From Candidatus Dasytiphilus stammeri (GTDB taxonomy: Bacteria; Pseudomonadota; Gammaproteobacteria; Enterobacterales; Enterobacteriaceae), in NCBI GenBank assembly GCA_041945105.1, contig CP145880.1, positions 378,982 through 442,981 on the forward strand: a stretch of 64,000 bases of DNA, read 5' to 3'. The position numbers were made by a program, and so were the translations under genes. This document shows positions 1 through 64,000 of this stretch, in pieces. Each line of letters starts with the position of its first letter. The first letter of the stretch is position 1. The notes under the pieces are model-generated. The model was not told the origin of the DNA and did not search any database. It saw only the letters and a program-made list of their open reading frames with translations.

Positions 1-1
1 A

Positions 2-451
2 ATTGAACAATTGATAGTAATTGACATAGCTCCTGTAGTTTATAAAATAAGAGAATCATATGCAGCAAACATTTTTAGGGCTCTTAATGCAGTAAATGAT
101 GCTAATATCACTTCACGTCAACATGCGGCTGATTTGATGAGACAATATATTAATGAACATTATATTATTAATTTTCTATTAAAATCTTTTTCGTATGGTA
201 ACTGGCGTTTTAATATGCCATGCATTCAGAAACGATATAAAGAAATACTAGATTGGCAGATAGTACCTTCATGGCCACATCCGGCATTATTTATTCGGGG
301 GGAATATTCCCACTACCTGAATGAGGTATATTATAATGCTGTGCTCAACCAATTTCCCAAAGCCCATATTCATATAATTGCGGGTTCAGGACATTGGGTA
401 CATTTTGATAAATTTTATCAGGTATTAAGTATTATTCGACAGTTTATTTGA
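2..451 (+). CDS. ybfF: Esterase YbfF (alpha/beta hydrolase), C-terminal part; the 5' end lies outside the window
   Basis: The open frame runs from the window edge. IDIAPV, FLLKSF..GNWRFN and AGSGHWVH align by eye with E. coli YbfF. ybfF sits next to fldA as in E. coli. Confidence 0.8.
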   Translation: MEQLIVIDIAPVVYKIRESYAANIFRALNAVNDANITSRQHAADLMRQYINEHYIINFLLKSFSYGNWRFNMPCIQKRYKEILDWQIVPSWPHPALFIRGEYSHYLNEVYYNAVLNQFPKAHIHIIAGSGHWVHFDKFYQVLSIIRQFI

Positions 452-493
452 ACATAATTACCTATGATTATATTTAAAAAGAGGAATTAACAT

Positions 494-1021
494 ATGCAAA
501 AAAGCACACAAATTGGAATTTTTTTTGGAACTGATACTGGTAATACAGAAAAAATAGCAAAAATGATTCAAAAACAGCTAGGGGGTGAAAACATTGCTAA
601 AATTCATGATATTGCTAATAGCAGTAAAGAAGATCTAGAGAAATTTCAAATATTATTATTAGGTATCCCTACTTGGTATTATGGTGAAGCTCAATGTGAT
701 TGGGATGATTTTTTTCCAACCTTAGAAACGATTAGTTTTGAGAATAAATGCGTTGCAATCTTTGGTTGTGGAGATCAGGAAGATTATTCAGAATACTTCT
801 GCGATGCTATGGGAACTGTACGAGATATTGTTCAAAGAAAGGGAGCCAAACTGATAGGACACTGGCCAACTATAGGATATAATTTTCATTCAACTAAAAG
901 CTTGATTAATAATCAGTATTTTATTGGTCTTGCTATTGATGAAGACCGTCAACCAGAATTAACTAATGAGCGGGTGGAAAAATGGGTTATGCAAATCTCT
1001 AAAGAATTACATGTTTCATAG
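494..1021 (+). CDS. fldA: Flavodoxin 1
   Basis: 175 aa. It has the [15 protein letters not shown] loop. The run [22 protein letters not shown] is near-identical to E. coli FldA. Confidence 0.95.
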
Positions 1022-1073
1022 ATATCTAAAGGAGATTAATAAGTAGATTATCCAGATATGGTGAGGATTAAAA

Positions 1074-2744
1074 TTACTGTTTTTTCCAAATATCTCGTAA
1101 CTTAACAATAAGATTAAATACAAGATTCTTCGAAGAAGATTGACTATCAATAGAAAAGTATCCTTCTCGTTCGAATTGATAATGATTATAATTTGCTTGC
1201 ATGATACCGACCTCAATAAAACCCTGGAAAATCAGCAGAGAATGAGGGTTAATTTTTGATAAAAAATCCTCAGTGGCATCAGGATTAGGAATATTAAATA
1301 ATCGGTCATAAATACGAAACTCTGCTGGTAAACAATGTAAAGCAGAAACCCAATGAATAATTCCTAGTTTGTTTTGAATATCAGTAGAAGTAGATGTGTA
1401 TGGTTGATGCTTATTTATCTCACCAGTACAGTAAACACAAAGAATATTATTATTTCTATCTTTGATAAGACGTTCAGCTGTTATTACCAAAGCATTTCTC
1501 AACCTGGCTTTCCCTCCTAAAACTAACCTTTTATATTGAGAATTAGTGGTTACTTCACAAAAATCATTCTGATCTATATATATTTCACGATTAAAAGGTA
1601 CCTTTCTGTAACCCATTTCAGGCCTATTGGGATGGTTCCTCATTGTCAGCATTTCTGTATAATCCAAAGGAAGATTCTCTAACACTATTTTTAATGGTCT
1701 CAAAACTGCCATAGTACGTGGGGCATTTTTATTTAAATCTTCACGTATGCATGCTTCTAATAAATCCATTTGAACTAAGCTATCCTTTTTAGTCACTCCA
1801 ATACGACGACAAAATTCTATAATTGAGGATGGAGTGTAACCCCGACGACGTAATCCAGAAATGGTTAATAATCGAGGATCATCCCACCCGTCAACAATCT
1901 TTTTAAATACCAACATCTTCATCTTACGTTTTGAAATCACAGCACTTTCCAAATTTAATCGAGAAAATTCATATTGTTTTGGTCTGGGATGACAGCGAAT
2001 ACTAATATTATTTAATATCCAGTCATATAACTGTCTGTTATCTTGAAATTCAAGTGTACATAAAGAGTGTGTAATTCCCTCAAGAGCATCTGAAATACAA
2101 TGACTAAAATCATACATAGGATAAATACACCATGTTTTACCAGTTTGGTGATGATAAGCAAATTTTATTCGATATAAGACTGGATCACGCATGATAATAA
2201 CATTCGAATTCATATCAATTTTTGCACGTAGACATGCAGCTCCTTCTGTAAATTCTCCATCACGCATTTTTTCAAATAGTTGCTTGTTGCATTTTATACT
2301 ACGCGTACGATAAGGGCTATCTTTTCCAGGTGTAGTCAAAGTTCCTCTATATTCACGAATTTGGGTATAAGTTAATTCATCAACATAAGCTAATCCTTTA
2401 TTAATTAGTTCAACTGCATAATTATATAACTGCTCGAAATAATTAGACGAAAACCGTACTTTTCCACTCCACTGATAACCCAGCCATTGCACATCTCTTT
2501 TAATAGATTCTACATATTCTTGATTCTCTTTCACAGGGTTAGTGTCATCTAAACGAAGATAGCATTCTCCTTGATAATCTCTTGCTAATTCAAAATTAAG
2601 ACAGATGGATTTAGCATGTCCAATATGTAAATAACCATTAGGTTCAGGGGGAAACCGAGTCCGTATTATTTGAGATTTTCCCTGTTCTAAGTCTTGCTTT
2701 ACTATTTGCCTAATAAAATTACTAGTCAATGTTCTTTTCTTCAT
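1074..2744 (-). CDS. glnS: Glutaminyl-tRNA synthetase
   Basis: The ORF 1074..2813 is trimmed to the Met at 2744 ([13 protein letters not shown]..), which matches the E. coli GlnS N-terminus. It has [17 protein letters not shown] (HIGH) and a VISKRK (KMSKS-like) motif. Confidence 0.95.
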
Positions 2745-2788
2745 TATAGAAATCACCACTAAAAAATCCCAAATATTAATAAAAATTC

Positions 2789-2818
2789 TTGACGCTAATA
2801 TGATTAGTTGCACATAAT
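2789..2818 (+). promoter_or_regulatory. Candidate sigma70 promoter for the tRNA Met-Leu-Gln operon
   Basis: TTGACG (2789-2794), an 18-nt spacer, then CATAAT (2813-2818), about 44 nt upstream of tRNA-Met. AT-rich background makes -10-like hexamers common. Confidence 0.4.
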
Positions 2819-2861
2819 GAATGCATTATATCAAAAAATCAAATATAATAAAATGTTAGTT

Positions 2862-2935
2862 GGCTACGTAGCTCAGTTGGTTAGAGCACAGCACTCATAA
2901 TGCTGGGGTCACAGGTTCAATTCCCGTCGTAGCCA
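2862..2935 (+). tRNA. metT: tRNA-Met (CAU), elongator type
   Basis: Cloverleaf with acceptor GGCTACG/CGTAGCC and anticodon loop CTCATAA. Near-identical to E. coli elongator tRNA-Met. The 3' CCA is not encoded (followed by CTA). Confidence 0.9.
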
Positions 2936-2967
2936 CTACTGTCGTTTATTTGATTGATTATATTTTT

Positions 2968-3055
2968 GCGGAAGTGGCGGAATTGGTAGACGCACCAGAT
3001 TTAGGGTCTGGCACATAAATAAAGTATGCGAGTTCAAATCTCGCCTTCCGCACCA
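2968..3055 (+). tRNA. leuW: tRNA-Leu (UAG), class II with long variable arm
   Basis: Acceptor GCGGAAG/CTTCCGC, anticodon stem CCAGA/TCTGG, loop TTTAGGG. CCA is encoded. Same operon order as E. coli metT-leuW-glnU. Confidence 0.9.
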
Positions 3056-3085
3056 AACAATGAATTTACTTAAATAAAGATGGGA

Positions 3086-3157
3086 TGGGGTATAGCCAAG
3101 CGGTAAGGCACCGGGTTTTGATCCCGGCATTCCCAGGTTCGAATCCTGGTACCCCAG
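3086..3157 (+). tRNA. glnU: tRNA-Gln (UUG)
   Basis: TGGGGTA..TACCCCA acceptor, anticodon loop TTTTGAT. Close to E. coli tRNA-Gln(UUG). CCA is not encoded (followed by CAT). Confidence 0.9.
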
Positions 3158-3203
3158 CATCATTATTTATTATTATTTTTATAAATTAATAGTAGTAATA
3201 AGA

Positions 3204-4547
3204 ATGACAAAAAAATTACATATTAAAACTTGGGGCTGTCAGATGAATGAATATGATTCATCTAAGATTATAACTTTACTTCACAAGACCCATGGTTGCT
3301 CACTTACTCCCCTCGCCGAAGACGCAGATATTTTATTATTAAATACTTGTTCTATACGTGAAAAAGCCCAAGAAAAAGTTTTTCATCAATTAGGAAGATG
3401 GAAAGTCTTAAAAACAAAGAATCCCCAACTCATTATAGGAGTTGGCGGTTGTGTGGCTGCAAAAGAAGGAAAACAAATTCTTAATCGCGCTAGTTATGTT
3501 GATATTATCTTTGGACCACAAACGATACATTATTTACCCAAGATGATTAATAGTGTCATTAATTCACATAACCCGATTGTAGATGTAACTTTTCCTGATA
3601 ATAAATTTGATTACTTCTTATCTAATCATATAATGACAACCAATACCGGTCCTACTGCTAATATTTCTATTATGGAAGGATGTAATAAATTTTGTTCTTT
3701 CTGTGTAGTACCATATACACGTGGTAAAGAAATCAGTCGTTCATGTAGCGATATTCTATTAGAAATATCTAATCTAGCAAAACAAGGAGTGCGAGAAGTT
3801 AATTTATTAGGACAAAATGTTAATGCATATTGTAGTATATGGAAAAATAAACGCTGCTCATTTTCTGATCTCTTACGTATTGTAGCATCTATTGATGGAA
3901 TAGATCGGATTCGATTTATTACTAGCCACCCTAGACATTTCACGGATGATATTATTGAAGCTTATAGTTATCTTCCAAAATTAGTCAGTTTATTACATTT
4001 ACCCGTACAAAGTGGCTCAAATCGTATCCTTAAGTTAATGAGGAGAGGATATACATCCTCACAATACAAAAAAATTATTCATAAATTACGGGCTGTACGT
4101 CCTGATATTACAATTAGTTCAGATTTTATTGTTGGTTTTCCTGGTGAAACCCCGGAAGATTTCGAGTCTACCATGCAACTAATCAGAGATATTGATTTCG
4201 ATATTAGTTTTAGTTTTATTTATTCTCCTCGACCTGGAACTCCAGCTGCTACTTTTGCTCTGAACGATAAGACTACTGAAAAAGAAAAAAAAGATCGATT
4301 ATATTTATTACAAGCACTTCTTAATCAGCAAGCTATGTCTTGGAGTCGACGTATGTTAGGTACGGTGCAACGAATTCTTGTGGATGGATTTTCACAGAAA
4401 AATATTTTAGAAATCTCAGGGAGAACAGAAAATAATCGTGTAGTAAATTTTCAGGGTTCTCCAGAACTCATAGGGAAATTTGTTCAAGTAAAAATTACTG
4501 AAGTTTGTCCAAATTCTCTCAGGGGTTCTCTGACTGAGAGACACTAA
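3204..4547 (+). CDS. miaB: tRNA-2-methylthio-N6-dimethylallyladenosine synthase (radical SAM methylthiotransferase)
   Basis: The N-terminus [21 protein letters not shown] is identical to E. coli MiaB. It has the radical-[11 protein letters not shown] motif and a TRAM-like C-terminus. Confidence 0.95.
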
Positions 4548-4590
4548 AAAGATTCTGTTGTCGAATAACTTAGTATAAGATTAGAATTCG

Positions 4591-5067
4591 ATGAGCTTGA
4601 TAAACTTTGAGCTACAAATAGTTTCTAAACCAAGCCTTTTTCTTCCAAAAAAAGCGGATTTCCAGAAATGGTTAGAAGCAGTTTTATTTCTATCTCCTGG
4701 TAAAGAAGAAATTACAATTCGTTTAGTAGATAAACTTGAGAGCCAGATCTTAAATTTTCGTTATCGAAATAAGAATCAACCGACTAATATATTATCTTTC
4801 AGTTTTAATCAACCTTTTTTAAAGAAACCACCTACAGAGTATTTACTTGGAGACCTTGTCATCTGTGGTTCTCTTATAGAAGAAGAAGCACGAGAACAAC
4901 AAAAAATCCTTAGATCACATTGGGCTCATATAGTTATTCACGGTACTTTACATTTGTTAGGATATGATCATTCTTGTGATAATGACGCAAAAAAAATGCA
5001 GTTAATAGAAACTAAAATCATGTTGGATTTGGGATATTTAAATCCGTATATGTTAGATAACATTTGA
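4591..5067 (+). CDS. ybeY: Endoribonuclease YbeY (16S rRNA maturation)
   Basis: 158 aa with the HGTLHLLGYDH zinc-binding motif. It follows miaB as in E. coli, except that ybeZ is missing. Confidence 0.9.
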   Translation: MSLINFELQIVSKPSLFLPKKADFQKWLEAVLFLSPGKEEITIRLVDKLESQILNFRYRNKNQPTNILSFSFNQPFLKKPPTEYLLGDLVICGSLIEEEAREQQKILRSHWAHIVIHGTLHLLGYDHSCDNDAKKMQLIETKIMLDLGYLNPYMLDNI

Positions 5068-5111
5068 CTATCTATGTTCAATAGAATCATAAGGATTAGA
5101 TTATAATTATT

Positions 5112-7643
5112 ATGCAAGATCAATATAGACCGCAAGAAATAGAAACGTATGTTCAAAATTATTGGAAAATTAATAAAACTTTTTATACGACAGAAATAGA
5201 AGGTAAGGAAAAATACTATTGTTTATCGATGTTACCATATCCATCTGGTAGTTTACACATGGGTCATGTTCGTAATTATACCATTGGTGATGTCATTGCT
5301 AGATATCAGAGAATGTTAGGAAAAAATGTACTATATCCTATAGGTTGGGATGCATTTGGTTTACCAGCAGAAAATGCGGCTATAAAAAATCGCACGGCTC
5401 CTGCATATTGGACTTATAGCAATATTCATTATATGAAAAAACAGCTTCAATCATTAGGATTTAGCTATGATTGGAGTAGAGAGTTAATAACATGTCATCC
5501 CGAATATTATCGTTGGGAACAGTGGTTTTTTATTCAGTTATATAAAAAAGGACTAGCATATAGACAGTATTCAATAGTGAATTGGTGTCCTAAAGATCAA
5601 ACTGTATTAGCAAATGAGCAAGTAGTAAATGGATGTTGTTGGCGTTGTGATACCCCATTGGAAACCAGAAAAATTGCTCAATGGTTTATCCGAATAACTG
5701 CATATGCAGATGAACTACTTCATGGATTAAACCAACTTAAATATTGGCCTGAAAAAGTTAAAACTATGCAACGTAATTGGATTGGATATTCAGAAGGAAT
5801 AGAAATCACCTTTTCTGTGATTGGATCCAAAAACACCATTACTCTATATACTAGCCAACCCGAGACTATTATGCGTACAACTTGTATTGGTATTGCTATA
5901 AATCATCCTCTAGCTATGGAAGCTGCAAATAATAACCCAATTTACACCCTTTTTAGGAAAAAATATTGCAAACTTCAAGTTGCTGAAGCAGAACTGGCAA
6001 ATTTAGAAAAATTAGGAATAGCTATAGGACTCTTTGCTATTCATCCGATTACTAATAAATGCTTACCAATTTGGATTGTGAATTTTATATATGGAACTGA
6101 TGGTATTATGATAACTACTAATCCGCAGGATTGGAATTTTGCTACTAAATATAATTTAAATCTGCCAATTAAAAAAGTCACGCTTAATGATACCTCAACC
6201 AGTGGTATGTCTACTCCTAAAGCAGTGTGCAATGAGGAAATTATTCAAATTCTTATAGATAAAGGTGTAGGTAAACGTAAACAAAACTATCATTTGCGTG
6301 ATTGGGGAGTTTCTCGTCAGCGTTATTGGGGTACTCCCATTCCTATGATTATACGGGATACGCAATATTTTCCAGTGGCGGAAAAAGATCTACCCATAAT
6401 TCTACCAGAAGATAGAATTCTAGATGGTGTAACCAATCCACTAAAAACTGACAAAGAATGGAGAAACCTAATTATTCAAGGTGAACCCGCACAAAGAGAA
6501 ACCGATACTTTTGATACTTTTATGGAATCTTCTTGGTATTATGCACGTTATACCTGTCCTCATTATTCTCAAGGAATGTTAGATCCAGCTGCTACCAATT
6601 ATTGGTTACCTATAGATCAGTATATAGGTGGAATTGAGCATGCTATCATGCACTTAATGTATTTTCGCTTCTATCATAAATTACTTCGTGATGCTGGTTT
6701 AGTTAATACTGATGAACCAGCTCAACGTTTATTATGCCAAGGAATGGTACTAGCAGATACTTTTTATTATCTTAAAAAAACAGGAGAACGCCAATGGATT
6801 TCTCCTGTGAATGTGAATCTTATACGTGATAAAATGGGCAACATTATACAAGCTACAGATAATATAGGAAGAAAATTAGTTTATGCGGGTGTCAGTAAAA
6901 TGTCCAAATCAAAAAATAATGGTATTGATCCAAATAAAATGATTGAACAATATGGTGCGGATACGGTACGTTTATTTTTAATGTTTGCTGCTCCTGCAGA
7001 AATGCCAATTTATTGGAGTGAATCAGGTATAGAAGGGTGTTATCGTTTTTTGAAACGGGTTTGGACTTTAGTATATAATCATATTAACCCACGATTAACT
7101 AATTCGGTTATTAATAACACCAAATTAGTAGATGAACAACCAAAATCTTTACGTTATGAACTACATAAAACTATTGCTAAAGTAACTTATGATATTGATC
7201 AAAGACAAACTTTCAATACAGCTATTGCTGCTATAATGGAATTAACAAATAAGCTAAATAGAGTAAAACCTCAAAATAGCGAACAAGATAGATCTATATT
7301 ACAAGAAGCCATAAGAGCTATTGTATTAATGTTATATCCTTTCACACCACATATTTGTTTTGTATTATGGCAAGCAATACATGGAGAAGATGCAATTATT
7401 GATAATGTAAGATGGCCACAAGTAGATAAACAAGCATTAGTAAAAACAGACATGTGGATTATAGTTCAAATCAATGGCAGAGTACGTAGTAAGATCTTAG
7501 TATCGAACAACGCAAACAAGCAACAAATACAGCAAATAGCTATACAAGATTCGCGAGTATCTAAATTTATCAAACGTAAAGGATTGAGTTTACATCGAAC
7601 TATTTATGTTACAAATAAGTTAATAAATTTGATCCTAAAATAG
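5112..7643 (+). CDS. leuS: Leucyl-tRNA synthetase
   Basis: 843 aa. [11 protein letters not shown] start, [15 protein letters not shown] (HIGH) and [10 protein letters not shown] (KMSKS). Confidence 0.97.
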
Positions 7644-7655
7644 TATGGTAAAGTA

Positions 7656-8648
7656 ATGATAAGAGTTTATTCGGAACAACTTGACTTATATCTAGAAAAA
7701 AATCAATTCCGTTATAGGTGCTATATTTTAGCAGGAAAAGATCCTTTGTTATTAAAAGAAAGTGAAGAAATTATACGTAAACATGCTCGTAAATTAGGTT
7801 TGTATGAATACTATAAGGTGATTTTAAACCTAAAAAGTGATTGGAATGAGTTATTAAATAATTTTAAAAAGCAAAGTTTATTTGCTACCCGAAGTATTTT
7901 AAGATTAATATTATCTGATAAATCAGATCATACTTTATGGAAAGAAAAATTATTTTCTCTAATAGAATTAGTGCATTTACATCTTAATATAATACTAATT
8001 ATAGTAACAAAAACCAGTTTTTGGTTGGATTTGAAATCCAGTGTACTTGTTTATTGTAGCACACCAGACGTTTCTCAATTACCAAGATGGATTTGTAAAA
8101 GAGCAGAAAAAATGGGATTAAAAATAGAAAAAAATGCTCTGAACTGGATTTCATATAACTATGAGAGAAATTTATTAGCCTTAGTTCAAATTCTAGAAAT
8201 CTTAGCTTTATTTTTACCTGATGGTATTGTAACACTTACTAAAATAGTAAATATTGTAAATGATATGGCTCATTTTGAAAATATTCACTGGATAGAAGCT
8301 GTATTAACAGGAAATTGTGATCGGGCTTTTCATATTATTCATCAATTACGTAAACAAGGAAATGAAATTTCTTCCTTGTGTTATATTTTGCAACATCATT
8401 TAATGACCCTACTACAACTCAAAATGAGTACCATACCCCTACCAGTTCTATTTGATCAGTACCGAATTATATATAGACGTCAGCTATTATTTAATAAAGC
8501 TTTACAGAGGTTAAATATATACCAGATTCAAAAATCTATTGGTTTATTGGCAGAAATTGAAGTATCTCTAAAAGAATCTCATAAACAGATTCCATTATTA
8601 TGGATTAGATTAGAAAATCTATCATTATTATTAAGTTGTCCTGAATGA
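7656..8648 (+). CDS. holA: DNA polymerase III delta subunit
   Basis: MIRVYSEQL..GKDPLLLKESEE aligns by eye with E. coli HolA MIRLYPEQL..GNDPLLLQESQD. It lies downstream of leuS as in E. coli. Confidence 0.8.
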   Translation: MIRVYSEQLDLYLEKNQFRYRCYILAGKDPLLLKESEEIIRKHARKLGLYEYYKVILNLKSDWNELLNNFKKQSLFATRSILRLILSDKSDHTLWKEKLFSLIELVHLHLNIILIIVTKTSFWLDLKSSVLVYCSTPDVSQLPRWICKRAEKMGLKIEKNALNWISYNYERNLLALVQILEILALFLPDGIVTLTKIVNIVNDMAHFENIHWIEAVLTGNCDRAFHIIHQLRKQGNEISSLCYILQHHLMTLLQLKMSTIPLPVLFDQYRIIYRRQLLFNKALQRLNIYQIQKSIGLLAEIEVSLKESHKQIPLLWIRLENLSLLLSCPE

Positions 8649-8660
8649 TTTTATCATTGT

Positions 8661-9269
8661 ATGCAAAAATTTATTATTCGCTATCTCGGGTTACAATCTT
8701 GGATATTAGTTTCTAATGCCATGCATTATTTTACTGAAAAACGTAACTCAAAAACAGCTGATGAATTATGGCTGGTTGAACATTTTCCCATTTTTACTCA
8801 AGGAAAAGCTGAAAAAAATAATGATAAAAGCATTATTGATAAGATTGCTGTATTACAAACTGATCGAGGCGGTAAAATAACGTATCATGGTCCTGGTCAA
8901 TTAATCATTTATATTATGATTGATTTAAAACGTATAAAAATAAGTGTGCGAAAGTTACTAACTATTATAGAACAATCAGTGATTGATACATTAAAATATT
9001 TTAAGATTGAAGGTTATATACGTCCTGATGCACCAGGAGTTTATATAGATGATAAAAAAATCTGTTCACTTGGATTACGTATCCAAAAGGGATGTTCTAT
9101 GCATGGTTTCGCACTGAATATAAATATGGATTTATCACCTTTTCGACTTATCAATCCATGTGGATTGGTGGATCTAAAAATGACACAATTAATTGATTTT
9201 AATCCTGATATTACAGTATTAGAAGTATATCCTATATTAATTAAAAATTTTGTCAGTCATTTTTATTAG
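8661..9269 (+). CDS. lipB: Octanoyltransferase
   Basis: LWLVEHFPIFTQGKA, TDRGGKITYHGPGQ and the KICSLG catalytic-Cys region match LipB. Confidence 0.9.
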   Translation: MQKFIIRYLGLQSWILVSNAMHYFTEKRNSKTADELWLVEHFPIFTQGKAEKNNDKSIIDKIAVLQTDRGGKITYHGPGQLIIYIMIDLKRIKISVRKLLTIIEQSVIDTLKYFKIEGYIRPDAPGVYIDDKKICSLGLRIQKGCSMHGFALNINMDLSPFRLINPCGLVDLKMTQLIDFNPDITVLEVYPILIKNFVSHFY

Positions 9270-9334
9270 TAGAATAATAATTGAAATATTGTATATTGTT
9301 TATATTTTTATAAATACATATAGTAGTAATAATA

Positions 9335-10276
9335 ATGATAGAAAGAAAACACGAGAATCGTAATACGAAAAAAGTCGTATTAAAATCCGAAGATAATAAC
9401 ACTCCTAATCCTAATAAACCCCAATGGTTAAGAATAAAATTACCGACAGATTCTAAACGTTTATTAAGTATAAAAGCATTAATACGTCAAAATGGTTTAC
9501 ATTCAGTTTGCGAAGAAGCTTCTTGTCCTAACCTTACAGAATGTTTTAATCAAGGTAAAATTACTTTTCTCATTTTAGGAGAGATTTGTACGCGACGTTG
9601 CCCATTTTGTAATATAGGACATGGTCGACCATTGCCTGTTAATATATATGAACCCAAAAACTTGGCAAGAACTATCAAGGACATGAAGTTATCTTATGTA
9701 GTTCTTACTTCAGTTGATAGAGATGATTTGCATGATGGTGGAGCTCAACATTTTGTTGAATGCATACGTGCAATAAAACAGAGTAATAGTCAAATTAAAA
9801 TTGAAATTTTAGTCCCGGATTTTAGGGGATGTCAAGATTACGCATTGAAAATTTTTAGTACTATGCCCCCAGATATATTCAATCACAATGTAGAAACTGT
9901 GCCAAAAATGTATGGTAAAATCCGTCCAGGAGCCAATTATACGGGGTCTTTAAAATTACTAAAAGATTTCAAAAAATCTCATCCCAATATACCAACTAAA
10001 TCGGGTATTATGGTAGGGTTAGGTGAAACCTCTTCTGAAATTCTTCAAGTTATGCAAGATTTACGACTGAATGGTGTAACCATGTTAACTATAGGTCAAT
10101 ATTTGCAGCCAAGTCCTCACCATTTTCCGGTAAAACGTTATGTTAGCCCAGATGAATTTTTGTACCTAAAAGAAAAAGCAATCGCCATGGGATTTCAACA
10201 TGCTGCTTGTGGACCATTAGTACGGTCTTCTTATCATGCAGATTTACAAGCTACATACGTAAATAAAAAAAGTTAA
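9335..10276 (+). CDS. lipA: Lipoyl synthase (radical SAM)
   Basis: It has both Cys clusters, [12 protein letters not shown] and CTRRCPFC. It follows lipB. Confidence 0.95.
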
Positions 10277-10278
10277 TT

Positions 10279-10306
10279 AAAAACCCGACATGATAGACGG
10301 GTTTTT
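10279..10306. terminator. Bidirectional rho-independent terminator hairpin between convergent lipA and cspE
   Basis: AAAAACCCG..(10-nt loop)..CGGGTTTTT. A GC core is flanked by an A-run and a T-run, so it can act on either strand. Confidence 0.6.
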
Positions 10307-10317
10307 AATCCTGACTG

Positions 10318-10533
10318 TTAACTTACTAGAATAACGTTAGCAGCAGAAGGGCCTTTAGCGCCATTAGTAATTTCAAACTCTACACGCTGTCCTTCAGCCA
10401 GAGTTTTGAATCCATTGCTCTGGATAGCAGAAAAATGAACAAATACATCTTTACTACCATCTTCCGGAGTAATGAAACCGAATCCTTTAGATTCATTAAA
10501 CCATTTAACGTTACCTTTAATCTTGGACATCAA
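10318..10533 (-). CDS. cspE: Cold-shock-domain protein CspE
   Basis: [63 protein letters not shown] is almost identical to E. coli CspE. The true start may be the second Met, at 10530. Confidence 0.9.
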
Positions 10534-10694
10534 TATTACCTTTTAATTTTTAAATAGATAGACATCAACACAGTTATAGTTGCTAAACAACTATTTTGTA
10601 TTTGTTATAGTATATCATGATTCAAACTCTTAAAGATTAATTTTTTTTATCGAAAACTAATTTTTTTAGTGGTTGCATTTTACAGAAATTCGAA

Positions 10695-11015
10695 TTAAGT
10701 CATCATATTATAGTTAAGATTCCACATAATCCATAATGAACCTATCACGAAAATTGCAATTATATTTATACTGAAAATCAAAGAGAATAGATTCCAACGT
10801 TGTTGTATAGAGAAATCTATATGTAGGAAGTATCTTAAATGAACAATTATTTGGAGTATAGCACAAGTAAGTATTACAATTAAAACGGAAGTATAGGGAA
10901 AAAAATTTCTAGTTATTACTAACCAAAAAGGAATAACTGTCAATATTATTGACATAATAAAACCAATTAAGTAGCTTTTTATATGATAATTTTTTAAATT
11001 AGTATGAGTTTTCAT
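10695..11015 (-). CDS. cyoD: Cytochrome bo3 ubiquinol oxidase subunit IV
   Basis: The ORF is trimmed to the Met at 11015 ([31 protein letters not shown]), matching E. coli CyoD. TAATG overlap with the cyoC stop, and AGGAG lies upstream. Confidence 0.85.
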   Translation of the reverse strand: MKTHTNLKNYHIKSYLIGFIMSIILTVIPFWLVITRNFFPYTSVLIVILTCAILQIIVHLRYFLHIDFSIQQRWNLFSLIFSINIIAIFVIGSLWIMWNLNYNMMT

Positions 11016-11602
11016 TATAGAACTCCTAGTAAATATACTATAGTGAATACGCATATCCATATCACATCTAAGAAGTGCCAAAATAAGCTTAAGCATACCA
11101 TTTTAGTGATAATATCCCCAGTAATACCTGTTATAATTATCTGAGACATTAAAACTATCATCCAAATTAAGCCTGCTATCACATGTATTCCATGTGTACC
11201 TACTAACGTAAAAAAACCCGATAAAAATCCGCTGCGATTAGGTCCATAGTTCTCCGTAACTAAATTATGAAATTCATAAAATTCCATTCCTACAAAAATC
11301 CATCCTAAAATAAAAGTTAATAATAACCAAAGAAACACTTCATATTGCTTATTATCATCAAACTTCTGAAGAACCATCATCGCCATACCATAAGTTACTG
11401 AACTAAAAAGTAAAACAGCCGTTTCGACTAATACCAATGGTAGATAAAAAATTTCTCTACCTATAGGACCGTCAGCTGTACCATTCACCATAACTGCATA
11501 AGTAGCAAATAAGGAAGCAAAAAGAATACAATCGCTCATCAAATATATCCAAAAACCAAAAATTTTTTTAGCATCAGGGAGGTTATTAATTTTGATTGAC
11601 AT
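11015..11602 (-). CDS. cyoC: Cytochrome bo3 ubiquinol oxidase subunit III
   Basis: 195-aa polytopic membrane protein with the [15 protein letters not shown] signature of CyoC. Operon position fits. Confidence 0.9.
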
Positions 11603-13577
11603 TTTTAGATGCTCCCTGATTCATTTGTTCAATCCGTTGATTTTCAGTTTGTATGATTTCACTTATAGGAACATAATAATGAGTATTATCATCACAACTC
11701 TTCATAATCCAAGATATCATTATAGCCAAAAAACTTATTCCAGCTAACCACCATATATACCAAACCATGGCAAAACCAAAAAGTGCACTAAAAGTAGCAA
11801 TCACAATTCCTGTGCTACTATTTTGTGGCATATGGATTTCTTTATAATCGTTTGATTGGTATTTATGTTTATGTTTAATATCCCAAAATGCGTCACGTTC
11901 TTCTACTTCTGGTATTACAGCAAAATTATAAAAAGGAGGAGGTGAAGATGTTGACCATTCTAGAGTACGTCCATCCCAAGGATCACCAGAAAAATCCCGA
12001 TTTTTATTACGATCAATAATAGAAGTATATATTTGTATTAAAAAACAGACGATGCCAAGTGCAATAATTAGAGTTCCAAAAGCAGCAACCACTAACAAAA
12101 AATGAAATTGCGGATCAATATTTTGACTCAGACGACGTGTCATTCCCATTAATCCTAGTATATACAACGGCATAAAAGCAAAGAAAAAACCAATAAACCA
12201 AAAGAAAAAGGAACGTTTACCCCACTTTTCATTTAAGAGAAATCCAAAAGCTTTAGGAAACCAGTAATTTAATCCAGCAAAACATCCAAAAACTACCCCA
12301 CCGATAATGACACTATGAAAATGTGCTATTAAAAAAAGACTGTTATGTAGTACAAAATCTGCTCCCGGGATAGCTAATAATACTCCTGCCATTCCTCCAA
12401 TGGAAAATATTATAATAAAACCTATTGTCCAAAGCATAGGAGAAGTTAACTGAACACGTCCTTCATACATAGTGAATAGCCAGTTAAAGATTTTTACCCC
12501 GGTTGGAATAGCAATAATCATTGTGCTAATTCCAAAAAACGCATTCACATTTGATCCTGCTCCCATGGTATAAAAATGGTGTAACCATACAATAAATGAA
12601 AGTATGGTTATAACAATAGTTGCCCAAACAAGGGATGTATAACCGAAAAGCCTTTTTTTAGAAAAAGTTGCTACTATCTCTGAATAAATACCAAATACAG
12701 GCAATACTAAGATGTATACTTCCGGATGCCCCCATGCCCAAATAAGATTTATATACATCATCATATTACCACCCATATCGTTTGTAAAAAAATGGGTATT
12801 TAAGTAACGATCTATGCTGAGCAAGCCAATAGTTACAGTTAATATGGGAAATGCCATAATAATTAATATGTTAGAACACAAAGCAGTCCAGGTGAATACT
12901 GGCATTTTAAATAAAGTCATACCCGGAGCTCGCATTTTAAGAATAGTAACTAAAAAATTAATCCCAGTTAGCATAGTACCAATTCCAGAAATTTGTAAAC
13001 TCCAAATCCAATAATCAACTCCTACACCTGGACTATACTCAATGCCAGAAAGTGGTGGATAAGCTACCCATCCTACTTGAGCAAATTCTCCTATTCCTAA
13101 TGAAAGATTTACTAAAAGTGCCCCAGCAACGGTAAGCCAAAAACTTAAATTATTAAGAAAAGGAAAAGCAACATCACGTGCACCAATTTGTAAAGGTACT
13201 ATAAAGTTCATTAGACCAATAATTAACGGTGTTGCTACAAAAAAAATCATAATGACACCATGAGCTGTAAATATTTGATCATAGTGGTAAGGGGGTAAAA
13301 ATCCTGGGTGTCCGGCTGATGCTATCGCCTGCTGACTACGCATCATAATAGCATCAGTAAAACCTCGAATCATCATAACTAATCCAAGAATTATGTACAT
13401 AATTCCTAATCTTTTATGATCTACTGAAGTTAACCACTCATTCCATAAATATGTCCATTTTCCCATATATGTTATGGTAGTTAGGATAATCAATCCAATA
13501 ATGATAATACTAACCAGAGTGCCTATAATAATAGGTTCATTGTATGGGATAGCATTGATGGTTAATTTTCCAAACAT
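11586..13577 (-). CDS. cyoB: Cytochrome bo3 ubiquinol oxidase subunit I
   Basis: 663 aa. Heme-copper oxidase motifs [11 protein letters not shown] and HFHSVIIGG are present, and the length is as in E. coli CyoB. Confidence 0.95.
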
Positions 13578-13615
13578 ATAAATTAATTCCTTAAGTATAT
13601 TATCTTACAATCTCA

Positions 13616-14521
13616 TCATGATGATCTAATAACTACCAGCGGTTTAGGTTGAAAATGTGATGAGGCAGAAGCGCTAGATTTAAATTTATTTATAACCTGG
13701 TTAAATAAATTTGGCTTGATGTTAGAGAAAAATTCTACGTGATGGTTTATAGTAGGTACTGCTAGCTCTTCTAAAGACTTCATATTCAAGGTAGCGTGAG
13801 CATTTTTGGCTTTAGCTATCCAATTATAAAAAGATGCTACATCGGGTGTTGCAATAGCTGTAAATTTCATATCAGAAAAACCCTTACCACTATATGCAGA
13901 GGATATACCTTGATAAGTACCTGGTTTATTTGCCATTAGATTTAGTTTGGTTTGCATTCCAGCCATAGCATATATTTGACTTCCTAAAGAAGGAATAAAA
14001 AAAGAATTCATAACCGAATAAGAGGTAATTTTAAATTCAATTGGGGTTTTAATTGGAAAAGCTATTTGGTTTACTGATGCTACTCCTTGTTCTGGATAAA
14101 TAAATAACCATTTCCAATCCATTGATACTACTTCAATCTTTAAAGGAGGAATAGGAGAAATTAGAGGTTTTTTTGGGTCTAAAGAAATAGAACTTCTCCA
14201 CGTGATAATTCCAAGAAAAATAATAATTAAAATAGGAATCAGCCAAACTATAGCCTCAATTTGATACGAATGAGACCAATTAGGACTATATTTAGCCTTA
14301 ATATTAGTATGTCGGTATTTAAATGGAAATACAATAGCCATTATTATAGTAGGAATTACAACTAATAACATTAAACCTAGCGCTGTTAATATTAGTGCAC
14401 GTTGCTCTAAACCAATTTTTCCTTTAGGATTTAATAAAACCATGTCACAACTGTTTAATAATATGATTATAGTAAATAAATATAATCTCCTAAAAAATTT
14501 TTTAAATTTATTTTGCTCCAT
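13616..14521 (-). CDS. cyoA: Cytochrome bo3 ubiquinol oxidase subunit II (lipoprotein)
   Basis: LLNSC lipobox. [25 protein letters not shown] and [11 protein letters not shown] align with E. coli CyoA. Confidence 0.9.
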
Positions 14522-14781
14522 TTAATCCCTCTACTTGCCTGCAAATCTTCTTTTCTATTGTAATAGAAGGTACTAAAACTGTAAATACAGTTAGTTAATT
14601 TCTAATAATAATCACTATTTAAAAATTCATTATCGACTCATAAGAGAGAGTTATGTTATTAATGTAGGTATTATTATACCTGATTATTTATTGTAAATAT
14701 TATAATGGTTTTATCTTTTTCTATAACATAAACAACTAACTCACTAAATAAAATCTGTAAATTTTTGAGGTAAGAAGATAG

Positions 14782-16023
14782 ATGCAAGTTTCAGTAGAAA
14801 AAACTAATAATCTTGGGCGTAGGATAACAATTACTATTCCTTCGCAGGAGATTAAAAATCTGGTTCAAACCAAATTAATCCAGGTTTCTCAACAAGTTCG
14901 TCTGGATGGATTTCGTCAAGGTAAAGTGCCCTTGGAAATATTATCCCAACGTTATGGTATGTCTATACTTCATGAGGTCTTAACTGATCTTATGCAAGAA
15001 AAATTCATTACAATAATGAATAAAAAACAACTGGTTCCAGTTGGAAAAGTAAACTACATTCCCTGGAAATATAAAAAAGGTTCTGATTTTACCTATGTAA
15101 TAGAATTTGACATTTATCCGGAAATTAAATTGAAAGAATTTAATTTGATTCAAGTTAAAAAAACCATAGTTGAAGTAACTCAAAAAGATGTAGATAATAT
15201 GCTTGTTGAGCTTTGTAGACAACAAGGAATTTGGAACAATGTTACTCGTCCAGTAAAAATTTGGGATCGTGTAACTATAGAATTAATAAATTTGGAACAC
15301 GATGAAATTAATAAAAGTAACGAACTAATTTTAATTATAGAACCGGAATCTATGAATTTTGACTTGGACAAAAAAATTATTGGTCATAACATTGGGGATA
15401 ACTTTATAGTTGAATTAACTTTTCCTGATGAAGAAACAAAAAAAAATACAATTACTAAATTGAGAATTATTTTGAAAAAAGTAGAAGAATGTAAAGTACC
15501 AGAAATCAATGAAGAATTGATTAAACATTTAGGAGTACCTGAATCGGAAGGATCTATAGTAAAATTACGTCATGAGATACGAAAAACTATGCAACGAGAA
15601 ATTAAGAATACAGTTCGTCATTTTATCAAATTACAGATATTTCATCAATTGTTAACGAATAATCCAATTGAAGTTCCTATTTCACTCTTAGAAACCGAAT
15701 TGAAAAATTTATTTCAACTATCTGGTATTAAAAAATTATTTCCACGTAGTATTTTAGAAAAACAAGCCAAGAACCGTGTGACTTTATGCTTATTATTAAA
15801 TGAAGTAATCCGTATTAATCAACTGAAAGTAGAAGAACGACGTATTCAATCATTAAGCAAATCTTTTCGTAAAAATCCTGAAACGATGAAAAGTCTTCAT
15901 AATTTATTATTAGAAGATATGGTAGTAGAACTAATTATGAATCAGTGCGTAATTACTGAAGAAAAAATCCCCTTTCAGGATTTAAGAAAAATGATAGTAA
16001 AATATGAACAAGGTTTAATTTAA
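14782..16023 (+). CDS. tig: Trigger factor
   Basis: MQVSVEKTNNLGRRITITIP matches the E. coli Tig N-terminus. GFRQGKVP ribosome-binding motif. It sits upstream of clpPX-lon. Confidence 0.9.
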   Translation: MQVSVEKTNNLGRRITITIPSQEIKNLVQTKLIQVSQQVRLDGFRQGKVPLEILSQRYGMSILHEVLTDLMQEKFITIMNKKQLVPVGKVNYIPWKYKKGSDFTYVIEFDIYPEIKLKEFNLIQVKKTIVEVTQKDVDNMLVELCRQQGIWNNVTRPVKIWDRVTIELINLEHDEINKSNELILIIEPESMNFDLDKKIIGHNIGDNFIVELTFPDEETKKNTITKLRIILKKVEECKVPEINEELIKHLGVPESEGSIVKLRHEIRKTMQREIKNTVRHFIKLQIFHQLLTNNPIEVPISLLETELKNLFQLSGIKKLFPRSILEKQAKNRVTLCLLLNEVIRINQLKVEERRIQSLSKSFRKNPETMKSLHNLLLEDMVVELIMNQCVITEEKIPFQDLRKMIVKYEQGLI

Positions 16024-16066
16024 TTGGTTTTAGTAATTAGTAACTACTCTAAAGGGAGATAAAAAC

Positions 16067-16699
16067 ATGTCATATAAAACAAGCTCCGGTGGAGAACCCG
16101 AAATAGTATCAAAGATGATGTTTGTACCAATGGTTATTGAACAGAACTCTCGAGGTGAGCGAGCATATGACATATATTCTCGTCTCCTTAAAGAGCGCAT
16201 AATTTTTTTGACAGGTCATGTTGAAGACTATACAGCCAATTTAATCGTCGCACAATTATTATTTTTAGAAGCGGAAAATCCTGAGGAAGACATATATTTG
16301 TATATTAACTCACCCGGAGGAATTATTACTGCAGGCATGTCAATTTATGATACCATGCACTTTATTAAACCAGATATTAGTACTATCTGTATAGGATTAG
16401 CAGCATCTATGGGTGCATTTTTACTTACAGCCGGTGCTAAAGGTAAACGATTTTGTTTACCTAATTCGCGTGTGATGATTCATCAACCACTAGGTGCCTA
16501 TCGTGGACAAGCCACGGATATAGAAATACATACTCGCGAAATTTTAAGAATAAAGAATCGAATGAATCAGCTGATGGCTCATCATACTGCACAACCCCTG
16601 GAAGTAATAGAAAAAGATACAGAAAGAGACTATTTTCTATCTGCTAATGAAGCAGTAGAATATGGTTTAGTTGATTCGATACTTGCTAATCGAGAGTAA
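16067..16699 (+). CDS. clpP: ATP-dependent Clp protease proteolytic subunit
   Basis: [29 protein letters not shown]. The catalytic Ser lies in GLAASMGAF and the catalytic His in MIHQPLG. Confidence 0.95.
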
Positions 16700-16753
16700 T
16701 AATACTCTTTAAGTAAGGAATAATTGCTGATTCAAAAGTAAAGAGGTTCACTA

Positions 16754-18025
16754 ATGATAGATCATCGCACAGACAGAAACGGTTCAGAAATGTACTACTG
16801 TATTTTTTGTGGAAAAAGCCAATATCAAGTAAGTAAAATAGTATCCGGAAATTCTCTAAGTATTTGCGATCAATGTGTTAAGGTATGTAACGAGATACTT
16901 TTCAAAGAAATCAACGAAGAAACAACGCATAATGAAATAAAAAAATTATTACCAACTCCACATAAAATTCGTAAGCATCTGGATTCTTATGTCATCGGTC
17001 ATGAAAAAACTAAAAAAGTGCTAGCAGTTGCTGTATATAATCACTATAAACGTTTATGGATTCCTGATGACATTGAATTGGGAAAAAGTAATATATTATT
17101 AATTGGTCCTACAGGAAGTGGAAAAACGCTTTTAGCTGAAACACTTGCACGAATATTGCACGTTCCATTTGCTATTGCAGATGCAACTACTTTAACTGAA
17201 GCAGGGTATGTAGGTGAGGATGTTGAGAATGTAATCCAAAGATTATTACAAAAATGTAATTATGATGTTAAACAGGCACAACGTGGTATTATTTATATTG
17301 ATGAAATTGATAAAATTTCCAGAAAATCCGATAATCCATCTATTACTAGAGACGTCTCTGGAGAAGGGGTGCAACAAGCTCTATTAAAATTAATAGAGGG
17401 TACCGTGGCTGCTGTACCACCACAAGGTGGACGTAAACATCCGCAACAGCAATTTTTGCAAGTTAATACTTCTAATATTCTGTTTATCTGTGGTGGGGCA
17501 TTTACAGGTTTAGAAAAAATGATTGCTAGACGTGTTGAAGCCAGTTCAAGCTCGGGAATTGGTTTTGGAGCGATAATCAAAAAATCTGCTGAAAAATTAT
17601 CTGAAAATGAGTTATTAGAACAAGTAGAACCAGAAGACTTAATCAAGTTTGGACTAATTCCCGAATTTATTGGTCGTCTTCCTGTAGTTACTACTCTAAC
17701 CGAATTAAATGAGGAATCTCTAATTAAGATCTTAAAGGAACCTAAAAATGCACTTACTAAACAATATCAAGCATTGTTAAATATAGAAGGTGTAATTTTA
17801 GAATTTAGTGATGAAGCTTTAGCATCTATTGCCCAAAAAGCTATATTACGTAAAACGGGAGCGCGGGGGTTACGTTCTATTATTGAAAACGTCTTACTTC
17901 ATACCATGTATGATTTACCATCCATGACAAATATTGAGAAAATTGTGATTGATAAATCAGTGGTTGAGGGACAAACTGTTCCTATACTTGTTTATAAAAA
18001 ACAGCAACAAGCCTCTGGCGAGTAA
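16754..18025 (+). CDS. clpX: ATP-dependent Clp protease ATP-binding subunit
   Basis: Zinc finger CIFCGK..CDQC. Walker A is GPTGSGKT and Walker B is IIYIDEIDK. Confidence 0.95.
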
Positions 18026-18168
18026 ATCTTCTTTAGATAGAATCAATTGTATTTATTTTTTCATCACCTAAGGAGTACAATAGAGATGAATTATATATAT
18101 ACAAGGTATATATACTTCAGGAATCAATAACATCCTAGCGGCAAAATCAACTAAGAGAGAGCTATATT

Positions 18169-20526
18169 ATGAACCGTAAGTATTCGGAACGCATTATAAT
18201 AATCCCTGTGTTACCGCTGCGTAATGTTGTAGTTTATCCGCATATGGTGATTCCATTATTCATTGCTCGTCAACAATCCATTAAGTGTCTTGAAGTAGCA
18301 ATGAATCAAGGTAAAAAAATTATGTTAGTAACACAAAAAGAATTATTTAGAGATGAACCTGAAAATGAAGAGATCTTTAGGATTGGAACCGTTGCCTCAA
18401 TTCTGCACGTCTTAAACCTCTCAGATGGTACCAGAAAACTTCTAGTTAAAGGATTGAAAAGAGCGCGCATTACTGAGTTTAGTGATGATGGTGAAGAACC
18501 TTTGATGGCGAAAATCCAATATGTTCTTTCTCCAAGAACTAATAAGCGAAAACAAGAATTATTGAGGCGTGTTACTCTTAATCAATTTGAAGAATATCTT
18601 CAATTGTATAAAAAAATTCCTTTTGAAATTTTAACAGTATTAGAGAATATTCACAATGCTGCACATCTTGGGGATATAGTAGCTGCTCATATACCTCTAA
18701 AAATTCCTGATAAACAGTCCTTACTAGAAATAGCCAATGTTAATGAACGACTAGAAGGGTTAATAGGAATGCTGAAAGTAGAAATGGACTTATTACGGCT
18801 AGAGGAAAGCATACACCATCGTGTAAAAAAACAAATGGAAAAAAGTCAGCGAGAATATTATCTACATGAGCAAATAAAAGCCATTAAAAAAGAGTTAGGC
18901 GAAGTAGATGAAGAATCCGCTCCTAATGAGAATGATGATAATGACGTTTTAAAAAGAAAAATACTAGATGCTAAAATGCCTCTAGAAGCACGCAAAAAAA
19001 CTGAATCTGAACTACAAAGATTACAAATGATGTCTCCAATGTCCTCGGAAGCAACAGTTATACGTAATTATCTTGAGTGGATGTTTCAAGTTCCTTGGTA
19101 TGCTCGGACTAAAATCCAAAAAAATCTTCCGAAGGCCAAGGAAAGATTGGATAATGATCATTTTGGTTTGGAAAATGTAAAAGAAAGAATTCTTGAGTAT
19201 CTAGCGGTTCAAAATCGTAGAAGTAAAAATAAAGGTCCTATCCTTTGTCTTGTAGGTCCTCCTGGAGTAGGGAAAACATCTCTCGCAAAATCGATATCAA
19301 AAGCTACGGGACGTAAATATGTTCGTATGGCCTTGGGTGGAATACGTGATGAAGCAGAAATCAGAGGACATCGTCGTACCTATATTGGTTCAATGCCAGG
19401 TAAATTAATTCAGAAAATGGCTAGAATAGGTGTAAAAAATCCATTATTTTTACTAGACGAAATAGATAAAATGTCATCGGATTTTCGAGGAGATCCTGCG
19501 GCTGCTTTACTAGAAGTTTTAGATCCGGAACAAAATCATGCATTTAATGATCATTATTTAGAAGTAGATTATGATTTATCCGATGTAATGTTTATTGCTA
19601 CTTCTAATTCTATGAAGATTCCTCATCCTCTATTAGATCGTATGGAAGTTATTCGGATTCCTGGATATACCGAAGACGAAAAGTTAAATATCGCTAATCG
19701 TTATTTACTACCAAAACAGATCAAGCGGAATGCCTTAAAAAGAAATGAAATTGTTGTAGATGAAGAAGCTATTTTAGATATTATTCGTTTCTATACTTTC
19801 GAAGCAGGAGTACGTAATCTTGAACGAGAATTGGCCAAATTATGTCGTAAGGTTGTAAAAATTATCCTTATGGATACGACCATAAAATCTATAGAAGTAA
19901 AAAAAGATAACCTTGAATATTATTTAGGTATTCAACGTTTAGAGTATGGTAAAGCGTTGAGTCAAAATAGTATTGGTCAAGTTTCTGGTCTGGCTTGGAC
20001 AGAAAATGGAGGAGAAGTATTAAGAATTGAAAGTTCTTGTCTTCCAGGAAAAGGAAAATTCTATTATACCGGTTCATTAGGAGAAGTAATGCGAGAATCT
20101 ATCCAAGCCGCTATAACAGTAGTAAGAACCTTAGCGAATAAGCTGGGTATTAAGCATAATTTTCATGAAACCAATGATATCCATATACATGTTCCTGACG
20201 GTGCCACACCTAAAGATGGACCCAGTGCTGGTATTTCTATGTGTACTGTATTAGTGTCTTGTTTAACAGAAAATCCTGTTCGTGCGGATGTAGCAATGAC
20301 TGGAGAAATTACTTTAACAGGGCAAGTACTACCTATTGGTGGTTTAAAAGAAAAATTATTGGCTGCTCATAGAGGTGGTATAAAAACTGTAGTTATTCCT
20401 TATGGAAATCAACGTGATTTGGAAAATATTCCAGCTAACATTAGAAAGAATTTGAATATTTATCCAGTAAAACAAGTTGAAGAAGTTCTGAAAATTGCAT
20501 TACAAAATAATACGATCAGTCTGTAA
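18169..20526 (+). CDS. lon: Lon protease
   Basis: 785 aa. Walker A GPPGVGKTS and the proteolytic Ser motif DGPSAGI. It follows clpX as in E. coli. Confidence 0.95.
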   Translation: MNRKYSERIIIIPVLPLRNVVVYPHMVIPLFIARQQSIKCLEVAMNQGKKIMLVTQKELFRDEPENEEIFRIGTVASILHVLNLSDGTRKLLVKGLKRARITEFSDDGEEPLMAKIQYVLSPRTNKRKQELLRRVTLNQFEEYLQLYKKIPFEILTVLENIHNAAHLGDIVAAHIPLKIPDKQSLLEIANVNERLEGLIGMLKVEMDLLRLEESIHHRVKKQMEKSQREYYLHEQIKAIKKELGEVDEESAPNENDDNDVLKRKILDAKMPLEARKKTESELQRLQMMSPMSSEATVIRNYLEWMFQVPWYARTKIQKNLPKAKERLDNDHFGLENVKERILEYLAVQNRRSKNKGPILCLVGPPGVGKTSLAKSISKATGRKYVRMALGGIRDEAEIRGHRRTYIGSMPGKLIQKMARIGVKNPLFLLDEIDKMSSDFRGDPAAALLEVLDPEQNHAFNDHYLEVDYDLSDVMFIATSNSMKIPHPLLDRMEVIRIPGYTEDEKLNIANRYLLPKQIKRNALKRNEIVVDEEAILDIIRFYTFEAGVRNLERELAKLCRKVVKIILMDTTIKSIEVKKDNLEYYLGIQRLEYGKALSQNSIGQVSGLAWTENGGEVLRIESSCLPGKGKFYYTGSLGEVMRESIQAAITVVRTLANKLGIKHNFHETNDIHIHVPDGATPKDGPSAGISMCTVLVSCLTENPVRADVAMTGEITLTGQVLPIGGLKEKLLAAHRGGIKTVVIPYGNQRDLENIPANIRKNLNIYPVKQVEEVLKIALQNNTISL

Positions 20527-20551
20527 AATATTTAAAGGAATACATCCTAAT

Positions 20552-22360
20552 ATGGTAAGAAATCGCATAGTTAATAAAATAATCTTAATTATTATCATAT
20601 TGATGATGGTAATAACAGCAATAGGAAATTACCGAGTTTTTTATCCTAAAAAGGATTATATGATTAGTATCAATGGACAAAAAATTAGTAGATTGCAATT
20701 TGAAGAATCATTTAGATTAGCTAGTCAATTATTAGGTGAAGAATTGCCTAAAATTATTACCAATGAAAAGGCTAGGCAACAATTCCGTAATTTGATTTTA
20801 CAAAATCTAATAGATGAAGTACTACTTCAACAGTATGTAAAAAAAATAGGAATTAATATAAATGATGAACAAATTAAAGCAATTATTTTAAATCAAAGAG
20901 ATTTTATGATCAATGGTAAATTTGACAATGTCAAGTATAGAAAAGTATTAAAAATACTAGGAATAACAGGCAAGCAATATGCGGAATCTTTACGTAAGCA
21001 ATTAGCAGTTCAGGAATTGTTGTCTACCATAGTTAAAACACATTTTTTATTACCAAATGAGGTAAATACATTAACTAAACTAGTTCTTCAAAAACGTTTG
21101 ATCCGTCAAGCCCCAGTGGACATTAACTATATGGCAACCACTCAACCGGTTAGTAAAGATGAGATCAATAATTTTTATCAAAAAAATTTGAAACATTTCA
21201 TCTTACCTGAGCAGGTTAGGATTAATTATTTACAATTAAATGCAAATAAAATTTATAAGCCGTATGTAAGTGAGTTTGAAATCAAGCAATGGTATAATTT
21301 ACATAAATTAGATTACATGGAATTACCTCAATATAAATATCGAATTATTCAACTCAAAAATGAAAACGAAGCCAAATCCTTGTTAAATGAATTAAAAAAT
21401 GGTGCGGATTTTGTGGAACTAGCAAAACAAAAATCTATAGATCCTATTTCTGCACGTATAGGAGGACAAATTGGATGGATCAGAACCGAAGACATACCAG
21501 ATGAGTTAAAAAATATTCATTTACAAAAAATTGGTCAACTTTCAGGTATCATAAAATGCTCCTTTGGATATTTAATCCTACGTCTTGATGGCATCAAAGA
21601 TCAACATCTCATACCATTAAATCAAGTACGTACTTTTATAACTCATAAAATACAGCAACAAAAGATTTTAGATAAATATTCTTCACTTCAAAAAACCATC
21701 CTTAACTCGAGGAGTAGTATTTCGATTAATGAATTGGAACACGTTACCGGAATGAAAACTGAAGAAACGAATTGGTTTAATTTTACAACTATCCCTAATA
21801 ATTTAAAGTTACTAGTACATGCCATTTTTAACAGCAGTAAAATGAATATAAATAGCTTTTTTATACGAATTAGCAGTCAAAATGGTATTTGGATACGTAT
21901 TATTAATCATAGACCAGCTCACTTTAAATCACTAAGTAAGGTGCATAAGAGTATCACTACCTATTTACAGCAGCAAAAAATAGGCAAGCAAGTAAAGAAA
22001 GAATTAGAGAAAATATTGTTGCTTCTTAAGCAAGGAAAAACTGAAGGAGATTTACACTTAAAATTTGGAAAGGCGACAGTTATTACACTTAATAATAATG
22101 ACGGTATTGCTAATACAGGATTTGAGATGATTTCTCCAAAAAATACTCAATCTACTTATGCTATAAGTCAAGATGCTAATAAAGAAAATTTAGTAATAAT
22201 AGCATTAGATAAAATTTGGTATAAAAATGCATCTAACCAACAAATAATGGCAATTTCATCTCACATGATCAAAAATCAAATTAATATGTCTATAGTTGCA
22301 TTATTAAAGGATTTGCGTAAAAACAGCATAATTCAATCGGCTGAATATCAATCACACTGA
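20552..22360 (+). CDS. ppiD: Periplasmic chaperone / peptidyl-prolyl isomerase PpiD
   Basis: The ORF 20495.. overlaps the lon 3' end, so it is trimmed to the Met at 20552 (AAAGGA upstream). N-terminal TM anchor, SurA-like and parvulin-like regions. It follows lon, and hupB is absent. Confidence 0.8.
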   Translation: MVRNRIVNKIILIIIILMMVITAIGNYRVFYPKKDYMISINGQKISRLQFEESFRLASQLLGEELPKIITNEKARQQFRNLILQNLIDEVLLQQYVKKIGININDEQIKAIILNQRDFMINGKFDNVKYRKVLKILGITGKQYAESLRKQLAVQELLSTIVKTHFLLPNEVNTLTKLVLQKRLIRQAPVDINYMATTQPVSKDEINNFYQKNLKHFILPEQVRINYLQLNANKIYKPYVSEFEIKQWYNLHKLDYMELPQYKYRIIQLKNENEAKSLLNELKNGADFVELAKQKSIDPISARIGGQIGWIRTEDIPDELKNIHLQKIGQLSGIIKCSFGYLILRLDGIKDQHLIPLNQVRTFITHKIQQQKILDKYSSLQKTILNSRSSISINELEHVTGMKTEETNWFNFTTIPNNLKLLVHAIFNSSKMNINSFFIRISSQNGIWIRIINHRPAHFKSLSKVHKSITTYLQQQKIGKQVKKELEKILLLLKQGKTEGDLHLKFGKATVITLNNNDGIANTGFEMISPKNTQSTYAISQDANKENLVIIALDKIWYKNASNQQIMAISSHMIKNQINMSIVALLKDLRKNSIIQSAEYQSH

Positions 22361-22415
22361 AGAATATGCTGAGTGAGAATTGATTTAATGATGAATGGAT
22401 AGATAGTGTTGTATA

Positions 22416-23483
22416 TTAAATAATTCCACACTGAGCACGATAGCGTAAGCAATGGTCCATAATGATAATAGCTATCATTGCTTCAGCAATAGGTATAGCT
22501 CGAATACCTACACAAGGATCATGACGACCACGTGTAATAATGTCATCAACTTCATGCCCAAAACGATTAATACTATGTCCAGGAACGAGAATACTAGATG
22601 TAGGTTTCATTGCCAAATTTACAACTATGGGCTGACCACTACTAATTCCTCCCAAAATACCTCCAGCATGATTACTTTTAAAACCATTTGTATAGATTTC
22701 ATCCCGATGTTCACTACCACGTTGAGAAACTACAGCAAAACCATCGCCTATTTCTACTCCTTTAACTGCATTAATACTCATTAACGCATGTGCTAAATCT
22801 GCATCAAGACGATCAAAAACTGGTTCCCCTAAACCTATAGGTAGATTATCAGCAATAATAGTAATTTTTGCTCCAATAGAATCTCCTTCTTTTTTTAATT
22901 GTCGCAATAGTTGGTCCAAAAGAACCAATTTCTCAAGATTAGGACAAAATAAATCATTTTTATTCACTTGTTCCCAGTTGTGAAATTCACAGACAATGTC
23001 TCCTATCTGTGCTAAATAACCTCTAACTTTTATTCCATATAAACTATGAAGATATTTTTTAGCAACAGCTCCTGCTGCTACACGCATAGCAGTTTCACGT
23101 GCTGAAGATCGACCCCCTCCTCGGTAATCTCGCATACCATATTTATTATCATAAGTATAGTCTGCATGACCAGGACGAAAGACTTCTTTAATTGCACTAT
23201 AATCCTGAGAACGATTATCAGTATTTTCTATTAACATTCCAATGCTTGTACCTGTTGTTAAACCTTCAAATACACCTGAAAGTATTTTTATTTTATCTAA
23301 TTCTCGACGCGGACTAGTATAAATTGACTTTCCAGGACGACGACGATCCAAATCATATTGAATATCCTCTTCAGTTAAACTTATTCCAGGAGGAACACCA
23401 TCTATAATACATCCTAGAGCTTTACCATGCGATTCTCCAAATGTTGTCACTCTAAAAATCTGTCCAATACTATTTCCAGCCAT
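22416..23483 (-). CDS. aroC: Chorismate synthase
   Basis: [29 protein letters not shown] and GRHDPCV signatures. Confidence 0.95.
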
Positions 23484-23486
23484 GCA

Positions 23487-24407
23487 TTATAGTTCCTTCA
23501 TGTTTTTCATGCTGATGAGATATTTTTGACTTTTAATTAATTGTTTTTTAGTTAACATAAAAACTCCATAACCGCCTCTTTCAAATTCTAGCCAAAGAAA
23601 AGGTATGTGGGGGTATTGTTCTATGAAAAATTTTTGATGATATCCAACTTCACAAATGAGTATACCATTATTATTTAGATAATCTGATGCCTGTAATAAA
23701 ATACGATGTATTATTTCAAGTCCTTCCCTTCCTGCGATTAGACCTAATTTTGGTTCAAAACCATATTCGGGAGGTAAATGCTTTATTTGGTTTTTCCCTA
23801 CGTAAGGGGGATTAGAAATAATAAGATCGTATTTTTTATGATTAATCTCCTTAAATAAATCTGAACATAAAGGAGTAACAATTTTTTTAAGATTATGAAA
23901 AGCAATATTATGTTCAGTAACAGTTAAAACCTCTCGAGAAATATCCGAAGCATGGATAATTGCATTAGGAAAAACATAACTACAGGCTATAGCTATACAA
24001 CCGCTTCCAGTGCCTATATCAAGTATATATTTGATTTCTTTCGTAGTAAGAAGCGAGAAAAATTTTTTGTCTATTAATTCACTAATAGGCGATCGTGGAA
24101 TTAATACTCTTTCATCAATATAAAATTCATAATTACAAAACCAAGCTCTATTAGTAATATAAGCTACTGGTATTCGTTCTTTAATACGACGCATAACTCT
24201 ATCAATAATATGTTGACGTTGCAGATAAGTAATTTGCTTTAAATAAAGATTTTGAGGTAATGTTAATGGCAAACCTAGGGTTGGTAATACTAATCGTATG
24301 GCTTCATCCCAAGGATTATCTGTTCCATGACCATAATATATCTCGTTTTCAGAAAACATTCTTATAGTCCAATCTAATATATCTTGGATAGATTGTAATT
24401 GGATCAT
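23487..24407 (-). CDS. prmB: Ribosomal protein L3 glutamine N5-methyltransferase
   Basis: SAM motif LDIGTGSGCIA and NPPY catalytic motif (ISNPPYV). Adjacent to aroC as in E. coli (yfcB). Confidence 0.85.
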   Translation of the reverse strand: MIQLQSIQDILDWTIRMFSENEIYYGHGTDNPWDEAIRLVLPTLGLPLTLPQNLYLKQITYLQRQHIIDRVMRRIKERIPVAYITNRAWFCNYEFYIDERVLIPRSPISELIDKKFFSLLTTKEIKYILDIGTGSGCIAIACSYVFPNAIIHASDISREVLTVTEHNIAFHNLKKIVTPLCSDLFKEINHKKYDLIISNPPYVGKNQIKHLPPEYGFEPKLGLIAGREGLEIIHRILLQASDYLNNNGILICEVGYHQKFFIEQYPHIPFLWLEFERGGYGVFMLTKKQLIKSQKYLISMKNMKEL

Positions 24408-24536
24408 GATTTTATTAGGGACAATAGCATTTGGTTTTATCCATAAAATAAATATAAATAACTCACTACTAATTTTAATATATAATAGTAAAGTGATCTT
24501 TTAGATTTGAAAAATATGAATTTCAAATCTAATTGG

Positions 24537-25076
24537 TTAATGTAGTATATCTAATGTATTGAGATAATGACTAATTAAAATTAACCAATTAGAAACTAGA
24601 TTAGATGGAATTACTATTACTATTACTAAAAATATCATACAAAAAAGACGTTCAGTAGTTTTTCCCGTTGACATATGAAAGAGTGGAAATCGAAATCTCC
24701 AGGATAATGGCCATAATAGCGGAATACCATATGAAGTGAAAAAATCTGCACTTAAGTGACTTAGGTATCCTATTAGCATTCCATATTGCACATCTGGTGG
24801 TAATATCTTTCTAATGAGAAAACTATACACTATAACAGCTAATAAACTGTGAGTAAATCCTCGGTGACCAAAAAGATATGCTATCGGATAAGATAAGCAT
24901 TTTACACGTTGACCAATCATAGATCTTGGATGATCTATATCTGGTAATAATGAAGTTAATATTGCGGAAGGAATAATATGCCACCAGTCACCGTAAGAAT
25001 TCATCAAGTGAAAACGTTTAGCAGCAATTACCATTGCAATAGCAAAAATAACATGGCTTCTTGAAGTCATAGTCAT
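24537..25076 (-). CDS. ydjM: Inner-membrane metal-dependent hydrolase YdjM family
   Basis: GDWWHIIPSAILTSLLPDIDHPRS, FGHRGFTHSLLAV and GYLSHLSAD align with E. coli YdjM. Confidence 0.8.
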   Translation of the reverse strand: MTMTSRSHVIFAIAMVIAAKRFHLMNSYGDWWHIIPSAILTSLLPDIDHPRSMIGQRVKCLSYPIAYLFGHRGFTHSLLAVIVYSFLIRKILPPDVQYGMLIGYLSHLSADFFTSYGIPLLWPLSWRFRFPLFHMSTGKTTERLFCMIFLVIVIVIPSNLVSNWLILISHYLNTLDILH

Positions 25077-25153
25077 CTCATACTTAATAAATATAAGAGA
25101 ATGTACATGTACTTAATTTTTATTATACCACTATTTTTTAATAAGGATTCATA

Positions 25154-27097
25154 ATGTTTTCGATTATTTCTTATAATGGTACTAAATATCAATTTAGTAA
25201 TGCGATAAGCCTTATGAATCTTGCTCATCTTATGGTACCTAATGTAGCACAAATTGCGATTGCTGCTAAGGTAAATGAGCAACTAAAAGACTTATCGGAT
25301 TTTGTGAGTTGCGATGCTACAGTCAGTATTTTTACTCTACAAGATGAAATTGGTTTAACAATTCTACGTCATTCCTGCGCTCATTTGTTAGGTCATGCTA
25401 TAAAACAACTCTATCCCCACACTAAAATGGCAATCAGTTCAGTTATCAAAGATGGATTTTTTTATGATATTGATCTAGATTTCAGTCTAACTCCTAATGA
25501 CCTAAGCTTGGTGGAGAAACGTATGTATGAATTAGCCGCTAGGAATTACGATGTAATTAAGAAATTAGTAACTTGGCAAGAAGCTAGAAAGATTTTTTTA
25601 GAAAGAGATGAAATCTATAAAGTATCCCTTATTGATAAAGATCGTATTCACAATGAAAAACTAAGTTTATATTGTTATGAAGAGTATATTGATATATCTC
25701 CAGGACCACATGTGCCTAATGTACGTTTCTGTCAGAATTTTACTTTACAGAAAATATCTGGAGCTTACTGGAAAAACAATAGTAATAATAAAATGCTACA
25801 ACGTATTTATGGTACAGCTTGGTCTGATAAAAAAAACTTGAGTATTTATTTAAAAAAATTAGAAGAAATTACCAAAAGAGATCATAGAACAATTGGAAAA
25901 AAGTTAGGTTTATATCATATGCAAAAAGAAGCTCCAGGCATGGTATTTTGGCATAATAATGGTTGGATTATTTTTCAACAACTGAAATTATTTCTTCGTT
26001 CTAAATTAAGACAGTATGGATATCAAGAAGTCAAAGGACCGTTTATGTTAGATAGAATCTTATGGGAAAAAACTGGACATTGGCAAAATTATCAAGAAAC
26101 GATGTTTATCACTTTATCAGAAAATCGTGAATATTGTATCAAACCCATGAATTGTCCCGGACATGTGCAAATTTATAACCAAGAAATTAAATCCTATCGT
26201 GATCTTCCATTAAGAATGGCAGAATTCGGAAGTTGTCACCGCTACGAGCCATCTGGATCTTTACATGGATTAATGCGTGTACGGGGATTTACTCAAGACG
26301 ATGCACATATTTTCTGTACCAGAAATCAAGTAGGAATGGAAGTGCAAAATTGTATTAAAATGATATACGAAATATATAAAATCTTTGGCTTTGAAAAAAT
26401 TGCAGTAGAACTATCTACGCGTCCCGAAAAGCGAATTGGCGATGATAAGATTTGGAATCAAGCTGAAGAAGACTTAGTAAGAGCTTTAGAAGAATGTAAA
26501 ATATTTTTTAAATATAAACCAGGTGATGGAGCTTTTTATGGTCCTAAAATAGATTTTACACTATATGATTGCTTGGATCGTGCATGGCAATGTGGTACAG
26601 TTCAATTAGACTTTTTTTTACCATCCCGTTTAAATGCCTTCTATGTAGATGAGCGTAATATACGTCAAAGACCAGTGATGATTCACCGAGCCATTTTAGG
26701 TTCATTAGAGCGATTTATAGGTATTCTTTTAGAAGAATATGCTGGTAAATTGCCTTTATGGTTAGCTCCAGTACAAGTTACAATAATGAGTATTACCAAT
26801 AGTCAGTATCAGTTAGATTATGTAAACCAATTAGCTAATTTTTTGAAAAACGTTGGAATTAGAGTAATGACCGACTTGAGAAATGAAAAAATTGGTTTAA
26901 AAATCCGCGAGCATACTTTACGTTGTGTTCCATATATGATTATATGTGGAGATAAAGAAACCGAATTAGGAGTAATTTCTGTCCGCACGGGGACGGGAGA
27001 AAGTTTTAATAATATAAAAATCCATGAGATGTTGAAACAGCTACAAGATGAAATTAATAATCGTGATATAAAAACCAGAGGAGGAAAAAAATATTAA
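25154..27097 (+). CDS. thrS: Threonyl-tRNA synthetase
   Basis: 647 aa. [17 protein letters not shown] (editing/second additional domain) and class II motifs such as FTQDDAHIF. Confidence 0.95.
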
Positions 27098-27632
27098 AAC
27101 CGGAAATAAAAATCCAATACGTCACAATCGTATTAATAGTGAAATACATGTGAAGGAAGTTCGTTTAACGGGAGTAAATGGGGAATCAATTGGTATTGTA
27201 AGTCTATATGAAGCTTTAGAAAGAGCTTATAAAGCAGGTGTTGATCTAGTTGAGATAAACCCTAATGCTGAACCCCCAGTCTGTAAAATGATAGATTATG
27301 GTAAATATCTTTATGAAAAGAGTAAATTCTCAAAAGAACAGAAAAAAAAGCAAAAAATCATTCAGATCAAGGAAATCAAATTCCGTCCTGCTACAGATGA
27401 AGGAGACTATAAAGTAAAATTACGTAGCCTGCTTCGTTTTTTGGAAGAGGGTGATAAAGTAAAAATAACCTTACGTTTTCGAGGTCGTGAAATGTCGCAT
27501 CAACAAATAGGTCTGAAAATGTTAAACCGAATAAAAAATGATCTAGATAATTTTGCAGTAATAGAGTATTTTCCGATGAAAATTGAAGGAAGACAAATGA
27601 TTATGGTGCTCGCTCCAAAAAAAAAAGTATAA
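27093..27632 (+). CDS. infC: Translation initiation factor IF-3, initiating at an AUU codon
   Basis: The track ORF starts at GTG 27150, but the in-frame upstream codons from ATT 27093 read [19 protein letters not shown]. This matches E. coli IF3 residues 1-20 ([20 protein letters not shown]). GAGGAGG lies upstream. The ATT overlaps the thrS TAA. Confidence 0.88.
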
Positions 27633-27662
27633 TGGAATATATAAAAAATAAATGGTGTAAAT

Positions 27663-27860
27663 ATGCCAAAAATCAAAACAGTTCGCAGTACTGTTAAACG
27701 TTTTAAAAAAACTGCTTCCGGCAGTTTTAAACATAAAAAAGCTAGCCTTCGTCATATACTAACTAAAAAATCTTCTAAGCGGAAGCGTCATTTACGTTCA
27801 AAAATAGTAATTTCGAAGGGAGATTTTAAATTAGTAGTGGGATGCATGCCCTATGTATAA
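27663..27860 (+). CDS. rpmI: 50S ribosomal protein L35
   Basis: 65 aa, basic. [15 protein letters not shown] matches L35. Operon position is infC-rpmI-rplT. Confidence 0.9.
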
Positions 27861-27883
27861 AAAATAGTAAGAGGGAAAAAGAT

Positions 27884-28243
27884 ATGGTTCGTGTTAAGCG
27901 TAGTGTAGTAGCTCATGCACGTCACAAAAAAATCTTAAAACAAGCTAATGGTTATTATGGAGCACGTTCTCGTGCATATAGAGTGGCTATTCAAGCTGTC
28001 ATAAAAGCTGGTCAGTACGCTTACCGTGATCGCCGTCAGCGTAAACGTAAGTTACGCCAACTATGGATTATGCGCATTAATGCTGCAGTAAGAAAATATG
28101 GTCTTTCTTATAATAATTTTATTAAAGGACTAAAAAAATCTTTGGTTCAAATAGATCGTAAGATCTTATCTGATATTGCAGTCTCTGATAAAGATTCATT
28201 TTATATATTAGTTGAAAAAGCTAAAATTGCTAATTCTCTTTAA
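27884..28243 (+). CDS. rplT: 50S ribosomal protein L20
   Basis: Trimmed to [30 protein letters not shown], near-identical to E. coli L20. The upstream ORF extension overlaps rpmI. Confidence 0.95.
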
Positions 28244-28357
28244 AATTCATAAAAAATTTTTAGTGGGTCCAAAATTCTTCCTTCCATGTAGAGGTTTTTT
28301 TATTCTAATTACCATCAAGAATAACAACTGATTAAGCCAAATCTAAAGGAAAGAAAT

Positions 28358-29350
28358 ATGCTTATTCATATAAAAGAATTTCTTTATCAATTTACAAAAA
28401 ATCTTGAAAATATTAAGGATGTTAAAGCTCTAGAAAGAATACGTATTGAATATTTAGGAAAGAAAGGGCATATAACTCTCTATATGAATAAGTTAAATAG
28501 TTTACCTGTAGAACAACGTCCTACTATAGGAAAGGTATTAAATGAGGTTAAAAAGCAAATGAGGCTTTCATTCAAGAATAAAAAACAACAGTTGGAAGCT
28601 GAAGCGCTGAATGTTCTTCTGTGTAAAAATAATAATAACCTAGATATTTCATTACCAGGACGTGGTGTTAAGATGGGAGGTATACACCCCATCACCAAGA
28701 TCATTGATCGCATTGAAAAAATCTTTTATGGATTAGGTTTTGAATCAGTAACTGGTCCAGAAATTGAAGATGGTTATCATAATTTTGATGCTTTAAATAT
28801 ATCCATTCATCATCCAGCTCGCACAGAACATGATACATTTTGGTTAAATGATACTTATTTATTAAGAACACAAATGTCAGGAGTACAAATAAGAATCATG
28901 AAAAATCAAAAACCTCCTATAAAAATCATTGCTTCAGGTAAAGTATATCGAAATGATAATGATAAAACTCATACTCCTATGTTTCATCAAATAGAAGGTT
29001 TAATAGTTGATCAAGACCTAAGTTTTAGTAATCTAAAAACAATCTTATGTGATTTTTTAAAAATTTTTTTTGATAAAAAATTTCAAATAAGATTTAGACC
29101 TTCTTATTTTCCTTTTACCGAACCCTCTGCTGAGATTGATATCCTAAGTAAAGACAACAAATGGATAGAAATATTAGGATGTGGCATGGTACATCCTAAT
29201 GTACTTAAGAAGGTTGGAATTTCAGTAGATACTTATTCTGGTTTGGCTTTTGGCATGGGTATAGAACGTCTGGCTATGCTATATTATGAAATATCAGATC
29301 TACGTCTTTTTTATGAAAATGATTTACGATTTCTTAAACAATTTAATTAA
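28358..29350 (+). CDS. pheS: Phenylalanyl-tRNA synthetase alpha subunit
   Basis: 330 aa. Class II motifs [12 protein letters not shown] and [18 protein letters not shown] ([14 protein letters not shown]). Confidence 0.95.
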
Positions 29351-29363
29351 ATGAAAAGTCATT

Positions 29364-31790
29364 ATGAGAGTTAGTGAATTTGAGTTAAGAGAATGGGTAA
29401 ACATTGATATTAATACTTCTTCGTTATCTGAACAACTAACTATGTCCGGACTAGAAGTTAACCAAATTATAAATGTAGCCGGGAATTGTGTTGGTGTGGT
29501 TGTCGGAGAAATAGTCGAATGTAAGCCATTATCAAATAATCTATATGTTACAAAAGTCAATATAGATCAAAATAGTAATAATTTTCTAACTATAGTTTGT
29601 GACGCAAATAATTGCCGTACAGGTATAAAAGTGGGAGTTGCTGTTATAGGAGCACTGCTTTTAGATAAAGTTAAAATTTATGCTAAAAATATTCATAATA
29701 TAATTTCACAAGGAAAATTATGTTCATTTTCTAATTTAGGGATCTTGGAAGTTGAGAATAAAAACCACTTAATTGAACTACCTTATTCTGCTCAAATAGG
29801 AATGAATATTCGAGATTATTTGCAATTAGATGATAAAATCTTTGAAATTAACGTGACTCCGAATCGTGCTGATTGTTTGAGTATTCGTGGTATAGCACGA
29901 GATATAGCTGCTTTCAATAAATTAAGATTTCATGAAAAACCAATCTTACCAGCATCAGTAAAATTGAATGACACCTTACCGATTGATGTAAAAGTTCCGG
30001 AAGCTTGCCCTCGTTATATAGCACGTATTTTAAAGGAAGTTGATGTGAATGTGCCGACACCCTTATGGTTAAGTGAAAAATTGCGACGATGTAATTATAG
30101 TTTTGGTAATGTAGTAGTTGATATTATCAACTATATTTTATTAGAACTTGGGCAACCAATGAATATATTTGATTTAAATTCAATTGATGGAAATCTTACT
30201 GTACGAATGGCCAAAACCAATGAAACGTTTTTTTTAACTAACAGTAATCACATTAAGTTAAAAGAAGATGTAATCGTGGTAGCTGATAATAATAAAGTAT
30301 TATCAATAGCAGGAATTGTTCGAGGGGTATCTTGCGACCTAAATAATCATACAAAAAACATACTGATCGAGAGTGCTTTTTTTAATCCTTTATTTATTAT
30401 AGGTCGTTCATTACGTTATAAATTACATACCGATGTTTCACAACGTTATGAACGAGGAGTAGATCCTATGATTCAGCTTCAGGCTATAGAATTAGCTACG
30501 GATTTAATTTTACGACTCTGCGGGGGAAAAGCGGGACCAATTATTGAAGTTAAGAATGTAACACATTTACCAAAAAGTAAAATTATACCATTGCGTCGAA
30601 TAAAGCTAGATTCACTTATTGGCCAATATATTGCGGATGATGAAATAGTCGATATTTTATCTCGCTTGGGTTGTGATTATACATTAAATAAAATAAATGA
30701 TGGTTGGAAAGTGAAAACTCCTAGCTGGCGTTTTGATCTAAATATCGAGGAAGATCTAATAGAAGAAATCGCGAGGATTTATGGATATAATAAAATATCT
30801 TGTAGTTGGTTAAAGACATATATGAGATTGAATAGAACTAGAAGTACTACTAATGTTTCACTTAAACGTGTCAGAACCTTATTGGTAGATAGAGGCTATC
30901 AGGAGGTTATTACCTATAGTTTTGTAAATCCCGAAATACAAATGTTATTACATCCAAACGAAGAAGATTTAAAATTATCTAATCCAATTTCTACTGAACT
31001 ATCTGCAATGCGTCTTTCATTATGGAGTGGATTATTATCGGTGATGATTTATAATCAAAATCGTCAGCAGAAATGTATGAGAATATTTGAAATAGGTAGC
31101 CGATTTATACCAATGCAAAAAAAAACTCATAAGGTTGTTCAAGAAGATTTAATGATAACAGGAATTATCTGTGGTAATAGATATGAAGATCATTGGGATA
31201 CCCCATGTAACTCTATGGATTTTTATGATTTAAAAGGTGATGTAGAAGCATTGCTTGACTTAAGTGGTAAAAAAGAAGTAATTCATTTTAAATCTGAAAT
31301 TCATCCCGCTTTACATCCTGGTCAAACAGCTGGAATTTATTTACATAACGAACGGATTGGCATTATGGGTGTTATTCATCCAAAATTGCAACATAGATTA
31401 GAGTTAAATGATCAAACTATAATATTTGAACTCTTATGGAAAAAAAGTTGTCAATCTTCTCGACCAATTATACGTAATATCTCACGATTTCCATCAAATC
31501 GTCGTGATATTGCAATAGTGGTTACTGAAACCCTTCCCGCTTCAGATATAATAACCGAAATCAAAAATATTTTATCAAATCAATTAGTGGCAATATCATT
31601 ATTTGATGTGTATCGTGGTAATAATATACCAAACGGTTATAAAAGTCTAGCTTTTAGCTTAATTTTGCAAGATACTAATCGAACACTTCAAGAACCTGAA
31701 ATAGCAACTCTTATAAATAAATGTATAGAGAAATTAAAAAAAAGATTTAAGGCCTTTTTGAGAAACGGAATATGTAGTATTTCCAGTTAG
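29364..31790 (+). CDS. pheT: Phenylalanyl-tRNA synthetase beta subunit
   Basis: 808 aa. It has an N-terminal tRNA-binding domain, a B3/4 domain, B5 ([18 protein letters not shown]) and a C-terminal FDX-ACB domain. Confidence 0.95.
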
Positions 31791-32491
31791 ATTATTTTAG
31801 TAAGTAAAGTATAAATTTCAGTTAGAGTTTTTTCCGGATTAACAGATTGTGTAATAGCACGTCCTATTACGATATAGTCAGCACCAGCACATAGTGCTTC
31901 ATATGGTCTCATAATACTTTGATGATCATAAGTTTTTTTATTATCCAATCGGATCCCTGGTGATACGATAATAAATCGCTGATTAATATCAAATTTAACT
32001 TGTACAGCGTTTTGTGCCGAACAAATAATACCATCAAGACCACAATTATATGTTAATCGTGCTAATCTTCCAATTTGTTCTGAAAGTGAACACCTGAAAC
32101 CTAGATCATATAAATCATGTTCATTTATGCTTGTTAGTATAGTAACCCCCATTAACAATGGAGCATCTTTTCCAAAAGATAATAATGCTTCATGCGCAGC
32201 ACTCATCATTTTTGCTCCTCCACTTGCATGAACATTTATCATCCATACTCCCATTTCGGCAGTAATAGCAACTGCATGTGCAACTGTATTAGGAATATCG
32301 TGAAATTTAAGATCTAGAAATATTTCAAAACCTCTTTTTTGTAAGTCACGTACAATTTGTGGACCTAGTAATGTAAATAATTCTTTACCTACTTTAAGAC
32401 GACACAGTGAAGGATCTATCTTATCAACTAAGCCCATAACCTGATTACGATTGGGATAATCAAGCGCTAATATTAAAGGAGAATTAGACAT
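31787..32491 (-). CDS. pyrF: Orotidine-5'-phosphate decarboxylase
   Basis: ALDYP.. and [11 protein letters not shown] active-site motifs. 234 aa. Confidence 0.9.
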
Positions 32492-32575
32492 ACAATAAAT
32501 ATTAATTTTATCAAAATTTAAAAAATTATTAACCTCAACATCAGTTACTACTAAGACTATTTTTTTTGCAATTAA

Positions 32576-33595
32576 TCATGATGATATAACTTTTAATAAA
32601 AAGTATTCTATACGTTGATAGATGGCATTCAAGATGCTATCAAACCATTGATTTTTTGAAGATATGCAATAACGAACACTAATTAATTTACATTGATCTT
32701 TTTTTTGTAGGATAAAGTCATCACTTGTACCAATTTCATCAATCAGATTTTTTTTGATAGCTTGAGTTCCAAACCAATGTTCTCCAGTTGCAACCCTATC
32801 AATATCTAGTGTAGGACGCATATCATGAATAAATTTTTTAAATAACTGATGTGTAGCTTGTAATTCTTCTATTAACTTTTGACGACCACGATCATGGTTT
32901 TCTCCAAATAAAGTTAAAGTACGCTTATATTCACCCGCTGTATGGAGTTCAATATCAATTTCATGACGCTTTAAAAATCGATGAAAATTCGGAAGTTGTG
33001 CAACTACCCCAATTGAACCAACAACAGCAAAGGGAGCAGCGATAAGATGATTAGCTACACAGGCCATCATATAACCACCACTTGCAGCCATTTTATCAAC
33101 TATTACGGTTAAAAAAATTCCTTTATTACGTAAACGCTGCAGTTGTGAAGCAGCTAATCCATAACTATGTACTAAACCCCCAGCGCTTTCTAATCGTAAT
33201 AAAACCTGATCATTATTAGTTGCAACTAATAATATAGCTGAAATTTCTTCCCTTAAATAATGAACTTCTTTTGCATCTATACTTCCTTTAAAATCAATGA
33301 CATAAATAATTGGCTTATCTTGGTTTGGTTTTAAATCAGAATGTTTGAATATTGAGAATAATTTATCCTTTATACTTTTCCATCCTTTACCTGTCTTAGG
33401 GGATATTGCTAATAGCATATCATTTTTTATTTCATGATATTTTTTACCTAAATGTGTTAATTGCAAATAACCCTCGGGTAATTTTTTCCGATTAAGAAGT
33501 TTTCTTCTTATAAAGAGTAAGGTTAGGATTGCAATAACCAGGATGCCAATAAACATTTTTAATAAAAATAATCCATAACTAAAAATTAGTTTCAC
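32576..33595 (-). CDS. sohB: S49-family inner-membrane peptidase SohB
   Basis: N-terminal TM segment. MAASGGYMMAC contains the catalytic Ser of the ClpP/SppA-like fold. Length is as in E. coli SohB. Confidence 0.85.
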   Translation of the reverse strand: MKLIFSYGLFLLKMFIGILVIAILTLLFIRRKLLNRKKLPEGYLQLTHLGKKYHEIKNDMLLAISPKTGKGWKSIKDKLFSIFKHSDLKPNQDKPIIYVIDFKGSIDAKEVHYLREEISAILLVATNNDQVLLRLESAGGLVHSYGLAASQLQRLRNKGIFLTVIVDKMAASGGYMMACVANHLIAAPFAVVGSIGVVAQLPNFHRFLKRHEIDIELHTAGEYKRTLTLFGENHDRGRQKLIEELQATHQLFKKFIHDMRPTLDIDRVATGEHWFGTQAIKKNLIDEIGTSDDFILQKKDQCKLISVRYCISSKNQWFDSILNAIYQRIEYFLLKVISS

Positions 33596-33796
33596 AAAAA
33601 AACCCTGCCCTGGTACTTTTTATTCAAAAAATTACTAACTAAATTCTGAACACTTAAGAGACTGATGGATAATATCAACATTACTTAAAATGACAATCAA
33701 TGATAAATAACTAGTTCTAGTTTCAGATAGTTATTGATACTCAAAGTTAATTTTATTAAACTCCTCTCATACATCGAGATGAAAGGAATACTAAGT

Positions 33797-34546
33797 ATGT
33801 CTGTCACCGTAAGATCTTTATATCGTGATACAGTCAATTTTTGTTGTCATCAAGCTATTAATATCATATTAATGGCGATATTAATATCTTTTCTTACAGT
33901 TCTGATAAATAGTATTATATTGCCTTTTTATAGTGAACAGATGCAATTTATCTTTGGAACTAACGATCTCAAATACTTAGACAAAAGTTTATTGGAGATA
34001 GTCCAAAAAATGTCATCGGAACAACTGATGTTGCTCTTATACATTTTTGTAATAAAATTTGTCATTACCTTATTGGGACATACATTAATGTTAGGTGGAA
34101 TTCTAAATTTGATTACTATGGTTTCATCAGGAAAACGAGGAAATATATTACTAGCTTTAGAAAGTTCAGTGTTACAATTTCCTAAATTACTAGTTTTAAC
34201 ATTCATAATAAACCTATTAAATCAATTGGGATTAATAATATTAATTTTTCCCGGGATAGCATTAACAATTTTATTATCATTATCTCCAATAGTTATGATT
34301 AATGAACAAACCAGTATATCTGATGCTATGCGTATTAGTACGCATATGATATGGAAATATCATAAACTAGTAATTCCTGCAATTATTTTATGGCTATTCG
34401 GAAAATATTTAGTATTGATCTTTTCAACCTTTGTGACACATTTGTTTATGATTACGATATCAATAATCATATTAAATATTATTTCTTATCTGATTAATGC
34501 AGTATTAATTATCTATTTATATAGATTTTATATGTTGTGTCGATAA
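33797..34546 (+). CDS. yciC: UPF0259 inner-membrane protein YciC
   Basis: Trimmed to MSVTVRSLYRDTVNF.., which aligns with E. coli YciC MSITAQSVYRDTGNF... The C-terminus LIIYLYRFYMLCR matches LLIYLFRLYMLIR. Confidence 0.8.
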   Translation: MSVTVRSLYRDTVNFCCHQAINIILMAILISFLTVLINSIILPFYSEQMQFIFGTNDLKYLDKSLLEIVQKMSSEQLMLLLYIFVIKFVITLLGHTLMLGGILNLITMVSSGKRGNILLALESSVLQFPKLLVLTFIINLLNQLGLIILIFPGIALTILLSLSPIVMINEQTSISDAMRISTHMIWKYHKLVIPAIILWLFGKYLVLIFSTFVTHLFMITISIIILNIISYLINAVLIIYLYRFYMLCR

Positions 34547-34599
34547 AATTCTTCAAAAAATTCTTTCAAGTAGAGCAGGACTGATTGATGAATACATGA

Positions 34600-36075
34600 A
34601 TGATCACTTTTTACTCCTTCATCAGCGGGCTCATTATTTTATTTTATAGATTATTAATTACTGCAACAGTATTTAGAATCTTCATGAAACGTAGAACTGT
34701 ATCATCTTCTCTTGCTTGGTTATTAATAATTTATATTTTACCTTTAATAGGAATTATCGCTTATTTTACTTTAGAAGAACTTTATTTAGGAAAACGAAGA
34801 GCGAAACGAGCTCAAATTATATTGCCTTCCCTTAGTCAATGGATAAAAGAATTTAAACATTATGAAAAAATTTTTGCTATTAAAAATAGTGAAGTAGCTC
34901 GTCAATTATTTCAACTTTGCGAATTACGCCAAGGTATTACTAGTCTTAAAGCTAATAAGTTAATTTTACTCACAACTACCGATGACATAGTGAAATCTAT
35001 TATTCAAGATATTCAATTGGCTCAAAATAATATTCAAATTGTTTTCTACATCTGGCAACCAGGAGGAATTACTAATACAGTAGCAGATGCACTTATAACT
35101 GCAGCTAAGCGAGGAGTACATTGCCGATTAATGTTGGATTCAGCTGGTAGTAGAAGCTTTTTTCAGAGTACCTTGGTATCTATTATGCGTAATGCAGGGA
35201 TTGAAATTGTTGAAGCTTTACGCGTAAGTTTATTGAGAATGTTTTTCCGACGTCTAGATTTACGCCAGCATCGCAAAATGGTATTGATTGACAATTGTAT
35301 TGCTTATACAGGTAGCATGAATTTAGTAGATCCCAAGATTTTTAAACAAAACTCTAAAGTTGGTCAATGGATTGATTTAATGGTACGTATGGAAGGCCCA
35401 ATAACGAAGGTGATGAAAATCATTTATTCCTGTGATTGGGAATTAGAAACTGGTCACCGGATTTTACCATTTCACCCGGATCTTGACAGTAATATTATTC
35501 ATTCTTCATCTCCACCAAATGAACCTGCTGCAATTCATGTAATTGCCTCAGGACCAGATTACCCTGATTATAATATGATTCATAAAGCACTACTTACAGC
35601 TATTTTTTCGGCACGTAATACTATTATTATGACCACTCCTTATTTTGTACCAAGTGAGGATTTGCTTCAGGCACTATGTATTGCAGCTCAACGTGGAGTT
35701 GAAGTAAGTATAATTCTACCATATTGTAATGACTCAATATTAGTCGGTTGGGCTAGTCGTGCTTTTTTTACTGAGTTATTAAAAGCTGGTGTTAAAATTT
35801 ATCAATTCGAAGGAGGTTTATTACATACCAAAAGCGTACAGATTGATGGACAATTGAGTTTGATTGGTACAGTCAATTTTGATATGCGTAGTTTATGGTT
35901 GAATTTTGAAATTACACTTGTCATTGATGATAATCACTTTGGTAAGGATTTATTTTTTATACAAGAAAATTATATTAATAGTTCACGCTTGATAGATGTT
36001 AATAGTTGGTTACGTAGACCTTATTGGCAACGTATTCTTGAACAATTATTCTATTTTTTTAGTCCATTGCTATAA
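34600..36075 (+). CDS. clsA: Cardiolipin synthase A
   Basis: Two HKD motifs (HRKMVLIDN.. and [10 protein letters not shown]). The C-terminus [14 protein letters not shown] matches E. coli ClsA. Confidence 0.9.
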
Positions 36076-36097
36076 AAATCAAACTAACTGTAATTGA

Positions 36098-37396
36098 TTA
36101 TTTCCAATCTATTAAACAATAGTGTTTTTTTCCACGTCGTAATAATGTATAACGTCCGTAAAGCTTATCTAAATCACCAAATTGATAGCCTGGATCCGAT
36201 TGTATTTTACTATTAATACTTACAGCTCGAGCATCAATAAGATATCGTGCTTGAGTACGTGATGATGCTAAGTTGGCTTTTACGAGTGCTTGCTGTAAAT
36301 CCAAAGAATTTTTTTCGACTTCAATAGTTATAGTTGGGATGCCATCTTGTGCTAACTGACTGAAATCGGTTTCAGTCATCTTCATATCATTAGTAGTTTT
36401 AGTAGTATCTGCTGAAGAAAATAAAAATTGTGTGATCCGTTTAGCAGCTGATAGTCCTGTAATACCATGTACTAACCGTGTTACCTCGTCGGCTAATATC
36501 ATGGATGCTCGAGGTTTTTCATCACTATTTTTATCTTCTTTTTGTAAAATCTCAATACTCTTGAGGTCCATAAAAGTGAATAATTTTAATAACCTATATA
36601 CGTCAGTATCTGCTATATTACGCCAAAACTGATAAAATTTATAAGGACTAGTTTTATGAGCATCTAACCAGATAATATTATTCTCAGTTTTACCAAATTT
36701 TATTCCATTTTTTTGTGTAATCAGCGGAAGAGTAACACCAAACACTTTTTTTTGATGTAAGCGGCGAGTTAAATCAATTCCCGAAGTAATATTACCCCAC
36801 TGATCTGATCCCCCTATTTGTAATTCTACACCATACTGAGAATTTAGATAGGCAAAGTCATAACTTTGTAATAGATTATAAGTAAATTCTGTAAAAGAAA
36901 GGCCTAAATCATCACGATTCAAACGTTGTTTGACTGATTCTTTATGAATTAATTGATTAATAGGAAAATGTTTTCCAACGCGACGTAAAAAATCTATCAT
37001 CGTAATTTTTCCAAGCCAAGTATAATTATTTACTATAATTGCACTATTTTTACCACAATTAAAATCCAGAAATAATTCTAGTTGTTTACTAATTTTTTTA
37101 ACCCATTTAATAACTATTTCTGTAGTATTTAATTTACGTTCAGTGCTTTTAAAACTAGGATCTCCAATTAAACCTGTTGCCCCGCCTATAAGTGCAATAG
37201 GTTTATGACCTGCATTCTGAAATCGTTTTAGACAAAGCAGTGGTATAAGATGTCCTAAATGTAAGCTATCAGCGGTGGGATCAAATCCGCAATAAAGTGT
37301 AATATCGCTTTCACTCAGTCTTTTTATTAAAGCTATCTCATCGGTTATTTGATAGATAAGACTTCGTTGTTTAAATTGATTAATAATGGTACTCAT
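36098..37396 (-). CDS. tyrS: Tyrosyl-tRNA synthetase
   Basis: [15 protein letters not shown] (HIGH), KFGKT (KMSKS) and a C-terminal S4-like domain. Confidence 0.95.
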
Positions 37397-37426
37397 ATGA
37401 ATTTATAATGATGAATTAAATGATTT

Positions 37427-38083
37427 TTATGGAGCGAGTCGATGCATTTTCCAGACTTTTCCTATTCTATGAAAAAAGAAACGATCATGTAAACGATTCT
37501 TACCTCCTTGCCAGAATTCAATAGAATTAATATATATCCGAAATCCTCCCCAAAAAGGAGGAAATGGAATGGGTCGGTTTTGGAACTGTCTTTTTAGTTG
37601 AACAAATTTATTATCTAATATTCGGCGACTTGATATAATCCTAGATTGATGTGAAACCCAAGTACTAATTTGGCTACCACGTGGTCGACTTTGAAAATAT
37701 TTAACGTTTTCTATATGAGAAAGACGTTCTACCTTACCTAAAACTATAACTTGTCGTTCGAGCAGATTCCATGGAAATAAAAGGCTAATATATGGATTCT
37801 TATTAAGATGTTGCGATTTTTTACTCTTAAAATTAGTATAAAAGATCATACATTTTTCATCAAAATGCTTAAGTAATACCATACGTTGCCACGGATGGTG
37901 GTTTTGATCTACAGTAGCTAAACACATAGCAGTAGGCTCAGGTAATTCTGCTTGACATGCTTGCTGTAACCATTTATGGAATAATTCAAGTGGATTAGAT
38001 GGTAAATCGTGACAACGTAATACTCCTAAAGTATATTCACGACGTAAATGTGCAATTTTATGCAACTTATGTAAGTTTTTCAC
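37427..38083 (-). CDS. pdxH: Pyridoxamine/pyridoxine 5'-phosphate oxidase
   Basis: 218 aa as in E. coli. RMVLLK.. and IEFWQGG..RLHDR..F motifs. Adjacent to tyrS as in E. coli. Confidence 0.9.
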
Positions 38084-38091
38084 TAAATTTT

Positions 38092-38454
38092 TTATTTATT
38101 ATCATTATAAATAGGTTTTTCATAAGAATAATCTCGATATTTATCAGCGGTTTTTTTTACAAGTATTTGTAATTCACCACGCTGAAACATTTCAACGATA
38201 ATATCACAACCGCCAATAAGTTTCCCTTCAACCCATAATTGAGGAAACGTTGGCCAATTAGCATATTTAGGTAATTCGGTACGAATCTCAGGAAATTTTA
38301 AAATATCTACATAAGTAAAATGTTCTCCACAACTTAATAGCACCTGTACGGTCTGTGCAGAAAATCCACAAGATGGATTTTGTGGTGAACCTTTCATAAA
38401 AAGAAGAATCGGATTGTCAGCAATTTGACGTTTAATTTTTTCAATAGTATCCAT
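38092..38454 (-). CDS. grxD: Monothiol glutaredoxin Grx4
   Basis: CGFS active site in [22 protein letters not shown] motif. Confidence 0.9.
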
Positions 38455-38632
38455 GAAAAAAGTCCTTATTAAAAATTAAGATCAGTCAGCTTTATTTTAA
38501 TTACAGTTGGTTGTTATGATTCCATTGAAAAACTCTACCTAATTTTAACACCCTTGCTATACTTTTTACAATCTCTGTAAATTATGTTATGTTTTAACAA
38601 CTAAATATCTTAATACTTAAAGGATAAAATAA

Positions 38633-40024
38633 GTGCAGAAATATTTAGTTGAAGCGCGTCAATTATTCATTTTGGCTGCTCCGGTTATTTTAGCACAAAT
38701 AGCACAAACTGCTAGAAGTATCGTTAACACAATTATGGCTGGATCAATAAGCACTGTTGATATGGCTGCAGTAGCTTTAGGAACTTCTATATGGTTACCT
38801 GTGATTGTATTTGGTTATGGATTGATTATGGCATTAACCCCTGTAGTAGCTAAATTAAATGGTTCAGGCCAATGTGATCGGATTCCTTATTATATATGTC
38901 AGGCTTATTGGTTAGCAATAATCACATCTTTGCTAATTATGTTGGTATTATATAAAGCTCCTTATCTAATTTATTATATGCATTCTATAGATCATCAATT
39001 AGCTGAAAAAACCATTTTTTATTTGCATGCTATGGTATACGGTGTTCCAGGATATTTATTATTACACGTATTACGTAACCAATGTGAAGCCCTTGCAAAT
39101 ACTAAATCAAGCATGGTAATAAGTTTTATCGGTTTAATAGTTAATATTCCAGTAAATTATATTTTTATTCATGGCAAATTTGGCATTCCATCAAGCGGGG
39201 GTGTAGGATGTGGTATAGCAACAGCAGTTGTTTACTGGATTATGTTTCTAACTATGATTACTTGGTTCAGTTTGAGTAAGAATCATCCTATGAAAAATAT
39301 TACCCGAGTAACGTGCTTACATTTGTTCAAGCTAAAGCCTGATTGGACACTGATCTGTAAACTTAGTACTTTGGGTTTGCCAATAGCTCTATCTTTTTTA
39401 TTTGAAGTAACTTTATTTACTATAGTAGCTTTATTAATTTCCCCTTTGGGAATTATATCAATAGCTAGTCATCAAATAGCATTAAATTTTAGTGGGTTAG
39501 TGTTTGTTTTACCACTGTCACTGAGTATAGCTACTACAATTCGGGTTAGTTTTCAACTGGGTAGAGGTTCTATTAGCAGCGCACATTTATCGGCTAAAAC
39601 CGCTCATTGTACTGGAATTGCTATTGCTATTATTACAGCTGTTTTAACTGCGCTTTATCGGCAACAGATCCCTTGGTTATATAATAATAATCCGCAAGTA
39701 ATTGCATTAGCAGCCAAGCTAATGTTATTTGCTGCTCTATATCAAATTTCTGATTCGGTACAGATTATCGGAAATGGTATCTTACGTGCATATAGGGATA
39801 CGTATTCTATTTCGATAATTACTTTTATTGCTTATTGGTTACTGGGATTACCATGTGGATATATATTAGGCTTAACTGATTGGATAGTTAATCCTTTAGG
39901 ACCAGCTGGTTTTTGGATAGGTTTTATCATTGGTTTAACTGCAGCAGCAATGATGATGATATATCGCATTCGCCATTTGCAAACTTTATCGGATAAAGAT
40001 CTGTTACAGGAAGGAGATGACTGA
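38633..40024 (+). CDS. mdtK: MATE-family multidrug efflux transporter (MdtK/NorM)
   Basis: GTG start. [41 protein letters not shown] parallels the E. coli MdtK N-terminus. About 12 TM segments. Confidence 0.85.
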
Positions 40025-40048
40025 AATTACTAATATATAAATTATGAT

Positions 40049-40125
40049 GCGTCCGTAGCTCAGTTGGTTAGAGTAACACCTTGACATGGTGTTGGTCAGT
40101 GGTTCAAATCCACTCGGACGCACCA
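40049..40125 (+). tRNA. valV: tRNA-Val (GAC)
   Basis: GCGTCCG/CGGACGC acceptor and anticodon loop TTGACAT. CCA is encoded. Close to E. coli valV/valW, which also sit beside mdtK (ydhE). Confidence 0.9.
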
Positions 40126-40227
40126 CCAAACTATATATTTCTCAACCTGAAAAACACATCTATATGGAAAATATTTTTTTTACTTTCCTGTCCTGAAATC
40201 AAAGAACCAGAGGAAAACCATTGTAGT

Positions 40228-41295
40228 ATGAAAAATATCTCCAAACAAACTGTGGATATTCCACAATTATTGTTCTTATTTTTGTTTATTACCATACTAA
40301 TTGTCATTTGTTTTTGGGTGGTACAACCTTTTCTCGCTGGTTTTACATGGGCAAGTATGGTAGTAATTGCAACTTGGCCTTTATTTATTAAAATTCAGAA
40401 TCTACTCTGGGGAAGTCGAATCTTAGCTATAGTAATTATGATACTTATGTTATTTTTGTTTTTTATTACACCTCTCACCTTATTACTTGCTGGTTTTATC
40501 GATAATATAATTCCATTAATTCAATCTTTAACTGACGGACCACTCAAAGTACCTCAATTACATGTGATTGATAATGTTCCTCTTATTGGAGATAAATTAT
40601 ATTTTAACTGGAATAGTATTTTCGCCAGTGACAATAGTAACTCAATGATGACCTATGCTAAACCTTATATTGGTAAAACAACGGGCTTTATTTTTTTACA
40701 GGTAACCCATTTGGCTCGTGTTATACTGCATTTAGGATTGATGTTGTTATTTAGTGTATTACTTTACTGGCGTGGTGAGCAGATAGGAGAATGGGTCAGT
40801 CATTTCACTTGGAGATTGGCTACACATCGTGGTGAAGCAGCTATATTACTCACTACTCAAGCCATTCGGGCAGTGGCATTAGGAGTATCTGTGACAGCGT
40901 TAGTACAAGGTATACTTGGAGGTGTAGGATTAGCATTTTCTGGAATTCCATATGCTGCATTATTAACAGGTTTTTTAATTTTTTTTTGTTTGATGCAACT
41001 TGGAACACTTCCTGTATTAATTCCGGCTATTATTTGGCTTTATTGGGGTGGTGAAAATACTTCTGCAACCATCTTGATGATATGGAGCTGTCTTCTTGTC
41101 ACTTTAGATAATATTTTGCGTCCTATATTAATTCGTATGGGTGCTGATTTGCCAATGATTATGATTAGTTGTGGAGTTATTGGTGGATTATTTACTTTTG
41201 GTATGATTGGTTTATTTATTGGACCAGTAGTCCTGGCTATTTCTTACAAATTACTTAATGTTTGGATGCATGATTATCCTGTAGATGAGAGATAA
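40228..41295 (+). CDS. ydiK: PerM/AI-2E-family inner-membrane transporter YdiK
   Basis: The ORF 40081.. overlaps tRNA-Val, so it is trimmed to the Met at 40228. VVQPFLAGFTWASMVVIATWP, LLYWRGEQ, AIRAVALGV and IRMGADLP align with E. coli YdiK. Confidence 0.8.
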   Translation: MKNISKQTVDIPQLLFLFLFITILIVICFWVVQPFLAGFTWASMVVIATWPLFIKIQNLLWGSRILAIVIMILMLFLFFITPLTLLLAGFIDNIIPLIQSLTDGPLKVPQLHVIDNVPLIGDKLYFNWNSIFASDNSNSMMTYAKPYIGKTTGFIFLQVTHLARVILHLGLMLLFSVLLYWRGEQIGEWVSHFTWRLATHRGEAAILLTTQAIRAVALGVSVTALVQGILGGVGLAFSGIPYAALLTGFLIFFCLMQLGTLPVLIPAIIWLYWGGENTSATILMIWSCLLVTLDNILRPILIRMGADLPMIMISCGVIGGLFTFGMIGLFIGPVVLAISYKLLNVWMHDYPVDER

Positions 41296-41327
41296 ATATC
41301 AATTAATAAAAAAGGAGAGCGGATTTA

Positions 41328-42161
41328 ATGAACAAAAAACTCGGTTTTATTGGTGGAGGTAATATAGCACAAACACTTATTGCAGGTTTCGTTAAAAGTA
41401 GACTCATTCTGCCAATTAATATTTATGTATATGATTGTCATCAAGAAAAAAACCGATTTCTACATCAAACATATGGTATTAATTTTACTTCTAATGAAGA
41501 AGAAGTAATAAAAATATGTGATATTTTATTTTTAGCCGTAAAATCAAATGTTCTTTTGAAGGTACTGAAAGATAAATTTTCTTCTTTGAGTGAAAATACA
41601 TTAGTTATTTCTTTAGCTGCCGGGATAACACTAAAGGTCTTAAAAAAAGTAGTGGGACCAAGAAACAAAATTTTACGAGTGATGCCAAATACTTCTGCTT
41701 TGGTGGGTGAAAGCATGACTTCAATTATATCTAACACTTTGGTAACACCACAGGAAATTAAACAAGTAGTCCAGATCTTTAATCTAGTTGGAAAAACTGC
41801 GGTTATAACAGAAGATCTTATTCACAGTGTAATAGGAATAAGTAGTTCGGCTCCAGCATATGTTTATATGTTGATTGAATCCATGGCTGATGCTGCTGTT
41901 CTTGGAGGTATGTCGAGATCCAAAGCGTACAAATTTGCTGCACAGGCTGTAAAAGGAGCTGCTGAAATGATTTTAACAACTGGAAAACATCCTGGAGAAC
42001 TAAAAGATAATATTTGTTCACCAAAAGGAACAACTATAGAAGCTGTAAAAGTTTTAGAAGAAAAAGGATTCCGCGCATCAGTTATCTGTGCTATATATGC
42101 ATGTATGCAAAAATCTATTAAAAATGAAAAATTAGATCGAATAGATGAGGATTTATTATAA
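41328..42161 (+). CDS. proC: Pyrroline-5-carboxylate reductase
   Basis: GFIGGGNIA Rossmann motif, RVMPNTSALVGE, and SPKGTTIEAVKVLEEKGFRA matching E. coli ProC. Confidence 0.9.
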   Translation: MNKKLGFIGGGNIAQTLIAGFVKSRLILPINIYVYDCHQEKNRFLHQTYGINFTSNEEEVIKICDILFLAVKSNVLLKVLKDKFSSLSENTLVISLAAGITLKVLKKVVGPRNKILRVMPNTSALVGESMTSIISNTLVTPQEIKQVVQIFNLVGKTAVITEDLIHSVIGISSSAPAYVYMLIESMADAAVLGGMSRSKAYKFAAQAVKGAAEMILTTGKHPGELKDNICSPKGTTIEAVKVLEEKGFRASVICAIYACMQKSIKNEKLDRIDEDLL

Positions 42162-42167
42162 TTGTAT

Positions 42168-42240
42168 GGGTCGTTAGCTCAGTTGGTAGAGCAGTGGACT
42201 CTTAATCCAACGGTCGTGGGTTCGAATCCCTCACGACCCA
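42168..42240 (+). tRNA. tRNA-Lys (CUU)
   Basis: Acceptor GGGTCGT/ACGACCC and the D-arm are identical to the Lys(UUU) gene at 56257. Anticodon loop is CTCTTAA. Two non-Watson-Crick pairs are present (27-43 G.A and 50-64 U.U). CCA is not encoded. Confidence 0.8.
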
Positions 42241-42246
42241 TAAAAA

Positions 42247-43545
42247 TTAATTTCCAATGCATGTAATCCCATTCATGTAAGAATGTAATACATTTGGGAT
42301 TAAAATACTCCCATCTTCTTTTTGATAATTCTCCATTATCGCAAGTAAAGTACGACCTACTGCTAATCCAGAACCGTTCAGTGTATGTACCAAGCCCGTC
42401 TTTTTAGTATTTTTATTAATATAACGTATTTGCATACGACGCGCTTGAAAATCCCACATATTAGAACAAGAAGATATTTCTATAAAATGGTTTTTAGAAG
42501 GAAGCCAAACTTCTAAATCATAAGTTTTACAAGAACTATGTCCAAGATCAGCGGTGCATAAAAGTACTTTTCGATATGGTAGATTCAACATTTTTAGAAC
42601 GGTTTCAGCATGATTAGTTAAATGTTCTAACATATGCATGGAATTTTCTGGTGATGTAATTTGTACTAATTCTACTTTTTCAAATTGATGCATACGAATT
42701 AATCCATGAGTATCTTTTCCATAAGAACCCGCTTCTGAACGGTAACAGGAAGTATGTGCAGTAAATTTTAAGGGTAAGCATTCCTCTTGAAGAAGTTTAT
42801 TACGTACTAAATTAGTTAAAGGTACTTCGGCTGTAGGGATTAACGCATAATTATTTGTAGTTGTAGAATCTAATAATTTGGTAAAAAATAAATCTTTACT
42901 AAATTTTGGCCATTGTCCTGTTCCATAAAGAGATGTATAATTTACTAACTCAGGAACATAAAATTCTGTATAACCATGTTTACTAGTATGAAGATCTATC
43001 ATAAATTGTCCTAGGGCTCGGTGTAGTCGAGCTATTTGTCCTTTCATTACTACAAAACGGCTTCCGGTGATTTTGACGGCCGAAGCAAAATCTAAACCAT
43101 GAGTTAATTCTCCTAATGTAACATGGTCACGCACTTGAAAATCATATTTTCTTGGATATCCCCAACGACTAATTTCAACATTTTCGTGTTTATCGTTGCC
43201 ACTAGGAACTTCATCTGCTGGAATATTAGGTAACATCAGCATAAATTCACGCAATTGATTTTTTAAGATGTTAAGTTCAATTTTTTTTGTCCTTATACAT
43301 TGACTTAATGCTTGAAGTTTTTGACAAAGAGCTCTAATATCTTTACCTTTCTCTTTAATAAATCCAATTTCTTTAGATCTTTTATTACGTTCCGATTGTA
43401 AATTTTCTGTTTCAATTTGTAATAATTTACGTTTGATTTCTATCATGTGTAATGTATCAATGTCTAGTTTAAAATTTCTACGCGCCAATTTTTCAGCGAC
43501 TATATTTATATTAGATTCATTACGTAATAAATTAGGATCAAGCAT
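42247..43545 (-). CDS. serS: Seryl-tRNA synthetase
   Basis: MLDPNLLRN start, N-terminal coiled-coil arm, and class II motifs ([21 protein letters not shown]). Confidence 0.95.
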
Positions 43546-43685
43546 ATGGATTTGAAATAATTTTAAAATATTTTAATAAGTATAAAAAATTTTTTTAATC
43601 ACATCAATGAACTTATAAGTATTTAGTGTGTTTTTAAGATAGTGACTTATAATAATGCAAAAATTTCAAAATGGGAGCAGCTTAA

Positions 43686-46708
<3,023 letters not shown>

Positions 46709-46760
46709 AAATTTTCCTATAAAAAATAGATTTATTCGTTGATCTTACTTACTAAACTGA

Positions 46761-47984
46761 CTAATATTCCGCCCATTTATAACCGTTTCTATTATCTATT
46801 AATATACCAATTCGATTACCTATTTTTACTCCTTTTTTAACGTAACTGTCTTTAAAAACAGACAATTTAAAAATAGCCATATCTGAAAATAAAGTATTAG
46901 CATTTCTGGTCACAAAAAAAATCTTGCTTCGGGTATCATATTGCATTGCAGTTTTCAGAACTTTAGTAGTTGGTATTTCAGTCTCAATGATTGTGCCAAA
47001 TTCCGAAAAATAATCCAATGGATATATTACTTTTTTTACCGGAATATTATTTGTTATTAGGTGATGATACATAAAAGTTTCATTTTGAAATTGCATTAAA
47101 TTTAGTCCAGATTCTTTTCCACAAAATAACCCAAAAAAATATGGATTTTGTCGGGTATAGATTTTATCTATCTTCACTTCATAACTATAAGTTTTATCAG
47201 AATAGTATCCCTTAAATTCACCAAATGGACCTTCAGGGATTTTTTTTCCCGAAATCTGTCCATAGAGCACTATTTCGCTTGTGATAGGAACTGCTGGATA
47301 AGGTTTTTCCTGAAATAATTTGATTTCGTCTTTTGCTAAAGCATTAGCAAATAAATAACTATCAATGATATCTGGAATTTTACTAGCAGCACTAATATAA
47401 GTAGCTATAGGTCCCCCATTAAAAAGGCTAATATAAACCTGAGGTTGATTTTGTAAATGATTCACAAGGATTCTATAGGCATCGGTTCTTGGATCTATAA
47501 AAATTGCCAGAGTATTTTCATTTTTAATCTCTCCTCGATAAAATCCTAAATTACTGCAATGGTTACTATCTACGATACAAAAAACAAATGAAGTTAAATA
47601 ACGTCCAGCATCTTTAGGTTGATACTTGAGAAAAGGTAGATCTAAAAGAGAAAATGAAGATAACAAGAACTCATTTTTTATTCTTTGGAATTTATTGTTA
47701 TTTATATGATGCTGATATGAAGAGAGGATTTTTTTTATGCGTCGATAAAATTCTGGAAGATAATTATCTTCTGTCATATCTAGGCCTTTTAAAATGATCG
47801 TACGTTTTAACAAATTATCGACATGAGGAATATTGGATTTACATAAAATTTCCTTGAAAATAGTTATTGGATAATTCGTTAAGTTGGAGTATTGTTTTTT
47901 TAAATACTGAGACACCTCAAGTTCTGGTGATAAAGGCATCTTCACTATTTGTACATCGTCGGCTTGTAAAAGTAAATTTCTCAT
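46761..47984 (-). CDS. UbiD-family (prenylated-FMN-dependent) decarboxylase, short form. Candidate 7-carboxy-7-deazapurine nucleotide decarboxylase.
   Basis: 407 aa. DAGRYLTS..SNLGFYRG corresponds to the UbiD N-x-G-x-Y-R metal/prFMN region. PEGPFGEFKGYY corresponds to the catalytic E-x-x-x-x-E loop (E. coli UbiD has PEGPYGDHTGYY). Otherwise it is very unlike E. coli UbiD and about 90 aa shorter. Confidence 0.72.
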   Translation of the reverse strand: MRNLLLQADDVQIVKMPLSPELEVSQYLKKQYSNLTNYPITIFKEILCKSNIPHVDNLLKRTIILKGLDMTEDNYLPEFYRRIKKILSSYQHHINNNKFQRIKNEFLLSSFSLLDLPFLKYQPKDAGRYLTSFVFCIVDSNHCSNLGFYRGEIKNENTLAIFIDPRTDAYRILVNHLQNQPQVYISLFNGGPIATYISAASKIPDIIDSYLFANALAKDEIKLFQEKPYPAVPITSEIVLYGQISGKKIPEGPFGEFKGYYSDKTYSYEVKIDKIYTRQNPYFFGLFCGKESGLNLMQFQNETFMYHHLITNNIPVKKVIYPLDYFSEFGTIIETEIPTTKVLKTAMQYDTRSKIFFVTRNANTLFSDMAIFKLSVFKDSYVKKGVKIGNRIGILIDNRNGYKWAEY

Positions 47985-47990
47985 CTGATT

Positions 47991-48467
47991 CTATCTATTT
48001 ATTATCTCTGTCTCCCAAGGAAATCTAATCCATTCTTGTTCTTCTTTAGCATAATAATTAACCAATTTATTAATTTGATTAATATCCCCATTTTGAGAAT
48101 TAAAAAATAGACTAGCTACAAAAATTGAACGATTTGGTAGAGAGAATTTATTTCTAATAAATTTAATTGTTTCTCCACTACCTACAATATCATCAATAAC
48201 AATCCAGTTCAGATACTTTTTAGTCATTAAACCAATATCTATTATTTGAGGGGAAACGGTTTCTGAATTAATCTCATCAGTTTTATTTCGTTTAATACAA
48301 ATAGATGTGAGTTCTCTAACTCCTAGATTATGTGCAATAATTACTGCTGGGATCCAACCGGATCGAGAAATTCCAATAATGCAATCATATGGTATCTTTT
48401 GTTCTCGTATAATTTTAGCTATATTTAGAGATAATTTTTCGATTTTTTTCCATGATACTTTAATCAT
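47991..48467 (-). CDS. Type I phosphoribosyltransferase, Gpt/XGPRT-like. Candidate 7-carboxy-7-deazaguanine phosphoribosyltransferase.
   Basis: 158 aa. IIGISRSGWIPA, the PRPP loop WIVIDDIVGSGETI and the C-terminal WIRFPWE parallel E. coli Gpt (IIAVSRGGLVPG, FIVIDDLVDTGGT, WIEQPWD). Overall it is divergent. Confidence 0.75.
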   Translation of the reverse strand: MIKVSWKKIEKLSLNIAKIIREQKIPYDCIIGISRSGWIPAVIIAHNLGVRELTSICIKRNKTDEINSETVSPQIIDIGLMTKKYLNWIVIDDIVGSGETIKFIRNKFSLPNRSIFVASLFFNSQNGDINQINKLVNYYAKEEQEWIRFPWETEIINR

Positions 48468-49611
48468 TCTTTTGAATTACCTCTTTTTTGTAATCAATAG
48501 GTGGAGTACCATATATGCTCAAGGCATGAGGTACATTTTCGTGATGTGTTTGTGAGGAAACTTTAATAAATTCATGGTTCTTACGAAGTTCATTATAGTT
48601 AATAGCTCCACTATAACTAAACCCCGATTGAATTCCTCCTATTAATTGATAAAGATATTCGCGCAAAGGACCAATATATTCGAAACAAGCTTCCACACCT
48701 TCAGGAACATAACGAATATATTCTTCTTTTTGAATCTTTTGTCCACGTAAACGTTGAAGTTCTAATTTAGTTCCAAAAGTTACAAATCCTTTAGTAGCTT
48801 TATACTTTTTTCCCTCAATTTCTATTAATTGAGCCGCACTTTCTGTCGTTCCTGCTAGCATTCTCCCGAGCATTACACATGATGCACCTGCTGCTAATGC
48901 TTTAACTATATCACCTGAACTTTTAATTCCTCCATCAGCAATAATACTTACATTGCATTTTTTTGCGGCCTCAACGCAATCCATAATCGCTGTTAGTTGA
49001 GGAATTCCTGCCCCGGTTACAGATCTTGTGGTACATACACTACCTGGTCCTATTCCAACTTTTATTATGCTGGCACCTGCATGAGCTAAATCAATTACTC
49101 CTTGCGCTGTAGCTACATTTCCAGCAATGATAGGAATTTCGGGAAAATTATTATTTAACTTTTTAATGGCACGAATCACTTGTGTAGAATGACCATGAGC
49201 TACATCAACAGTTATAAAATCAGCACCAGACTGAATTAATTGTGTAGCACGATCAAAGTAATCGTCAATGATTCCTACCGCAGCACCGACTTTTAAATAT
49301 CCATGATTATCCAAAGTTGGCAAGAAATCTTTTTCAGATTGAATATTTAAAAGAGATTTTACTGAACGTACATGACTGATTTGTGTTTCAATAGTACACA
49401 TTCGATGGATGATCCCAAGTCCTCCCATTCTAGCCATTTCACTAGCCATAGAATCTTCAGTACACCATTGAGTATTAGCTGATATAATAGGAATATTTAA
49501 CTGTCCGATTCGATTTAAATTCACACTGAGATTGATTTCTTTCCTACTATAAATATTAGTTAGTTTTGGTATCAGTAAGACATCATCAAATACATAGCTA
49601 TTTCTGAACAT
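48460..49611 (-). CDS. IMP dehydrogenase/GMP reductase-family enzyme lacking the CBS (Bateman) pair. Candidate GMP-reductase-like reductive deaminase.
   Basis: The track ORF runs to 49686, but AAGGAG lies 7 nt before the Met at 49611 (MFRNSYVFDDVLLIPK, the canonical family N-terminus). Catalytic Cys loop GIGPGSVCTTR, IADGGIKSSGDIVKALAAGA and YVPEGVE are present. Only about 25 aa lie where IMPDH carries its CBS pair. Confidence 0.8.
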   Translation of the reverse strand: MFRNSYVFDDVLLIPKLTNIYSRKEINLSVNLNRIGQLNIPIISANTQWCTEDSMASEMARMGGLGIIHRMCTIETQISHVRSVKSLLNIQSEKDFLPTLDNHGYLKVGAAVGIIDDYFDRATQLIQSGADFITVDVAHGHSTQVIRAIKKLNNNFPEIPIIAGNVATAQGVIDLAHAGASIIKVGIGPGSVCTTRSVTGAGIPQLTAIMDCVEAAKKCNVSIIADGGIKSSGDIVKALAAGASCVMLGRMLAGTTESAAQLIEIEGKKYKATKGFVTFGTKLELQRLRGQKIQKEEYIRYVPEGVEACFEYIGPLREYLYQLIGGIQSGFSYSGAINYNELRKNHEFIKVSSQTHHENVPHALSIYGTPPIDYKKEVIQKND

Positions 49612-50128
49612 TTGAAATCTCCTTAAAGTAAGTAGGATATTCTGCCCAACAATTAGGCGTTTCATAAACTCTAACTGAGTCAACACTTAACCTATTTATT
49701 TGATTCAATTGATTAGATAATTTTAATGATAATATTTCATACCAATGTTTTGCTAAGTATTCTGCAGTAGGTGAAAAAGGTACCAGATAAATTTTCATTT
49801 TTTCTGGATTATATATAAGTGAAGCAGTTTGAGACTGTTTAACTTGACGTGCTGAATGAATAATATCTAAGATTTTTATCAGATATTCGTCTTCAGCGTC
49901 TACAATCATTGCATGATCACAATTACTATCAATACACTCGTTCATAACCTCTTTTATAACACCAAAATCCATCACCATTCCTGTCTGAGATCCATCGTGA
50001 ATTAATTGGTTTGATGAAAGAGTAACAAGAATTGTATATCTATGTCCGTGTAAATTACGACATTTGGAAGTATGTGCTTTAATTCTATGACCCGCATCAA
50101 TTTCTATTTTTCGGTTGATTTTATACAT
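49598..50128 (-). CDS. queD: 6-carboxy-5,6,7,8-tetrahydropterin synthase (QueD/PTPS family), long form
   Basis: 176 aa. The catalytic Cys and zinc histidines lie in HRIKAHTSKCRNLHGHRY. A PTAEYLA (PTxE) motif is present. Its stop lies inside the next gene's start region (14-nt overlap). Confidence 0.8.
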   Translation of the reverse strand: MYKINRKIEIDAGHRIKAHTSKCRNLHGHRYTILVTLSSNQLIHDGSQTGMVMDFGVIKEVMNECIDSNCDHAMIVDAEDEYLIKILDIIHSARQVKQSQTASLIYNPEKMKIYLVPFSPTAEYLAKHWYEILSLKLSNQLNQINRLSVDSVRVYETPNCWAEYPTYFKEISNVQK

Positions 50129-50137
50129 AATTTTTCC

Positions 50138-50740
50138 TTATTGAGAGTAATGTACTCCATGCCCCCAAGGCAAAGATACTGATTTGTAGAATTCATCTTT
50201 TTTAAGCAAGTCTTGCTCAAACAGACCAGAAAAATAAAGAGTTGTCATAAATGCATTAGGTTTATAAGCACCACGTGTACATAAACAATTATGTCTAGCA
50301 CGGATTATTACACCTACTCCTTTAGGTTTTAAAACCTCATCAAGTGTTTGTCCAATTTGAGAAGTTAATCTTTCTTGAATCTGTAATCTTTTAGAAAACA
50401 CATCTACAACACGTGCTAGTTTTGAGAGTCCAACCACTCTCCTATTTGGTAGATATCCTACAACAGCACTTCCTACGATAGGTGCAAGATGATGTTCACA
50501 TGTCGACTCGAAATGAATATTTTGAAGAAGTACTAAATTATTGTATCCTTCAACTTCTTCAAAAAATTTTTCAAGAATTAAATATGGATCTTTAGAATAA
50601 CCTTCAGTTTGATTTTTTAAAGATTTTAGAAATCGATCGGGGGTGTCAATAAGTCCTTGTCTCGTAACATCCTCACCTAGATAGCTTAAAATATCTAGGA
50701 CTGCTTGACGTGCTTTCTCTTTCTTAAGCATGTTTGACAT
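50138..50740 (-). CDS. folE: GTP cyclohydrolase I (FolE type IA, short non-enterobacterial form)
   Basis: 200 aa. GLIDTPDRFLKSL, FESTCEHHLAPIVG, VVGLSKLARVV and QIQERLTSQI motifs. It resembles the about 190-aa FolE form rather than the 222-aa E. coli FolE (STCEHHFVTIDG). Confidence 0.85.
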   Translation of the reverse strand: MSNMLKKEKARQAVLDILSYLGEDVTRQGLIDTPDRFLKSLKNQTEGYSKDPYLILEKFFEEVEGYNNLVLLQNIHFESTCEHHLAPIVGSAVVGYLPNRRVVGLSKLARVVDVFSKRLQIQERLTSQIGQTLDEVLKPKGVGVIIRARHNCLCTRGAYKPNAFMTTLYFSGLFEQDLLKKDEFYKSVSLPWGHGVHYSQ

Positions 50741-50756
50741 AAGATTTTCCTTATCC

Positions 50757-51446
50757 TTATGGAAGATTCAGTTCTTTATGTAATTGAATATTTAATGTTC
50801 GACCATATTTCATTGCTACTTTTATACATGTCTTTATATTTTTAAGATTACTTTCTTTATCATAATCATCTCTAGGCATGACATATATAGGCTTTCCTAG
50901 AGGAGGTCGAAATAACTTTAGGGGTTTTTCTTTAAATTGAGTACAATAAATAGGAAGCCCATCATTATCATCAATTTCTCCATGTGCAATTACATATTTA
51001 TAATGAGTGATTATTTCTACCGTTCGAGGATGTAATTCTGGAGTTTTAGGGCTACATACTATTGTCAAACTTTTATTCATTTTAATTGGACGATATATAG
51101 TGCCATTGGTTTCTATTTGTACTTTTAATTTATTTTCTATAAGATAATCTATTAGTGGCACTATATTTTGGCGAAAAGGTTCTCCTCCAGTAATAACTAC
51201 TAACTTTGGAGTAGGAGAATCCAAATGACTGATTTGATGAAAAATATCCATGGAATTAAGATTCCATTTAAATGATTCAAATTGTGTATCACACCAATAA
51301 CACTTCAAATTACAACCTGAAAGTCGTACAAAAGTGGCCGGACAACCTGTATAAGGTCCTTCACCCTGAATAGTACGAAAAATCTTCTCAACCCATAGCT
51401 TTTCACTGTCAGGAGCTTTCTTTCGTGCAGGATTTTGACCAAACAT
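50757..51446 (-). CDS. queE: 7-carboxy-7-deazaguanine synthase (radical SAM QueE)
   Basis: IFRTIQGEGPYTGCPATFVRLSGCNLKCYWCDT is the QueE signature with a CxxxCxxC cluster. GAGGAAG lies upstream. It is the first gene of the operon. Confidence 0.85.
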   Translation of the reverse strand: MFGQNPARKKAPDSEKLWVEKIFRTIQGEGPYTGCPATFVRLSGCNLKCYWCDTQFESFKWNLNSMDIFHQISHLDSPTPKLVVITGGEPFRQNIVPLIDYLIENKLKVQIETNGTIYRPIKMNKSLTIVCSPKTPELHPRTVEIITHYKYVIAHGEIDDNDGLPIYCTQFKEKPLKLFRPPLGKPIYVMPRDDYDKESNLKNIKTCIKVAMKYGRTLNIQLHKELNLP

Positions 51447-51694
51447 ATCATCTTCCTCAGGATCAAATTTTAAAAAAATAGAATTAAATTAATACAGTTA
51501 GATAAATTTGGCTTGGTTAAGCTTGTAGATTGCCTATGTACAATTTTATTTATAAATTAGACATTAGATAATAATCTGGAAGATACAACGTTAGATGTTT
51601 TGTGATTTATATATAACAAAAAGATTATAAATTAACCAATATCATAAGGAAATGGAAAAAGTATCAAGAGCTTTTGATAGAGAACTAAATAGCT
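51447..51694 (-). promoter_or_regulatory. Promoter/regulatory spacer between ypdB and queE, carrying five copies of an ATCTAA-like hexamer
   Basis: 248-nt non-coding gap. Plus-strand TTAGAT occurs at 51498, 51564 and 51591, with variants GTAGAT at 51525 and TTAGAC at 51557. No convincing -35/-10 pair could be singled out in this AT-rich stretch. Confidence 0.35.
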
Positions 51695-52432
51695 CTAAAG
51701 ACGCATGAGTTGCCGAAATTCTTTTACTTTACTGCGACTGACCGGAACTTTGATTTTTTGTTCTCGAAGCTGCAAAAGATAAGTATGATTAAACCATGGT
51801 TCAATTTCTATAATATGACGCATATTCACACAATATGAACGATGACATCGAAAAAAAAACCTCAAGGGTAACTGCATACAAAATTTACTAATACTAATAG
51901 GCATTATATATTCTCCACCATAGAGTGTATAAATAAAAGTCATTTTTTTATGAGCTTCTGCATAACAGATATCACTAATGTTAGTCACAATAAAACGTTC
52001 ATTTTTCATCAAATTCATAGTCTTATATTTTGAATAAAAATGAAATTGTTTATGAACTAATTCTTCTTGTTGTTCCCAAAAAATTTCTAATTTTTGCAAC
52101 ATTATAGCAATACGTGTTTCCTGTAAAGGTTTAAGAATATAATCAAATGCTTCTATTTCAAAAGCTTCAACAGCATGTTCTTGATAAGCACTAATAAATA
52201 CAATGAGTGGTTTGTTGGAAAACTTATTAATATTTTGAGCTAATAACATTCCATCTAAAATAGGAAGACGAATATCTATAAAAATCACATCAACTTTATT
52301 ATGTTGAAGATATTTTAATACATCTAGACCATCATCAAAAATTTTATCAATTATAATATTACTATGTTGACCTATTAGCCAATTTAATTCTTGTTGAGCG
52401 GAAATTTCGTCTTCAACGATGATACCTTTCAC
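51695..52432 (-). CDS. ypdB: LytTR-family response regulator YpdB
   Basis: MKGIIVEDEISAQQELNWLI..FDDGLDVLKYLQHNKVDVIFIDIRLP..HAVEAFEIEAFDYILKP..FFRCHRSYCVN..IEPWFN..VPVSRSKVKEFRQLM tracks E. coli YpdB almost motif for motif. The receiver Asp is retained. Confidence 0.85.
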   Translation of the reverse strand: MKGIIVEDEISAQQELNWLIGQHSNIIIDKIFDDGLDVLKYLQHNKVDVIFIDIRLPILDGMLLAQNINKFSNKPLIVFISAYQEHAVEAFEIEAFDYILKPLQETRIAIMLQKLEIFWEQQEELVHKQFHFYSKYKTMNLMKNERFIVTNISDICYAEAHKKMTFIYTLYGGEYIMPISISKFCMQLPLRFFFRCHRSYCVNMRHIIEIEPWFNHTYLLQLREQKIKVPVSRSKVKEFRQLMRL

Positions 52433-52438
52433 GACATT

Positions 52439-53566
52439 TTAATTATTAATAAAAAAATACATTTCAGTTCCCGGCCAATGTTTATGTTTAGGTTTACTAA
52501 CATGTAATCCGTTGCCATATATTAATTTAATACGTTGATGAACATTTAATAAGCCCATTCGGTTATTAGAATGAGGACTTTCATTACGTCTTATTCTATC
52601 TATCACTTCCTCATTGATGCCATATCCAGTATTACTTACTGATACCATAACTTTATTATTACGAGTTTTTTTAATACTAAGAATAATAGTAGTACCTTTA
52701 CTCCGTTGAATACCATGATAAATGGCATTTTCCACTAATGGTTGAATTAACAAATTAGGAATAAAACACACAATATCTTTATCTATTTTGTAGATTACAG
52801 TAAGTTTTTTACCAAATCGTATTTTTTCAATAGCTATATAATTTTTAATATAACATAGCTCTTTTTTAAGATCTATAAGCTCATATCCGTTTCTTTCAAC
52901 ATGATAACGTAAATAGTATGATAAATTAATTGTAAGCTTTCGGGCAATTTGTGGATTTAATCTTATTAATGAATATATAGTATTTAATGTATTAAAAAGA
53001 AAATGAGGATTAATCATTCTTTGTAAAGCTTGTAATTTTGCTTGATGATTTATTATACGCAAATCATTAAGACGGGATATCTCAATATGACTAGAGATCA
53101 TTTGGGAGAAAAAAATGGCGATTTTTTTTAAAAAAGATCTTTCTCCTATAGAAAGATAATAATTTTTATAGCAAACTTTCAATGTTCCTATAATACCCTC
53201 TTGTTCCCATATTGGAATTATTAGTACTAAATTCACTTGTGGAAACGTATCGGGGTGAATATGATTTCGAATTATAATAGCGCCATATTGTAGAACTTTA
53301 GCTGTTATATAGCCGATACTTCTATCATTAGAATAATATGTCCTACCTACACCAGAATATGCTAATATCTGTTGAGTATTAGTAATCGCAACTACATCGG
53401 CAATTAAATCAATCTGGAGAATCTTACAAATTTTATACAAGGTTTTATTATCTGCATTACGGAACCGTGGTAAAATATTACTATAAACCTGTAAAAAACC
53501 GTAAGGTTTTGTAGATTCATTTTTATGTAACGATCGAATAATTCGTATATACATAGCTTCAAACAT
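52439..53566 (-). CDS. ypdA: LytS/YpdA-type sensor histidine kinase lacking the N-terminal 5TM sensor domain (GAF + His_kinase + HATPase_c only)
   Basis: 375 aa, versus about 565 aa recalled for E. coli YpdA. No hydrophobic N-terminal segments. It has a GAF-like region, the phospho-acceptor box INPHFLFNTLN and the N-box LIQPLVENAIYHG. Only 51 nt separate its start from tRNA-Arg. Confidence 0.75.
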   Translation of the reverse strand: MFEAMYIRIIRSLHKNESTKPYGFLQVYSNILPRFRNADNKTLYKICKILQIDLIADVVAITNTQQILAYSGVGRTYYSNDRSIGYITAKVLQYGAIIIRNHIHPDTFPQVNLVLIIPIWEQEGIIGTLKVCYKNYYLSIGERSFLKKIAIFFSQMISSHIEISRLNDLRIINHQAKLQALQRMINPHFLFNTLNTIYSLIRLNPQIARKLTINLSYYLRYHVERNGYELIDLKKELCYIKNYIAIEKIRFGKKLTVIYKIDKDIVCFIPNLLIQPLVENAIYHGIQRSKGTTIILSIKKTRNNKVMVSVSNTGYGINEEVIDRIRRNESPHSNNRMGLLNVHQRIKLIYGNGLHVSKPKHKHWPGTEMYFFINN

Positions 53567-53617
53567 ATAATAAACATCGCTGTTCGGTCAAAATGATGAT
53601 TGATAATTTTACTGTTT

Positions 53618-53690
53618 GTTCCTTTAGTTAAAATGGATATAATAAGCCTCTCCTAAGGGCTAGTTATAGGTTCGAATCCTATAGGGAACA
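53618..53690 (+). tRNA. argW: tRNA-Arg (CCU)
   Basis: Acceptor GTTCCTT/AGGGAAC, anticodon stem AGCCT/GGGCT, loop CTCCTAA, T-loop TTCGAAT. Closely resembles E. coli argW. CCA is not encoded. Confidence 0.85.
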
Positions 53691-53750
53691 TTAATCAATC
53701 TATCCGATTAATGAATTAATGAAAATAAAATATATGTGGTTTGTATTTTA

Positions 53751-54580
53751 ATGACAGAATCAATCATACATGTATCATTGATAATAATCGTTTTACTCTC
53801 ACGCCAGCCATGACTACAAAATTATTCGTATTCTGGTTATAATCCAATTATTAATTATAGAAATCTTTCTTGCATGTTTTTTGATTGGATCAGAAATAGG
53901 CACTATTGTGATAAATAGTATGGCAAAATTTTTTATGGCATTGATGAGAAGGTACTGATTTTGTAGTTTGATGTAAAAAATATGGATTAGTATTTTGTTT
54001 CTTAAATGTGATCCAAGAATATTTATTTCAGCCCTAATTGGAATTCTACAATATATTCGGATTTTACCTATTTTCTTTTACATCTTTAGTACTTAATATG
54101 TTTAGCTTTTTTATTATTTTATCACTACTAATTAATCCATATAAAGTACCAAATGAGGAATATCTACTCACAAGTAATTTGGTAAATAATACAAGCTTTT
54201 TTGAAATGTTGGCAGAATATATTCTAACTGGCCGCCATTGTAACTGCAATGTTGATTGGATTTATTTCTTTAAGAACTGCTCTTAACATGCTTTTTGTAA
54301 CTATATTTGGAATTATAAGTTAGTTAATGAATTTATAGCTATGCACGCACTAGCAAAAAAATAGGAGATCAACTGTCTACACTACGTGTAGGAATATTAT
54401 CCGTATTTTTAGTTTCGTTTGCTAATTGGTCTTCTATCGGTATCGTTTCAGGAAATGTAAAAGTATTTAATAAACAACAAGGAGATAGATATTGTTGCTC
54501 GATTTGGATTTCAACTCCTTTACAGCTCTACTTGAGTAAGTATATTATCTGCTTCTGTAACCGGATTGTTCTCTATCTAA
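53751..54580 (+). pseudogene. nupC: Decayed nucleoside permease NupC (CNT family)
   Basis: Fragments in shifting frames match E. coli NupC in order. They are [125 protein letters not shown] and IVARFGFQLLYSST(stop)VSILSASVTGLF. Multiple stops, frameshifts and at least two internal deletions leave about 830 nt of an expected 1.2 kb. Confidence 0.85.
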
Positions 54581-54599
54581 TAAATAAATAGATTGGGAG

Positions 54600-54675
54600 T
54601 GGTGGAGCTAAGCGGATTTGAACCGCTGACCTATTGCATGCCATGCAAGTGCTCTACCAATTGAGCTATAGCCCC
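54600..54675 (-). tRNA. alaX: tRNA-Ala (GGC)
   Basis: The reverse complement GGGGCTATAGCTCAATTGGTAGAGCACTTGCATGGCATGCAA..GCTCCACCA is near-identical to E. coli alaW/alaX. CCA is encoded. It lies beside gltX as in E. coli. Confidence 0.9.
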
Positions 54676-56066
54676 TTTTTTGATAAACATTTCAAGCTTT
54701 TTTCAAGACGAGTGATAACTATTTGTTTTTTCATGGCATGCAGAATCATATCAATAGCTGGTGAGGTTTGAGATCCTATGACAGCTATACGCAATGGCAT
54801 ACTCACTTCACGAAGATTTAGATCTAGTTCCTGAGCAGAACTTTCGATAGCATCGTATATATTATTCACAGTCCAATCGGTGATTATTGATAATTTATTA
54901 CGTACCATTTCTAATACTTTAATATATTTTGGATGAATCTCTTGATAATTGGTTATGTTAAAATCTTCATATAAATAGCGACTAGAAACTATTATTTCTT
55001 TTAAAGTTTTACATCTTTCACGAAATAATTTTACCAACTGAATTACAGTGGGTCCCGAACTAATATCAATATTTTCATGATCAATATGCCATTTTAATTG
55101 AGTAGCCACATAATTTATTGGTAATGTCTTGATATAGTGATGATTTAACCATAAAAGCTTTTTAATATTTAATGTACTAGCAGACTTACTGACTTTTTCC
55201 AAAGTAAATAAAGATTTCATTTCTTCAATTGTAAAAATTTCTTGATTTCCACAGGACCATCCCAACCTCACCAAATAATTAAGCAGTGCTTCCGGTAAAT
55301 AACCCTTCTCACGATATTGCATAATACTAAGTGTACCTTGACGTTTAGACAGTCTTTTTCCATGTTCATCTAAAATCATGGGAACATGGGCATAAGCAGG
55401 AATCTCAGCTCCTACTGCTTTTAAAATGTTAATTTGACGGAGTGTATTGCTAATATGATCTTCACCCCGAATTACATGTGTGATCTGCATATCCCAATCA
55501 TCGATAGCTACACAAAAATTGTATGTAGGTAAACCATTAGAACGACGAATAACAAGATCATCAAGTTCGTAATTATTTACTCTAATCATTCCTCGGATAA
55601 GATCTTTAAAAGAACTAATTCCTTGACGAGGATTACAAAATCGTACTACATAAGGAGCATTATTGTGCTTATTATGAGGATAATATTCACGACAAAAACC
55701 ATCGTAACGCGGTTTTTTACTTTCTGCCATCTGTGACATTCGTAATTTTTCCAACCTATTTTTTGTACAATAGCATTTATAGGCAGTTCCAGTTTTTAAC
55801 ATATCCTCAATTATCTCATTATAACGTGTAATGCGTGTGGTTTGGTAAAAAGGACCCAGATCCCAATCTAATTTCAACCATTTCATACTATCTATAATTG
55901 CATCAATAGCTAGTTGACTAGATCTTTCACGATCGGTGTCTTCAATACGTAATATAAATTCTCCTCCCTGGTGATGAGCAAATAACCAGGAATAAAGAGC
56001 TGTACGAATATTCCCAAAATGGAGATAACCAGTTGGACTAGGTGCGAAGCGCGTTTTAACTTTCAT
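54666..56066 (-). CDS. gltX: Glutamyl-tRNA synthetase
   Basis: [24 protein letters not shown] (HIGH region) and KLSKR (KMSKS). 466 aa. Its last 10 nt overlap the 5' end of tRNA-Ala. Confidence 0.95.
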
Positions 56067-56103
56067 TATTCTGCTAAAAATATAATAATTTTATTAAAAA
56101 TGT

Positions 56104-56131
56104 TTGACTCACTTTAAAGTATCTCTATAAT
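56104..56131 (+). promoter_or_regulatory. Near-consensus sigma70 promoter for the tRNA Val-Lys operon
   Basis: TTGACT (56104-56109), a 16-nt spacer, then TATAAT (56126-56131). It ends 37 nt upstream of tRNA-Val, in the divergent gltX/valU spacer as in E. coli. Confidence 0.6.
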
Positions 56132-56167
56132 TAATGCCACAATTAATTATTAAATAAATTTTATTAC

Positions 56168-56240
56168 GGGTGATTAGCTCAAGCGGTAGAGCACCTCCCT
56201 TACAAGGAGGGGGTCGGCGGTTCGAATCCGTCATCACCTA
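56168..56240 (+). tRNA. valU: tRNA-Val (UAC)
   Basis: GGGTGATTAGCTCA..GCACCTCCCTTACAAGGAGGGGGTCGGCGGTTCGAATCCGTCATCACC is near-identical to E. coli tRNA-Val(UAC). CCA is not encoded. Confidence 0.9.
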
Positions 56241-56256
56241 TACCATCTTTTCTTGA

Positions 56257-56330
56257 GGGTCGTTAGCTCAGTTTGGTAGAGCAGTTGACTTTTAATCAAT
56301 TGGTCGCAGGTTCAAGTCCTGCACGACCCA
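56257..56330 (+). tRNA. lysV: tRNA-Lys (UUU)
   Basis: GGGTCGTTAGCTCAGTTTGGTAGAGCAGTTGACTTTTAATCAATTGGTCGCAGGTTCAAGTCCTGCACGACCCA matches E. coli tRNA-Lys. CCA is not encoded. Confidence 0.9.
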
Positions 56331-56414
56331 TCACATTTATACACTACTAGTAGCATATAATTTTATTATTGAACTATACTATATAGGTTAAGGATAAAAA
56401 TTGGTTATTTATAT

Positions 56415-58055
56415 TCACTCCCCTTTGGCTGCTTTAAAGGCTTCAGCCATAGCACTAGAAAAATTATCATTCTCAGCAGAGGATTCCTGATTCTCCGAGT
56501 AATTTTGTGTCACAGCAGAAAGAAGAACTAGACGATTCTTCCGATCAACACCAATAATCTTTACGACCACTTCTTCATTAAGAAGAACTGGATGAAAATC
56601 TTCTATGTTTCTAGAAGTACGCAAATAACCCTCAACCCCATCAGCTAATTGAACACTAGCACCTTTTGAATCAATGTGAGTTACTTTTCCTGTAACTAAA
56701 GTTCCTTTTTTATTTAAAGAAATATAGTGGTTAAATGGATCTTCTCCAAGTTGTTTAATACCCAGAGAAATGCGCTCACGATCAGCGTCTACCTGTAAAA
56801 CGACTGTGGTTATTTCATCACCCTTTTTATATTTACCAACAGCTTCTTCTCCCGTCAGATTCCACGAAATATCGGAAAGATGTACTAATCCATCAATATT
56901 ACCATTTAATCCAATGAAGATACCAAAATCTGTAATTGATTTAATTTTGCCTTTAACTTGATCACCTTTTTGATAAGTTTCTGCAAATGCTTGCCATGGA
57001 TTGATTTTACACTGTTTTAAACCTAAAGATATGCGACGACGTATTTCATCAATATCTAATACCATTACTTCCACTCTATCATGCACTTTAACTACTTTAG
57101 ACGGATGAATATTTTTATTAGTCCAATCAATTTCTGAAACATGTACTAATCCTTCTACGCCCTCTTCGATTTCCACAAAAAAACCGTAATCCGTAAGGTT
57201 AGTTACTCGACCTTCTATACGAGTGCTTTCAGGATAACGTTTGGTTATTGAAAGCCATGGATCTTCTCCCAGTTGTTTTAACCCTAGAGATACACGCATT
57301 TTTTCGCGATCAAATTTTAATACCTTAACAGTAATTTCATCTCCTACTTGAACAATTTCGCTAGGATGTTTTACTCTTTTCCATGCAATATCAGTAATGT
57401 GCAATAAACCATCAACACCACCTAAATCTACAAATGCTCCATAGTCAGTAAGATTTTTTATAATTCCCTTGGCATTGGTTCCTTCTTGTAATTTTTCTAA
57501 TAATTGTTCTCGTTCTGCACTGTTTTCTAATTCAATCACCGCACGACGTGATACTACTACATTATTACGTTTTTGATCTAATTTTATTACTTTGAATTCT
57601 AGTTCCTTACCTTCTAAAGGTAAAGTATCACGCACTGGACGCATGTCTACTAAAGAACCTGGAAGAAAAGCTCTAACTCCTTGTAAATCTACAGTAAAAC
57701 CACCTTTAACCTTACCATTAATAATACCCAGAACAGTTGCCGCTTTTTCGTGAGCTTCTTCCAATTTTAACCATGCTTCATAGCGTTTAGCTTTTTCCCG
57801 CGAGAGTAAGGTTTTGCCAAAACCGTCTTCTACTGCTTCTAAAGCAACATCTATTTTATTACCTTCCTTGATTTCCAGTTCTCCATTAGCATTTTTAAAC
57901 TGTTCAATTGGGATAGGAGACTCGGATTTTAATCCAGCATCAACCCAAACTATCTCTTTATCAATAGCAATAACTTTGCCAGTAATAATAGAACCGGGAC
58001 GAATTTTTATTTGTTTTAGGGACTCTTCAAAAAGTTGAGCAAAAGATTCAGTCAT
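56415..58055 (-). CDS. rpsA: 30S ribosomal protein S1
   Basis: 546 aa. [13 protein letters not shown] start and six S1 repeats (..GFVDLGG.DGLLHISD..-type motifs). Confidence 0.95.
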
Positions 58056-58177
58056 ATTGTAATTTCTTTAGAAATTTAAAAGTATTAATAAAATATCCAT
58101 CTAAAAATCCAGATGGATGGTTGGTTTAACATCGGATTAGGAATTAGGTTTATTGTCCCTAATCAATCCTCATTAAA

Positions 58178-58864
58178 TTATTTATGAACATTAATTTGTA
58201 AAAGTACATGTCTTAAAACTTTTTCAAAAACCTGTTCAGTCCTAAGGTTAGTGGAGTCTATTATCATAGCATCTTCAGCAGGTTTTAAGGAGGCTGTTTT
58301 TCGGTTACTATCACGGTCATCTCGCTTTTTTATTTGATCAAGTAATTGTTCAAATTTAACATTAAAGCCTTTTTTCTGCAACTGTAACATTCGTCGACGT
58401 GAGCGTTCTTCAACGCTAGCATCTAAAAAAAATTTTACAATGGCATCAGGAAAAACTACTGTTCCCATATCACGACCCTCAGCAATTAATCCCGGTAACG
58501 ATCGCAATGCACGTAATTTATATAATAAAGCTTTTCTAACATTTGGTAAAATCGCAATTTGTGAAGCAAATTCACCTACCGATTCCATATAAATCATATT
58601 GGAAATATTTATATCTTCAAAAATTATTTCCGATACACCATTTTCCATAGATAAATGCATATCCAAATTCATTGCTATAGATACTAATTTTTTTTCAGCT
58701 CTTACTGAGATTTTATGATGAAGTGCTGAAAAAGCAAGCACTCGGTAAATTGCACCTGAGTTTAAATAATGCCATTGTAATTTTTTCGCCAGTAAATAAC
58801 CAATAGTTCCTTTTCCTACCCCTCCTGGACCATCAATGGTAATTACTGGAACTTCAAAATTCAT
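58178..58864 (-). CDS. cmk: Cytidylate kinase
   Basis: ITIDGPGGVGKGT P-loop and GRDMGTVVFPDA motif. Upstream of rpsA as in E. coli. Confidence 0.9.
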   Translation of the reverse strand: MNFEVPVITIDGPGGVGKGTIGYLLAKKLQWHYLNSGAIYRVLAFSALHHKISVRAEKKLVSIAMNLDMHLSMENGVSEIIFEDINISNMIYMESVGEFASQIAILPNVRKALLYKLRALRSLPGLIAEGRDMGTVVFPDAIVKFFLDASVEERSRRRMLQLQKKGFNVKFEQLLDQIKKRDDRDSNRKTASLKPAEDAMIIDSTNLRTEQVFEKVLRHVLLQINVHK

Positions 58865-58891
58865 GAAATCTCACCAAAGAAGAATAATTTC

Positions 58892-60175
58892 TTAGTAATA
58901 ACTGATATGTCGTAGCTGACTAAAATATTGCGGATAGGTTTTATTTACACAACTAGGATTGAGAATTGTTATGGGTACTGAAGACAGTGCAATCAGAGAA
59001 AAACACATTGCCATGCGATGATCATTATAGGTCTCAATTGTCGAAGGTAGAATTTTTTTTGGAGGCGTAATACAGATATAATCCTTTCCTTCGATTACGT
59101 GTGCCCCGATTTTACGTAATTCTGTAGTCATCGCTTTCAATCGATCCGTTTCCTTAAGACGCCAACTATAAATATTACGTAATAAAGTAGTACCTTTAGC
59201 AAATATACACATAGTTGCTAACGTCATAGCAACATCTGGCATAGTATTCATATCTAAATCAATTGCTCTAAGACTATTACCACGTTTGCAACTAATTTCA
59301 TTAGTACTCCATTTAATTTCTGCTCCCATGTTTTCCAGTATATTAGCAAAATCAATATCTCCTTGTATACTATTGCGTCCAATACCGGTCACATGTACGG
59401 TTCCACCTTTAATAGCCGCAGCTGCTAAAAAATATGATGCTGAAGAAGCGTCTCCCTCTACTCTATAAGTTCCTGGAGAAATATAGGTTTGATTTCCATT
59501 GATCTGAAACTCACGATAGTTTTTATTTTCAAAAGTAATTCCAAATTCACGTAGTAAATGCAATGTTATATCAATATATGGACGTGATATTAATTTTCCT
59601 TTTATCATAATCCGTGTATTATTTCGTGCTAATGGTGCAGCCATTAATAGAGCACTTATAAACTGACTAGAAGAACTACCATCTAAGATTATTTCTCCAC
59701 CTATAAAACCTCCTCGTGAACGAAGTGGAGGATAATTTTTGCGTTCTAAATAGTCAATGTTTGCACCACCCTGACGTAATGATTCTACTAAATCTCCTAT
59801 TGGACGTTCTTTCATACGTGCTTCACCCGTTAACACTACATCATTATCAGTTAAACTAAGCGCCGCGGTAAGTGGACGCATAGCTGTCCCAGCATTTCCT
59901 AAGAAAAGTTCTAAATTATCATGTTTTAGCGGACCTCCACACCCTAACATTTTACAATTAGTATTTTCTTTGGACAGTTCATATTTTATACCTAGTTGAC
60001 CTAATGCTTTCAGCATATATCTAACATCATCACTGTCGAGGAGATTTTTTAACATAGTGATACCATTGGCTTGAGCGGCTATAAGTAAGGCACGGTTAGA
60101 TATGCTTTTAGATCCGGGTAAATCTATAGTACCATTTATTAACGATATTGGTTGTAATGTTAAAAAATCCGACAT
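58892..60175 (-). CDS. aroA: 3-phosphoshikimate 1-carboxyvinyltransferase (EPSP synthase)
   Basis: 427 aa. [24 protein letters not shown] and [10 protein letters not shown] motifs. Confidence 0.95.
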
Positions 60176-60232
60176 ATAGAAGATATTCTCCTTAATCTGG
60201 TTTAATTTCGGTTGATTTTTGAAACATACAAA

Positions 60233-60250
60233 TTCTCTCTTAAGAGAGAA
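60233..60250 (-). terminator. Perfect 18-nt palindrome, a possible weak terminator after trpS or an operator before aroA
   Basis: TTCTCTCTTAAGAGAGAA forms a 7-bp stem with a TTAA loop. On the minus strand it is followed by TTTGTATGTTT. It lies 146 nt past the trpS stop and 58 nt before the aroA start. The stem is AU-rich and weak. Confidence 0.3.
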
Positions 60251-60395
60251 GAAAGTATCCTGAATTTAAAACTAATATTGAACAATTATTTCATTTAATA
60301 ATGAATTATGATTGAATCAACTACATTTTAGGGCTTTCATCTAAAACCTTACATTAATTAATATTTCTTACTGCTTAACAAAAATTATGCCAACC

Positions 60396-61397
60396 TTAAT
60401 CAAGAATCAAACCAATTGCTTCATATACTTTATTCAACGTTTTTTTCGCATGAGATCGAGCTTTCAAAGCACCATCAATCATTATTTGATTAAGATATAA
60501 TTTATCATTACGATATTGATAATATCTTTCTTGAAGATCAATTATAATTCTACAAATAGCATCTACTACAGCTAGCTTAAGATCACTATACATTTTCGCA
60601 GCAAATTCTTGTTCTAATTCAGTCATAGATTGGTCTGTTATTGCAGATAAAATATTTAGTAAATTTGAGATTCCAGGTTTTTGATTAATATCATAACATA
60701 TTATAGGTGGTTGATCTGAATCAGTGACAGCACGATTAATTTTTTTTAAGATTGAATTAGGTGATTCTAGCATCGTAATAACATTATTAGGATTATGATC
60801 AGATTTGGACATTTTTTTATGGGGTTGTAATAGAGATCGAATTTTTGAACCTGATGAGTTTATTAAAGGTTCCGGAAGATTGAAGACATGACCATATAAG
60901 GTATTAAAACGATGAGCAAGATCTCTACATAATTCTAAATGTTGTCTTTGATCTTCACCGACAGGTACGTACTGAGTTTGATACAATAAAATATCTGCAG
61001 CCATTAAGACAGGATAATCAAATAATCCAACATTAATCTTACTAGAAGAAAGTAAGATTTTGTGTTGTAATTGTCTCATTCTTTTTAATTCACCTAAATA
61101 AGCATAACAATTTAGAATCCAATTAAGCTGAGTATGTTCAGGAACATGTGATTGTACAAAAATAATACATTTCTCTGGTTCTAATCCGCAAGCTAGATAT
61201 AAGGCTAAAGTGTCTAAGATTGCTTTACGCAATTGTGAGGGGTTTTGATGAACCGTAATAGCATGTAAATCAACTATACTATATATACATTGGAATTTAT
61301 CCTGCAATTTTACCCATTGACGTAATGCCCCTATATAATTTCCAATAGTTAATTCGCCTGATGGTTGTATTCCACTAAATACAATTTTTTTTTTCAT
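60396..61397 (-). CDS. trpS: Tryptophanyl-tRNA synthetase
   Basis: [15 protein letters not shown] (HIGH-equivalent) and KMSKS present. 333 aa. Confidence 0.95.
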
Positions 61398-61399
61398 TA

Positions 61400-62089
61400 T
61401 TAAATATTAACCAATTTTTTACATTTTTTTAATTCATTCTGTATGAAATTGATAATTTGCTTATAATCTAATTGATTAAATATAGCTGAACCTATTACAA
61501 AGATATCTGCACCAGCTCTGGCAATCTCGCCAATATTATTAATTTTAATTCCTCCATCTACTTCTAAATGAAGATCATAAGCCTTCTCATCAATAATCCG
61601 ACGTATTTGTTTGATTTTTAATAATGTGCTAGGAATAAAAGATTGTCCCCCAAAACCTGGTTTGACAGACATCAATAAAATGACATCAATTTTATTTAAA
61701 AATTTTTCAATTGAACTGAGTGGAGTGTTAGGATTTAATACTAAACCGGCTTTACATCCATATGTTTTGATGAACTCAATAGATTTATCGATATGTTCGG
61801 AAGTTTCAGGATGAAAAGTAATACTACTAACACCTAGTTTAGCAAATTCTTTAATTAAATCATTCACAGGGTTTACCATTAAATGAACCTCAAATAAAGA
61901 TGCATTGAAGCCATCTTCTATAAGTGATTTCAATATTATTGGACCTATAGTTAAATTAGGAACATAATGATTATCCATTACATCTAAATGAATAAGATTA
62001 GCCCCAGCTGTTAATACATTAGCAATCTCCTCGCCTAATTTAGCAAAATTAGCCGACAAAATTGAAGATGCTAGTAAAAAACGTTTCAT
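61400..62089 (-). CDS. rpe: Ribulose-phosphate 3-epimerase
   Basis: [35 protein letters not shown] and VDGGI motifs. Confidence 0.9.
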
Positions 62090-62099
62090 TGATTTTAAT

Positions 62100-63188
62100 T
62101 TAAAAATTTGTACTATTTTTAATAACTGATAGAATTATATCTTCTGATACATTAGTGCAAATTTTCGATTTTCCTAATGCTAAAGGCAAAATTAATCGCA
62201 ATTTACCATCGAGTACTTTTTTATCATGCAACATATGCAGCCAAATATTTTTGGGTTCTAAATAAGATGGAACACATACTGGTAACCCAGAATGTTGTAA
62301 TAATCTTATGATACGGTTAGTTTCAGACTGTTTAAAGTTTACCATAATTTCCGCAGTACGAGACGCTAATACTAACCCAATCGCAACCGCCTCTCCATGA
62401 AGCATCTTACCATACCCCATTTCGGTTTCAAGAGCGTGAGCATAAGTATGACCTAAGTTTAATAAAGCTCGCCAATTGCTTTCTCGTTCATCAGTAGTTA
62501 CTACTTTAGCTTTTAATTCACAACAATAACGTATGCACTTTGAAATAGTATTTCGTTCAAGAGATAGTATATTATCTATATTATTCTCTAACCAATCAAA
62601 AAAAATATTATCTAAAGCAATTCCATATTTTATTACTTCTGCCATTCCACAGACTAATTGTCGTTTGGGTAAACTGTTTAAACAGTCAAGATCTATAATG
62701 ACTGATACAGGTTGATAAAAAGCTCCAATCATATTTTTAGCTAAAGGATGATTAATAGCGGTTTTTCCTCCTACAGAGGAATCTACCTGTGCCAATAGTG
62801 TAGTTGGAACTTGAATCAAACGAACTCCTCGATGATAACTGGCCGCGGCGAAACCGGTAATATCTCCAATAACACCTCCTCCTAACGCAATTAAAGTGGT
62901 ATCACGACCATGTGATTGTTCTATTAAAGAAGTATATAATTCATTTAATAATGAAATATTTTTATATTTTTCTCCATCAGGTAAAATAATATAATCAGCA
63001 AGAATTCCAGCATTTTTCAATATTTCTACTAACTCTTTAAGATAAAGAGCCGCTATGGTTTTATTAGTGATTATCATGGCTGGTTCTCCAGCCTTTAATG
63101 GCCAAAAATAAGTAGATTGTTTTAATAATCCAGCAGCAATAGTAATCGGATAACTACGTTTATTTAATTTAACTATAATCCTTTCCAT
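62100..63188 (-). CDS. aroB: 3-dehydroquinate synthase
   Basis: [16 protein letters not shown]-binding motif and the metal ligands in [12 protein letters not shown] / HGEAVAIG. Confidence 0.9.
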
Positions 63189-63242
63189 AGTGGCGAAGTA
63201 CCTTCTATTGGGTTGAATAAATCTATTGGTTTTCTGTATTTA

Positions 63243-63764
63243 TTAATTTTTTTTCAGCATAAACAGAATTTTATTTACAACCACTTTAGCGTTTTGATTG
63301 TCGGTACAAATAGTAATATCAGCTATTTCTTCGTATAAAGGATTACGTTCTGATGCAAGGTTTTGTAAGATTTTAACAGGTGGAAACTCTCCTAACAACA
63401 AAGGACGTTTTTTATCACGTTGGGTGCGTGATAATTGGTTGTCTACAGTGGTTTTAAGATATACCACTACACCTCGAGCAGATAAGCGATTACGTATTTC
63501 ACGGGATTTCACCGATCCACCTCCTGTAGCTAACACAATCCCTTGTTTTTCGGTCAGTTCAGAAATAATTTTTTCTTCACGTATACGAAACCCTTCTTCA
63601 CCTTCTACATCAAATACCCAACTGATATCTGCTCCCGTACGCCGTTCAATTTCTTGATCCGAATCAAAAAATTGCATATTAAGTTGTTGAGCTAATTGTC
63701 GTCCAATAGTACTTTTTCCAGCTCCCATTGGCCCAATTAAAAAAATATTACGTTTTTCTACCAT
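63243..63764 (-). CDS. aroK: Shikimate kinase I
   Basis: [18 protein letters not shown]-loop and VLATGGG motif. 173 aa as in E. coli AroK. It heads the aroK-aroB-(dam)-rpe-trpS block. Confidence 0.9.
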
Positions 63765-64000
63765 TTTTTTTTAGTGTTTAAATTGATACTTTAGGAATCG
63801 AAAATGAAAGTAATAATTCTTGATTTTTATAAAAAAATCCTTTTTGTATTGAATACAATATAGTATTCCCTTCTCTTATTTAAGAAAACAATAATTTTAC
63901 TATAAATCAATCTTTTTCAAGAAGATTATATATCATTTATTTGTAATTGGTATTTAATAGTGTTAACTCTTAATTACAATTACTGATTTTTAAATGGTAT

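Follow-up and report, generated by a model that had tools for sequence, protein, structure and literature searches.

The closest described relatives of the locus analysed here are the pyruvate-responsive LytS/LytTR-type two-component systems of enterobacteria. Two such systems occur in Escherichia coli: PyrS/PyrR (YpdA/YpdB), which responds to pyruvate with low affinity, and BtsS/BtsR (YehU/YehT), the high-affinity pyruvate receptor. All LytS-type kinases are characterised by a membrane input domain (PMC10653868). In BtsS this 5TMR-LYT domain has seven transmembrane helices; the pyruvate pocket lies in helices III-V and the kinase prefers Mn2+-ATP (PMC10653868). Regulators of the class bind to direct repeats 9-11 nt long, with 11-13 nt between them, upstream of the target gene (GGCATTTCAT in E. 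coli). At the E. coli yhjX promoter (PyhjX), for which PMC4847170 describes sites defined by experiment, the arrangement is CGTCATTCAT-11-GGCATTTCAT-11-GGCATTTCAT-33-TATGGT. In Serratia marcescens, whose full-length YpdA with its 5TM domain is among the closest free-living relatives of our kinase (~49% identity), a yhjX-like MFS transporter gene is the target; it follows ypdB closely on the same strand, with its start about 730 nt downstream, and is preceded by GGCAACTCAC-11-TGCATTTCAT-11-TGCAACTCAT-33-TATAAT. Gene regulation is believed to be almost lacking in obligate endosymbionts whose genomes are smaller than 0.5 Mb, and two-component systems are among their earliest losses.

The window, a stretch of 64,000 nucleotides, belongs to a strain of "Candidatus Dasytiphilus stammeri" whose host is probably Dasytes aeratus. 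Positions 51695-53566 on the minus strand are its PyrS/PyrR (YpdA/YpdB) pair. As in E. coli, the two genes are adjacent and in like order. The kinase gene (52439..53566) encodes 375 amino acids when counted from the first ATG, the length given in the first-pass annotation, but the start codon common to related strains is M5 (53554), which yields a kinase of 371 amino acids. The regulator gene (51695..52432, minus strand, 245 amino acids, GTG start) begins 6 nt past the kinase stop codon, so that both are probably co-translated. Alignments gave 47% identity of the kinase to E. coli PyrS and 25% to BtsS, and 64% identity of the regulator to PyrR and 29% to BtsR; the best free-living matches of the kinase are YpdA-type proteins. 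Judged by these alignments, the kinase is an ortholog of PyrS and not of BtsS, which shares family and domain plan yet is a paralogue, and the YpdA/YpdB assignment made earlier was right. The pair adjoins flanking genes common with the E. coli region, which we inspected from lpxP to fryA and whose order we take to be gltX, alaW-type tRNA, nupC and argW-type tRNA. The truncated PyrS is the only sensor kinase annotated across all Dasytiphilus genomes. In contrast to E. coli, neither a BtsS/BtsR partner system nor, in any strain, yhjX is annotated, and the probable target of the system is a deazapurine operon.

The cytoplasmic plan resembles that of E. coli PyrS/PyrR, with GAF-like, DHp and CA parts in the kinase and REC and LytTR domains in the regulator. 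Pfam identified the DHp domain (His_kinase, PF06580) at 52802..53041 on the minus strand (residues 176-255, E = 6.4e-25) and the HATPase_c catalytic domain at 52454..52750, same strand (residues 273-371). The phospho-acceptor H188 in the NPHFLFN box is present and invariant in the alignment, and the N box (N280) and the G2 box (GLLNV) are both intact; the phospho-acceptor box and the N box had been reported previously. On the regulator, Pfam matched Response_reg and LytTR (PF04397, E = 9.3e-28). Residues D8, D53 and K101 are invariant in E. coli and in all eight aligned Dasytiphilus regulators, which also share the motifs FFRCHRS, EIEPWFN and VPVSRS without exception. By sequence, PyrR is intact, including the receiver Asp and the LytTR domain already recognized in the first-pass annotation. 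A search for the structure of a close kinase relative returned only the GanS kinase domain.

Compared with E. coli PyrS, the window kinase lacks residues 1-184, carries an Asn in the G1 box and has a degenerate GAF region. In an alignment with PyrS and BtsS, its residue 1 lies opposite PyrS G185; hence the whole membrane input domain is gone. Pfam detected no 5TM-5TMR_LYT domain (PF07694) in the kinase, no 19-residue window of it is sufficiently hydrophobic for a membrane helix, and tblastn with the N-termini of PyrS and BtsS revealed no sensor remnant in either the window or related loci. These analyses agree with the earlier statement that the 5TM Lyt sensor had disappeared without trace. 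The truncated kinase is soluble. An in-frame TGA is located upstream of it at 53590-53588, and tRNA-Arg(CCU) (53617..53691, plus strand, divergent from the kinase) delimits the deletion on its upstream side in every Dasytiphilus clade; the gap between the kinase start and the tRNA, given before as 51 nt, is 50 nt. A 5TM remnant beyond the tRNA was ruled out by tblastn, and the stretch 53692-54600 corresponds to an opposite-strand nupC pseudogene (53803..54577, plus strand) with fragments in several frames. An intact nupC occurs in related strains, and its presence is patchy across the genus. The region 51400-54700 was reproduced without differences in contigs from three runs of one sample. This excludes an assembly error, and no missing upstream TM segment was recovered when it was sought.

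LytS-family kinases that lack all or part of the membrane domain exist elsewhere. The metagenomic proteins P0304 (377 amino acids) and P0344 (387 amino acids) have a GAF/His_kinase/HATPase arrangement, a Met start and no 5TM domain, like the window kinase, but come from contigs of 7-8 kb and are only 31-33% identical to it. P0241 of Psychromonas sp. CD1 (446 amino acids, 44% identical, 1.38-Mb contig) has kept one hydrophobic helix. For none of these three proteins is descent from a membrane-bound ancestor documented through intermediates visible in sister lineages.

The degenerate GAF-like region extends over 53072..53458 on the minus strand (approximately residues 37-165). It aligns to the GAF region of E. 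coli PyrS, and an AF2 model gives it an alpha/beta fold with a pLDDT of 67-82. Pfam found no GAF match in the window strain or in its sister strain L001; the score was 17.6 bits in L005, which is under the cut-off, and 32.2 bits in E. coli PyrS. The earlier description of a kinase beginning at the linker/GAF region thus holds for the alignment but not for the Pfam domain. Constraint on the kinase is weakest in this region, with dN/dS values of 0.12-0.72 and of about 1 between the window strain and L001.

To follow the system through the genus, we used the gene table of PMC11191362 (supplementary file 2). In this table, the truncated kinase occurs only in the Dasytes clade (six of 20 genomes) and is absent from the other 14, being gone entirely in the other three clades. 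The regulator is retained in 18 of the 20 tabulated genomes, always immediately upstream of the operon, and queE is listed in all strains visible in an excerpt of the table. Our own inspection of the loci was consistent with this distribution, and the operon was present in every genome checked. A rooted NJ tree placed the kinase-bearing strains in one derived clade, which means that the kinase has been lost at least twice. The genus can dispense with the kinase. For the regulator, dN/dS amounts to 0.11-0.20, with a value of 0.14 between two Listrus-clade strains without kinase. The Danacea symbionts have the operon but neither of the two regulatory genes. Across the Dasytiphilus genomes ackA is absent and pta nearly so; consequently, acetyl phosphate cannot replace the kinase.

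NG86/YN00 distances and parsimony counts served to measure selection on the kinase. Within the Dasytes clade it has evolved, in its truncated form, under purifying selection: its dN/dS is 0.17-0.32 (YN00), the highest or near-highest among the local genes compared, and its reading frame is open in all strains, the neutral probability of a frame of this length staying open being below 1e-13. Constraint differs between domains, with dN/dS rising from DHp over CA to GAF; for DHp, pN/pS between the window strain and its sister is 0.17 (p = 6e-4). On the terminal branch of the window strain, we counted 20 nonsynonymous and four synonymous codon changes in the kinase, small numbers polarised by parsimony and indistinguishable from neutrality, compared with 10 and 12 on the sister branch. 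The window-branch counts differ from those of other genes on the same branch (Fisher p = 1.4e-4). Four of the 20 nonsynonymous changes fall into residues 166-262 (linker and DHp), and K175Q, on this branch, affects a position invariant in eight other aligned PyrS-type sequences.

The window strain has also lost the Asp of the G1 box. Codon AAT at 52631..52633 (minus strand) encodes N312 in the place of E. coli PyrS D495. This exchange is private to the window strain and was confirmed in three assemblies; the Asp is kept in all four other aligned Dasytiphilus kinases and in 37 of 37 aligned free-living homologues. It had been overlooked in the earlier reading of the sequence. With N and G2 boxes present and the G1 Asp replaced by Asn, the ATP-binding set of the CA domain is incomplete. 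The expectation for an Asp-to-Asn exchange in the G1 box comes from other GHKL ATPases and not from a LytS-type kinase. The kinase of the window strain is probably impaired in ATP binding and heading for loss, and looks to be decaying. The proposal that the kinase has been kept under selection is therefore correct for the Dasytes clade, where dN/dS is low and all frames are open, but does not extend to the window strain, whose neutral-like branch and D312N exchange approach a state of decay in progress.

Downstream of the regulator and co-oriented with it, as noted in the first-pass annotation, the probable target operon (44870..51446, minus strand) follows after a spacer of 248 nt. It starts with queE and continues with folE, queD and genes for a GMP-reductase-like enzyme, a phosphoribosyltransferase and a UbiD decarboxylase; at its end, a YfbR-like HD domain is fused to a MaeB-type malic enzyme. 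No queC was seen within the cluster. We compared it with the tubercidin cluster of Streptomyces tubercidicus (PMC6112128 and bioRxiv preprint 10.64898/2026.04.15.718813). TubA-G match the operon in GTP cyclohydrolase I, CPH4 synthase, radical-SAM CDG synthase, GMP-reductase-like enzyme, phosphoribosyltransferase, UbiD decarboxylase and the lack of QueC. The final phosphohydrolase differs (YfbR-like HD in Dasytiphilus, Nudix in Streptomyces tubercidicus), as does the regulator (LytTR versus LuxR). As predicted from this gene content, the operon has the enzyme set for a tubercidin-type, CDG-based deazapurine nucleoside. The closest homologues of its enzymes are in Pseudomonas (50-65% identity), not in Streptomyces, and no LytTR system was found beside the operon in two free-living carriers, Pseudomonas mangiferae and one 5.25-Mb assembly.

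A scan for the promoter layout identified three 10-nt boxes at intervals of 21 bp, a candidate binding array for PyrR, at 51663..51714 on the minus strand. Candidate box A (GGCAACTCAT, 51714-51705) falls within the final codons of the regulator gene and is followed on the same strand by candidate boxes B (GCTATTTAGT, 51693-51684) and C (AGCTCTTGAT, 51672-51663). A TATAAT -10 hexamer, invariant in Dasytes-clade strains, is located 33 nt after box C (51624..51629, minus strand) and has no recognisable -35 element. The arrangement GGCAACTCAT-11-GCTATTTAGT-11-AGCTCTTGAT-33-TATAAT ranked first of 127,798 window positions, in a scan whose parameters were set after the Serratia promoter and the first window match had been seen, so that the ranking is not fully blind. 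Both the box spacing of 21 bp and the 33-nt gap to the -10 hexamer are those of E. coli PyhjX. The Serratia boxes use the same GCAACTCA(T/C) variant as the window, but are located approximately 550 nt after ypdB with a gene between. The homologous array ranked first in every locus of the Dasytes and Dasytastes clades, in two loci jointly with one other position; the spacers of the two clades are otherwise unalignable. The array is degenerate in the Listrus clade, whose regulators are nonetheless conserved, and absent in Danacea, where there is no regulator. Shuffled windows contained about 0.1 three-box-plus-TATAAT site per 64 kb. Candidate boxes B and C each agree with the consensus at only six of 10 positions, and box A is spelled with rare codons (CGG, 3.7% of Arg; CTC, 3.9% of Leu). 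Matches of at least 14/20 to the exact E. coli YpdB box pair were no commoner in the window than in shuffles; the discriminating feature is the three-box-plus-TATAAT architecture only. Since the yhjX promoters of E. coli and Serratia share this layout, and since it has the top rank in the window, PyrR probably drives the tubercidin-type operon via the candidate array, which lends weight to the regulatory link proposed earlier.

Other features of the spacer were also considered. A 21-nt direct repeat of CTTTATC was discarded for two reasons: it lacks conservation beyond the clade, and a hairpin overlaps with it. A consensus scan for sigma-70 promoters and terminators was uninformative (24 sites against 23.5 expected), Rfam gave no match to a preQ1 or other riboswitch in the spacer at E ≤ 5, and the fold of the spacer alignment is weak (-10 kcal/mol). 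The array stretch itself can form a small hairpin with one compensatory change, which could be a terminator instead. In a related strain, the upstream end of an RNA contig of low depth is at 51610; the RNA data consist of few contigs at 2-6x from one related-strain metatranscriptome, whose library possibly contained DNA, and are too sparse to speak for or against co-transcription.

Taken together, we consider it moderately probable (about 0.6) that the locus is an ancestral, vertically inherited enterobacterial PyrS/PyrR system part-way through stepwise erosion, with its regulator driving the operon. A deletion up to tRNA-Arg(CCU) has removed the membrane input domain of the kinase and left a soluble GAF-like/DHp/CA protein, which is common to all Dasytes-clade strains and has been subject to purifying selection there. 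From inside the cell, this sensorless kinase may once have set the phosphorylation state of PyrR. The regulator is presumably the part that matters. PyrR would bind the three 21-bp-phased boxes spanning its own stop codon and activate a promoter with a -10 element and without a -35. Because the layout of the PyrR-dependent yhjX promoter matches that of the window, it seems that the operon, itself apparently acquired horizontally, took over an ancestral target promoter of PyrR.

How far the kinase still takes part was weighed against this background. That it is now selected in the window genome as a constitutive or cytoplasm-sensing enzyme, possibly for pyruvate in a feedback with the malic enzyme, appears improbable to us. 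The conserved truncated frame and the purifying selection across the Dasytes clade would fit such a role, as would the predicted GAF-like fold, GAF having been proposed as a hub for intracellular stimuli in this family (PMC5552118), and the lack of any alternative phosphodonor pathway. On the window branch, however, the kinase evolves in a neutral-like manner and carries D312N, GAF is its least constrained domain and has no Pfam match, and 14 of the 20 tabulated genomes do without the kinase. Pyruvate feedback, suggested in the first-pass annotation, found no support: the region corresponding to the BtsS pocket in transmembrane helices III-V (PMC10653868) is deleted in the Dasytiphilus kinase, and the malic-enzyme module, a MaeB-type remnant, has been split or has disappeared in strains in which the regulator, or both genes, persist. 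Somewhat less improbable, though still unlikely, is a window kinase that functions only as a phosphatase or as a binding partner of the regulator, D312N then being a functional shift and not decay. Such roles need DHp and not ATP binding; DHp is the best-conserved domain (pN/pS 0.17, p = 6e-4), kinase and regulator are probably co-translated across their 6-nt gap, and other families have known histidine kinase mutants without kinase but with phosphatase activity. Yet without kinase activity or acetyl phosphate there would be little phosphate on the regulator to remove, the ratio of changes is neutral over the whole branch, and linker and DHp (residues 166-262) have taken four of the 20 nonsynonymous changes, K175Q included.

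At the other extreme, both genes might be functionless relics beside a constitutively transcribed operon, brought next to it by genome collapse. We hold this to be very unlikely. The Danacea symbionts, which have the operon and neither gene, the ancestral synteny of the pair's neighbours, joined by deletion, and the degenerate Listrus-clade boxes all point in this direction. Relics would not be expected to show a regulator retained in 18 of 20 tabulated genomes with a dN/dS of 0.11-0.20 and invariant catalytic and DNA-binding residues, a candidate array ranked first in two clades with unalignable spacers, and a box A maintained by rare codons. Compared with these alternatives, an eroding PyrS/PyrR system with an active regulator remains our preferred reading. 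A more far-reaching version of it is tentative and, on balance, doubtful as a whole: the acquired tubercidin-type operon would have captured the PyrR promoter, PyrR would be among the last transcription factors of a 0.45-Mb endosymbiont and dedicated to a potentially toxic nucleoside analogue, the genus would keep a decay series of sensorless kinase, orphan regulator and no regulator, and the sensorless kinase would long have been a real cytoplasmic input in the Dasytes clade.

One two-component system thus survives in such a reduced symbiont. The 20 co-diverging strains are a rare natural decay series, in which the sensor domain, then the kinase and then the regulator are lost while the operon stays, and show which parts of a signalling circuit can go and in which order. 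The published account of these symbionts describes them as tyrosine providers and leaves the deazapurine-nucleoside pathway unmentioned. If PyrR drives the operon, a defined DNA site would be available together with a small set of natural variants: kinases that differ in the G1-box residue (Asp or Asn), and strains that have or lack the kinase or the regulator.

In the window, a kinase ORF of 375 aa (ORF call, 52439-53566, minus strand) is followed 6 nt further on by a regulator ORF of 245 aa (51695-52432, minus strand), a 248-nt spacer and queE. Pfam identified His_kinase (PF06580) and HATPase_c domains in the kinase and Response_reg and LytTR domains in the regulator; a 5TM-5TMR_LYT domain was matched in neither. 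The kinase is 47% identical to Escherichia coli PyrS (YpdA) versus 25% to BtsS, and the regulator, which retains D8, D53 and K101, is 64% identical to PyrR (YpdB) versus 29% to BtsR. The best kinase matches were five "Candidatus Dasytiphilus stammeri" proteins of 371-387 aa, followed by full-length YpdA-type proteins (about 565 aa) of Mangrovibacter, Serratia and Kluyvera with 47-49% identity. The N-terminus of the kinase aligns opposite PyrS G185, within the last membrane helix. A scan in which hydrophobic windows span residues 3-196 of E. coli PyrS showed none in the symbiont kinase, and tblastn searches of the window and four related genomes with the PyrS and BtsS N-termini detected no membrane-domain remnant. 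These data confirm the proposal of the first-pass annotation that a YpdA/YpdB pair is retained with a kinase devoid of its membrane sensor. Contigs from three runs of one sample were identical over 51400-54700 (word depth 50-96x), which rules out an assembly artefact as the source of the locus structure. An AF2 model of the kinase of moderate quality (pLDDT 66) combines a sensor-like alpha/beta domain with a DHp hairpin and a CA domain; similar structures include soluble sensor-DHp-CA kinases and the kinase domain of GanS.

Upstream, the kinase reading frame is closed by an in-frame TGA (53590-53588, minus strand). The gap to tRNA-Arg(CCU) (53617-53691, plus strand) is short and free of remnants as first described, although it measures 50 nt from the first ATG rather than 51 nt. 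The original description of the kinase held overall but overlooked the start codon common to related strains, M5 at 53554, and an Asp to Asn exchange in the G1 box found in the window strain only (N312, corresponding to E. coli D495; SNTGYG versus RDTGYG in the others). The stretch between the kinase start and the divergent tRNA-Arg gene (53552-53616, minus strand) is only 50-62 nt long and has no recognizable Shine-Dalgarno sequence. The position of a TTGACC/TATTAT-like pair, which would imply a transcription start nearly on the M5 codon, hints that the kinase mRNA might be nearly leaderless.

The architecture of the window kinase alone is not unique, since LytS-family soluble GAF-kinases seem to exist in metagenomes and a PyrS-like protein of Psychromonas sp. 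CD1 keeps only one membrane helix, compared with none in the window kinase. The latter protein (P0241, 446 aa, 44% identical, on a 1.38-Mb contig) has a single N-terminal hydrophobic helix and, as judged by eye, an apparent internal duplication of its GAF region. Its truncation may have run in parallel in a further genome that is possibly reduced, as judged only from the size of the contig.

Homologous loci were compared in four close strains, four distant strains found via the UbiD gene and eleven further named genomes. All carry tRNA-Arg(CCU) upstream and the same operon with queE, folE, queD and the GMP-reductase-like, phosphoribosyltransferase and UbiD genes. The truncated kinase is restricted to the isolates Dvir, Dalp, Pvir and Dnig, to CP145876 and to the window. 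In the Dasytastes and Listrus clades the tRNA is directly followed by the regulator and a kinase remnant was undetectable, while Danacea has lost the regulator as well as the kinase. When five proteins were placed in a neighbour-joining tree with E. coli as the root, the Dasytastes-type strain was basal and the kinase-bearing strains formed one derived clade (100% bootstrap). By this topology, the kinase has undergone at least two independent losses and the regulator one. The orthologue table of 20 strains (PMC11191362, supplementary file 2) agrees with the locus comparison: sensor kinase K02478 is listed for six strains, every one of the Dasytes clade, and regulator K02477 for 18. The whole table has one "sensor" entry only; ackA and yhjX are listed in no strain, pta is intact in one, and nupC is patchy and missing from the D. 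aeratus and D. alpigradus symbionts. Elimination of the other strains identifies the window strain as probably the D. aeratus symbiont.

Within the Dasytes clade, kinase dN/dS (YN00) was 0.17-0.32 and hence clearly below 1, yet the highest or near-highest among 15-16 local genes per strain pair, with cmk comparable. About 5.5% of random point changes in the kinase gene give a stop codon, and the probability of the ORF staying open by neutrality over the synonymous tree length of the clade is P < 1e-13, which shows that the truncated kinase was functional in this clade. By domain, dN/dS was lowest in DHp (0.07-0.31) and highest in the GAF-like region (0.12-0.72), the opposite of free-living bacteria, for which GAF was reported as the best-conserved domain (PMC5552118). 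Regulator dN/dS was 0.11-0.20, including 0.14 between two Listrus strains without any kinase. In the Psilothrix viridicoerulea symbiont the regulator (L004:11141-11902) has an N-terminal extension and an excess of nonsynonymous changes on its terminal branch (18 versus 3), which the kinase does not show.

A different picture was obtained for the window branch, when the changes that distinguish the window from its sister strain were polarized with the other three strains as outgroups. The kinase accumulated 20 nonsynonymous and 4 synonymous codon changes, R311S and D312N among them, a nonsynonymous fraction of 0.83 versus 0.79 under neutrality (p = 0.63). On the sister branch the counts were 10 and 12 (p = 8e-4 versus neutrality), and for the other genes pooled on the window branch 126 and 145 (Fisher versus kinase, p = 1.4e-4). 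A stricter count considered only codons at which a single strain differs and the remaining four agree. Here the kinase had 9 nonsynonymous versus 2 synonymous changes in the window (p = 0.006) and 12 versus 5 in Dalp (p = 0.03); in the three remaining strains it was not raised relative to other genes. That the ORF is intact in the window says little, as the branch is so short that only about 1.4 stop-creating changes are expected on it. Judged from the substitution pattern, the kinase is most likely no longer constrained in the window genome. Thus, the earlier idea of a soluble kinase kept by selection, for which a dN/dS comparison across related strains had been suggested, applies to the Dasytes clade but not to the window branch.

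Between tRNA-Ala and tRNA-Arg lies a degraded pseudogene of the nucleoside transporter gene nupC (53803-54577, plus strand). An intact nupC is carried by Dvir/CP145876, Pvir, Dnig and the Dasytastes clade, whereas Dalp has a deletion of the gene; the Dasytes-clade strains without it, the window and Dalp, are the same two with excess nonsynonymous change in the kinase.

Experimentally defined sites of E. coli PyrR (YpdB) consist of two GGCATTTCAT boxes 11 nt apart (PMC4847170). Serratia has an MFS (yhjX-like) gene whose start lies about 730 nt downstream of ypdB, and the promoter of this gene (GGCAACTCAC-11-TGCATTTCAT-11-TGCAACTCAT-33-TATAAT) has the same layout as E. coli PyhjX (CGTCATTCAT-11-GGCATTTCAT-11-GGCATTTCAT-33-TATGGT), with three boxes, 11-nt gaps and 33 nt to the -10 hexamer. 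We scanned for three GCAWYTCAY boxes in 21-bp phase with a -10 hexamer about 33 nt past the third box. With these parameters, which were set after the Serratia promoter and a first window match were known, the top of 127,798 window positions was GGCAACTCAT (51714-51705)-11-GCTATTTAGT-11-AGCTCTTGAT-33-TATAAT (51629-51624), ahead of queE. The homologous site ranked first in all Dasytes-clade and Dasytastes-clade loci, tied with one other position in two; the Dasytastes boxes are GGCATCTCAT, TGGTTTTGAT and TGCTTTTAAT. The array is degenerate in the Listrus clade and was absent under the same scan in the regulator-less Danacea. Shuffled windows contained about 1.5 sites per 64 kb at the window score and about 0.1 that also had TATAAT, and window boxes B and C each match only 6 of 10 positions. 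Spacers from different clades are mutually unalignable except for the first dozen bases and a -10-like hexamer. Box A lies inside the last codons of the regulator and uses the rare codons CGG, which makes up 3.7% of Arg codons, and CTC, which makes up 3.9% of Leu codons; this usage points to constraint on the DNA itself. No usable -35 element was found at the candidate queE promoter, as expected where a promoter depends on an activator. The upstream end of a single low-depth RNA contig from a related strain falls at 51610, a few bases past the point where transcription is predicted to start, which is weak evidence, and the box-array stretch can also form a small hairpin.

The first-pass annotation had further proposed pyruvate-linked feedback through the malic enzyme encoded at the end of the operon. 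This last gene (44870-46708, minus strand) encodes a protein of 612 aa in which a YfbR-like HD phosphohydrolase is joined to the N-terminal malic-enzyme portion of a MaeB-type NADP-malic enzyme, from which the PTA-like domain is missing. Danacea encodes the two halves as separate genes, three Dasytes-clade strains have them fused, and elsewhere they are split or lost. Other strains retaining the regulator, or kinase and regulator, have the malic module as a separate gene, have it split or lack it. Moreover, the pyruvate pocket of BtsS is formed by residues of transmembrane helices III-V (PMC10653868), the region deleted from the window kinase. By this analogy and the fate of the malic module, nothing speaks in favour of the feedback. 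The HD part may take the role that a Nudix enzyme has in the Pseudomonas and Streptomyces clusters.

The tubercidin-type operon itself (44870-51446, minus strand; QueE, FolE, QueD, GMP-reductase-like protein, phosphoribosyltransferase, UbiD), found in all Dasytiphilus loci examined, carries the TubA-F enzyme set of the tubercidin pathway without QueC (PMC6112128). The longest GMP-reductase-like ORF (408 aa, GTG start, 48460-49686, minus strand) overlaps queD (49598-50128, minus strand) by 89 nt; related genomes have this gene called at 383 aa with the start MFRNSYVFDD (49611), and the 408-aa version is probably an artefact of mechanical ORF calling. In an excerpt of the orthologue table (PMC11191362, supplementary file 2), ubiX, required for the UbiD cofactor, is listed for every strain covered, and at least six Listrus-clade symbionts either lack purA or have it marked as non-functional. 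Because PurA and PurB are required for the last steps to an adenosine analogue, the clades may differ in what the operon finally produces.

The text of the genome paper (PMC11191362) discusses neither the kinase and regulator genes nor the operon, and the pair is listed, solely as KEGG orthologues, in its supplementary table. The kinase truncation, the stepwise clade-by-clade loss, the decay in the window strain and the promoter array are not described in the literature searched. The closest operon homologues, with the same gene order and a Nudix gene at the end, are found in Pseudomonas mangiferae. For Pseudomonas entomophila, a close homologue was matched at the level of the queE gene. No LytTR system adjoins the operon in P. 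mangiferae, which makes the link between regulator and operon specific to Dasytiphilus.
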